From the NCBI GenBank assembly GCA_002269645.1, contig NIVC01001092.1:62001-126000 (forward strand): a stretch of DNA of 64,000 nt, read 5' to 3'. Positions 1 to 64,000 of this stretch are shown here, one piece after another. Numbering within the stretch: the stretch's first letter is position 1; each line of letters begins with the position of its first letter. Origin of the DNA: Macrostomum lignano. Its lineage: Eukaryota. Position numbers and translations under genes: made by a program. Under the pieces are notes generated by a model that saw nothing but the letters and a program-made list of their open reading frames with translations, was not told the DNA's origin and ran no database searches.

Positions 1-1387
1 GAGACTCTAGTGACTGTGGGGAGACTCTAGTGACTGTGGGGAGACTCTAGTGACTGTGGGGAGACTCTAGTAACTGTGGGGAGACTCTAGTGACTGTGGG
101 GAGACTCTAGTGACTGTGGGGAGACTCTAGTAACTGTGGGGAGACTCTAGTGACTGTGGGGAGACTCTAGTGACTGTGGGGAGACTCTAGTGACTGTGGG
201 GAGACTCTAGTAACTGTGGGGCAACTCTTAGTAACTGTGGGGAGACTCTAGTGACTCTGGGGCAACTCTTAGTGACTGTGGGGAGACTCTAGTGACTCTG
301 GGGCAACTCTTAGTGACTGTGGGGAGACTCTAGTGACTGTGGGGAGACTCTAGTGACTCTGGGGCAACTCTTAGTGACTGTGGGGAGACTCTAGTGACTG
401 TGGGGAGACTCTAGTGACTGTGGGGAGACTCTAGTGACTGGGGAGACTCTAGTGACTGTGGGGAGACTCTAGTAACTGTGGGGAGACTCTAGTGACTGTG
501 GGGAGACTCTAGTGACTGTGGGGAGACTCTAGTAACTGTGGGGAGACTCTAGTGACTGTGGGGAGACTCTAGTGACTGTGGGGAGACTCTAGTGACTGTG
601 GGGAGACTCTAGTAACTGTGGGGCAACTCTTAGTAACTGTGGGGAGACTCTAGTGACTCTGGGGCAACTCTTAGTGACTGTGGGGAGACTCTAGTGACTC
701 TGGGGCAACTCTTAGTGACTGTGGGGAGACTCTAGTGACTGTGGGGCAACTCTTAGTGACTGTGGGGAGACTCTAGTGACTCTGGGGCAACTCTTAGTGA
801 CTGTGGGGAGACTCTAGTGACTCTGGGGCAACTCTTAGTGACTGTGGGGAGACTCTAGTGACTGTGGGGAGACTCTAGTGACTGTGGGGAGACTCTAGTG
901 ACTCTGGGGCAACTCTTAGTGACTGTGGGGAGACTCTAGTGACTGTGGGGAGACTCTAGTAACTGTGGGGCAACTCTTAGTAACTGTGGGGAGACTCTAG
1001 TGACTGTGGGGAGACTCTAGTGACTGGGGAGACTCTAGTGACTGTGGGGAGACTCTAGTAACTGTGGGGAGACTCTAGTGACTGTGGGGAGACTCTAGTG
1101 ACTGTGGGGAGACTCTAGTGACTGTGGGGAGACTCTAGTGACTGTGGGGAGACTCTAGTGACTGTGGGGAGACTCTAGTGACTGTGGGGAGACTCTAGTA
1201 ACTGTGGGGCAACTCTTAGTAACTGTGGGGAGACTCTAGTGACTGTGGGGAGACATCTAGTCACCCTGGGGCTTCTCTAGTGACTCTGGGGAGACACTAG
1301 TGACCCTGGGGAGACTCTAGTGACTGTGGGGAGACATCTAGTCACCCTGGGGCTTCTCTAGTGACTTTGGGGAGACACTAGTGACTC
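1..1387. repeat. Minisatellite with 20-bp unit GAGACTCTAGTGACTGTGGG and 21-bp variant GCAACTCTTAGTAACTGTGGG; cut by window start
   Basis: 20/21-bp periodicity is directly visible and degenerates after about 1250. Confidence 0.97.
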
Positions 1388-2315
1388 TACGGCGCTTTTA
1401 TAATGACTATGGGCCATAGAGTCGTATCTGAGGCGTACTATAGTAGATGCAGAATCACCGAGTTGCGTCTAAAGCGCATCTGCGCCATTTTTTGAATTCG
1501 AAACGCATTTCGTTTTATAACAACTATCATGATCAGTCTACGTGACTCAACAGTCGCCTCTCCATCGGATTGCAGTCGGTTGAGTCGTTAAAAAGTCACA
1601 AGAGTCGCTCCAGAGCCGCTAGGGTCACTAGTGGGTGGTTTGCAATGACTCTTTAGCGATTCTTGTCACGGTAACTTTTCAAAACTTATCATTGGTAGCT
1701 TGCCATTTCCGATTTTTAAACTCAAATAAATAAGGATTCCCTGTTTCTAATCTGTTTACTACATTATATTAAGAGAATTATTAATTAACAGCAAAGAGAA
1801 GAGTAGGCAAATAATAATAGTTATAACGGACATACATATCAGAATGTTTGCATGTCTTTCGTGTTTTGTTTGTTCACCAAAAATATTAAGCAGCCAGCAG
1901 CAAGCAACAGAAGAAAACTGGGGGAAGGGCTCAGGGAATTTGGGTAGCGAGAGTTTTCATATCAGATTGAATAAAATAACAGGGGTCACTGGGCCCAGTG
2001 GCCTATTAGACAAATTGCTGGATAGTTAATGAATGCTGATAAAGGAAAACACAGTACACTGTGAACTTTGAATAAACCATTTAGGTATAGTTTGCCAGCG
2101 ACTTATTATAGTACTAAAAAAATCCTAAAGTTATACAGACCTAATACTCTATACTCTATAGGAGAAAACCCTGTTGCTAACCCATTGCATTATAAACACA
2201 TCCTGCTCAATTGAGTCGAAAAGTGCCCCACTGGTTAAATTATTTTTTAGTTTAGTCATAAAAGATATCATTTAAAGAGCAAAAACGATAAATCAGGCAA
2301 TCGGCAATCATCTCT

Positions 2316-4719
2316 TTAAGCATAATAGTTCAGGCTATTCTTCTTCTTAGCCTGAACCTCCAATATGGCGTCCATGTAGTCCTCGTGTGAGACCGTGGTA
2401 GCGCCGCGTCTCAGCGCCAGCATGCCGGCCTCAACGCAGACCGCCTTGCACTGGGCCCCGTTGAAGTCGTCTGTACACCTGGCCAGCTCGTCGAAATTCA
2501 CATCCGGCCGGACGTTCATCTTGCGCGAATGAATCTGCATAATACGGGCTCGGGCCTCCTCGTTTGGGGCGGGGAATTCGATTTTGCGATCGAGCCGACC
2601 CGAACGGAGCAGGGCGGGATCGAGGATGTCGACGCGATTAGTGGCGGCAATCACTTTGATCTCCATATTCGGCTGGAAGCCGTCCAGCTGGTTGAGCAGC
2701 TCCAGCATGGTGCGTTGAACCTCGCGATCGCCGGACTTCTCCGAGTCGAATCGTTTCGTACCGATGGCGTCCAGTTCGTCAATGAAGATGATGGCCGGCG
2801 CCTTCTCTTTGGCCAGGGAGAAGGCGTCACGGACCAGCTTGGAACCGTCACCGATGAACATCTGCACCAGCTGGGGACCGGCCAGCTTTAGAAATGTGCT
2901 TTTGGTCTGCGCTGCGCAGGCTCGGGCTAGCAGAGTCTTGCCTGGGGGTGGCGGGGTTCGAATACTGGTGATCTGGGATCTACAGATACTGATGGGTGAG
3001 CTGGGATCTACAGATACTGATGGGTGATCTGGGATCTATAGATACTGATGGGTGAGCTGGGATCTATAGATACTGATGGGTGAGCTGGGATCTACAGATA
3101 CTGATGGGTGAGCTGGGATCTATAGATACTGATGGGTGAGCTGGGATCTATAGATACTGATGGGTGAGCTGGGATCTACAGATACTGATGGGTGAGCTGG
3201 GATCTATAGATACTGATGGGTGAGCTGGGATCTGTAGATACTGATGGGTGAGCTGGGATCTACAGATACTGATGGGTGAGCTGGGATCTATAGATACTGA
3301 TGGGTGAGCTGGGATCTATAGATACTGATGGGTGAGCTGGGATCTACAGATACTGATGGGTGAGCTGGGATCTATAGATACTGATGGGTGAGCTGGGATC
3401 TGTAGATACTGATGGGTGAGCTGGGATCTACAGATACTGATGGGTGAGCTGGGATCTATAGATAATGATCGGTGAGCTGGGATCTGTAGATACTGATGGG
3501 TGAGCTGGGATCTATAGATACTGATGGGTGAGCTGGGATCTGTAGATACTGATGGGTGAGCTGGGATCTATAGATACTGATGGGTGATCTGGGATCTACA
3601 GATACTGATGGGTGATCTGGGATCTATAGATACTGATGGGTGAGCTGGGATCTATAGATACTGATGGGTGAGCTGGGATCTGTAGATACTGATGGGTGAG
3701 CTGGGATCTGTAGATACTGATGGGTGAGCTGGGATCTGTAGATACTGATGGGTGAGCTGGGATCTGTAGATACTGATGGGTGAGCTGGGATCTGTAGATA
3801 CTGATCGGTGAGCTGGGATCTGTAGATACTGATGGGTGAGCTGGGATCTGTAGATACTGATCGGTGAGCTGGGATCTGTAGATACTGATGGGTGAGCTGG
3901 GATCTACAGATACTGATGGGTGAGCTGGGATCTACAGATACTGATGGGTGAGCTGGGATCTGTAGATACTGATGGGTGATCTGGGATCTGTAGATACTGA
4001 TCGGTGAGCTGGGATCTGTAGATACTGATGGGTGAGCTGGGATCTGTAGATACTGATGGGTGAGCTGGGATCTGTAGATACTGATCGGTGAGCTGGGATC
4101 TGTAGATACTGATGGGTGAGCTGGAATCTGTAGATACTGATGGGTGAGCTGGGATCTATAGATACTGATGGGTGAGCTGGGATCTACAGATACTGATGGG
4201 TGAGCTGGTATCTGTTGAGACTAGCTGTGATGATTTGGAATCTGTAGGGATTAATGGAGATTATCGAGAATCTCATTCTAAATTAAAAAAACTATCTTAA
4301 AATGCAAAAAGCTACATTTACCAGTGCCAGGAGGTCCATAGAGCAAGACACCCTTCGGCGGCTGAATCCCAATCGACTTAAATCGCTCCTTGTGTGTCAT
4401 TGGCAACACAACAGCCTCGATTAGTTCCTAAAAAATAGTACAATTCGTATTGATGACAGCTGAAGGAACTAACAGTTGAACTGCCGTGACTTCCCGTTCA
4501 GTCTCTACAGTTCGGTGCGCGCAAGGGTTCAAGACTCAAGTCATTGTCTAGTTCTGAGCCTGGCTATCAAGCTTTGCAGCAGTTCCCATCTATAAAGCAT
4601 TAATTAGTTATGCCTACCAGTTTGCTTGCCTGTCTTAGCATTTAGTGTCTGTGTCCGTCTGCGCATCTGTCTGTGTGTCTGTGTCTGTCTGTCTGTATCT
4701 GCCTGCCTGCCTGACTGTC

Positions 4720-4767
<48 letters not shown>

Positions 4768-7700
4768 TGTGTGTCTGTCTGTATCTGCCTGCCTGTCTGC
4801 CTGCCTGTCTGTCTGTCTGTATCTGCCTGTCTGCCTGCCTGCCTGTCTGTCTGTCTGTATCTGCCTGCCTGCCTGCCTGCCTGTCTGTCTGTCTGTATCT
4901 GCCTGCCTGCCTGCCTGCCTGTCTGTCTGTCTGTATCTGCCTGCCTGCCTGCCTGCCTGTCTGTCTGTATCTGCCTGCCTGCCTGCCTGCCTGTCTGTCT
5001 GTCTGTCTGTATCTGCCTGCCTGCCTGTCTGCCTGTTGAAATATACAGCTGCTTAAACAATAAAATACCTGAATTTGCTTATCTAGACCGCCGATATCGC
5101 TGTACTGCTCAGTTGGTCTCTCGTCCACCTCCATCGCCTTGACCCTAGAGTCGTACTCAGCCGGCAGCTTCTCCAAGATAAGGAATGAATCCTTGTTAAC
5201 GCCAACCAGATCGGCTGGTTTCAGTTCCTCCGGCGGCACTAGGCCGATAACGGGCAGGAAATAAGTCTGCCTAGTGCTAGTTTTAATCACGGCCGATTTG
5301 CCCTTGCGCTGCGAGTCCAAGTCAACATTGGCGCCGTCGGCCTCTTCGGCAGCGTCAATGTCCAGCAGTTCAATTACGTTGGACACTAAATAGGGCAGCT
5401 GTTTGTTTACTTTAATTTTTTCGGCATTCTCTTTGATCTTTTCCTTCTGAGCGCTGGTCTCGTGGCTAACCCTGGTCAACTCGGAGCGCATAATTCGTAT
5501 TTCATTGTCTAGTAGCCGAGTTCGACGAACTATTTCGTCATTCGACATGCGCAGCACCTCGTCGCCAAGGTTGTCCTGTCCAGGGATTAAATATGGGCAG
5601 TCATTTTTGGTTTTATATTGTCAAAGGTTTTCAGCTGCCTTTTTTGTGTCAGAATTGCAGTGCCATTTGGCATCCCAGGTCCAAACTCAGGACGGCGAAT
5701 GGAAAACCAGAATGCCTGTTGGCATCAGTCAAAATAATCAAAATCAAATGAAATATCTAGCACCTACCCTATCATTTACACTCCTTTAGTTTGCAGACTT
5801 CTTGTTTACAGATTACTCAAATTTGATAATTGATAAAATTCTTAAAATCCTTATGATTATACAATCATTACTACATGTATTAATTCTTTGAAATTAAAAT
5901 CATAATTTTTGGCAATAGAAAACCTAGATTATAGCCCTATTGAAGTAAATTGAAAAAAGGCATAGATGCCTATTAAGTCTGCAAGTGAACAGGCAAACTT
6001 TTTGATCTAAGGTGTGCAGCTGTATAGGATCACTATCCATAAGATTACTGGTTCAATGGACAAATTACAAATAAATTTTTTATCACCAACTGCTTGTGTG
6101 TTAACCAGCCTCAGCATGGTTTACTAAATATACTAAACTAAAATACACTAAAGCATACTTTTTAAAGTAACTTTTAAACCTATTTTTTACAATATAGTAT
6201 AAGCAAGTTTTTATTAACATTTTTTGCAAAGATGTAGCAAGCCTTTAATATAGGTTGCCATTTTTTGTTTTTTTTTCATTTCTCCTCCTAATGATCAGTG
6301 ACAGTCTTCTTGGCATATTTTTATGTGAAATATGTCTATTGGCATACATTGACATATAGGACCTAGGGAAGCAAATTTCATTCTAGTGTATACTATAATA
6401 CAATCCTAACACTAGTGTGTTAAAGTTAAACATTTGCTTGCAACCATGTGTTTCCTATTCTTAAACAAATCATATAGACAGGAAAATGAAATTTTTGAAC
6501 CAATTCAAATCAATTTGTATATTTGATAAAATCTATTTGAATATTGACTAATATTGAATATGGGTATTTTAGTCAATAATATACCCACCTTACTACTTAT
6601 CAATCTGACCAATAGGCCTAAATCTTTCTTTTTATCCAATAAATGCCCCCAAGACCAAATGGCCAACCTTACTCTTCCATGTTTTGAGAATTAGTGCCCC
6701 ATATACCTATGCTCCATAAACTTGGATCTTTATGCTCCACTTTTCCTAAAGCCTTAAAGCCTCATAAAGCCTCAACCTAAGTATAATATGCTTGCAACTG
6801 CTCAAGCACCCAGCTGCTTCTCTTTAAGATATGCCACCTATTATCCCATTTTAAATTTTCTTTCTCATTTATGAACCATAATCCTTAAACTGGACTTGTC
6901 AACTCAAGAATTTTTTTTCAAATATTTCTAAATATAAATGATCATTTAAACTTTTCTTTTCTTAGAATTAGCACATTAGCACAAAGATAAAGGGTTGCAA
7001 TCAAAAATGTCATTTAGCATGCTTGGCATGCATGAAAACAGTTGACTAAAAATGTTGGCATACTTGGTATGAATTCATAGCTTAGCTCATCTTTGATTCA
7101 GATATGCCTTTGCCACTTTCCTAAGCATAGGCTATTTGCCATGCATTTAGAAGAATTTCTTTAGTGCTAGCTTCATCTTATCAATGCTTTTGGCCACATT
7201 ATACACTAGATTGCCTATTATTACATTTGCCAAGTTTTGACAGGAATAGAGATATTCCAAAATTTTGATTTCAAAAAATTTTAGAAGTCTAAATTTTGAA
7301 AGTGTCTAGTTGTGAAATTTTTTATCTAATTTTAATATTCTTAGAATTTTGTTACTGTGTTGAATCAGTGATATTTTTATGCTTTTTAAAAAGTATTTAG
7401 ATTTGTTAAAACTGTTTTATAAATATAGCATATTTGCAGAACTGTAGTAAGTTTTTGTAAATTTTGCAGAACTTAACTGTAAATGCATTTGCTATTATAT
7501 TGTGTATTTTGTGCACATTATGTCAGTACAGATACATATACAGTTTATACAATTGTGCGTTATTGCTATTCAGTAATATAATGTACATGTACATTAACCT
7601 ACTAGCTTACATTGAGTGATATTACATGTATATATAAAATATACAAGAGAGACAGGCAAAGGTACTATGCATAAAGATAAGTATATGCAATGATAGTTAC

Positions 7701-10700
7701 ATTCTAATCTGCATGTAGTCTTTTTGCTTACATTATATTATATATAAACTGCATAATACATTTGTATACATTTTCCATAGCTTTTCTGCTTAAGTCTTGG
7801 CAGCATTGTTGGAATTATACTTTCAAATAGTTACCACTACTATATACCAGACTATACTATATTACACACATTCCTAGTAGCCAAGCCCCAAGGGGTAAAC
7901 CACAGAACTTACACAGAATGCTCAATCAGCAATTTAATGAAATTAAACTGTGTAGAAATAGATATGCGTACAAACTACTAATCCGGTGAAGAAACATAAG
8001 TAGCCATAGACTATTACTCAAGTGTATAGCACAAGATATATTCATTTAATAGAATTACTTGCAGCAGCATTGTCTTTTCACCAAGAATTTGGATGTTTGG
8101 TTTTGCTGCAGTGAAGTATGCCTTCTGCAAAATCGCGAAAACAGTGTGCTGCCTATGGCTGTCCAAATTATTCCTATCGTTGTCCACCAGAAACCAGGTT
8201 TCATAGCTTTCCTTCAAACCGTGCCCAGTAAGCTTAGTCGAATTGTGACTAATATTATTTGCATGAAAACTTGTGTACGATTTATGTTGAATTTTACGTT
8301 GTAGGTGTGAAGACTGGGCTCATCGCATCTTCTGTGCTGACCTTCTGGGGAAGAAGTATGAGCACAAATGGGCAGAGCTCGAATGGGATCCCGATCCCGA
8401 TCTCGAATTCTTGGGATCCCAAAGATTTTTCGGGAATTCGGGATCGGGATCCCCAAGGCTTAGAGAACTCGGGATTCGGGAGCACAATAGATTGATAATG
8501 AAGATGATGCTTTTAACAATCAAGAGCAGTAATCAATACTAAGCTAATTTTTGTAATAGCAACTATAAATATGTTGAAAGTCTGATCTTGAATTCACCAA
8601 ATAAAGCAGCAGATTTTTACTTAGTAACAGATTTGTAAAGAGTTGTACTTGTAAATAATGAACTAACAAGTATGAGGCTTTTCACAAAGCGATTTCAGAA
8701 CCAGAATTTTACAAGAAAAAAGCAGTATAACTAATGCAATTCAATATTACATTAACGCAGAACAGTTGCCTTTCGTGCAATTTTTAGCCACCTTGTAACT
8801 CTTACTTTCAGAAAAAGTCTACAATGGCTCTTGATTCCTTTTTATTTAGGCGCTCAAAAGTTAGCTATACTTTGCAAAAAGGGTCTGGAACAAGAATTGA
8901 CAATATGAAAAGCCCCTCATGGTTTTTTTGCTTTATGTGCCTTTAATTGTCACCCAATTGAAGCTAATTTTAGATATTTGGCTGAAGGCATATTATAACA
9001 ACTGAGCATTTTTTTACGTTTGTAGTTGTGGACTTGTTTCTTTTATTTTATCAATAAGCATATCACATTAATAATTTCAGACTAATTGTCCTAAGTTGAC
9101 TGCACTGTGAGTTGACTCTACTAACTTGGCGACATTGCATTAGTATCTATCATGCAATGCTTTCAACATTCTGGATTGCACATTTATGGCTAGTAAGTAT
9201 GTCAGTGGCATGATTTTTAATTTTATAGCAGCGGCATTGTCAATTTGTTTTCTATAGACTGAACTGATCCCCATTTGTTGAATACTTAAATATAAACGTT
9301 GTATTATACTATAAAAAGAAATGAAGCTGTAGCATTAACATTCAATGCCTATTGCGTATAGCCGAGAAAACGAATATAATTATTGCTGTTAAGTTGATTC
9401 TTCCAGTCTTGTTTATTTCTTTGCTAAAAATGAAAAGCACAGTATAAAACAAAAAACTGGGATTATTATTTCTCAATGGCAAAACAAAGGATTCTTTTGG
9501 GAGTGGCGCTATACAATACTAGGAGTCGGAGATTAGAGCACCAGCCTTATGATTTCGTTGAATATTGCATTACATTGATTACAATCATTGGATAGACAAA
9601 ACATACATGTACCTTTGTGCGTCCAAAAAGTTCTTAGGCACCCTTGATGCTCTTCAAAAATCGTATTGCTAATTTTGTAGGTTTTGTACGTAGGTAAATG
9701 ATCAATTGCTTTAGTTCTGTCAACGCGATTCAGCTAAAACTTTAGCACTAAATTCATTACATAATGGCCCATGTCTGTTTAGTTTTTCATCAAAATGAAA
9801 CTGCACTATCCCAATTTCATTGTATGTTTATTTCTTTGTTTGTTTATATATTTGATATATATTACACTGTGTCCCAATAAAACACTCCATAGTGAAAAGG
9901 TCTATTAAACTTAATGATATGCTATGAGCATAGTGTAATCAAGTTAAGTTACATAATTTCATTAATTAAGTTTATTGATTAAGTCAAGGTTAGTTAAGTT
10001 AATAGTTAAATAGTTAATTAAGTTAATTATAAGTTAAGTTAAATAATCATTAAGTTTAACAGACCTTTTTTCTGTGGAGTGTTTTTTGGGACATGGTGTA
10101 TATGAGAAAAGGATTCTGCCAATATAGTCTTTAATCAGTCTTTCTCTCTATCAATTAGCATTAAGCATAGACTATTTCTTATTCTCAATTTCCCACTCAT
10201 GTATTCATAATGATATATTATATTATTATAGCTTAATTTAGTAATAAGTTTGCATTTTGTAGTATTAATTAGTTTAATACTGCAAAGGATTAAATTCACT
10301 TTAGTTTAAAGCAGTATTAAATTATATATGGTAATATAATTGGTAAATTGGTCTTCGAAAAAATTGTTGGCACTGGAATATTTTTGAGCTATAGCTATAT
10401 TATAATTGAATAATTTGGTGATTTTTTTGTAAATTTGTAATCAAATCAAATGATTGTCATTGTCAAATGAAGTTAGTAAAGTAATTTTATTATTTATATG
10501 CTCATATGATTTATGAACTATATAGAAATTTATACATATTTAATAAGGTTATTAACTTATTATCTATTAATCTATATGACAATGTCACTATGCTACTGAA
10601 TATAATATCTACAAATATTATACAAAACAAGTAATATTGTATATTTGTATATAAATACTTGAAATATAAATGTTAACTAACTAATATATATTTATAGTTT

Positions 10701-13475
10701 CTTGTGAATTTTTTTTATTTGTGTTTATTTCTTATATAGCTATTAGTATTGACTATTTAGGGCATTAGGCTAGAGCTATTAGATCAACCATCAAGGCTGA
10801 ATAGCATAGATAGTCAGATAAAACTATCCTTGAATCCTTGATTTGATTCATTAGTAAGTAATATATTCCCAGATCCCGGATTCCCGGATACTAATCACAA
10901 ATCCCGATCCCGAAATTATTTTCAATCCCCATCCCGCCCGATCCCAAAAATTCTGCTCCCGTTCGAGCTCTACAAATGGGCGACTGCAGTGGTGTGCAGT
11001 CAGCACTTCGCTGATCACATGTATATGTGCCTGAAAGACCGTCATGAGCCGCACAGTCGACTTGTCTGGAATGAAATTGTGCTGGAGATGACTATGCTCT
11101 TCTCAACTGTGTGGCGCAACTAGCAGGAAACTGCGAACAGCACCAGAATGTCGACAGTCAAACTTCGTTATGCAAAGTCACCTCAGATTCTAATTTTTCT
11201 GAGTTGCTTGAGTCAGATGGAAATGGAATCGAAGATGAGAAGCTTTCTTATGTTGCAGGCTGGTTGCTACGCAGACATCTGACTTGCTGTTTGAATGCTC
11301 CATGCGGCGAATGCACGTCAGAATTGCAGACTGCTGATAATTCCTGCAGACTCTTCATCAATTTGAAGAGCATCGCAGAGTCCAGTCTGACTTATCCAAG
11401 TGACAAATTGGTATCTGCCGTCAGGATCATGGAGCAAATCTTTCTTGGCAGTGACAAATCCTATTTCCAACAGAAAGGCATTGGCAAAGACCTTCAGCGA
11501 AAATTTGCTGCAGCGATTCAGCCTGCTCTCAATCTGCACATTGAGTCCCATTCGGTAAGTTGTGCAATCAGCTTTGCAGCGCTGTATTGCCGCCTACGGC
11601 TGCACCATTAGTGCAGCAATCAACGACGGGAAACTCAAAGGCAAAGGAAGAGGAAGCAAGTGTTCGGCGCAGACGCAGTGAGCAAGAAATTTTTGCAAAA
11701 GAACGTTGGCAACTAATTGCAGTGCTTTAATGACACTTTTCTGTTTTTTATCCAACTTTTTGAGTTGCATCACTTCAAAACTTTTTGTGCTCCAGTTTAA
11801 CTGGTTTCTGCGTTTCACGTTTTGATTGCTGCATGGTTTCTGGTTACTGACTTAATAAATCAGGCGATCTTATGCTACACACTTGAGTATTAGTCTATGG
11901 CTACTTATGTTTCTTCACTGGATTAGTAGTTTGTACGCATATCTATTTCTACGCAGTTTAATTTCATTAAATCGCTGATTGAGCATTCTGTGTAAGTTCT
12001 GTGGGGTAAACTATAGATTTTATAGTTTTTTCAGTGAAAAAGTATTTGAATTCAAAAGAGCAATGAGAACTCTACATATCTAGTGACTAATTTATCCCAT
12101 ATGCATTTAGGCCTATATTTTATTTTGCATTAGAAGTAAATAAAAAATAAAAAATGAGTGTTGCTCATGCTAAATTTGTTTTTCTAAATTTTGATTTAGG
12201 AAAATTTCAATTTTATTTTCAATTTTGATTTTAGAAAGTAGTGAATTTTGATTTCAATTTCAATTTTGAAAAAAATACGCTTTTAGAATACCTCTAGATG
12301 CAAATATCTTGATATTCATTGTATCATTGTTTCTAATTACTTGTTTCATTGTTTACCAGGTTTGTGTACTAATCTGAAATTAAAAACTTTGAAATTTCAA
12401 ATTGTTAACAACTGTTATAAATTTCTGGAGATAGAAAAAAATTGTTATTTTATTGTTTTAATAGATTGGGGTATGTCCAAAAATGCTAAAATCAGCTTTT
12501 TAAGTGAAGAAAATATAAAAAAAACATTGAAAAAATACTTTCACAAACAATTTAGAAAGAATACCAAAAAGCAAAACTTTAAGCCTAGTTAGGCCTAGTT
12601 ATATTGGTTTCAATTTCAACCTACTTCGGCAAAAGAATTTTTGGCGAAAGTCAATAATGGCGAAAAATATTTTTGCAATGACCATTTCATTGAAAGCTAA
12701 ACATTTCGGCAAAAAAATTATTCCAAGCTTCGCTGAAAAGTTTTTTGTTTTAGAAGAAAGTTAAAAAGAAAAACGACGAACTTTATAAAGACTAATTTTA
12801 TCGTGACAGGTTTTGTTTTGTCGCAGTTTAATTGAGTTGTTTCATTAGATGCCCATCCATTACGGCGGAATTTCAAAGTACAATTTTAGGAGCCTGGATA
12901 ATCTGAAACACCACCGTCATCATCCCTAATCTATCAACTGCATATCGCGTGCATGTACATAACATTGCTATGAGCTAAGTCATTAGTTTTAAAATTTTCT
13001 AACTGTAAATAATTTGCAGCAATGAAAATTTATTAAAAGCTTCAATCACCAAAGTGGTATATTTGCAATATATATGTAGCCCATCTTTTCGCCGAACTGG
13101 TCACTTTCTTTCACCGAAATGTACATCAATTGAAACTTAAAATTCACTTTCGCCGAAGCGTCCTTCGCCAAAAATTCCTTCACCAAAATGGGCTGCACCT
13201 GTTATATTAATATAATAGGCCTAATACAATTGAATTAATTCCATCCAAGCCTTGACATCTTAGAAATCCCCCCAAGCCTTGACATTTCAGCAATTCTCTC
13301 AGCAAGCCTTCACATTGCAGGATTTTCCCCAGAAAGATGCCAGTTAGTTGAGTCTACTCCAGACTAGTAGGCTAGCCAAGCATGATGATGCATCAAACAA
13401 ACATAATTATTCCAGAAAGTTTACCTCAGCATTTTGTTCATTCCAAATAGCAGTGCTAGGTTTTGTAGCCGTCAT
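2316..13475 (-). CDS. PSMC3: 26S proteasome regulatory AAA-ATPase subunit 6A (Rpt5/TBP-1), 4 coding exons, about 429 aa
   Basis: Exons 13475-13425 ([17 protein letters not shown]), 5575-5069, 4427-4322 and 2941-2316, all with GT-AG introns and consistent phases. Walker A GPPGTGKT is split across intron 3, Walker B is IIFIDELD, and the SRH motif is [20 protein letters not shown]. The termini match Rpt5. Confidence 0.96.
2966..4215. repeat. 28-bp minisatellite (GGGTGAGCTGGGATCTRYAGATACTGAT) filling PSMC3 intron 3, about 44 copies
   Basis: Period of 28 is visible, for example CTGGGATCTA at 3001 and 3029. Confidence 0.97.
4640..5036. repeat. Compound microsatellite (CTGC/CTGT/TG)n in PSMC3 intron 2
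   Basis: Directly visible. It explains the spurious VCVC/QAGR ORFs. Confidence 0.95.
7901..12003 (+). mobile_element. P-superfamily THAP transposon, internally deleted and non-autonomous, with about 137-bp TIRs and an 8-bp TSD, in PSMC3 intron 1
   Basis: TIRs 7901-8037 and 11867-12003 (CACAGAACTTACACAGAATGCTC...). TSD GGGTAAAC at 7893-7900 and 12004-12011. THAP domain spans 8118-8227, 8305-8372 and 10981-11072. The transposase C-terminus is at 11075-11611 (YVAGWLLRR..CxxC..LTYPS..CRLRLHH). Confidence 0.88.
8373..10972. mobile_element. hAT-like non-autonomous element (2.6 kb) nested in the THAP exon of the P element
   Basis: 16-bp TIRs CAGAGCTCGAATGGGA and TAGAGCTCGAACGGGA. Perfect 8-bp TSD CAAATGGG at 8365-8372 and 10973-10980. 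Subterminal GATCCC/GGGATC repeats. No intact ORF. Confidence 0.85.
12606..13199. mobile_element. MITE, probably MULE/foldback-like (594 bp)
   Basis: GGT...ACC termini and inverted subterminal TT(C/T)GGCGAA repeats. The 9-bp TSD is AGTTATATT/TGTTATATT with 1 mismatch. Confidence 0.6.
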
Positions 13476-14143
13476 TTTGTTTGATAAAGATGTGTTTAGA
13501 ATATAGTTTATTATTCTTAGAACTAGAAGCTAGTTACTAGTTTCAGATCTATAGTATTAAAAGTCTTAGTAGTATACTATATCTATATCGCCTAACTAAT
13601 CAATCAAGCAATTTGAAAAAAAGAAAGACAGCAAAAATACACTCGGTTTTCAAAACAGGATAAATTAACAGGCTTTATTCAGTTCACTTCAATTCAACTC
13701 AAAAATTTGTGGAAAATGTGTGCATGTGAATTATAATTACGGATCAACGAACATTTAAACAGCGATTAAGCAAGATTAACAAATATTTCAGCTTTTCGCA
13801 AAACTTTTCAATCACGCCAAAACATTGATCAACATTCGAAAAAAATATTCAACTTTATTAATAAATAAATCCTAACGCCTGTCTTGAAGATAAAAATTAC
13901 ATATTTTTAAATTGAGTGAAAATTCAATAATGATCTCCGCGTAACTCGGGCGGCCGGCGCACGCGAGATGCTGCTGCAGTCAAGGTCAGGATAATCAGGC
14001 TCTCCACGTTTAAAAGTGTGTTAGAATGATTCTACTTTAGTTTAAATACGTATAGTGACGTTAGATAAAAAATTTTCTTGTGTTTAGAAAAAATATATAT
14101 TAGTAGACTTAAGCGCAGCAGCTAACATTAGTAACAAGGAGCC
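13476..14143. promoter_or_regulatory. Probable bidirectional promoter between PSMC3 and AP3M
   Basis: The two ATGs diverge 668 bp apart. There is a single CpG/GC patch at about 13936-13980 in AT-rich DNA. Confidence 0.6.
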
Positions 14144-17100
14144 ATGATACATAGTATTTTCTTTATAAACAATTCGGGGTAAGTAAGCAGTGAAGACAGT
14201 TACTTAGCTCTGTTTCTAAAATATATTGAATGAAAACATTCTCAATCTCTCTGTATTAATTTAAGTCTAATAATTATTTACTTATTTATCTCATCTAATT
14301 TATTTAGCCTTATAGCATATTGTTGCTATTTTTATTCATTTGTAACAAAACTCTGTTGATAATAAAAATATATCATTAGTTTAGCATAAGCTGTACTTCG
14401 TTCTATCTATTAATGATTTTTATCAGTGAATGATCTGCCTTGTCTAATTAAGCTAAAAATACTTTATTTTTAAGGTTTATAGATCTATTAAAGGTCCGGA
14501 CATCAAGAAGATCAGAGTAGATTCTAGTATTAGACAAGATCAGATCAGAGTAGTTAATAAATCTATTGATTTATCAACGATATTGATCTACAATAAACCA
14601 ATCTGCTTTATTTCTTAATCTAATAATATTCAGGTCAAACTTTATATAATCCAAAAGATGCTACATGAGAGAATAGCAATTTGTTTTTTTTGATAAATAA
14701 ATTGTGCATTCTGTTTTAGCATTCTGTTAGCCTATTATATTATGAATATGCTATGCATGCAAGTACAAATCACTTATTGTATATTATACAATATACATTC
14801 TACAGGCCCTACAAGTAAATATAAATATTTATATAGAAATATAACTATATTATAAATGTCATTTTTTAATCAAATAATAGCCTAAGCTCATTCAAGTTCA
14901 AACTCACCTTACCACTACCTATCCCTTCCTCTACTCTATATTATTATATATATATTTTTTTCTACTAAAATCTCTTTAACTCACATTTACTTTTTTACTT
15001 CTAATAATAACTTCTATTAAATTTGCTGCTTAAAAACACAAAACTTATACTATGCCAAGAAAAGTCGTTTTGCTTTAAAAAGCTACTTAATAAAAAAGTT
15101 GCCAAAGACAAGACAAGCTTATATACAAGATAGTATGTAATGAACTAGAGTTATATCTGTTCTTTCTAAGAATTCTATTCACTTATCTACCTCTATCACA
15201 TAGTTATATGTCAAAAGTTTCTACCCTTAAGAATAAGATCATAACCTAAAAGATTATATCTAAAAGCATTTTGCCACATTAGTTAGACTATGTTAAAATT
15301 AAGTGCATTATGCAACTTTTACTGTAAACTAATTTTATTTTTATGTATTTCAAAATTGTATCCTCAAATTAGAACTTGGATGTGGTTTTGCATTTTGCCA
15401 CTAGTTAAAAACCTAGATGATAAAACAAAATGCTTAGTTAGTTGAAGAAATAAATACATGACAAATTAATTCTTAATCAGAATAGTGGACAAAGCAGAGT
15501 TATATCTATTAGCCCATCATATTGTTTCTATAATTATTGTTTATGATATAATACCCTGTAGTTTTATCTTGCTTAAATTATTGTTTTTTATACTTTAGGG
15601 CAAATATTCCTTTTTTAATTTCAATTTCTATAAAAAAGAACTTTTTTAGACAATTCCTTTCTATAATTTTTTCCTTATTTTTCTTTTAGTAGCAAAATGC
15701 CATAGCCCACAGGGTATCCCCTGAAAAACTTTGCTTTACCAAAATAAATAAATTCAAGCAAAAATTAATAAGTATATATGAAATATGAAATATTCTTTTT
15801 TATGTACCTTTTAAACAAGATCAAGTTGCCAGACTCTAGGTTCTAGATCATACATGGGCAACAGTCGGCTGAGTCAGCCGATCCGGCCGACCGATTTGGC
15901 GGCCAACCAAGGAAGTCACAAAAATGCCCACCCAAAAACACCCAAGTAGTAGTACTAAGTAGCTGACGAGGCATTACGGCTTAATAAGACAGTCATAGTT
16001 ACTCCTGCCGTTTACCCAAAGCTACCCGTTTACCCAATTTTGCTTTATGGTTTTTTTACATGTAAGTCGCATTTTTGGCCAAAAACTACGTCGCATTTTT
16101 GTTAAAACTAAGTCGCACGGCCGACCGAATTTTGGAGGTTGCGCATGTATGCTCTAGATATTGATCTAGATTTTATCCATTACTATTTTATTCTTATACA
16201 TAATAACTTCTGCCCATTTTCTGAGCAGAAAATGGCCTCCTTAAGTTCAACTAGCTAGTGTTTTAAAGCCAGTATGCCTTATTAATTTTAGAGATATATT
16301 TCTGGAGAAGCACTACAAACGTGTAATTCCAAAGTCAATCTGTGATTACTTCTTTGAAGAAGTTACAAAGGTGAGTTTGTTTCTATATATTGACTTATCT
16401 GTCTTATGAAGTTGTATTCTTATGAAGTTGAAGTCTTATGAAGGCCTGGTTCTCATGACAATTCAATTAAATTTTCAGAATTCCTCTCCAGAGAATGTGC
16501 CGCCAATCATTCAGACGCCGAATCACATACTAATCAGCATCTATCGGGCCCAGATGCATTTTGTCGCAGTTTGCAAAAGCGAAGTTCCGCCGCTGTTTGT
16601 CATCGAATTTCTGCATCGCCTAGCCGACATAATCAAAGATTATTTTGATGAAGTGTCAGAGACCAGCATTAAGGACAATGTTGTCATCGTGTATGAGGTA
16701 CAGCAAACTTTAAAAGGAGGTTTCTACTGGCATTCTGTTTTTTAGGATAACAATTGTTGGGTATCCTATGACAGTTAGAGCTTCAGCTACTAGTAAGGGT
16801 CAAAATCCTTACTACTCAACGATGGGAACGCCAACCAATGTCACCCGCTCGTTTAATAACATTCAGAACTGTCGACAGTCCTTAACCCGAAACTGCGTTT
16901 TTCGTTTGCCAAAAAACGTCAAGCACTTAATGGATTTTTCAATTTTTCATTCATAAGTCTTAAGGACCTTCTTTAGTAGAAGCCAGAGTAGTTGGCCACT
17001 CTTGAGGCGACAGTAAAGCCGCAACCAGCAGCGAGGAGACGAGCCGTTACGTCCATTTCGCTGAACCACACTCACACCAGGATGTACAGCAGCCCTCACT

Positions 17101-20100
17101 TTCTCGTATCAGGCAGGTACACAAAGTTGACTAACATCGAAACCCAAACTGATGTGACAGCGCACGGTATCAAACTCACGGTAGTTTTGGCTCGAGAGAC
17201 GGGCACGTAACAGCAACAAAAACAGACACAGTCCAGTAAGGTCAAGCAGTCAGGGTGCATCAGTTGGCGCCCCGGTGTCGGGCGCCTGGCGTCGCACAGC
17301 AGGCAGTCCGTGTATCGACGAGTTCGATTTCGGGCCTGGCCCCGACTAAAGGGTGAACAGCAGGATGTCCTATAGACGCTAGGGACAGTAGCTCTCAGCC
17401 CAGATTACGTGGCCCGCCTATATAGCTTTATGGACCCTCTCGTCAGCTTGACAGTCTGCGCGGAACAGCCCCGAGTTCGCCGAGTCCAGCTGCCGCTCTA
17501 GCGTGGCCGTCAGCGTCCATGTCTCGGCGTTATACAGCAGGGCGGTCTCAGCCACCACCTGCCACAGCCGAGCCTTCTGACGATCGGGCAGCGCCTCGGA
17601 CTGAAGGACGGCCCGGATGGATCGATAGGCCGCCCAGGCGAGTCCTTTGCGCCACCAGATGTCCTTCTAATATAGGGCGTCAGACCGCCGAGGTAGATGA
17701 ACCGCTGACAGCGTGCGAGCGTGGCATTGAGAAGGTGATGGCCGCCATCTTTTTCCGTTGCTGCGACATCTTGCGGCCAGTGTTGCTCGAGCACGGCGTC
17801 ACAGTGTCTGTTGGATCGATACAGAGACTGTGACTGCTTGGCGGAGGTGCTCCAGTCACTTGATCAAGAGCGGCCAAAGTCGGTCCAGACAATGCAGCTT
17901 CAGCAACTGCCTTTTTCGGCTTATCCGCCCAGCCTTGCGACTTCTTCCTCTTTCCCAAAATGAATAAATTTTAGGAGAGGCGGTTTGACTCTGCCTTGCA
18001 TGCTGAGCTGGACTGTTCCAAAAAAGATTATTTGCATGGATCTGGATGGAAAATTATATTGAGAATTGTGATTAGGTTCCTAAGTAACCATGGGTATTAA
18101 AATTCAGCTGAATCCAACAATGAGAAATGCATTTTTCCGAGAACTCAACCAGCACCTCTATCACTATCCCCAGCTACTAGACGAAGTCCTTGACAACGGC
18201 TTCCCCTAGCAACGGAGTCCAATATCCTCAAAGAGCTAATCCGGCCGCCTAACCTGCTGCGCAGCTTGGCGGACACCATGACCGGCCGGAACTCCACCGT
18301 ATCGGCCACGCTGCCAACCGGCCAGCTGTCCAACATTCCGTGGCGGCGTAGCGGTGTGAAATACGCCAACAACGAAGCCTATTTTGATATTGTTGAAGAG
18401 CTGGACGCAATCGTTGATAAATTTGGCGGCGCTGTCTGCGCTGAGGTGCACGGCAGCATCGACTGCCTCATCAAATTGTCCGGCGTCCCGGATCTCACGC
18501 TCAGCTTCGTGAACTCGCGCCTGATTGAAGACGCCAGCTTGCATCCGTGCGTCCGGCACAGGCGATTCGAAGTTGAACGCCTGCTTAGCTTTGTACCGCC
18601 GGACGGCGGCTTCAGACTGATGGCCTATAGGGCCAGTTGCCATGGCAACCTGCCCGTACCGCTCGACCTGCGTCATACGATTAGCTTCAAACAGGCTAGT
18701 AAGTTCATATGAAACAGCTATGGGGCCCATTGTATACTCATGTTTCCTGTAATTTACACCAATTACTATTTCCATTAGATCCAATATACAAAAAAATGAT
18801 TATGTTGAACCATATATCTAGGTTAGCTATGTTATTGAATTTGAAGTCTCACGAAAGTAGAAAAGCCTTTAACAGTCACTAGTACTGCTCCCAGATCTGC
18901 AGAATCGCCTTTAACAGTCACTAGTAATGCTCCCAGATTTGCAGAATCGCCTTTAACAGTCACTAGTACTGCTCCCAGATCTGCAGAATCGCCTTTAACA
19001 GTCACTAGTACTGCTCCCAGATCTGCAGAATCGCCTTTAACAGTCACTAGTACTGCTCCCAGATCTACAGAATCGCCTTTAACAGTCACTAGTACTGCTC
19101 CCAGATCTGCAGAATCGCCTTTAACAGTCACTAGTACTGCTCCCAGATCTGCAGAAAAGCCTTTAACAGTCACTAGTACTGCTCCCAGATCTGCAGAAAA
19201 GCCTTTAACAGTCAGTAGCACTGCTCCCAGATCTCTTATTACAGAAGCATTTTCATATTTGCCGTGAAAACCTATCTAATTGCTCCCACCACGGGCCAAA
19301 CTGTTTCCCAGGCGGCAACAGCGGCCACCTCGAACTGACGGTGATTCCCCGACCGCCGTCCGGCCGCCAGCTTGAGGACCTCGTGCTGACGGTGCCGATG
19401 CCGCGGGCAGTGTCGGGCGCCAGCCTGGTGGCGAGCGCGGGCAAATACTCGTACGACACCGCCAGCCGCACTCTGGTTTGGACAGTCGGCCGGCTGGACT
19501 CTCAGAAGGGCGCCGGGTCGCCCACTCTGTGCGGAACGGTGTGTATTGGGGCTTGTCAAGTTTAGAGCCGGGCCAAACCCATTGAAATCGATAAAAATAA
19601 ATCATATTTCTGAGGCATTTTTTCTCGTAAATTAGACAAATTTAAACATTGAATTCTCCCTTGTCACTCATATTTTGACTCAACAGACACGGTTATGGCA
19701 TGAGGGGCTTCAAACACTTAAACTCACAATCCCTAAACCTCACAAACCCTAAACCTCACAATCCCTAAACCTCACTATCCCTAAACCTCACAATCCCTAA
19801 ACCTCACAAACCCTAAACCTCACAAACCCTAAACCTCACATTCCTTAAACCTCAAATCCCTAAACCTCACAATCCCTAAACCTCACAATCCCTTAACCTT
19901 ACAATCCCTTAACCTCACAAACCCTAAACCTCACAATCCCTAAACCTCACAATCCCTAAACCTCACAATCCCTAAACCTCACAATCCCTAAACCTCACAA
20001 ACCCTAAACCTCACAATCCCTTAACCTCACAATCCCTAAACCTCACAATCCCTAAACCTCACAATCCCTAAACCTCACAAACCCTAAACCTCACAATCCC

Positions 20101-22421
20101 TAAACCTCACAATCCCTAAACCTCACAATCCCTAAACCTCACAATCCCTTAACCTCACAATCCCTAAACCTCACAATCCCTAAACCTCACAATCCCTAAA
20201 CCTCACAAACCCTAAACCTCACAATCCCTAAACCTCACAATCCCTAAACCTCACAAACCCTAAACCTCACAATCCCTAAACCTCACGATCCCAAATCCTC
20301 AACAAATCCTTCCATACCTTCATCTGACAAAAGTCCAATTAGCATTACCATTTACCACAACCTCCATTAATAATATTGCTTGCTAATAGACTAGGCCTAA
20401 TGATATGAAAAGTAAGGTCTTTTGTGAAAGAGAATGCTCTTAGGGCATGTAAAATTTTGGTCTTGCTAAGATTTGTGTCTATTAGCCCAACTTGTGCTAA
20501 GCACTCGTACAATGCCTTTGACGCTTGCACCCACTAACACAAACTAATGCAGCTGGTGATGCAGACTGGCGCACCTGTGCCGGACTGCCGGCCCAGCATC
20601 CTTGTTAGCTTCAGCATCACTGGTTGGACCATATCTGGCCTGAAAGTGAACCGGCTGGACCTGCATGGCGAGGTTAGTACGGCTGTTATTATTGCTGAGT
20701 AATTTATAATAATAGTCTAAATAGCCTGCTAATCAAATTCAATTCTCAGAGCAAGCCGGTTCTGCATCAGAAAACTTCGGTAGGAGCTCTAAAATTCCAA
20801 TTGTCCGGCACACTTTTTGTGCCAATATTTTATTACAGGCAATCTCGTTCTTAAGTTTTATTCGTGGCTTTTGATATTACTATGCCGTAGTGGTTTGATT
20901 GCTTTTTTACATTTTGTGGCGTTTCCTGTTTATTTACAATCTTGGGCACTTTATAGGTTTATCTTACTACTATTTATACTAATAATTGATATGCATTCAA
21001 AATTTATGGGATACATTGCCTGGCAATGTATGCAGCGTGCCAGCTTATTAATAGTAAATTGTAACATTTTTCTCCTTTTGTAGTTATCGTAATTATTGAT
21101 TATGGCTAAGAATATTCCTTGTGACTTCAAACAAAACTTGGATAGAGGACAAAGTTTTATGGATAAGGGACATTATTGAGTATAGAAGGAAAGAACCGAG
21201 AGGAGAGAGGGCAAGGATTGAGGGGAGAGCGGACGGGATTGGGGAGAGCGGACAGGATTGGGGAGAGCGGACAGGATTGGGGAGAGGAAACAGGATTGGG
21301 GAGAAGAGACAGGATTGAGGGGAGAGGGGATGGGATTAAGGGGAGAGAGGACAGGATTGAAAGGAGAAGAGACAGGATTGAGGGAGAGGAGACACGATTG
21401 AGGGTAGAGAGGAGAGTATTGAAAGGAGAAGGGACATGATTGAGGGGAGAGGGGACAGGATTGAGGGGAGAGGGGACAGGATTGAGGGGAGAGGGGACAG
21501 GATTGAGGGGAGAGGGGACAGGATTGAGGGTAGAGAGGAGAGTATTGAAAGGAGAAGGGACAGGATTGAGGAGAGAGGGGACAGGATTGAGGGGAGAGGG
21601 GACAGGATTGAGGGGAGAGGGGACATGATTGAGGGGAGAGGGGACAGGATTGAGGGGAGAGGGGACAGGATTGAGGGGAGAGGGGACATGATTGAGGGGA
21701 GAGGGGACAGGATTGAGGGGAGAGGGGACAGGATTGAGGGGAGAGGGGACATGATTGAGGGGAGAGGGGACAGGATTGAGGGGAGAGGGGACAGGATTGA
21801 GGGGAGAGGGGACATGATTGAGGGGAGAGGGGACATGATTGAGGGGAGAGGGGACATGATTGAGGGGAGAGGGGACATGATTGAGGGGAGAGGGGACAGG
21901 ATTGAGGGGAGAGGGGACAGGATTGAGGGGAGAGGGGACATGATTGAGGGGAGAGGGGACAGGATTGAGGGGAGAGGGGACAGGATTGAGGGGAGAGGGG
22001 ACAGGATTGAGGGGAGAGGGGACAGGATTGAGGGGAGAGGGGACAGGATTGAGGGGAGAGGGGACATGATTGAAGGGAAAGGGGACAGGATTGAAGGGAG
22101 GGACGACAGAAGGTAGATGGACAGCGGCAGGGACACTTTAATTGCACTGGATTGGATGCTGTTTTACAACAGTAGGCATTTATATAGAATTTACAATTTG
22201 CATTTAATTGAGATCCACTGCTATACAGAAACTCGCATAATACTCCACTTGTGTATGAACTAATACGAGCGTAACTCTGGGGTTGTTGCTTCAAATGCTA
22301 CTGGTACAGTGTTTTTACTATAAGTAAGACATAAATTCCAACAAATTAATTGCAGAAATACAAGCCGTTTAAAGGTGTCAAATACGTGACGAAGGCGGGC
22401 AAACTCGAGTTCCGCACCTAA
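14144..22421 (+). CDS. AP3M1: AP-3 complex subunit mu, 7 coding exons; contains a 1-nt frameshift in exon 4 in this sequence
   Basis: Exons 14144-14178 (MIHSIFFINNSG), 16292-16370, 16479-16697, 18174-18698, 19312-19538, 20553-20672 and 22356-22421 (KYKPFKGVKYVTKAGKLEFRT*). They are collinear with mu3 proteins and GT-AG phases are consistent apart from a missing C at 18203-18206. AP3M1 versus AP3M2 cannot be distinguished. Confidence 0.93.
15844..16156. mobile_element. Short MITE-like element in AP3M intron 1
   Basis: Imperfect 19-bp TIRs TAGATCATACATGGGCAAC and TAGAGCATACATGCGCAAC, with subterminal GGCCGACCGA motifs. No TSD was found. Confidence 0.45.
17210..17960 (-). mobile_element. Degenerate RTE-clade non-LTR retrotransposon 3' fragment in AP3M intron 3
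   Basis: RT motif QRFIYLGG, then after a frameshift ...LLYNAETWTLT..LDSA, which is typical of RTE. The 3' end is shared with the copy at 30240. Confidence 0.75.
18866..19235. repeat. 42-bp minisatellite in AP3M intron 4
   Basis: Unit CCTTTAACAGTCACTAGTACTGCTCCCAGATCTGCAGAATCG, about 9 copies. Confidence 0.95.
19718..20295. repeat. 16-bp minisatellite AATCCCTAAACCTCAC in AP3M intron 5
   Basis: Period of 16 is directly visible. Confidence 0.95.
21200..22100. repeat. 21-bp purine-rich minisatellite ATTGAGGGGAGAGGGGACAGG in AP3M intron 6
   Basis: Period of 21 gives the IEGRGDR repeat ORFs. Confidence 0.96.
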
Positions 22422-22751
22422 GTGGCTTTGCCACCTCGATTTGAGCAAGGAGTCAATTTTTGACTGCTAAATACTGGCTTGATAGTTTTTGTGTGTCTTT
22501 GTCTTTATTTTCTATTGTTTTGTAATGCGTCCCGTTATATAACGCATGCAGCGGTGTTAAATTCTAGTCTTGCGACTGTCGTTTTTAAAGACGAATTTAT
22601 CATCTGCTCTGGCAGTGCAACTGACAGCTGGCGAAGTTCTTTAATTGTACGAGTATCTTTTAGAAGCAGAAATTTCAGTTGTTTTCAAATTGGGGTCAAA
22701 GTTTTAATTAAATTGTGGGTATCTTGATTCACAGCCTGCTTCACAGTCTGT

Positions 22752-23268
22752 AAGATTCACAACCTCCCAGATTCACAACCTCCCCAGATTCACAATCTCC
22801 CAGATTCACAACCTCCCAGATTCACAACCTCCCAGATTCACAACCCTCCTAGATTCACAACCCTCCCCGCTTCCCAACCTCCTACCGGTAGATTCACAAC
22901 ATCGCAGATTCACAACCTCTCAGATTCACAACCTCCCAGATTCACAACCCTCCTAGATTCACAACCCTCCCCGCTTCCCAACCTCCTACCGGTAGATTCA
23001 CAACATCGCAGATTCACAACCTCCCAGATTCACAACCTCCCAGATTCACAGCCTCCCAGATTCACAACTTCCCAGATTCACAACCTCCTACCGGAAGATT
23101 CACAACCTCCCAGATTCACAACCTCCTACCGGAAGATTCACAACCTCCCAGATTCACAACCTCCTACCGGAAGATTCACAACCTCCCAGATTCACAACCT
23201 CCCAGATTCACTACCTCCTACCAGAAGATTCACAACCTCCCAGATTCACAACCTCCCAGATTCACAAC
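22752..23268. repeat. 16-bp-based minisatellite AGATTCACAACCTCCC downstream of AP3M
   Basis: Directly visible, with higher-order variant blocks. Confidence 0.93.
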
Positions 23269-24269
23269 CAATTTGTGAGAATGTTTAGTGCCTGTGTGTC
23301 AGCGATAGCTTTCTATAGTGCAAATCATTTCCTAATAAATGTATTCCGTACTATAATTTTTTTCAGTAATAATAGTTGACGTTGTTGGTGCTAATTTGTT
23401 TTACTGGTTATAATTTTGTGTCTGTCTCTAGTCCACTATTTATAATACTTGCTGCTATTACTACTGTTACTATTGTTTCTATTATTATTATTCCAAATGC
23501 AAACACTGCGTTTCCTCTGAGAGCCCTTTTATTGATTTATTTTTTTGGTGATTGGCTTACTTCGTGTTGTGAAAGAATATTTACTGCTTCTTTATTGTTG
23601 CCTGTCACTTTCTGCAAGCATACTTTTATAACAATCAGTCCTATTGTCCGCCTTTTCCTCTTTCCTGTAATACATTATTTTGTCTCCGTGTCTTCAGTTG
23701 TCGCCGCAATATTTTTCTTGAATATTTTTTTCATTATTAGAAGAATTTATTTTGATTTATTTGTTTTCTGGCTGTACTAATTATTATATTGTTGTGCGTC
23801 CTGTTGCCATCCGAGTTAATTTGTTTGTTTGCAATTAAAATTATTAAACTGATTAACTATAACAGTCTGGTTTTTCCTTGTCTCTCTGATAAATTGATTC
23901 TATAAAATTACAATTCTGTTTGTTTGTGTTTCTTATTATTATTAAGAAATGTGCCATTTTTATTATTTCAGGCACAGGAAATGTCCGTAGGATATTAAAT
24001 TAACACAGAATCCTAACTTTCAAAGCAGAAAAGCTCTACGAATATCAACGGACCTATAAGAAAAGCAAGTCATATCAAAAGATAAACATCGGGTCTGCCT
24101 GCTATCAAAAGCAATTAATCGATTTTGTGCTGTAAAATGAAAAACTATACTTTCAAATGAAACTGAACTAAATAAAAAACCTGCCGAAAAATTTCCAAGA
24201 AACGTAAGTTTCCCGTCCTACTACTACGCTAATAAGCTAGTTAGCTAAGCTAGTAGTATGCTAGTAGTA

Positions 24270-24760
24270 TATGATATTGTGCATGTAAATTGTTTGCATA
24301 TACCGGCACTAGTAGTACAATATGATTGTGTACATGTACACAGCTTGCATATACTAGTAGTACAATATGATTGTGTACTTGTACACAGCTTGCATATACT
24401 AGTAGTACAATATGATTGTGTACATGTACACAGCTTGCATATACTAGTAGTACAATATGATTGTGTACATGTACACAGCTTGCATATACTAGTAGTACAA
24501 TATGATTGTGTACATGTACACAGCTTGCATATACTAGTAGTACAATATGATTGTGTACATGTACACAGCTTGCATATACTAATAGTACATTATGATGGCG
24601 TACATGTACACAGTTAGAATATACTATACTAGTAGTGCAATATAACGGTGTAAATATGTACACACGGTTTGAATCTACATTGTACTAGTAGTACTATATG
24701 ATTGTGTACTTTGTGTACTTTGCTTGCATATATTAGTAGTACAAAATGATGGTGTACATG
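24270..24760. repeat. 45-bp minisatellite
   Basis: Unit ACTAGTAGTACAATATGATTGTGTACATGTACACAGCTTGCATAT, matching the 15-aa repeat ORFs. Confidence 0.93.
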
Positions 24761-25355
24761 TACTTTCTTAGCTACTAGTTAAAAAAACAAAAAAGAACCG
24801 AGTTTCTTTATTTTTAATAATTATAAGCACTTGTACAGGTATACCACTTGGCCTGCAGCCAATATGTATTTATTAATCGCATAATCGATAGCTTTAGTCA
24901 AAATAAATTTTCAATCAACAATTACAGAGTAACAACGAATGCAAATATCGTGTCGCTATCCAATATTTAGTTATTAATGACCCGCCCATGTCGAACAGTC
25001 GAGTGCAGTCATCTTTTTTCCTTTGAATTCGGCAACGAAAGCCGCACATGTTATCGCCGCATCGAAAACCAACTGAAAAAACTTGACTCAAAAAATTAGG
25101 CATCAAAAAAGATTCAGCACAACGATAGATAATGTAAGTACCAATTGAACTTTCAATTATAAAACTTCAGTTATATGCAGACTTATTAAAAGATTTTAAC
25201 AAATATTGTGCCACATATTCTACTCTCAGTAGCTTCATAAGATTATTTATCACAATGGGAGATTGGGGAGGTTAGGGCGGCTGCACAGGTGGTGAAAGAG
25301 TTCTGAGTTGAAGTTGAAAATTCAAATTCGTCAGTCTGCAGAGCACATTTCAGTC

Positions 25356-27368
25356 TCAATTGGCCAAGTAGATCACCTGGTGGCGCTCCATCAACTCGAT
25401 GTCGCGCTCCAGCTGCTTCATCTCGCTCTCGATTCGCTCTTTGCGGTTCTTCTTGGGCACCGTGTCGGTCATGACGCTCAGCGACTGGTACTGGTGGTGC
25501 AGATCCTCCCAGTTCTTCTTCAGGCCGAACACGATGGCTTGGCGCTCCTCGTCAGTCAGCTGCTGCATGGCGCCCCGTTGCCGCATCTCCTTCACGTAGT
25601 TGTCGTATTCCTCCTGGGCCCGCCGGATCTCGTCGGCTCGCTTCTTCAGATACTCGGGCACCTCGCCGTAGTCTTTGCGGTTCCGGTAAACCGGTTCCAG
25701 GCCGCTCGGGTCCAGCGAAAACTTGTCGCCTTTGCGCGAGTCAACCAGATTCTTCTCCGGCTTCTTTGCCACGGACAGGATGTTCTCAACGGCGTTCTGG
25801 GCGATGAAGTTCTTCTTGGTCTTGATGCCCATCACTGGGGGCGCCTCGTTCGCCTTCGGCACGGGCGGCCGGCGGGGCTGACTCGACCTATCGTGCTCGT
25901 TCGGGTCGACGACAACTGATGGCGTGGAGGAGGGCAGTGTGGGGTCGCAATCATGCTCAGACTTTTATACATGTTTTCATTTAACACGTGCATTAGAAAG
26001 TTCCACCGATTTTACTAATATTGAATTTTGTGAGCAAGTTTTGAGAAAGATGATGCTTAGGAGAAGTCTCTCACAAGCTTGGAATGATACAAGCAAAAAT
26101 TAGATTTTAAATGCATCAATTTATCCAAGTTGTGAGTAATAGTTGACTTTTATCTGTGCTACTCACCTGCCGGGGGTTTGGTCTCTCTCGTGTGCTTCTT
26201 GAGAAACTCGTTGGGCTGGGCGGTAGGTACTTGGGCCTCGCCCATGGTTTTGTGAGCGAATCGGTTGGCTGCATACTGATCCTTCACTGTTGACTTGAAC
26301 CTGGACTGGTGCCTATTTTGGTGTAGAAGAGAAAAATGTCAATGTAGTCAGTGCATTCATATAGCCTCTTTATCACTCACTGACATGTCTCTAATCTATT
26401 GAGGTTTTGGTATGGGTTAAGTAATTGTTGATTTTTTATATTTTACACTATACATAAGCTTGAATATATTATAAACTATGAATCTATTATATATTAAACC
26501 AAATATCAAGGAAAACTGTATGTGCATTTTGTACTTTTTGAGCTAATTTAAAATGTGAATTTATTGTTATTAAACTAATAAGCGGCAGAAAAAATGTCTT
26601 ACTATATGTTATGTCTTAATAAATGTTTTTGTGTTACATTTTATTTAAAAAATAATTGACTGATAGCCTACATACATCTACTAGCTAGTTGAATTGAATT
26701 ACATAATAAAATATTTTATGTAAGAACTTTTTCTCTCAAGGTCAGCAAAAAGACCTGCTTTTAATTTCTTAATTGAAAGAGGGGCAATAATAAATAAAAT
26801 ATACGTAGAGGATAAATTAAACGGTAGCTTTCTCAAAAAAGTGGTAGTGGCGCCAATAACATTTTTATTAAATACTCACTCAAGGCAAAAATAGTAGCAG
26901 TAATAAGTCTACAAAACTGGAAAACAAAGCTACTTCTAGTAGATTTTTTAGTTTTAAATACAAACTGCCTATAGGTCTGGGTTTTTAGTTAAGTAGTTAG
27001 TAGTGACGACGCCAAATTTATACCAGCTAGGCGGCTACGTTTTTATCTGAGTTCAAGCACGAAATATTTTATTCAAAGTATTATTGCAGCAAATAGATGT
27101 TGAACTCCAATAATATATTAATAAAATGTAGAGATATTTCTTATTTTTCTTATTTCTTATGGGGCTACGATGCTTTATAAATAGCGCTTGATATATCTAA
27201 ACGAATTCAGTCGAGCAAGATGCGTTCTAACTCTAGTCCTACAGGCAAAAAAGTTTTTGTGAAAATTGACAAAAATAAGCATTATTGATCAACATACTTG
27301 GGCGGCCTTGCAGCTGCCGCTTCTTGGCGCGGAATAAGATTGTAAATATTTTCTGCGTGGCTGCTCAT
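25356..27368 (-). CDS. ENKUR: Enkurin (ciliary microtubule inner protein), 3 exons, 258 aa
   Basis: Exons 27368-27298 (MSSHAENIYNLIPR..), 26312-26167 (..KTMGEAQV..FLKKH) and 25915-25356 (PVMGIKTKKNFI..GLKKNWE..MKQLERDI..VIYLAN*). GT-AG with consistent phases. Confidence 0.94.
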
Positions 27369-29511
27369 ATTCGTTTGTTACTTTGTCTTGTAATGAATGT
27401 ACTTAGTACAAGGCTACCAAAAGTTTATTTAGTTTTGAGCCAATTTTACGCTGCGATTATGATCTTTAAAATACTTTGAAGCGATGCACGATCTGCTTAG
27501 ATACAAAAAATATAACTAAATGCAAAAATATGTATAAAAACTTGTTTAATTCTTGTTTTTATTGACCGTATATACTGAAGTAGAAGTGATATTTATAAAG
27601 CTGTTAATTATTGTATGTTTTTTTGTTAAACTCTTTTAAAACTATCTAAAGAACCCGTAAATTTAATATTTTTTGACAGTAAACTTCTACTATTTTAATC
27701 TACTCATTAATAAATTCTCAGTTAGATGGCGAACATACATATTTTAAGAAATATGTCATGTATAACGTATAATAGTCTTTTGGTTTCAAACCATTTGGCT
27801 ATGAAGTCTTCGATTTATGAAATTTCCGATTTCCAGAGAAAATATTTTGGAAGAGAGATGGAATCAGAGTCGCAATTTTGCAAAGCAATTTGTTTGATTG
27901 TTTGCCTCAGGAGTCCAAAAACTTAAACTTAAAAATTCTTCTAACTAACTCATACTGAAAAAATTACACTACAAGTAGCATTACATGTAGATAATTAATT
28001 TTAATAACAAATTCGAAATTCAGAAAAATAAGAATAAAAGAAATTTTCGGTAAAGCAGAAAATATCAGGTTTCATGCTTATGCTTTAAAAGCGAAGCCAG
28101 CAGTCTAACAAAATTAAGAGTTACGAGCACTTAAGACTTTCCAGAAAGTCTGCTTAGATTCGGTATACTTGTAAGGCAAGTCATGGATTATGATCGACAG
28201 GCTTACAGGCGTCATCTTAGTGAAAATGGCGTCATCATAGCAATTAGTCTTTATTATATTTCAGTCTAAAAGCACTGCAATTGATTTAGTAAAACCCTTC
28301 AAAACCCCTTAGCCTTTTTCCCAACGGATGAGCAAAGTGCATTAATTTCGTATTATATTGTAAAAAAGAAATTCAGCGCCTCGAAAGATTCAACTTGGAA
28401 AAAGTAAAGTTTACATGAGCAGAGAAAGCGCGCACGATCTTTCGAGAAATTCCGATTAATACGAGCTATCCCGCCCAAGTGCGCCAAAATTCTGATCGAT
28501 GACAGAACTATCTAAACAACTGGACTGCACGCAACCAAAAAATAAAACGTAAATCCAACGCTTAACGCAATGTACGGACAATCCACCTGCCCTATGGTGC
28601 GGAGCTTGCGTCTGCAATCATATCATTATATATCTATAGTCCTCGACGTCTGCGCGGTCCTTGTAGCGTTGGAACCAGCAGGATGTCCCCGCAAAGTGGA
28701 CAGTATAGACTCAGAGCAAGTGCATATTACATATATTACATATTACACTAATCACATATACTGTATAGAGTCCAAATCGATCGATACGATCGTATCATGT
28801 CATCAAATACCTAGATATGATCCTACATACGCTTTAGTAAAACGTACTCATATTTTGAAACTGAGTTCAAAATGGCATCCTGGCTAGGTCCAAATTCAAA
28901 GTAAATACCGGAGATTCCCAGCTGGAAACTGTGGAAAAGTTCAAAATCAATTAAAAAAGCAACATCTCTACCCCATCCTGTACACTGCTGAGCCTCTGAC
29001 ATCCAGAAGTTGCAGAAGCAGAAGTCAGCAAGCTCCATGCTTATAAAATTCCAAAATTCCAAAATTAAAGTTGATCTGTTATCATGACGCACGCAATCAC
29101 TCAAAAATAAAATGTCGGGTTTTAAAGCTATACAACTAAACCATAGAATTCCGAAATGTACTCGTATATCTCAGCCATGGGCAAGTTTCGATTTGGGAAA
29201 CATGCAATCACCGTAAGATGCAATGAAATCGTTTAATTCTTACAATTTAAAGCTTGTAAGAGAATCCAGCTGTAAAAATACTCGCTTATCATATAGGCTA
29301 CATGACCCCAAAAAGGGTTTGTACTAGCCTCAGACTATTACATCAAAACTGGCTTAATTAGTCAAGCTTTACATGTACATGTATGTATGTCATTCAAAGA
29401 ATTTAGAAAGTGCACAGTACAAATGAAAATGGAAGTTTTTGCTGTACTGCTCAGAAGCTGCACTAGATTAACAGAACCGGGTTAAATGCGGAACCAAAGT
29501 GTCAGATTGGT

Positions 29512-30245
29512 GAAAAAAACAACAATAGCAATAATAACAAAAAATAACAATAACAGCAGCAGCAGCAGCAACAACAACAACAACAACAACAGCAACAACA
29601 ACGACAGCAACACCAAACAAGAACAACAGCAAAAGCAACAACACTAACAAGACCAACAATAACAACAACCCGCTAACGGCAACACTAACAACAACAACGA
29701 CAGCAACACAACAACACCAACAACAAAAACAACAACAATAAAAACAACAACAACCACAACAACAACCACAACAGCAATAAAAATAACAGCAGCAGCAGCA
29801 GCAACAAAAACAAAAACAACAACAATAAAAACAACAACAACCACAACCACAACAACAACCACAACCACAACAACAACCACAACAACAACAGCAACAACAA
29901 CGACAGCAACACAACAACACCAACAAAAAAAAACAACAACAACCACAACCACAACAACAACCACAACAGCAATAAAAATAACAGCAGCAGCAGCAGCAAC
30001 AACAAAAAACAACAACAATAAAAAACAACAACAACCACAACAGCAATAAAAATAACAGCAGCAGCAGCAGCAACAACAACAACAACAACAATAAAAACAA
30101 CAACAACCACAACCACAACAACGACAGCAACAACAACGACAGCAACACAACAACACCAACAATAAAAACAACAACAACCACAACCACAACCACAACAACA
30201 ACAACAACCACAACAACAATAACAATAACAACAGCAATAACAGAC
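29512..30245. repeat. Compound trinucleotide microsatellite (CAA/CAC/CAG)n, contiguous with an RTE 3' end
   Basis: Directly visible. It abuts the retroelement terminus at about 30240. Confidence 0.95.
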
Positions 30246-30560
30246 ACAGCCCAGCAAGGTCAAGCGGTCAGGGTGCATCAAATGTCGCACCGCCGAGCGA
30301 GCCCGCGAACGAAGTCCACCCGGGCAGTGTCGGGCGCTAGTGTTCAGCAGGACGTCCTGCAGAAGCTGGGGGCAGCAGCTCTCGGCCCACATCACGCGGA
30401 CAGGCTTTGCACGGGCCCTCTGGTACAGGGCCTCGGTCCCGACGCTCTCGTCAGCTCGAAAGGCCTCGCGGAGCTGCCCCCGAATGCTCCGAGTCCAACT
30501 GTCGCTCCAGTTGATTCATGGACCCCAGCTTCAGGCATCGGCGGAACAGGGGGGGGGTGC
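30240..30560 (-). mobile_element. 5'-truncated RTE-like element 3' end
   Basis: CAGACACAGCCCAGCAAGGTCAAGCGGTCAGGGTGCATCA is nearly identical to 17222-17261. The peptide ..WAESCCPQLLQDVLL resembles the 17.3-kb copy. Confidence 0.65.
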
Positions 30561-31384
30561 AGCTGCTCCTTCTCAAGAGGTAAAGGAGGTCACCCGCCCC
30601 TAGTGAAAGTGAGGATCATGTGTCATGATCATGCATGGGCGAGACAGATCAGAGTTAGTTACGAGAGTAAGTCGACACTGCAACAGTGATGATGCAGTCC
30701 TCCTGTGCTCAGCGGTGCGTGCAGCGTCTGGGCCGGCAAAAAAATTATAGTCATGTTTTTATCTATGCCGATTAATTAAGCAGATCTAAGCTTGATTTAG
30801 GGCTCAACTGCGCTGCCAATGAAGCGCTGCTCAGGATTTCAAAAGGCCCCGCCAGCCATTTAGGCGTCCGTCAGTCAGGCCGTGCCGCTTTCACTTTGCA
30901 GAAAAAAAGGCTGTCCTATAGCTGTGCGTATGCCGGCCTGTGTTCCCTCATCATCATCATATCATCCCCATGCGCTGGAAATCTTCTTCTTCTGGCTGGA
31001 GCCGCAAAGACGGGGCTTCTAGGGCTCCCAGCTTCCTTCATCATCTTCACCCGATTCCTTCAAGGCTTTACAGTTTTTTCTCAACAAAGAGACTTTTTTC
31101 TTGCTCTCCCCATTCCTTGGCGGCCGCTTTTTCTCGGGTTTGCTCTGCTTGGATTCAGCCAAGCCAAAAAATGCCTTAATTATGCGCTTTGGCGGCGATA
31201 AGCCACTCAAATCCAAGCCTCGCAACTCCGCGGGTGCGTCTGTGAAGTTTTTCCGCCAAGCTCAGCTACCCTTTCTCCGCTGTCTGGCCATCCCCGCGGC
31301 CGCTCCCCTTCCGCGGGGTGGAGGAGAGGATGTGTCGAGACACAACTGCTCAAACTCCCGCGCTCCGTTGTCCCGCCGCGGCGG

Positions 31385-31430
31385 TCCCAAAGCGCCAATC
31401 TCATTGGCTGAGACCGCCAGCCAATCGGAG
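31385..31430 (+). promoter_or_regulatory. Cluster of three CCAAT boxes about 200 bp upstream of the zinc-finger gene ATG
   Basis: GCGCCAATCTCATTGGCTGAGACCGCCAGCCAATCG lies within a GC-rich patch. Confidence 0.45.
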
Positions 31431-31607
31431 CCGCTCGCACTGAACGGAGATTCTGGCTGGCGCCCCCCCATCGAGTTGCGAGTCCCGCGTCCCAGTTTTT
31501 AATGGGGGGGGTGACCGCCACACTGGGCTGGCTTCTCCGCTCGTCCCAACCATCTGCAGAGAGACCCCAACAAGCTGCTGTCTGACTCCCCAGTTCAAGC
31601 ACTCAGG

Positions 31608-34600
31608 ATGGCCTTCAACGCAGCCACAGAGGGCCGGGCCATGCCTGGCTCAGCCTACCCGCCTGCGGGCCCGCCGCCGCCTCCGTCGCCGTCTCAGCGG
31701 CAGTCGCACTTGCACGGCGGTCAGCTGCACCCGCCACATCCGTCGGCATCGAATCTTCATCATCCGGTGTCCCAGGTGCACCCGCCACCGCCGCCGCCGC
31801 CGGCTGCATTTTTCTGGCCGCTGAGCTACCCGGCGGCTTATCACCATCCAGCCGCACCGGACCTGGAGAATTTCTACCGTTTCGGCTATCCGAGCGCCCT
31901 GCAGATGGGCGGCAGCAGCGGCGGCGGCGGCAGCGACGCCAGGAAGTCGGCCGAGATGCCAATCGACGCTTCTTCTGCATCGGCTGGCGGCTTCTCCGGA
32001 TTTGGCAGCCACTCCAGCAATTCGCACCTGCAGCACCCGCACCTGCAGCAGCAGCACCATCAACAGCACCAGCACCAGCAGCATCATCATCAGCAGCAGC
32101 AGCAGATTTCTAGCCCGCAGAAGGCCATCATCAGCGGTGGACAAAATTGCAACAGCGAAGATGCCGGCGACACCTGCGTCGGAGACGACGGCGACTGCGA
32201 CGGCGATGCTGACTGCAACATTGGCGACGACTGCGGCACCAGCAGCGGGGGCGTCGGTGGTGGCGACAGCGGCGGCGGAGTCGATGGACCGCCGTTTCGC
32301 GGCTTCAAGTGTAAAATCTGTCATCAGGTGAGACTTGCCGCTGGGGGTTGCAGGTGGCAGTTCGCCCAAACCCATTCTTCTCTTGGTTCCTGGCGAGTTC
32401 GAAGAAATTTCATTATAACAAATGATTGCCAATTTTTCATGATTACTTGAATTTGGCAAGAGGCAGGAGGCGTACGATGGAGGAAATTTAAGGTGACTGC
32501 AGCTCTTAGGAGCGCCTATATTTGGTCTCTTGGTAGGCGCCCCCTGTCACTTGGTTGGCGCCACTGTCTCTTGGTTAGTGCCCCTGTCTCCTGGTGGGCG
32601 CTCCTGTCTCTTGTTTGGAGCCCCTGTCTCCTGGTTAGCGCACCACCCTTGTCTCTCGGTGGGCGCTCCTGTCTCTTGGTTGGCGCCCCTGTCTCTTGGT
32701 TGGCGCCCCTGTCTCTTGGTTGGCGCCCCTGTCTCTTGGTTGGCGCCCCTGTCTCTTGGTTGGCGCCCCTGTCTCTTGGTTGGCGCCCCTGTCTCTTGGT
32801 TGGCGCTCCTGTCTCTTGGTTGGCGCCCCTGTCTCTTGGTTGGCGCCCCTGTCTCTTGGTTGGCGCCCCTGTCTCTTGGTTGGCGCCCCTGTCTCTTGGT
32901 TGGCGCCCCTGTCTCTTGGTTGGCGCCCCTTAGCCCTCTTTTCAAGGCCGTTGGATGCGAAATCCGTTCCAGAGGGGGGCAAAACTTGAGCTCAAGTTTG
33001 GTTGCATCTTTATGTAGTTTTTCCCCAGAGTAATAAATTTCGGCAAAAATCTCCCTCTAGCAGTTTCAGGGTCGCTTCATAAGTCTGTGGAAATTTTGCT
33101 TTACCAAAGAATTGAAATATTTGTTCAAGTTTCATGTTTCTCTGACTCTCCTCCGGACCCCCGAAGGAGGAATGGCTGACGGTCGCTCCTTCCTACACAA
33201 GTTCCACAAGTTCCACGAGTATCTCTCAGTTATCCCCACACAGCTTTCACAAGCAGACGCAGCCATTCACATCCACAATGGAAGCGCAATGCATGAGAGA
33301 CTGAGTCTGGGAAGAGGCAGACACAATGAGAGACAGCGGTATAGGCAATGAGATTTCAGTTGTTTGCAGCCGGTTATTTCATGCAGCACGGCTGACGGAA
33401 GCCCTGATTGACAGGATTGTCAGCGTGTCGGTTGCGCAGATCGGCAGCAACAGTCATTCATGCGGCCGTGCCTGGGGCCTCTATAGCGTTCGACTCATTT
33501 TCCTGACTGCAACCGAAACTGCCTAGATGCCCCCTCCCATATTGATTCTTTCATTCAACTTATCGATGCAAAGCATTCACGCTGCAGTGCATGCAGCAGA
33601 TTATTGGCTAGTGGCAGGTATAGTTGGTAGCTAGTTAATCTGTACATGTATTGTTGTAACTCGCTCTAGAGTGAGTCTGCGCAGGTTTTTTTCTCTTCAG
33701 CTTTATTGCAATGTATAGCAACTCGTTCAGACGTACGTGCCTCATAGTTAACTGGGTGCCTATCTTAAGGATATATTTTTTAGGATTCTAAGCAAGCAAA
33801 ACATTTTAATGTTAGATTTGTTTAGATTTGAGGATGGATTAATAAGTTTGAGCAGTTTAAATTCTCCATATTTTTTCTGTGTTGGGATAAGGAAGTATTG
33901 GGGACTGGGGAAGTATTGGGGATTAAGGAAGTATTGGGGATTGGGGAAGTATTGGGGATTGGGGAAGTATTGGGGATTGGGGAAGTATTGGGGATTGGGG
34001 AAGTATTGGGGATTGGGGAAGTATTGGGGATTGGGGAAGTATTGGGGATTGAGGAAGTATTGGGGACTGGGGAAGTATTGGGGATTAGGGAAGTATTGGG
34101 GACTGGGGAAGTATTGGGGATTGGGGAAGTATTGGCAATTGGGGAAGTATTTGGGATTGGGGAAGTATTGGGGACTGGGGATTGGGGAAGTATTGGGGAC
34201 TGGGGAAGTATTGGGGATTGGGGAAGTATTGGGGATTGGGGAAGTATTGGGGATTGGGGAAGTATTGGGGATTGGGGAAGTATTGGGGATTGGGGAAGTA
34301 TTGGGGACTGGGGAAGTATTGGGGATTGGGGAAGTATTGGGGATTGGGGAAGTATTGGGGATTGGGGAAGTATTGGGGACTGGGGATTGGGGAAGTATTG
34401 GGGACTGGGGAAGTATTGGGGATTGGGGAAGTATTGGGGATTGGGGAAGTATTGGGGATTGGGGAAGTATTGGGGATTGGGGAAGTATTGGGGATTGGGG
34501 AAGTATTGGGGACTGGGGAAGTATTGGGGATTGGGGAAGTATTGGGGATTGGGGAAGTATTGGGGATTGGGAAGTATTGGGGACTGGGGAAGTATTGGGG

Positions 34601-37600
34601 ACTGGGGAAGTATTTGGGATTGGGGAAGTATTGGGGATTGGGGAAGTATTGGGGATTGGGGAAGTATTGGGGATTGGGGAAGTATTGGGGATTGGGAAGT
34701 ATTGGGGACTGGGGAAGTATTGGGGACTGGGGAAGTATTTGGGATTGGGGAAGTATTTGGGATTGGGGAAGTATTTGGGATTGGGGAAGTATTGGGGATT
34801 GGGGAAGTATTGGGGATTGGGGAAGTATTGGCAATTGGGGAAGTATTTGGGATTGTGGATGTATTGGGGATTCGGGAAGCATTGGGATCGAAAAAGTATT
34901 GAAATTATGGAATTTTTCTGTTTGACAAAGTTTGAAAGAACTTTTTTCTTTGTTTTTAATTTGTAAACTTAACTTCTATCATTAGGCAGCTACAATCAGA
35001 ATGAGCACCGGCTTGTTCAGCTTAAAAGCTACAAACAAGCAGCTCTGCGACTTCATGAGAAGCATTTCCCGAGCTTATATGGGTCGATATAGGACAGTGT
35101 CGGGGATTTTCCGAGCCTGTATTGAGGACAACTCCGTATGCTTCAGTGTGCGTGGAAGCTTCAAAACTTTTTGAGCCTCAGCCAATGCAGTGGGTCGCTC
35201 GTGGTCTGCCAGCTTGATTGACAGGGGCGCGTGCGCTTTGCAAAGGGCTCTAGGCTTGCTGGAGTTGGGGACCAGCTCATCATCATACAGACAGCATGGC
35301 TAGTGAGTGGACTTAATCGTAAATGAGGGGCTGACTAATTCTATTAGGAATTATAGGGGCTGGGAGAGCTGTAGCTTTCTGTTTCAATTATGGACTTGGG
35401 ATTTTGGACTTGGGATTTGGGACTTGGGATTTGGGACTTGGGATTTGGGACTTGGGATTTGGGACTTGGGATTTGGGACTTGGGATTTGGGACTTGGGAT
35501 TTGGGACTTGGGATTTGGGACTTGGGATTTGGGACTTGGGATTTGGGACTTGGGATTTGGGACTTGGGATTTGGGACTTGGGATTTGGGACTTGGGATTT
35601 GGGACTTGGGATTTGGGACTTGGGATTTGGGACTTGGGATTTGGGACTTGGGATTTGGGACTTGGGATTTGGGACTTGGGATTTGGGACTTGGGATTTGG
35701 GACTTGGGATTTGGGACTTGGGATTTGGGACTTGGGATTTGGGACTTGGGATTTGGGACTTGGGATTTGGGACTTGGGATTTGGGACTTGGGATTTGGGA
35801 CTTGGGATTTGGGACTTGGGATTTGGGACTTGGGATTTGGGACTTGGGATTTGGGACTTGGGATTTGGGACTTGGGATTTGGGACTTGGGATTTGGGACT
35901 TGGGATTTGGGACTTGGGATTTGGGACTTGGGATTTGGGACTTGGGATTTGAGACTTGGGATTTGGGACTTGGGATTTGGGACTTGGGACTTGGGACTTG
36001 GGATTTGGGACTTGGGATTTGGGACTTGGGATTTGGGACTTGGGATTTGGGACTTGGGATTTGGGACTTGGGATTTGGGACTTGGGATTTGGGACTTGGG
36101 ATTTGGGACTTGGGATTTGGGACTTGGGATTTGGGAATTGGGATTTGGGACTTGGGATTTGGGACTTGGGATTTGGGACTTGGGATTTGGGACTTGGGAT
36201 TTGGGACTTGGGATTTGAGACTTGGGATTTGGGACTTGGGATTTGGGACTTGGGATTTGGGACTTGGGACTTGGGACTTGGGATTTGGGACTTGGGATTT
36301 GGGACTTGGGATTTGGGACTTGGGATTGGGACTTGGGACTTGGGACTTGGGATTTGGGACTTGGGATTTGGGACTTGGGATTTGGGACTTGGGATTTGGG
36401 ACTTGGGATTTGGGACTTGCGATTTGAGATTATTTTGTTCGATTTTAAGCTAATTTCGAATCTATTTTTAGTTCATTTATTTAGGATGAGGGGCAAATAC
36501 TTTACAGTAAATCCTTTTCATTCACAATACGAGTAGTTAAGTGTTGACAAAAAGACAAAAAATAATTTAAAACTGAAATCAGGAACACAAGTTATCTTAC
36601 CTATAGATGAGTCAGAACTATCAATAACTTTCGTCTGTCATCAGAATCCTCACATCTCTTCATCTTTTTTTGCATCCCGAAGCCCCCAGCTCCCTAAAAT
36701 AGTGCGGCGCAGCTCAAAGGGAATCTGCAGCCTCCAGAGGCTGATTTTGCTGAATTGAAGAAATACGGAAACAGAAGCAGAAGTGAAGAGACGCGACCGG
36801 CCGCTTTGTTGCCATCCAGTGGAATAATCCGGCAATGAGCGGAGCTGAATAAGTGGCCATTGCTCAGCGTCTGTCCTTCATCTCTCTGTCTGAAAATTTC
36901 AAGTAGGCAGGCAGGCATAATAGGGGTACCGCACACAAGGACCTGCCACTCCATGCAGTGAGTCGTCTGCTTTTGGGATGGGTGGATGAGTCGTCTTTAA
37001 CAGCCGGCTCTGCAACAATTTGTAGCGAGACTGCGGCTGCAGCTCCCGCGGCTCTCATTAAAGCGGCCAAGCCGCTCGTGAGGATGGGTGATGAGGCGGA
37101 TTGCATCTCATGCGTAGATTTAGCTTAGCACTGCATTTTGGGTCAAAGGCAAACACTCAAATTTCTGCAAACACTCGCTGAACAAAATAAACAGATATCT
37201 GTGCTCTGAATGGGGAGCAGTTGAGGAGTGGGATGGCAGAGACAGACTGGGAGAAATTAAATATATCCCCTCTGCTTATTTATGATATTTATTTGCGATT
37301 TCGTTTGATGGGAGACCAAGTTGCTTCACCACCTATCTCTAATTATTGTTCCCTTTATTCTTTCACCGTTCTTTCAGCAGTTTCAATTGGAGGGGCCGCA
37401 ACCCTAAGGGATGACAATATTAGGTGTCTTGGTAAGGCGCCCCTGTCCTAGTCGGCGGCCCCTGTCTCTTGGTGGGCGCCCCTGTCTCTTGGTGGGCGCC
37501 CCTGTCTCTTGGTGGGCGCCCCTGTCTCTTGGTGGGCGCCCCTGTCTCTTGGTGGGCGCCCCTGTCTCTTGGTGGGCGCCCCTGTCTCTTGGTGGGCGCC

Positions 37601-40600
37601 CCTGTCTCTTGGTGGGCGCCCCTGTCTCTTGGTGGGCGCCCCTGTCTCTTGGTGGGCGCCCCTGTCTCTTGGTGGGCGCCCCTGTCTTTTGGTGGGCGCC
37701 CCTGTCTCTTGGTGGGCGCCCCTGTCTCTTGGTGGGCGCCCCTGTCTCTTGGTGGGCGTCCCTGTCTCTTGGTGGGCGCCCCTGTCTCTTGGTGGGCGCC
37801 CCTGTCTCTTGGTGGGCGCCCCTGTCTCTTGGTGGGCGCCCCTGTCTCTTGGTGGGCGCCCCTGTCTTTTGGTGGGCGCCCCTGTCTCTTGGTGGGCGCC
37901 CCTGTCTCTTGGTGGGCGCCCCTGTCTCTTGGTGGGCGCCCCTGTCTCTTGGTGGGCGCCCCTGTCTCTTGATTAGCGCCCCTGTCTCTTGGTTAGCGCC
38001 CCTGTCTCTTGGTGGGCGCCCCTGTCTTTTGGTGGGCGCCCCTGTCTCTTGATTAGCGCCCCTGTCTCTTGGTGGGCGCCCCTGTCTCTTGGTGGGCGCC
38101 CCTGTCTCTTGGTGGGCGCCCCTGTCTCTTGGTGGGCGCCCCTGTCTCTTGGTGGGCGCCCCTGTCTCTTGGTGGGCGCCCCTGTCTCTTGGTGGGCGCC
38201 CCTGTCTCTTGGTGGGCGCCCCTGTCTCTTGGTGGGCGCCCCTGTCTCTTGGTGGGCGCCCCTGTCTCTTGGTGGGCGCCCCTGTCTCTTGGTGGGCGCC
38301 CCTGTCTCTTAGTAGTCGTCCCTGTCTGTAGGTGGGTGGCCTCCGAGATTTTATACTTATAACTAATAGAATTTAGTTTCGTTTAACCCGACAATCAATT
38401 TTCTAAATTGGAATAAAAATTCTTAAAAATTTACGATCTCCCCGCCAAGACTGGCCTCACCCCACCCCTAAAAGACTTTGAACTGATGGTTATCAGTTAT
38501 TTGCCAAAGTTGTCCTGCTATCTATGGCAAAAGCTCTCAGCTATACTGCTCCCAACCCCAACCAAGATGTGACCAGTTGATCTGTCAAGCTTGTAAATCA
38601 CCAATCTAGAAAGCTCGTGAGCAAATCAATTGACCTGACAATGCCCCGAATCGAAGCTAAGGTCGATGACAGGCTTCATAGGATGACAGGGCAATGAATG
38701 GGTCCAGGATTCTTAGGGATATATATATATATATATATAATATTTTTTCTAAATCTTTTTTTCACAATGCAAGTTTAATAGTGTGTGTCTCGCAGATTTG
38801 AGAGAGACCAGCTCCCCCCCCCCATGAGGGCACTGTTGTTGAGCCCTGAGGCTATCAATCAGACCCCCCCCCCCTATAATATTATGGCTCTAAGGTATAA
38901 GGGTTGTGAGCTGGGATTTCGATTTGACAGCTTGTATAGAGAATTCACATACAGGACACCCCTCAATTCCCTCATATTTATATGCCTAGACAGGCTAAAA
39001 CCACTAAGCAACTATATACGAACTAAGCTGTATTCATAATGTTAATTATTTCTCCATCAAAGATTGTTCAAGGCGTTCGGAACAAATAACTGAAACACAA
39101 AATCTCTATGAAAAGAATTTAAGCTTTGGTTTACAGGTATTGATGGGGCATATTGTCATTTTGATGGAGAATAGGGGATGTTGGAGATGTAGGAGATGTA
39201 TAGGATTCTTTGTTGCAAATGTACTCCAACAAAGAATTTCTATAATATGACGGCCCCTGTTGCTTGGGTAACCATGGACATCGAACTCCTAAATCCATAT
39301 ACTAATGGATTAGAAACCCACCCGACTTCTATTTCTGAAAATCTGTGTTACACTACCTTAAGAGCTTAGTGGAAATAAATATGATATATTCCATATGGGG
39401 ACTTGTATTCCGAGCGTATGTCCTGTGTCAATCATAAAAAGCAATTGCCGCAGACCAGCAAGAAATCGTCCCGAAGTCTGTCTTCCTTCTCAGTGAGTCT
39501 CTCCGGCCGTCCCTTCAACAGTCTTCCCGTATTCGGGAGAACTTTTTTCTCCCACCACCACTCTTGGCAGCAGATCCTCCGGCTTCTCACGCGCTGGAGC
39601 CGCCTGCAACTCTTGACTGAGCCCCCCCATATAAAAACTGCATGTAGAGTTCATCTTTCTTTTTTCTCTGCGCGGAATCCCCCCCCCCCTGCTAGGCTAT
39701 GAGCTCCGCCCCGGTGTCATGGAACCCATGCGGAAGGGGTGCCCGATAGTAGCTTCATCAGGAGCCTCCCTCCCGCAGCGGGTCTCATTAGCGGCTCTGT
39801 GAGTTCCCTGCGCAGCAAGTGTTCAACTGTGAAACAGAGACTGCAGGGAAGGAACCGAGGAAGCTGGCAGTCGATAACAATTTCAGTCCCCGCGCTTCCT
39901 TGAGTTGCCTTTTTCTTCTGGTCTGAGGAACTTGAGTAAGGAAGCAGCGTGATGGCCGAGTCTATAAAAAAACCACTCGCATGACTTGGGGGTTGCTAAT
40001 TAAGTTCTGCAGGTTAGGAGCTGGGAGTTGGAGGGGCAAGTCAGGTTTTTTTATTGTTCGATACCTGCTTGAGGCCTAATTAAATGAATATTTCTTGCCG
40101 TTGCGGCGGAGCAGGGGAAAAAACTGATTTCTGCAGAGAATTCAAGTTGGGGAGAAGTTGCGGTCCGATGGGCTTGCGAGTCGACTTCCCCGAGGAGTCA
40201 GTTTTTTCAAATTTAACGGAATTTCTCAGAATTGGAATTACGCCCCCTTCATGAACAAAAAACTTGAATGTTGCGAGAGTGAGTCCTGAAACACCATAGA
40301 AAATAGATGCGAAATGAAAAAACAAAACTGTTTAAATTTTTGTTGTGTCAGCCGGATTCTGGTTTTAATCCTGCAGTGTATCCGGTCCCGGGAGCTTTGG
40401 ATTTACATTTTTGATGCGAATTAAAAATCTAGCTCAGCCGTTCTTTTATTTAATTAGACTCTAAATTTAGATCTGCCGTAGATCTACTATAGATACGAGT
40501 TAGATCTTACTTAAACTTGATTTGAATTTGTTTAAATAGACCCGGTTTATTTAGAGGCAAAGGGTTGCTGTGTGCACCCTGGCGCACTTTAAGCGACATT

Positions 40601-43600
40601 GTCACACAACCGGCGAGAGGCATTGCTGCCCATTCCGCCGACTCCCCTGAGCAGGCACACAAGCGCGCGGACACGTACGCAGTCACACGCACAGGCACAC
40701 ACTCACACTGGAGTGTACAGCGGCCCTAACTTTATTTATCGTTAGGCATGTACACTTCACTGTGTCTTGGGGTTAGCCGTCAAGGCCGTTAATTGCACGA
40801 GCAGAGCCAAGCTGAGATTCCAGTTCAGCCCCAAATTAATGCGACTGCACTTGGAATCGAGCCTGGGCCGCTGGCACATCAGAGCGCCGCACTGGACCAC
40901 TGGGCTACGGCCTCCCAAATAGACACGGTTTGTTCAGATTTCGCGGAATGGGCAGAATGGTGCCCACAGCCCCCCCCCCCCTTGAAATCCCTTGAAATTA
41001 CTAATAATATATATTATTTATTGTTATTATAGCCTGAAAACTCATTCTGATCCGACGCAGTGACTCACATTGGTAGCAATGAATTCTAGCGATTCTGTGC
41101 TCTATACAGCATCAAGTCAAGAAGGATTTGCAAATAATTCTTCTCAGAGAGAGCAGCACGGATGCAGTAGAGAATCTGGGTATGAAAAAAAAGATTGTCT
41201 CCATCTCTGAACGCTCAGGACGTGCCTCGGTCAGCGTTGGCAACGTCAAAACTTGTGCTCCGGAGAGGGGAATTGGAAAGAAAATATTAGGGCTGGGGGG
41301 GTTGGCCTGCATAGCAAAGAGTAGTCGAAGGTGAAAATGGGAAAAATGATGCGGCGTTGAGAAGGAAGAGGGGACAGTTTTTTCGGTCAGTTTTTTCATT
41401 CATTTTTCTTTTTCTGTTCGTGGCATTGTGTTGTTGCGGCCGCGACTCGTGCGATGGGAGGGGAGGAGAGGACGTGAGCGGGGAGGGGGCGGAATTCGTT
41501 GGACAAATTGGGAGCAGACGGGTCGTGGAGGGAATCCGAGCGAGCTAAGAGGGGGGGGTTTTAAGGATGAAAAAACATCAACGAGCATTTTTTATGGAGC
41601 AGCGCGAGGCCGCTCCTCCCCCATCTCCCTCTCCCTGCTCAGGGCCGAACGAGAATCCCTCTTTTACGAAAGTTTTTTTCCGCTCGATCCGCGGCGCCAT
41701 AGCGGGCAATTAGGCAACTGGGGGGGGGGGCGCACGTGATGCCAAGGCTAAATGCGAGGCGGAGGCCCCTTAATTATTAGAGCTGGCCGTGCGGGATTCG
41801 GAGGATAGAAAAAACATATTAGAGCCGATGGGTAGCTATATAATATTGCCGTTCCCACTTGCTCGTCACCCATCTCATTCATTTGCATTATAAAGTGTGG
41901 AGCTCGGTTTGGAATATTAAAAAAAGCTCAAATCCTGCTCGACTATAAGCCTGGAGTCCCCAGGTGTCTCCCCCGCCCAGGTGAGGGGACCGGGGGCGAT
42001 TGTTAACATGGCGACTGGAGCAATTCGTAGTTTATTTAGGGTTGCGATAATTATAATTTACATAATGAACTGGTGCTGCATACTACTGACTGACATTTCA
42101 CATGGTAGTATAGTGGGGACAGTTTGCGAAAATTTTGTTAAATAGTTGTTACTGATGAACAAATCCAGGGAAAATGACCTCAATGACCTCCCTAGGATGC
42201 AGCTGAAATGGCGTAGTACGCAGGAATTTATTGAAGGGGCCGCAACCCAAAGGGCACCAATATTCGGTCTCTTGGTAGGCGCTCCCGTCTCTTGGTAGGC
42301 GCTCCCGTCTCTTGGTAGGCGCTCCCGTCTCTTGGTAGGCGCTCCCGTCTCTTGGTAGGCGCCCCTGTCTTTGTTTGGCGCTCCTGTCTCTTGTTTGGCG
42401 GCGCCCCTGTCTCTTATTTAGCGCCCCTGTCTTATTTGGCGCCCCTGTCTCTTATTTGGCGCCCCTGTCTCTTGTTTGGCGCCCCTGTCTCTTGTTTGGC
42501 GCCCCTGTGTCTTGTTTGGCGCCCCTGTGTCTTATTTGGCGCCCCTGTCTCTTGTTTGGCGCCCCTGTCTCTTGTTTGGCGCCCCTGTGTCTTGTTTGGC
42601 GCCCCTGTGTCTTATTTGGCGCCCCTGTCTCTTGTTTGGCGAGCCTATCTTTTGGTAAGCGCCCCTTTCACTCGGTAGGCGCCCCTGTCTCTTGGTAGAC
42701 GCCTCAGTCACTTGGTAGACGTCCCTGTCAGCAAGGCCGGCGAATGCGACGTCCATCAGAAGCGGCAAAAGTTGAGCTCCTGTCCCCTCTTGGATCCCTC
42801 TGTCCTCTCCCGCCCTTCCCTGGTGCCAATATTTGATATAAAATCTGAGCCACTGGTTTTCACTTATTTCCTGAGTAGTCAACAACTTACACTGTCTCAA
42901 CCCCCTTTCCGCTACCAGCTCTGCTTCAACAAGCAGGACCTGCTGCTGCACAACAGCTCAGTGCACAAGGCCGACCCGAGGCCATTCCAGTGCGACACCT
43001 GCGGCAGGCAGTTCGCCACGGCCGCCTACCTGTGCCAGCACCGCCGCATTCACACCGGACAGCGGCCGTACGGCTGCAAGTACTGCGACAAGCGATTCAC
43101 CCAGCTGTCGCACGTGCAGCAGCACGAACGAATTCACACGGGCGACAAGCCCTACCGCTGCTGGCACTGCGCCAAAAGTTTCACCCAGATGAGCAACCTG
43201 CAGAGCCACCAGCGCCAGCACACCAAGGACAAGCCGCACCGCTGCGACGCCTGTCACATGTGCTTCGACTCCAGGGAGGAGCTGGACACCCACGCCGCCG
43301 CCAGGCACAGCACCAACAAGTACAGCCGGGTGCTGCTCTGCCGGGTGTGCGGCAAGGCCTACAACTCCGAGACTTACCTTAGCAAGCACCTGGCCAAGCA
43401 CCGGGACAAGGCCAGGCAGGCGGAGCATCAGCAGCTTCAGCAGCAGCAGCAGCAGCAGCAACAACAGGCTGCAGAGTTTGCCGCACATCGCTCGCCTCTG
43501 CCGCCGCCTCCGCCGCCTCCGCCACAGCTGCCGCCACCGCCTCAACAGCAGCAGCAGCAGCAGCAGCAGCTTCACCAGCACCTTCACCACCATCATCACC

Positions 43601-43812
43601 AACACCAGGCGACGTTGTCTCAGTCGACGTCGAGTTCTTCGCCTCCGACTGGACACGCGGCCGCTGCCGCCGCCGCCGCTGCCGCAGCCGCTGCCGCCGC
43701 CGGAGGCTACTCAACGGCCTTCCACGGTGGCGTCCCGTTCCATACCGCGCAGGCTGCGGCGGCTGCTGCGGCGGCGGCCGGGCCCGCTGGACCGTTCAAG
43801 TTCGCCTTCTAG
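31608..43812 (+). CDS. ZNF384-like: C2H2 zinc-finger transcription factor of the ZNF384/ZNF362/rotund/lin-29 family, 2 coding exons, about 537 aa, 6 fingers
   Basis: Exon 1 (31608-32327) ends FKCKICHQ|gtgag. Exon 2 (42919-43812) starts LCFNKQDLLLHNSSVH, completing finger 1. Family motifs are FTQLSHVQQHERIHTGDKPY, FTQMSNLQSHQRQHTKDKP and GKAYNSETYLSKH. It has polyQ/P/A/H tracts. The true N-terminus is unverified. Confidence 0.88.
32520..32930. repeat. 20-bp minisatellite GGCGCCCCTGTCTCTTGGTT (family copy 1)
   Basis: Period of 20 is directly visible. Confidence 0.95.
33885..34885. repeat. 18-bp G-rich minisatellite GGGGAAGTATTGGGGATT
   Basis: Period of 18 gives the GLGKYW repeat ORFs. Confidence 0.96.
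35390..36420. repeat. 14-bp G-rich minisatellite GGGATTTGGGACTT
   Basis: Period of 14, about 73 copies. Confidence 0.97.
37425..38328. repeat. 20-bp minisatellite GGCGCCCCTGTCTCTTGGTG (family copy 2)
   Basis: Period of 20, about 44 copies. Confidence 0.96.
42265..42725. repeat. 20-bp minisatellite GGCGCCCCTGTCTCTTGTTT (family copy 3)
   Basis: Period of 20 is directly visible. Confidence 0.94.
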
Positions 43813-44796
43813 AGAAGACTCGAGGACCGCTTCGATGATAAGAGCAGTGTCGCTTGTCATTCTAGTCCAACATCCAGGCTTGAAAGGGATTTCACAAGGC
43901 CTAAACTAGCTTAACTTGTCTATTTTTTTATTGGCCTGCAAATTGCTTGTTTGTTATAAAAAATGGCGCACATTTTCGCCGCTTGCTACTGAGAGTAGCA
44001 AGCGGTAAGCTTCTCTTAATAATTGTTTTAAAATTTGGAATAATAACGAACGGTAACTAGATAACTACCAGCATACCTATCCAACCCGATTCGTCAGTTG
44101 CCCTGTTGTTGTCAGGCGGAACTGAGTTGAAAAATATTTTCGAACCGCTGTCTGGTTTGGCTTGTCTGGGGATTTCTGACAGATATTGCCATCAGCCTAT
44201 CCTGTCACTGGCGTCTGAGCCGGGTTATTGATAGCCATCGCTTCGCCGTGCTATAAGAAGGCTCCTTTCCATATATGGCAGTCAGTTCTCTTTTTTGCAC
44301 CATTCTTCATTGCCCAACTTGCGGAAACCTATTCACAGCCGATGTCAGGCGGGAACTTCCCCCCTCTCCCCCTCACTTGATCAATCGCAAGCACTTATTG
44401 TATAGGGGTTCTGCCGTATTGTACTAGAAAAATTTGCTTTTACTATAAATAAACTTACACTGTCGCTTGTTGTATAGTTGTACATGTAATTTGTTTTATT
44501 ACCTTATAATTGATGGCTCATATCTTGTAATCATGCCGGTCCTGCCCCATACCTTACATCGCTCTCTATATTATTGAAAAAAAGGAGATTAACACAACTA
44601 TCGCTGTTCAGTGCCGCTACTCCAGTAATACCCAAATCTTCATCTGCGTATCTAACTGTCAGTATGTACGTATATTGTCATTGTTAGCACTGGCTTTAAT
44701 AATATACTCTTATAGGCTGCATACCGTTGTATGTGTGAATCTAATCGAATAAGTATGCTCACTAGATCGAGTCAGTCTTTCTGGGGGACTCGGGGA

Positions 44797-44975
44797 TTGG
44801 ATAGATGGACTAGATAGATGGATTAGCGGATTAGATAGATGGATTAGCGAATTAGATAGATGGACTGGCGGATTAGATAGATGGATTAGTGGATTAGATA
44901 GACTGGCGGATTAGATGGATGGACTGGCGGATTAGATAGATGGATTAGTGGATTAGATAGATGGTCTAGCGGATT
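44797..44975. repeat. GATA/GGAT-based degenerate repeat
   Basis: Repeated GGATTAGATAGATGGA units. Confidence 0.8.
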
Positions 44976-45061
44976 AGCATGTGAAATAAGCATGTTTGAG
45001 AATAAAGTTCATTAATTTCTTATCCATTCCTAACTCGATTCAGACCCTGCATCATTCGCAC

Positions 45062-45726
45062 ACCACTTCCCACACGGTCATCCAGTTCCCTCACGGTCAT
45101 CCAGTTCCCTCACGGTCATCCAGTTCCCACACGGCCATCCAGTTCCCACACGGTCATCCAGTTCCCACACGGCCATCCAGTTCCCACACGGTCATCCAGT
45201 TCCCACACGGTCATCCAGTTCCCACACGGTCATCCAGTTCCCACACGGCCATCCAGTTCCCACACGGTCATCCAGTTCCCACACGGTTATCCAGTTCCCA
45301 CACGGTCATCCAGTTCCCACACGGCCATCCAGTTCCCACACGGTCATCCAGTTCCCACACGGTTATCCAGTTCCCACACGGTCATCCAGTTCCCACACGG
45401 TCATCCAGTTCCCACACGGCCATCCAGTTCCCACACGGTCATCCAGTTCCCACACGGTTATCCAGTTCCCACACGGTCATCCAGTTCCCACACGGTCATC
45501 CAGTTCCCACACGGTCATCCAGTCCCAAACGGTTATCCAGTTCCCACACGGTTATCCAGTTCCCACACGGTCATCCAGTTCCCACACGGTCATCCAGTCC
45601 CAAACGGTTATCCAGTTCCCACACGGCCATCCAGTTCCCACACGGTCATCCAGTCCCAAACGGTTATCCAGTTCCCACACGGTCATCCAGTTCCCACACG
45701 GTCATCCAGTTCCCACACGGTCATCC
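45062..45726. repeat. 19-bp minisatellite CCACACGGTCATCCAGTTC
   Basis: Period of 19 is directly visible. Confidence 0.95.
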
Positions 45727-46519
45727 TGTCCGGCCGCCATCCAGGCTGGTGATCGGAGAAAACCTAGGCCTGTGAGGCAGCTGAGCAGGATGCGATTTCA
45801 CATTGAAAGATTCCGTAAACAAAAATAGCTGCTGGGCAATGCAAATTTGAAATCTTCCTTTGATGCAGACGCGCAGCTCGGGCGCAAATCATGTGGGCAA
45901 ACTGTGTGTCGGAGAGACTCCAAGGGCTGCGCTAATCAAAGAGCTGACTCTCGCCCGATGTCTCAAAATCAAAGCACCAGGCATTACTGAAACAAGAGAT
46001 CGAAATATTCGCACCTGGGTTCCGTTTCTGCTTCTCGCAGTCAAAGAGGCTTCCTCTGAGTTCTAAAAACAGTCAGGATGCCCGGGAGCGTCTTTGACAT
46101 TCCAGCGCCGGCTTCTCACCCAGATGCACTCAGGATAATGAGCGGGCGGCAAGCAGAAGCCGTGCAGGTGAGAACTGCCCGGCAACGAGGCTGTCGGTGG
46201 GGGGGGGGCGAGACGGATTAGATATCCCCACGGGGATGCGGACTCAGAGCAGTCTCCTGATGCGCAATGCAGACCCACAACGAAGTCTTGATATTTTTAG
46301 TCTGGCCAGCACTGGGCTTAATGGCTTATGAGATTAGCTGGGACATTTTTCAGCTTGGCTACCGAGTGAAACTGGGATCGATGAAGCTCAAAAATTGCCT
46401 ATTTTAGCCGGCAACTTTTTGGTGGATGAGCTGGACTTCGCACCTGTCCCGCATCGATACAGAAAACTTGCACTAGGTCTGCTCAGTCGACCATGTGGAA
46501 GTTATTTAGGACGGAATAG

Positions 46520-48137
46520 ATCTGGGATCTGGGATCTGGATCTGGGATCTGGATCTGGGATCTGGATCTGGGATCTGGATCTGGGATCTGGATCTGGGAT
46601 CTGGATCTGGGATCTGGATCTGGGATCTGGATCTGGGATCTGGATCTGGGATCTGGATCTGGGATCTGGATCTGGGATCTGGATCTGGGATCTGGATCTG
46701 GGATCTGGATCTGGGATCTGGATCTGGGATCTGGATCTGGGATCTGGATCTGGGATCTGGATCTGGGATCTGGATCTGGGATCTGGATCTGGGATCTGGA
46801 TCTGGGATCTGGATCTGGGATCTGGATCTGGGATCTGGATCTGGGATCTGGATCTGGGATCTGGATCTGGGATCTGGATCTGGGATCTGGATCTGGGATC
46901 TGGATCTGGGATCTGGATCTGGGATCTGGATCTGGGATCTGGATCTGGGATCTGGATCTGGGATCTGGATCTGGGATCTGGATCTGGGATCTGGATCTGG
47001 GATCTGGATCTGGGATCTGGATCTGGGATCTGGATCTGGGATCTGGATCTGGGATCTGGATCTGGGATCTGGATCTGGGATCTGGATCTGGGATCTGGAT
47101 CTGGGATCTGGATCTGGGATCTGGATCTGGGATCTGGATCTGGGATCTGGATCTGGGATCTGGATCTGGGATCTGGATCTGGGATCTGGATCTGGGATCT
47201 GGATCTGGGATCTGGATCTGGGATCTGGATCTGGGATCTGGATCTGGGATCTGGATCTGGGATCTGGATCTGGGATCTGGATCTGGGATCTGGATCTGGG
47301 ATCTGGATCTGGGATCTGGATCTGGGATCTGGATCTGGGATCTGGATCTGGGATCTGGATCTGGGATCTGGATCTGGGATCTGGATCTGGGATCTGGATC
47401 TGGGATCTGGATCTGGGATCTGGATCTGGGATCTGGATCTGGGATCTGGATCTGGGATCTGGATCTGGGATCTGGATCTGGGATCTGGATCTGGGATCTG
47501 GATCTGGGATCTGGATCTGGGATCTGGATCTGGGATCTGGATCTGGGATCTGGATCTGGGATCTGGATCTGGGATCTGGATCTGGGATCTGGATCTGGGA
47601 TCTGGATCTGGGATCTGGATCTGGGATCTGGATCTGGGATCTGGATCTGGGATCTGGATCTGGGATCTGGATCTGGGATCTGGATCTGGGATCTGGATCT
47701 GGGATCTGGATCTGGGATCTGGATCTGGGATCTGGATCTGGGATCTGGATCTGGGATCTGGATCTGGGATCTGGATCTGGGATCTGGATCTGGGATCTGG
47801 ATCTGGGATCTGGATCTGGGATCTGGATCTGGGATCTGGATCTGGGATCTGGATCTGGGATCTGGATCTGGGATCTGGATCTGGGATCTGGATCTGGGAT
47901 CTGGATCTGGGATCTGGATCTGGGATCTGGATCTGGGATCTGGATCTGGGATCTGGATCTGGGATCTGGATCTGGGATCTGGATCTGGGATCTGGATCTG
48001 GGATCTGGATCTGGGATCTGGATCTGGGATCTGGATCTGGGATCTGGATCTGGGATCTGGATCTGGGATCTGGATCTGGGATCTGGATCTGGGATCTGGA
48101 TCTGGGATCTGGATCTGGGATCTGGATCTGGGATCTG
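46520..48137. repeat. Near-perfect 13-bp satellite GGGATCTGGATCT, about 124 copies
   Basis: Period of 13. Three units make the 13-aa repeat of the 593-aa and 575-aa ORFs. Confidence 0.98.
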
Positions 48138-48674
48138 ATATTATATATTATAAGAGTTATGGTTATAAGGTTATAAGAGAAATATTTAATATCTCCCACT
48201 AGCACTGTTCTGAATGCATTCCCATGCACTTAAAGAGCTACACATAGCGGAAATGGATTTTGATCCGCTAACGCAGTGTATGTCTTTTCCTAGAATTGCA
48301 GTGCGGGCACAACTGCGCGATGCACTAATGCGATAGCAGCGACCTAGTAGCAGAAAAACAATTTGGTTCCACAATGTTGACAGCATATTAATTTGTCTTA
48401 ACAGTGGCGCCTCCAGCAGCTTGGAAAGATGTTGGAAAACAGAAACATTACAAACTGAATTACATGTAGAATTATCTGATCTCTCATTGGCTGCAGATTA
48501 TCTATAAATATGTGGGTACCAGCGGCGTCTCGGACACTGCAGAGAGCCGAACTGCCTCTCGGACACGTGTGACCGTGTGACACCCAGCTCTAACCGACTC
48601 TCCTATTCTCCACTGGGTAAGCTTCACTGCGGCACATTTCTAACTGTCAGCAATCAATCAATTCATGTCAGTTA

Positions 48675-48970
<296 letters not shown>

Positions 48971-49011
48971 AGCCAGCCAATCCCCGCCTCCCTCTTTGCC
49001 AGCAGAAAACG

Positions 49012-49269
49012 ATGGCATTCATTCTTAGCCGCCGCCACCTGTTCCTGACTGTCATCGCCCTGGGCTGCATTCTCGCGGCCGCCGGAGATGCCGCCGGCGC
49101 CGCGGCCAGCTCGACGAGTGGCTGCACCCGGGAGGTCGGCGCAACCGCCGAGTGTCGCAGCCACGCCGACTGCTGCGAGCCGAACCTCTGTCTGAAGAAG
49201 CGGGGCAACACGGTCGGATACTGCTGCTGCACCTGGCCCTCCTACGGCAGCGAGGCTGATGGCAAATAA
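49012..49269 (+). CDS. Small secreted cysteine-rich (knottin-like) peptide precursor, 85 aa, single coding exon
   Basis: Hydrophobic signal peptide, Ala/Ser-rich spacer, and an 8-Cys mature region C-x9-C-x5-CC-x4-C-x10-CCC. It has GC-rich codons like the other exons and a double stop TAA TGA. Confidence 0.72.
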   Translation: MAFILSRRHLFLTVIALGCILAAAGDAAGAAASSTSGCTREVGATAECRSHADCCEPNLCLKKRGNTVGYCCCTWPSYGSEADGK

Positions 49270-49929
49270 TGAGCCGATGCGGCCCCGGCAACATTGAGAC
49301 AAAAACACTCGAAAAACAACGTTGGAAAATACTGGCCCCGAAACTCCCCAACCCCAGTCCTTACTGGCTCCGTGAACTGAGCACGAATTTTGATTGCTGC
49401 TTTTAGTATAGCTGCTTTGCTTGTCCAATTTATAAAAATCTTTAATGGGAACACAAAAGTACATGCGATATTTTTTTTAAATCTGACTGAATTGATGTTC
49501 TGCGCAGTGTGTGAATATTCTCTGTCATGAATTCATGTGAACTTTTGTCACTGAGCGCGCGCTAATGTACTTCTGGTTGTGAATGCTGCCCGTGTGAAAT
49601 TTCTTGTGAATCGAGGTGACTATTTAGCTAATGTAATACTCTGAACCAATTTAAATATAATTTAAATTTTAACGGCAAAACATGTTCAAAGGCAAAGTGC
49701 GCTATCATTTTACAAGTTTTTTTACTCACAACAGACTACTCACAGCCGGCTGAAAAAGTAACGTAGCAAGACCGGAGAATGGGTGCATGAGCTCTTAAAT
49801 GTACAAGTGCATAATCACATCTACATGTATCTAGGATTCAATATATTTATTTATCTGCATGGATAAGTGCGTAAATACACTTTCTCACTGTGAAGATCAC
49901 ATGGTCAGGCCATGGACACACGTACTATA

Positions 49930-50365
49930 AGCCTTAGACCTTCGACCAGCTATAAAGCTGTGGCAAAACACCAGTTGTCTATGGCCCAACCTTAGACCAG
50001 CTATAAAGCTCTGTGAGAAAACAAGCAGATGTCTATGGCCCAAACTTAGACCAGCTATAAAGCTCTGTGAGAAAACAAGCAGATGTCTGTGGCCCAAACT
50101 TAGACCAGCTATAAAGCTCTGTGAGAAAACAAGCAGATGTCTATGGCCCAAACTTAGACCAGCTATAAAGCTCTGTGAGAAAACAAGCAGATGTCTGTGG
50201 CCCAAACTTCGACCAGCTATAAAGCTCTGTGAGAAAACGAGCAGATGTCTATGGCCCAACCTTAGACCAGCTATAAAGCTCTGTGAGAAAACAAGCAGTT
50301 GTCTATGGCGCAACCTTAAACAAGCTATAAGGTTGTGTGACAAAACAAGCAGTTGTCTATGGCCA
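49930..50365. repeat. 54-bp minisatellite, about 8 copies
   Basis: CTTAGACCAG recurs at 49991 and 50045. Confidence 0.93.
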
Positions 50366-50461
50366 AAGCTCACTAACTTCGTAGAATTCCTAGCTTGGAT
50401 ACTTCTCACTTAGCTTGACAAAAGCAGCTATTAAGCATACCCACCTTAACCCGCATTACTA

Positions 50462-51158
50462 TAGCATTTTGCGTTGCACTTAAGCTTACGGGCAAATCAC
50501 TTGATCCTAAGTGGCAGAATTACACTGGCGAGGCAGCTGCCGATCGATTCTATGGTCTCAACTGGTGGCTAGTGGGCAATTTACTTTAGCATTGGGGCAC
50601 AGACTCAATCCATTTATGCTCTATCGCAGTTTGAAATGCTTTCAATCGGCCGCTTAGTGGGTGGTGTTGTGGCAAGGGTATAATTTTAATCGGTCAATAT
50701 GAGCAACATATGAGCAAATGAGCAATTTGATGACGGCGTCCAGTAACTTCGTATCGCCTTCGGATTGACAAAACAGTCTTAATGTTGACCTGGAACCATC
50801 GCGCAACGTCGATTGGCCGCTCAACCCTGTCTAGGGCGTCGATGACGAGGCTGTGCTTTTCATCGTTCATCCTTGACCACGGTCTACGTTGTTGTCCGTC
50901 ACCAATTCCATCTGGTGCAGTTTCATAGCTAGCGTTGCTAGCCTCATCTTCCGAGCTCATGTTGCTGCGAGCTTAGCTTCTAGTTCGCTTTGAGATAGAG
51001 CATGAATGGATTAAGTCAGTGCCCCAAGGCTTAAGTAACTTGCCCGCCAGCCAACGGTTTGGGCCATAGACTTGATCGGCAGCTGCTCTCGCCAGTGTAA
51101 TCCTGTCACTTAGGATCAAGTGATTTGCCCGTAAGCTTAAGTGCAACGCAAAATGCTA
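50462..51158 (-). mobile_element. Internally deleted IS630/Tc1/mariner-like element with long TIRs
   Basis: About 170-bp TIRs starting TAGCATTTTGCGTTGCACTTAAGCTTACGGGC, flanked by TA on both sides. The internal ORF 50694-50960 encodes a transposase-like N-terminal HTH (PIDVARWFQVNIKTVLSIRRRYEVTG) and is then truncated. Confidence 0.78.
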
Positions 51159-52184
51159 TATTCTATTCAGAAGCGAAGTACAAGTCGCAGGATGTGCCAG
51201 GGAGGCTAGTAATTGCATTTAGTGCTTGGGAATGCCGAAGCTGAAGGCCTAAAATTTTCTCACTTGCCATGATGTGACCACGTGAAATTCATAGAACTAC
51301 GCATTAATTTATTTTTGACTTTATATGTTATTCGCTCTCGTAATGCTTGTAACTGAGACAAAAACATGAAGACGATTTCCCACATTTAGTTAGAGAATAC
51401 CATTAAATTGTGCACTAAAAAAGCGGGCAGAAAAAATTCCGTCAATTTTATTAAGGAATGTCAATTATTCTCATCTTGGAAGCGAATCGACCTGCTAGTT
51501 CTAGAACAAGACAGAAAAACGGTTCATATCATATGCAAATCTATATCGAATATATAGCGTATTTTCCAGGAATGCTACTGACAAGTAGAGAAGCAAGCAA
51601 TAAATCAACTAAAAGCGAGAATTAATGTTTGCTACGGTAGAGGCATTGGCAGCCATAAATATAAAAAATTATTATTTGACACAAAGTTCTCGATTGAGAT
51701 TTCAGATGTGGTTCTTTTAAAAATAATTTCTCGATCTAGCCGTAAAAACGTTTATAAGATTGTTTTAAAAATTATTGAAATTTGCTCGTCAGCGAAGGAA
51801 TGTTTAAACTGGTAGTGGGCTGGTCAGAAGGGAGTGTACACTGTGGACTGCTAATTACGAGTAGGGGCTGGTCAGAAGGGAGTGTACACTGTGGGACTGC
51901 TAATTAGGGGCTGGTCAGAAGGGAGTGTACACTAGCTCTTGTGCAGATTAAAAATTGATTTAAAAACAAAAAGAAATCAAGAATGTCGTAAGTACAGCTG
52001 CATTAGATAGTTGGTTTAAAAGAGAATGTACTCGTCTACGCATAGAATAAGATTTTATCTTTGCACGCAAATATCACAATTATTTAAGATTAAATTTCAT
52101 CAAGTGTCTAGAACAGCGAACGCGGACTCAGCAAAGCACTTCTGTAGGATCTGAGACTGCGAGGGGCAGACATTAGCAGTGCTG

Positions 52185-55100
52185 CTAGACGATGTAGCTC
52201 GCTGATGTAGTTGGACTTGTAACTGAGCCTGCAATTGCACAGATTTTGCAGTTTTGTATCCCCAGATCTGCAGTGCATGTCTAACCATCTGTCTAGCCAA
52301 GCCAGGCCCGTGCTTTTCCCTTCCATGTCTGAAGAAAATCGAAATAGAATATTGAATAGCAAGGCTAAAATTCCTGATCCCAATTTGAAATCCCACATTC
52401 CTGATCCTAATTTTAAATCCCATATTCCTGATCCCAATCTGAGATCCCAGATTCCTGATCCTAATTTTAAATCCTATATTCCTGATCCCAATCTGAGATC
52501 CCAGAGTCCCGATCCCAATCTGGGATCCCGGATTCCTGATCCCAATTTTAAATCCCAAATTCCTGATCCTAATATGAAATCCCACATTGATCCCAATCTG
52601 AGATCCCAGATTCCCGATCCCAATCTGAGATCCCACATTCCTGATCCCAATCTGAAATCCCACACTCCTGATCCCAATTTTAAATCCCATATTCCTGATC
52701 CTAATCTGAAATCCCACATTGATCCCAATCTGAGATCCCAGATTCCCGATCCCAATCTGAGATCCCACATTCCTGATCCCAATCTGAAATCCCACACTCC
52801 TGATCCCAATTTTAAATCCCATATTCCTGATCCTAATCTGAAATCCCACATTGATCCCAATCTGAGATCCCAGGTTCCCGATCCCAATTTGTGTACTCAC
52901 TCCTGCCGCCATAGCCCGAAGGCATCCGATTCCTGTTGGCCGACAGCGAAGAAGCCGAAGAAGAGACCGTCGCCATTGCCAAGTCGTCGTTTCCGCCGCC
53001 GCGACCGACGCCGCCGATGCCGTTAACTCTGCCGCCGTCGCTGCCCGAGACGAACTGCACCGGCGGCAGTCCGACTGGCGACGGATAACGCGTCTGCTGG
53101 TTGTGAAGGCTGCTGGGCTGTTGCTGCTGCTGCTGTTGTTGCTGGGAGACGGGCCGCTGCGGCTGCGACTGCCGCCGGGGATTCTCCGTCCGAAGCGGCG
53201 GCGGCGGTGGGCGCCATTCGGGCTCGAGCTCTGAGTCGAATTTTGCTAAGGACGGGGCCGTCGGTCCGAATAAAATGTAGCAGAAATTGGCGCAGCCGCC
53301 GCCGTGGTCGAACGGGTTGATCAGATCCGGGTTGCGCTTTGTGTTGTACAGGTCCTTGATCTAGAAGGTAGGGAGAGGGTTGATGAGAAGTAGCACTAGT
53401 GTTGGCCAGGGCCTTCCCGAGGGTCTGAGAGCCGTGCTACATTTCCCTGGGTGTCTAGAACCTGGCCCAGATCTCTGTAGATTGGGCTAGATCTCCCTAA
53501 GCATCTAGAGACTGTGCTACGAGCAATCACCCGTAGTATCTTCGCTCGTATAGACTGCGCACGCTAGAACACCCTGAGTATCTAGAGGATGTGCTAGATC
53601 TCTGAGGATCTGTAGACTATGCTAGACTACTCCTGGGTATCTAGAGAATGTGCTAGATCTCTGAGTATCCGGAGGCTGTGCTAGACTACCCCAGGGTATC
53701 TAGAGAATGTGCTAGATCTCTGAGCATTTGGAGGCTGTGCTAGACTACCCCTGGGTATCTAGAGGCTGTGCTGGATCTCTGAGGATCTGTAGACTGTGCT
53801 AGACTACCCCTGGGTATCTAGAGGATGTGCTAGATCTCTGAGCATTTGGAGGCTGTGCTAGACTACCCCTGGGTATCTGGAGGCTGTGCTAGATCTCTGA
53901 GTATCTGGAGGCTGTGCTAGACTACCCCAGGGTATCTAGAGGCTGTGCTAGATCTCTGAGTATCTGGAGGCTGTGTGCTAGACTACCCCTGGGTATCTGG
54001 AGGCTGTGCTAGATCTCTGAGTATCTGGAGGCTGTGTGCTAGACTACCCCTGGGTATCTAGAGGATGTGCTAGATCTCTGAGTATCTGGAGGTTGTGCTA
54101 GACTACCCCTGGGTATCTGGAGGCTGTGCTAGACTACCCCTGGGTATCTAGAGGATGTGCTAGAGATCCTCCACAATCAACAGCAGCGCTCACATCCTCA
54201 TTCGTGGAGGTCTCGCGGCAGATCAGCAGGGTGTGGAAGCCGCCAAGTCCAACCACAGAGAACAAGGAGAAAAATGCCACCAAGATGACTACCAGAGTGC
54301 AGACGGGAAGATTGAGTTGAGTTAAGGTAAACAAACACTTTAATTGCTGCTTAAAAATATCAAATATGGTAAAACTAGGTTTAAAAGTATTTTTTTGACA
54401 AAGGATATCTGGTAGGCGACTCTCTCAGCACCTGGATAAAGTCTCCATTTTTTTGCCTGCTCACTGAAATGATAGAATTGAAATGCAATAGACATGGTTA
54501 GGTAGCAGCGGTTTCATTTAGTATGGCGATAATGATCACTAGTTCAGAAAAAATATAAAATTAAGAAATGGCATCTCGTAAAAAAACTAATACTCAAACA
54601 AAACAAAACTCGAGGAAGAAAATTCAAGTAGAAATTCCATTCTTTCTAAGATCGTTGATTTCCGTGACACCCCAACTCCCAAAGATCCCAATCTCCATCA
54701 CACCCCAGCACACCAAAGATCCCAATCCCCGTGACAACCCATGACACAGACCCCAATTCAATTGGGAGACTTCTCAAGAGATCTCATTCTAGTAAATATC
54801 AAATTTTCAAAGAAATCACCCATTCTCCAGAGATCTGGATCCAAATCAGTATTGGTGTCTTTTCAAAGGCAAAAATTCCAAAGTCCAGCTTCCAAATAAG
54901 GATCCTTTAATCTGGAAAGTATCCCACTCTGACAAAGGAAATCCGTCCCAACTCAAAGCACTCACGAATAACCAAATTGATGCAGCCGAACACCATAATG
55001 TAGACGCAATAGACGGTCACGCTGGCCAAGAACAAATAAAAATATCGATAATTCCGCCTGCCAACGCAGTTGCCAACCCACGGGCAGTGGTGATCGAATC

Positions 55101-56490
55101 TGTCAACGCAATTGTCGCATGTAGAACAGTGGCTGGCCCTTGGCGGCCGCCACAGCTTGCAGGTCTGGCAGAATTTCAGCTTGAATAATCGGCCATTGAT
55201 TCGAATGTCGCGCAATGTCTCGTATTGCGGAACCGTGCTGTGCGAGGCTTGACGTGGTTTTTTTTATCGATTTATAGATTTTGTCAGATTGTGGCTGATT
55301 TTGAGCCCGATTAGCCAACCAATATTGGCAGTTTTTGAGCCTAATTAGCTAACCAATATTGCAGTTTTTGAGCCCGATTAGCCAACCAATATTGGCAGTT
55401 TTTGAGCCTAATTAGCTAACCAATATTGGCAGTTTTTGAGCCTGATTAGCTAACCAATATTGGCAGTTTTTGAGCCCGATTAGCCAACCAATATTGGCAG
55501 TTTTTGAGCCTAATTAGCTAACCAATATTGGCAGTTTTTGAGCCTAATTAGCTAACCAATATTGGCAGTTTTTGAGCCTAATTAGCCAACCAATATTGGC
55601 AGTTTTTGAGCCTAATTAGCTAACCAATATTGGCAGTTTTTGAGCCCGATTAGCCAACCAATATTGGCAGTTTTTGAGCCTAATTAGCTAACCAATATTG
55701 ACAGTTTTTGAGCCCGATTAGCCAACCAATATTGGCAGTTTTTGGGCCCGATTAGCCAACCAATATTGGCAGTTTTTGAGCCCGATTAGCCAACCAATAT
55801 TGGCAGTTTTTGAGCCCGATTAGCCAACCAATATTGGCAGTTTTTGAGCCCGATTAGCCAACCAATATTGGCAGTTTTTGGGCCCGATTAGCCAACCAAT
55901 ATTGGCAGTTTTTGAGCCCGATTAGCCAACCAATATTGCAGTTTTTGAGCCCGATTAGCCAACCAATATTGGCAGTTTTTGAGCCCGATTAGCTAACCAA
56001 TTTTTGGCGAATTTCAAAACCTCGACGACCACCTGAAGTCCCTACAAGTCTATTACATTAGTTGGGTTCTGAGACAAATTAAATTTATTTTACAGTGTAG
56101 CTCGTACTTTTCCATGGAAATCAATAAAGTGCACCCGAATCCAGATTCTCCCTATCTAAAAAGTCAAACTCTAAAAGATGCAAACTCACCCATCTCAGCC
56201 TCCATCCAGGCAGCCTCGTCGGGCCCAGCCCTGGGAATGATGCCCGGATCGCTCAGGGTGGTGCGCAGCAGGCAGGCCAGCACAAAGCCGCACTGCAGCA
56301 CGGCGAAAACTGGCACAGCTGGCGACAGATTCACTGCCAAAAAACGACAATCGAACGCGAAGAATAGTCCCGAAAACACCACCACCAGAAGCAGGGTTAG
56401 GTAGAACACTGACAGGTTCCTAGCGCACACGCAGCGACCATTGCAGGTGATCCAGCTCTTACCCTTGTACTGCTCCCAGCGCTTTGGCAT
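52185..56490 (-). CDS. ZDHHC14-like: DHHC palmitoyltransferase of the ZDHHC9/14/18 (Erf2/approximated) subfamily
   Basis: Exons: 56490-56190; possible microexon 56041-56021; about 55248-54966 (DHHC-CRD: [35 protein letters not shown], acceptor uncertain); 54463-54409; an AT-AC intron; 54296-54194 (TNED motif); 53360-52901; and a last exon either 52228-52185 (ends SYIV*) or 52329-52108. Confidence 0.9.
52365..52890. repeat. 26-27-bp minisatellite (ATTCCTGATCCCAATCTGAGATCCCAG-like) in the last ZDHHC intron
   Basis: Directly visible. It starts about 10 nt from the donor site. Confidence 0.93.
53440..54165. repeat. About 50-bp composite minisatellite in a ZDHHC intron
   Basis: Alternating CTAGACTACCCCTGGGTATCTRGAGG and CTAGATCTCTGAG subunits. 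Confidence 0.9.
54297..54408 (-). other. U12-type (minor spliceosome) AT-AC intron, 112 nt
   Basis: Donor ATATCCTTT at 54408-54400, branch point TACCTTAAC at 54329-54321, and acceptor ..TGCAC| at 54297. Splicing restores the frame [16 protein letters not shown]. Confidence 0.85.
55302..56000. repeat. 34-bp minisatellite GATTAGCCAACCAATATTGGCAGTTTTTGAGCCC in a ZDHHC intron
   Basis: Period of 34 (TGGCAG at 55801 and 55835). Confidence 0.95.
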
Positions 56491-58454
56491 TGCAACACCC
56501 TCCTGCTTTTAGCTGGTCAGCTTCAGTGAGCATGAAATAAATTATAAAGGCTGCTAAATAGGCATAAGAAGCAGCTGCCTATAAGCTGTACTAAAAAATG
56601 TTAAATCATAGAATAAATTAGAAAAAACAAAGTTTTAGTGTATCTATATTTTAAAATATATCTAACTACAATTTTTAGTATATTGGATTTGATTGGTTTG
56701 ATTATGGAAATGGGACATCTAAAATAGTTTACTAACTTTTTAAAAATCTCCTATAACCTTATGAATAAAAATATAAGTACTTAATTGCTTTAAACATGAA
56801 ATGAGTCATTTCACTTGACAAAAAAATTAACAAAGCAAATTTTACAACCAAGCTTTGAATAATTTATGCAAATCAAAAGAAAAAACATGTTAGTTTTAAA
56901 TAGTCGCTTATGGAATATGTAATAGGCCTAATATTTAAAATAGGCAGATCCTGACCTGATGGATGAAGCCACTGTTGGCAATAGTTGATACATGTGAATC
57001 TGATTTATGAAAATCCCACAAAATTCACCCTTTTAATTTTATGGATCCATGCAACAATGATTTAGAAGCTTATATGTGAAGATGGGTATGAAATTTCGTA
57101 CATACTGAGAATTCATATTGTTTTATTCTCTGGCATTGCACTTTAAAGTACTTCGAAAGTATATTTAGCTTTAATGTAAATTAAAAAAACGTCAACCTTA
57201 ATTATTCAGAAATGTATTCTTCTACTTTTAATATTTTCATTCAGAAATACAAAACTAAAGTAAAAAATTTAGTTTTAAAAAATTGTCTTAGATTATAGAA
57301 TTTTTAATTGATTATTTTTTTAACAATCTAATCTAAGCACGTTCTGCATACAAGTAATGAGACTATGATTAGTTAGTTAGAAGAAAGGCAATACTTGAAA
57401 ATACGAAGTGAATTACAAAACTGAAATCCGCCAAATAACAGATTACTTCTGAAGTTTATAATGCAAAAGAGGTATATCGTTTTTAAAGAAATAATTTAAT
57501 AATATTTGTTTATAAAAACTATATTATTAATCAGTTCTTTTTAAAATTACAACTATACTTTGTTAAGAAGAGTTGTTCTAATTTTCAGGACTTTTACACT
57601 TGAAAATATGACATTTGACATGACAATCAGTCAATGCATTCTTATGCAATACGGGTACTAGCCAATAATAGGGACAGGAAAACGAAAAAAAGTTGGAAAT
57701 TGATTTATTATTCTCTTAGTCCTCGAAAGGCATTATTATTTTGATTGGATTAGTTTTACCACAGACAAAAAAGTCACTTGAATACAAGGGAATATACATT
57801 TAACACTAAAATAGTCGGAACTCGCAGTACTCCAACGTTTATTGTTTCACATCAATAGTATTGAGTAGTCCCTGTTGCAATATTTAAAACAATACAACAA
57901 TTAGTATTGCAGGACACAGACGCATCATTAAAACTTGCGAGAACATTTCACATGTCAATCACCTTTTCTCTAATACATCACAGCTATAACTCTAATTCAA
58001 CGCAATTGGGGAAGGGAGGCAGGGCCACTACTCTTCAGTGGAGATTCGGAAAAGATGAACGGGTGAACCAAGTGCACATTCGCCAAAATACAGGCCGGCC
58101 CCTTTGGTCTTCACCCAAATGCATCCCGGTTCAGCCACTAAACGCCAACACGAACGAAACAAAGAAGCATAAAAAGAAAACCTTACTTTGGATAGCTTAA
58201 GAAAGGGGTAAGCTGCTTAATTTTACAAGTAAAAAAGTATTTTAGAAAGTTTTTTTGTTTTACTATGTATTTGTAAAGCGCGCACATTTGGCCGAATTTT
58301 TCGTGACCGAGCCGGCCGATCGTACACTAGCAAGCGAGAGTAAATTAACTTGAATTTAGAGTCTATCAAATAACAAACGTATCTTATAAATTTACTAGTA
58401 CTACAATTCAAAAGACGTACAGAGAAGTTACATTCGGTTTTTCAAGCTTTCTAA

Positions 58455-58610
<156 letters not shown>

Positions 58611-58893
58611 TGACACCAAGCCAAAACAAAGCAAATATTAGGGGCCTAGGATTTAGGAACAAAATTGGTTAGTTAAAACTTAAAATCTTTAAAAACCCTA
58701 ATACTTACATAAAAAGTAAAGAAGTTATTTAGATTCCAAATCCTTAAACATTACTGACATTATTACGATGTCTATGCAATATTATTGATAGAATTTCTTT
58801 TTATTTCATAAAATTAGTTATTTAATAATTACTTAATATCTATTAGTATTTAGGTCTATGCAAAAATTGCAATATTTTACTTATAATTATAAT

Positions 58894-61800
58894 TGTAACA
58901 AGTTGTCGTTTCCCTGTACCGTATGCACTGTGCACCCTGCTGACTTAATTTGTTGCGCAGTCGCATTCTTTTCTCCGACTCGCTTAGTTTCCATATATTT
59001 GAATGTATTCTGGAATTGATTTTATTCCCGCACGTGAATTACGCTTTTAAGCCTCGCACGCTGTCTGCAAAACATCGCCAATGGTTATAAATACAGTAAT
59101 GGTTTGAGCAGGAATCTTTAAGACTTTCTCCCCTCGGCTAAGTGAGCACAGCCGACAAGAATTGCCTGCACGACTTCGTCACTCGTATTTCAAATGGCGA
59201 CTTGGGTATTTACATTTGGCGACCACGCTAGTGTTTCATCATGTGGAACGACAACGACTTCCTGGAGCTTCGAGGACGGCTGGTCAGACAGTACAGCTAC
59301 AGCAGCTACAGCAGCCGAGTCAAGCATTGTGTCCAGTTTGAGTTCATACAACCTGTTTGTGTCTGCAGCAGCCAACAGATTGACCAACCCATTCATCGCA
59401 GACAAAGATCCACGGACGACGCGGCCAGAGTCGTATTCAACAAACCCGTTCCATGAGCATGTTCAACGTCAAGCTCGACATGTCCTGGAGCTGGAATACG
59501 CCCCACCTAACAACCTGGCTTATGCAGCGCTGCCAATGGCAAATCACCGGCTTGCTCTGCCTTCGGTGCCCAATCCTCCGCCATACAATGGTCGGGAAGA
59601 CTTCGACAACTTCCTCGTCAGGATTGGCGCTCACATTGGTCGATTCCCCGGCCTCCTGGACATCGAGAAGGTCAATACCCTGACGGCTTATCTCGGACCA
59701 GCATTCGCAACGTACACTGCCTGGCTGGCAAATGGCAATGCAGTGCGCGTACGTAGGTCTTCCGCCCGGGTCAACATTGGATCAGCTACCTGGGGTGTAC
59801 TACGAAGACCTGGTAGAACACCTCCGCTCACGTCACGGTGGTGCCAAGAGTGCAGCCCTTCTTCGACGCGAGTTCCGTGCTCGACATCGGAAACCTGACG
59901 AGAGCTTTGAGAAGTACCTGACGGAGCTCCAACGGTTGGCTGTTTGGGCCCATCCGGACCCGGGAGCCCAGGTCTTTGTGCAGCAGATAGTTCTCGAGCA
60001 GTTCATGCAAGGCCTAAACGACAGCTACGTCACTGAGCGACTGCTCAACCATCCAACTCCGCCACACACTGTGGAGCAGGCACTACGCTTCGCCCAGCAG
60101 CTTCGGGAAACGCGGGCGTACATGAGTACCAGTCTAGTGCAGCCGCAGATGTCGCCTACGCCGCCAACACCACCGAGGCCTCCAAGATCGACTGAGCTAC
60201 CAAGACCGCTGATGCCGCAGCAGTCGAGCACCGTAGGACAGCAACGACTGGAGAAAACAGTCTGTTACAGCTGCGGTCAGCTCGGCCATATTCGACGCAA
60301 CTGCCCAAACGCCGAGGGGGCTGGTCCGCGAGGCCAGCACCGGCCCTCTCAGCACTAAGACACTCGGCCTCCACTCCACGCCTCAGCAGCTGTCAGCCTG
60401 GTCAGGCGCGTTTCGTCACCGCGCGCATTCTCAGACGACGGCGCCACTGCTTGATCGACACCGGAGCAGAGGTGTCATGCATCGGCGCCGAGATCTACCG
60501 GAAGGCCAGGCGGCAGCTGCAGCCCAGCAGCATCACCATTAGAGGCGTGGACGGCAACTTGCAACGAGTGCTGGGCGAGACAACATTGACAGTGACACTT
60601 GGAATCGTTCGTGTACAACATCGATTCGTCGTACTGGAGAAGCTGCATCCGGCATCCGTCATCCTGGGCTGTGACTTCCTCAGCACCCACGACGTCTCTG
60701 TTCATCTGCAGGCCGGTTGCATCACCTTCAACAGCATAGGCGCATCAATCCCGACTCGGCAAAGCAAAGAAGCAGCGCAGACCTGCAGGCTAGTGTCGGC
60801 GGCCTCAGTTCAGCTGCAGCCAGGCGATCGGTGGATCATCCCAATCAAGCCAGCCCAGCAAGCCTCGTGGACGAAATCAGGCGCTCCTGGGATAGTCACC
60901 GGGACAAAACTACAAGGGCTGCTCATCGGTCGCTGCGTCTCAAAGCTATCCGACAGCGGAATGGGACTGGCTGTCATCAACGTCGGCGATCAGATCATCA
61001 GCATTAGCGACGGCGACATCATCGGCAGTTTCTCACCGCTCAGTAGCCACGCACGAATCCAGACGGCCGCTGGCAGCTTGGCGGTGACGACGGCGGTAGT
61101 CTCGGTTTCGGCGACATTGCAACACACGACAGACTGGTTAAACAGCATAAAAATCGAAAGTGATATTTCGGTCGACGAACAGCAGTCTGTCAAAGATCTT
61201 CTGCTGGAATTCTGCGACGTCTTCGCATCACCAGGCAACGCTGGCCGCACAGCAGTTTTACGACACCACATCGACACCGGTGGAGCGCGACCGATTCGAC
61301 AGGGCCTTCGACGTGCAGCGCGCCCGGTCATCGAAAAACAGGCCGAACTAGTCGACGACATGCTGCAAAAAGGCGTCATCCGGCCGTCATCTTCGCCGTG
61401 GGCATCGCCGATCGTGCTCGTCAGGAAGAAGGATGGGACGGCACGCTTCTGCCTTGACTATCGGCTGCTCAACCAGGTCACCAAGCCGGATGTCTTCCCG
61501 ATCCCTCGCATCGACGACACCTTGGACGCTCTGGAGGGCAACGCTTACTTTTCGGCACTCGATCTGGAGAGTGGCTACTGGCAGGTCGAAGTCGAAGAGC
61601 GCGACAAGGAAAAGACTGCTTTTATCTGTCACTAAGGCCTTTTCGAGTTCAACGTCATGCCCTTCGGCCTGCGCAACGCCCCGGCGACGTTTCAACGACT
61701 TATTCAGCTGGTGCTCCAAGGGCTGACCTGGCAAGCGTGCCTCGTTTTCATCGACGATGTCATCGTTATGGGCCGGACGATCGCTGAGCACAATTCTCGA

Positions 61801-64000
61801 CTGCGAGCAGTGCTTGAGCGGCTGAGGGAGGCAAACCTGCGGCTGAAACCGTCAAAGTGCCGTCTCGCCAACTCGACGATGATTGTGCTCGGTCATCGAG
61901 TCTCCAAGTCCGGCATCACCGTCGACGAGACCAAGACTGCCGTCATCCGCGCATGGCCAACACCAGGAAACCCTAAGGAGGTGAAGAGCTTCCTAGGCCT
62001 CACGGCGTACTATCGGCGATTCGTTCAGGACTATTCGAAGATTGCCGAACCGCTACGACGCCTGACTCTTCCGGCGGAGAAATTCCAGTGGACACCAGCG
62101 GCTGAGGCAGCATTTGTCCAACTGAAGGCGGCGCTAGCGTCAGCACCAGTCCTTGCCTTCCCGGACACCAGCCCAGACAGCTCGGAGTTCGTTTTGGATA
62201 CTGACGCCAGCGACTGTGCCATTGGCGCGGTGCTCTCTCAAGTCCAGGCCGGCGAGGAACGGGTCATCGCGTACTCCAGTCGGGCGCTGTCAAGGGCTGA
62301 ACGCAACTATTGCGTGACGAGGCGAGAACTGCTGTCGGTCGTCGACCATGTCAGAAAGTTTCGAACGTACCTGCTGCCTCGGACATTCACCGTCCGCGTC
62401 GATCATCAGTCTCTGACACATCTGCTGACGTTCAATGAGCCCGAGGGTCAACTGGCACGGTGGCTGCAGACTCTAGACGAGTACGCCCAGGCCGTCAGCA
62501 CAACAACGCCGACGCTCTATCACGGGTCCAGCAACGATGTACCAACCAATGTCGAATCTGTCGGCCGGAGCCAGTAAACATCAGAAAGACAACTTCCTCG
62601 GTGGCTTGCCAAACGGACACCGAGGCGCCAGCAGCGCCTGCTAACGACATCGTCCAGGTCAGCACCATGCAGGCGAGGCGCAAGCAAATTCTACAGCCGC
62701 TTACCAGTGAGAGTGAAGACAGCAGCGATGACGACGCGACTGAGGCACCAGCAGCAGAAAGCGGACCACCGTCTCTACGCAGAATACAGCTTCAGGATCC
62801 AGTCATCAGCCCAGTGTTCCGGCTGCTCGCCGACGGCAAGACCATATTCACCGATCGGCAGCGCGACAAAGTGCCGTCGGAGACCCTGGTGCTGGCACAA
62901 AAGGTACACGATCTGTGCTTCGTCAACGGCGCCATGCACCGCCTGGTCAACGCGAAGCCGGTGCCGGTCATCCCTCTCTGTCAACAGCGCGACGTCATCT
63001 ACGAGGTCCACAACATCGGCCACCTGGGCGAGGACAAGACGCTGGCCAGCCTCAAGGCGCGGTTCTACTGGCCGAAGATGGCCGAAAGCGTCCGGCTGGC
63101 TGTTCGTTCATGTGGAGTCTGCCAGCGAGCCAAGACGCCGCTCATCAAACGTGCGCCGTTACAAAGTATCACAGCGGGTTTCCCCATGCAGCGCGTCGGG
63201 TTCGACGTCGTCAAGGTCGGCGTCTCCAAGAATGGCAACGATCGTCTACTAACGATCATCGACTACTTCAGCAAATGGGTGGAGCTGGTGCCAATGCCGG
63301 ACGAGAAGGCAGCAACTATTGCCAAGGCGTTGTTCAGCCACTGGATCGCGCGCTGGAGAGCTCCACATGTCTTCCATTCGGACCGAGGCAGAAGCGTCGA
63401 CGGCCGCATTGTCCGAGGTCTCTGCAGCCTGCTGGAGATCGACAAGACCCGAACATCAGGCTACCATCCGCAGTGCGACGGCCTGGTGGAACAATTTTAT
63501 CGGACGCTTCATCAAATGCTGCGCTGTCACCTCCAGACCGTCAATCCGCCGGACTGGGAGGACGCCCTGCCGCACTGTCTCCTGGCCTACAGAAGCAGCA
63601 TCAGCGCGACAACAGGGTTCTCCCCGCACTTCCTGTTGACTGGCCGAGAGGTGGTGCTGCCGTTGGACGTCGTCTACCGGCCGCCAGAGCCCCCAGCGAT
63701 CGTCGGCCAGTACGCGGTGGAGACCGTCCAGCGGCTGCAGGACGCCTTCGAAACAGTGCGGAGGACAACTGGTGCAGCTCAGAGGCGTCAGCGGCGGTAC
63801 TACGACCGGAAGGCAAGGAAGCGGAAGTTTCGTGCTGGCGACCTCGTTTGGCTGTTCGTGCCTCCCGCTGTGCTCTCCAGAACCAACGGTCTGCCGGTGA
63901 AACATCAGTCGCCGTGGACTGGCCCATTCAACGTCCTTCGCAGAACGTCGCCGGTCAACTACCTGATTCGGCCCGTCGATTACCGAGACGGCGAGATCAA
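58894..64000 (+). mobile_element. Ty3/Gypsy LTR retrotransposon, defective and cut by window end, in RAB6 intron 1
   Basis: Putative 5' LTR 58894-59192 (TGT...CA) followed by a TGG PBS-like site. Gag 59194-60358 has a CCHC knuckle (CYSCGQLGHIRRNC). Protease LIDTGA, RT (FIDD), RNase H and integrase (HHCC, then D..D..E, open to 64000) follow in PR-RT-RH-IN order. The LTR is unconfirmed because the 3' LTR is absent from the window. Confidence 0.93.

Follow-up and report, generated by a model that had tools for sequence, protein, structure and literature searches.

The window analysed here, a 64-kb stretch of genomic DNA, matches contig NIVC01001092.1 of assembly Mlig_3_7 (GCA_002269645.1) at 100% identity over 5,991 nt; the organism, which an earlier note on this DNA had treated as only possibly a flatworm, is the flatworm Macrostomum lignano. 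On the minus strand of the window lies a protein-coding gene that we modelled with six exons: the coding part of exon 1, from the ATG (56190–56490); exon 2 (54966–55247), inside which Pfam places the DHHC cysteine-rich domain; a 55-nt exon 3 (54409–54463), which follows an ordinary acceptor (tcatttcag/TG, where the slash marks the splice site here and below) and encodes (L), 17 residues and (S); a 103-nt exon 4 (54194–54296), which encodes (S) and 34 residues from the region of the fourth transmembrane helix and a TTxE-like motif; exon 5 (52901–53360); and the coding part of exon 6, with the stop codon (52185–52228). Between exons 3 and 4 lies an intron with AT-AC ends (intron 3 of 5; 54297–54408, minus strand, 112 nt, phase 2). 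The remaining four introns of the gene are of the standard GTGAG...AG form.

The encoded protein matches the DHHC domain (PF01529) with an E value of 3.3e-41 and a score of 140.9 bits (cutoff 28.7), and its DHHC motif is intact, within a 12-residue segment that is invariant in the protein alignment. Among the matches listed, the best from outside Macrostomum are all named ZDHHC9, ZDHHC14, ZDHHC18 or app; identity to them is 43–55% over at least 95% of the query, with E values down to 1e-105, the one exception in coverage being a partial bird sequence that spans 84% of the query. The gene is, by homology, a predicted M. lignano protein S-acyltransferase (palmitoyltransferase) of the ZDHHC9/14/18 (fly 'app') type.

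Comparison with public annotation revealed that our model is residue-for-residue identical to the 414-aa GenBank proteins PAA52035.1/PAA72439.1 (P0121; BOX15_Mlig025734g1/Mlig029817g1), and therefore that the AT-AC junction is already part of the annotation of this contig. The junction is present in the GenBank proteins of the NIVC01001092.1 copy and of four other copies of the gene. As the Mlig_3_7 annotation was built from RNA-seq only, using STAR, StringTie, BLAT-mapped de novo transcripts, TACO and TransDecoder (PMC5730564), its use of the junction provides indirect transcript support for the joining of 54409 to 54296. Among Logan and other cDNA contigs, we found none encoding these M. lignano ZDHHC proteins.

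Two other public models have a different structure. In UniProt A0A1I8IHP8 (P0002), the 55-nt exon is left out and exon 4 begins after an AG whose last base is 54289, which gives ...CINLVIL-ILVAFF.... In a fused model of 1427 aa (P0122), splicing leaves exon 2 early and resumes after a CAG whose last base is 54347, and part of the model is antisense to a retrotransposon; the conserved ESPTS segment is absent from both models. The prediction that GT-AG gene finders would misannotate this gene is thus right for the older A0A1I8IHP8 and for the 1427-aa P0122 and wrong for GenBank, where the AT-AC junction is correct. We flag both divergent models as erroneous products of GT-AG-only gene prediction, to which the BOX15 model is preferable.

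Splice signals of the AT-AC intron

Direct reading and recomputation place the intron boundaries on the minus strand at AG/ATATCCTTT at the start and AC/T at the end. The 5' splice site, ATATCCTTT (54400–54408), conforms to the pattern of U12-type AT-AC donors, /ATATCCTT; it is preceded by exonic ...CAG, and the five M. lignano copies agree at 9/9 of its bases. Near the 3' end, and following the branch-site pattern TTCCTTRAY, lies TACCTTAAC (54321–54329), which has 8/9 bases of the consensus TTCCTTAAC, the perfect consensus being found in the old paralogues described below; its branch adenosine, at 54322, is 25 nt from the last base of the intron. The terminal AC (54297–54298) forms the 3' splice site GCAC/T at 54297/54296, whose in-frame product is identical to P0121, and AC/T is kept in all paralogues as well as in Hydractinia, Branchiostoma and Oreochromis. 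The donor, the branch point about 25 nt from the 3' end and the AC acceptor are all located as the earlier note had described them.

Exon 3 ends in ...CCT ACC AG and exon 4 starts with T CTG GTA GTC. Joined, they encode a 30-residue segment around ESPT-S-LVV, in agreement with the product that the note had written out, and the claim that this product aligns to ZDHHC14 without gaps is true of real sequences, such as the 27-residue segment of Latimeria. When junctions were compared in the protein alignment, only the AT-AC junction gave a gapless alignment through ESPTSLVV.

Each signal taken singly is unexceptional in the 64-kb window, where RTATCCTT occurs twice against 4.9 occurrences expected and CCTTAAC seven times against 7.4 expected. 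A donor followed 50–80 nt later by CCTTRAC, by contrast, occurs as a single pair against 0.04 expected (both strands, 128 kb), and this sole pair falls exactly where coding homology ends, in the phase that restores it. We judged the second RTATCCTT site (33774–33767, minus strand), which is AT-rich and has no coding context, to be a chance match.

The claim that exon 3 has no usable GT donor and that no AG acceptor is in phase did not survive enumeration of stop-free, in-frame GT-AG pairs: the donor at 54432/54431 can be paired with any of three acceptors, whose last bases are 54350, 54347 and 54338, and the donor at 54421/54420 with an acceptor whose last base is 54375. We rejected these alternatives on homology and on transcript and annotation evidence, not on phase. 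Since such pairs exist, the case for the AT-AC junction rests on homology and transcripts rather than on phase alone.

The intron in paralogues and in other animals

The family gene is present in five genomic copies in M. lignano: a near-identical trio consisting of the window copy (L008), L007 and L001 (~96–100% identity, L001 being at ~96.5% nucleotide identity), and a pair of old paralogues with protein identities of 68% (L002) and 65% (L003). All five share the donor AG/ATATCCTTT, a branch site composed of T or A followed by TCCTTAAC, and AC/T at the same codon position; the branch site is TTCCTTAAC in L001, L002 and L003, and TACCTTAAC in the window copy and L007. Branch motifs were located by pattern, and a MAFFT alignment of four of the introns misplaced those of the old paralogues. 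The paralogue donor 12-mer, AAGATATCCTTT, equals the donors listed for human ZDHHC14 and ZDHHC18.

L002 and L003 retain ATATCCTTT, TTCCTTAAC and AC/T at the matching position. The interiors of the old-paralogue introns have an identity of 0.53–0.59, against a shuffled mean of 0.54–0.59, and at third positions of codons for the same amino acid only 40–54% match. That 20 signal bases survive in otherwise saturated introns points to purifying selection on U12-type recognition in this lineage. Of all the observations made here, we would argue, the persistence of these U12 signals in randomised paralogue introns speaks most strongly for a working minor spliceosome.

To compare the intron with those of other animals, we fetched orthologue loci from the genomes of Hydractinia, Branchiostoma and Oreochromis (tilapia, ZDHHC9) and mapped their exons. 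The cnidarian Hydractinia has ...ETPT AG/ATATCTTTT...TTCCTTGAC...TAC/T, with 12 nt from the branch adenosine to the 3' end; Branchiostoma has ...QSPA AG/ATATCCTTT...TTCCTTGAC...CAC/T, with 10 nt; and Oreochromis ZDHHC9 has ...TPG AC/ATATCCTTT...TTTCTTAAC...CAC/T, with 11 nt. The comparison of position and phase with orthologues that the note had proposed came out in favour of its reading: in 3/3 animals the codon position and the phase match and the intron has AT-AC ends. From this distribution, the AT-AC intron of ZDHHC9/14/18 genes dates at least to the cnidarian–bilaterian ancestor.

The corresponding mammalian genes are already catalogued: ZDHHC9, ZDHHC14 and ZDHHC18 are listed as minor-intron genes of human and mouse in the Minor Intron Database (Olthof et al., 2019, supplement, PMC6717393), with the donors AAG/ATATCCTTT for ZDHHC14 and ZDHHC18 and AAC/ATATCCTCC for ZDHHC9, and with TCCTTAAC or TCCTTGAC as branch sites; the ZDHHC14/18 donor 12-mer scores 99.2 on the minor-intron matrix of that study (PMC6717393). 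The M. lignano paralogues have in common with the human and mouse ZDHHC14/18 introns the gene family, the AT-AC subtype and the donor 12-mer AAG/ATATCCTTT, and the sequence flanking the donor, together with the tilapia orthologue, leads us to infer that the human introns occupy the identical position. The M. lignano introns differ in length, at 105–136 nt compared with 355–1023 nt in Hydractinia, Branchiostoma and Oreochromis and with lengths from 522 nt up to 12.9 kb among the human genes catalogued (PMC6717393). Given the same position, phase and AT-AC ends across animals, together with the catalogue entries, the intron in the window is an ancient minor intron that has already been catalogued in other species.

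A conserved minor intron is likewise known in another DHHC palmitoyltransferase gene, ZDHHC8 (Drosophila CG34449), from flies to humans (Lin et al., 2010, PMC2831892; Pessa et al., 2010, PMC2952598). It differs from the intron described here in belonging to the ZDHHC5/8 subfamily and in being of the GT-AG subtype.

Taken together, the 112-base stretch is very probably a genuine U12-type AT-AC intron of the ZDHHC9/14/18-type gene, ancestral in origin and the counterpart of the catalogued introns.

Alternative explanations and a model for splicing

The mature mRNA might instead be made by ordinary GT-AG splicing, with the U12-like motifs being incidental. The 55-nt exon would then be skipped by splicing from donor 54966/54965 to the acceptor whose last base is 54289, the structure seen in UniProt A0A1I8IHP8. 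Alternatively, cryptic sites would be used, for example the CAG acceptor at 54347 that P0122 has, or the donor 54432/54431 together with 54350, 54347 or 54338. Stop-free, in-frame combinations of this kind do exist, and the public models P0002 and P0122 were built in this way, but such models delete the conserved (V)LRESPTS or insert 17 residues that are found in no aligned orthologue, and P0122 is itself a fusion that includes the antisense strand of a retrotransposon. Moreover, the RNA-seq-derived GenBank proteins use the AT-AC junction in 5/5 copies, and the U12 motifs are kept both in paralogues whose introns are randomised and in Hydractinia, Branchiostoma and Oreochromis. We therefore regard GT-AG splicing of this transcript as extremely improbable. 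No more weight attaches to the idea that the AT-AC intron is real but removed by the major (U2-type) spliceosome, in which case it would be uninformative about minor splicing. Some AT-AC introns are known to be spliced in that way (PMC6717393), and a branch-to-3' distance of 25 nt is more U2-like than U12-like; set against this, the donor ATATCCTTT is a full U12 consensus that is not compatible with U1 and U6, a branch site of the TTCCTTAAC type is present in every copy and in the orthologues, and the orthologous introns of human and mouse are classed as minor by position-weight matrices (PMC6717393).

A narrower doubt concerns the window copy rather than the intron as such. With its T-to-A change to TACCTTAAC, this copy could be an inefficiently spliced or decaying duplicate, with functional transcripts coming from L001 and its TTCCTTAAC. 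Three copies are indeed ~96–100% identical, L001 is the only one among them with the perfect TTCCTTAAC, and multi-mapping reads could have spread the annotation to all copies. The window copy nonetheless has an uninterrupted reading frame over all six exons, the substitution does not touch the CCTTAAC core, L007 has the same variant, and on the human matrix for minor branch sites (PMC6717393) an almost identical 12-mer, TTTACCTTAACC, reaches a score of 89, so that we consider decay of this copy very unlikely.

If the U12-type intron favoured here is removed according to the established model of minor splicing, the ATATCCTTT donor would pair with U11 and later with U6atac, and U12 would pair with TACCTTAAC so that the branch adenosine is bulged. 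The AC 25 nt downstream would then be the 3' splice site at which T CTG GTA... is joined to ...CCT ACC AG. Removal of the intron in M. lignano would accordingly depend on U11, U12, U4atac and U6atac, for which the selection on the motifs in the paralogues and the minor snRNAs of other flatworms offer indirect support.

Minor splicing in flatworms and branch-site spacing

The earlier note held that retention of the minor spliceosome would be notable in a flatworm. This does not hold, as the snRNAs have already been published for Schistosoma and Schmidtea: the full set of U11, U12, U4atac and U6atac is reported from Schistosoma mansoni and S. japonicum (Copeland et al., 2009, PMC2770079), U4atac and U6atac are reported from Schmidtea mediterranea, with a U4atac candidate validated by RT-PCR (Schmidt et al., 2018, PMC6312358), and minor introns and snRNAs are both stated for Schistosoma (Larue and Roy, 2023, PMC10639083). 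Both genera belong to the same phylum as M. lignano and have retained the minor machinery, so retention in a flatworm is to be expected; the reports concern Neodermata and Tricladida, whereas M. lignano belongs to Macrostomorpha. A working minor spliceosome in M. lignano is what one would naturally infer from the intron and its signals. A scan of the whole 64-kb window with Rfam, at gathering thresholds, returned no snRNA and no other family.

The intron is catalogued in human and mouse and already correctly spliced in GenBank, so we regard it as real but ordinary. What it contributes would be evidence, at the level of sequence, that the macrostomorph M. lignano still uses minor splicing, as do Schistosoma and Schmidtea. 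Our literature search found no paper linking Macrostomum with U12 or the minor spliceosome, and the main text of the 'Taxonomy of introns' paper mentions neither flatworms nor ZDHHC; the statement is therefore new for M. lignano only in a trivial sense, and its importance is mostly one of bookkeeping.

One feature of the M. lignano introns does set them apart. The distance from the branch adenosine to the 3' splice site is 22–31 nt in all five copies (25 nt in the window copy), among them the old paralogues with their randomised introns, compared with 10–12 nt in Hydractinia, Branchiostoma and Oreochromis, and the optimum quoted in the literature for minor introns is 11–13 nt, about half the distance in the window copy. 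The 25-nt spacing is still within the 40-nt zone that intron classifiers search. No second branch-site-like motif is present closer to the 3' end in the M. lignano introns. Nearer candidate 3' sites that would keep the frame do occur: use of an AA at +10 would lengthen the product of the window copy by LPVCT, and L002 has an AC at +16. Both are unused in the RNA-derived proteins. Conceivably, though we think it rather unlikely, the minor spliceosome of M. lignano may work with a far longer distance between the branch site and the 3' splice site it selects than that of other animals does. Were the long spacing true of all M. lignano U12 introns, it would point to an altered rule of 3'-splice-site selection in this flatworm lineage, and it offers a small lead for surveys of flatworm minor introns.

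Copies of the ZDHHC gene and candidate 3′ splice sites

Three copies of the ZDHHC gene, ~96–100% identical to one another, lie on different contigs of GCA_002269645.1 (L001, L007 and L008, the last being the window copy). Such multiplicity fits the recent genome duplication and the reported redundancy of the DV1 line. Comparing the U12-type AT-AC intron among them revealed that the branch site differs by copy, reading TTCCTTAAC in L001 and TACCTTAAC in L007 and L008, and that a run of A residues inside the intron also varies among the copies by a single-nucleotide change.

Both the window and L002, an old paralogue of the gene, contain dinucleotides nearer the branch site that would preserve the frame if they served as U12 3′ splice sites: an AA at +10 in the window (54311–54312, minus strand), which would add LPVCT in frame, and an AC at +16 in L002 (about 4531–4536), which would keep the frame. 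Either may act as a minor alternative 3′ site, although neither is used in the annotated proteins.

Repeats in and around the gene

Minisatellite arrays occupy most of three of the five ZDHHC introns, namely introns 1 (55292–56001), 4 (53572–54164) and 5 (52370–52888), with units of 34, 59 and 27/132 nt present in 10–21 copies, except for the 132-nt period, which has ~4. Array length varies among the near-identical gene copies, and intron 1 measures 942 nt in the window as compared to ~3.4 kb in L001.

Directly upstream of the gene lies a Ty3/gypsy-like LTR retrotransposon (59194–62577, plus strand), which probably continues to the window end. The coding region of the element is fragmented, with four or more ORF pieces that cover gag (including a CCHC zinc knuckle), aspartyl protease, reverse transcriptase, itself divided between two ORFs, and RNase H. 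The public fused model of 1427 amino acids at the ZDHHC locus (P0122) takes the antisense strand of this element for coding sequence.

Downstream of the gene are two tandem arrays: a 13-nt repeat, GATCTGGATCTGG, in ~125 copies with 99% matches (46519–48137), and nearby a 19-nt array of 35 copies (45063–45726). The 13-nt array is highly regular, and all three of its minus-strand frames are open, as is at least one plus-strand frame.

Other features of the window

The U12-type donor pattern ATATCCTT has a sole further occurrence in the window, at 33767–33774 on the minus strand, in AT-rich surroundings that lack coding context. Scanning 50–80 nt downstream of it for the branch-site pattern CCTTRAC returned no match, and the site is probably a chance match. 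Elsewhere, Pfam matches identified a long ORF with C2H2 zinc fingers (42712–43812, plus strand) and another with a proteasomal ATPase OB domain (4604–5557, minus strand), both of which are probably parts of neighbouring genes.
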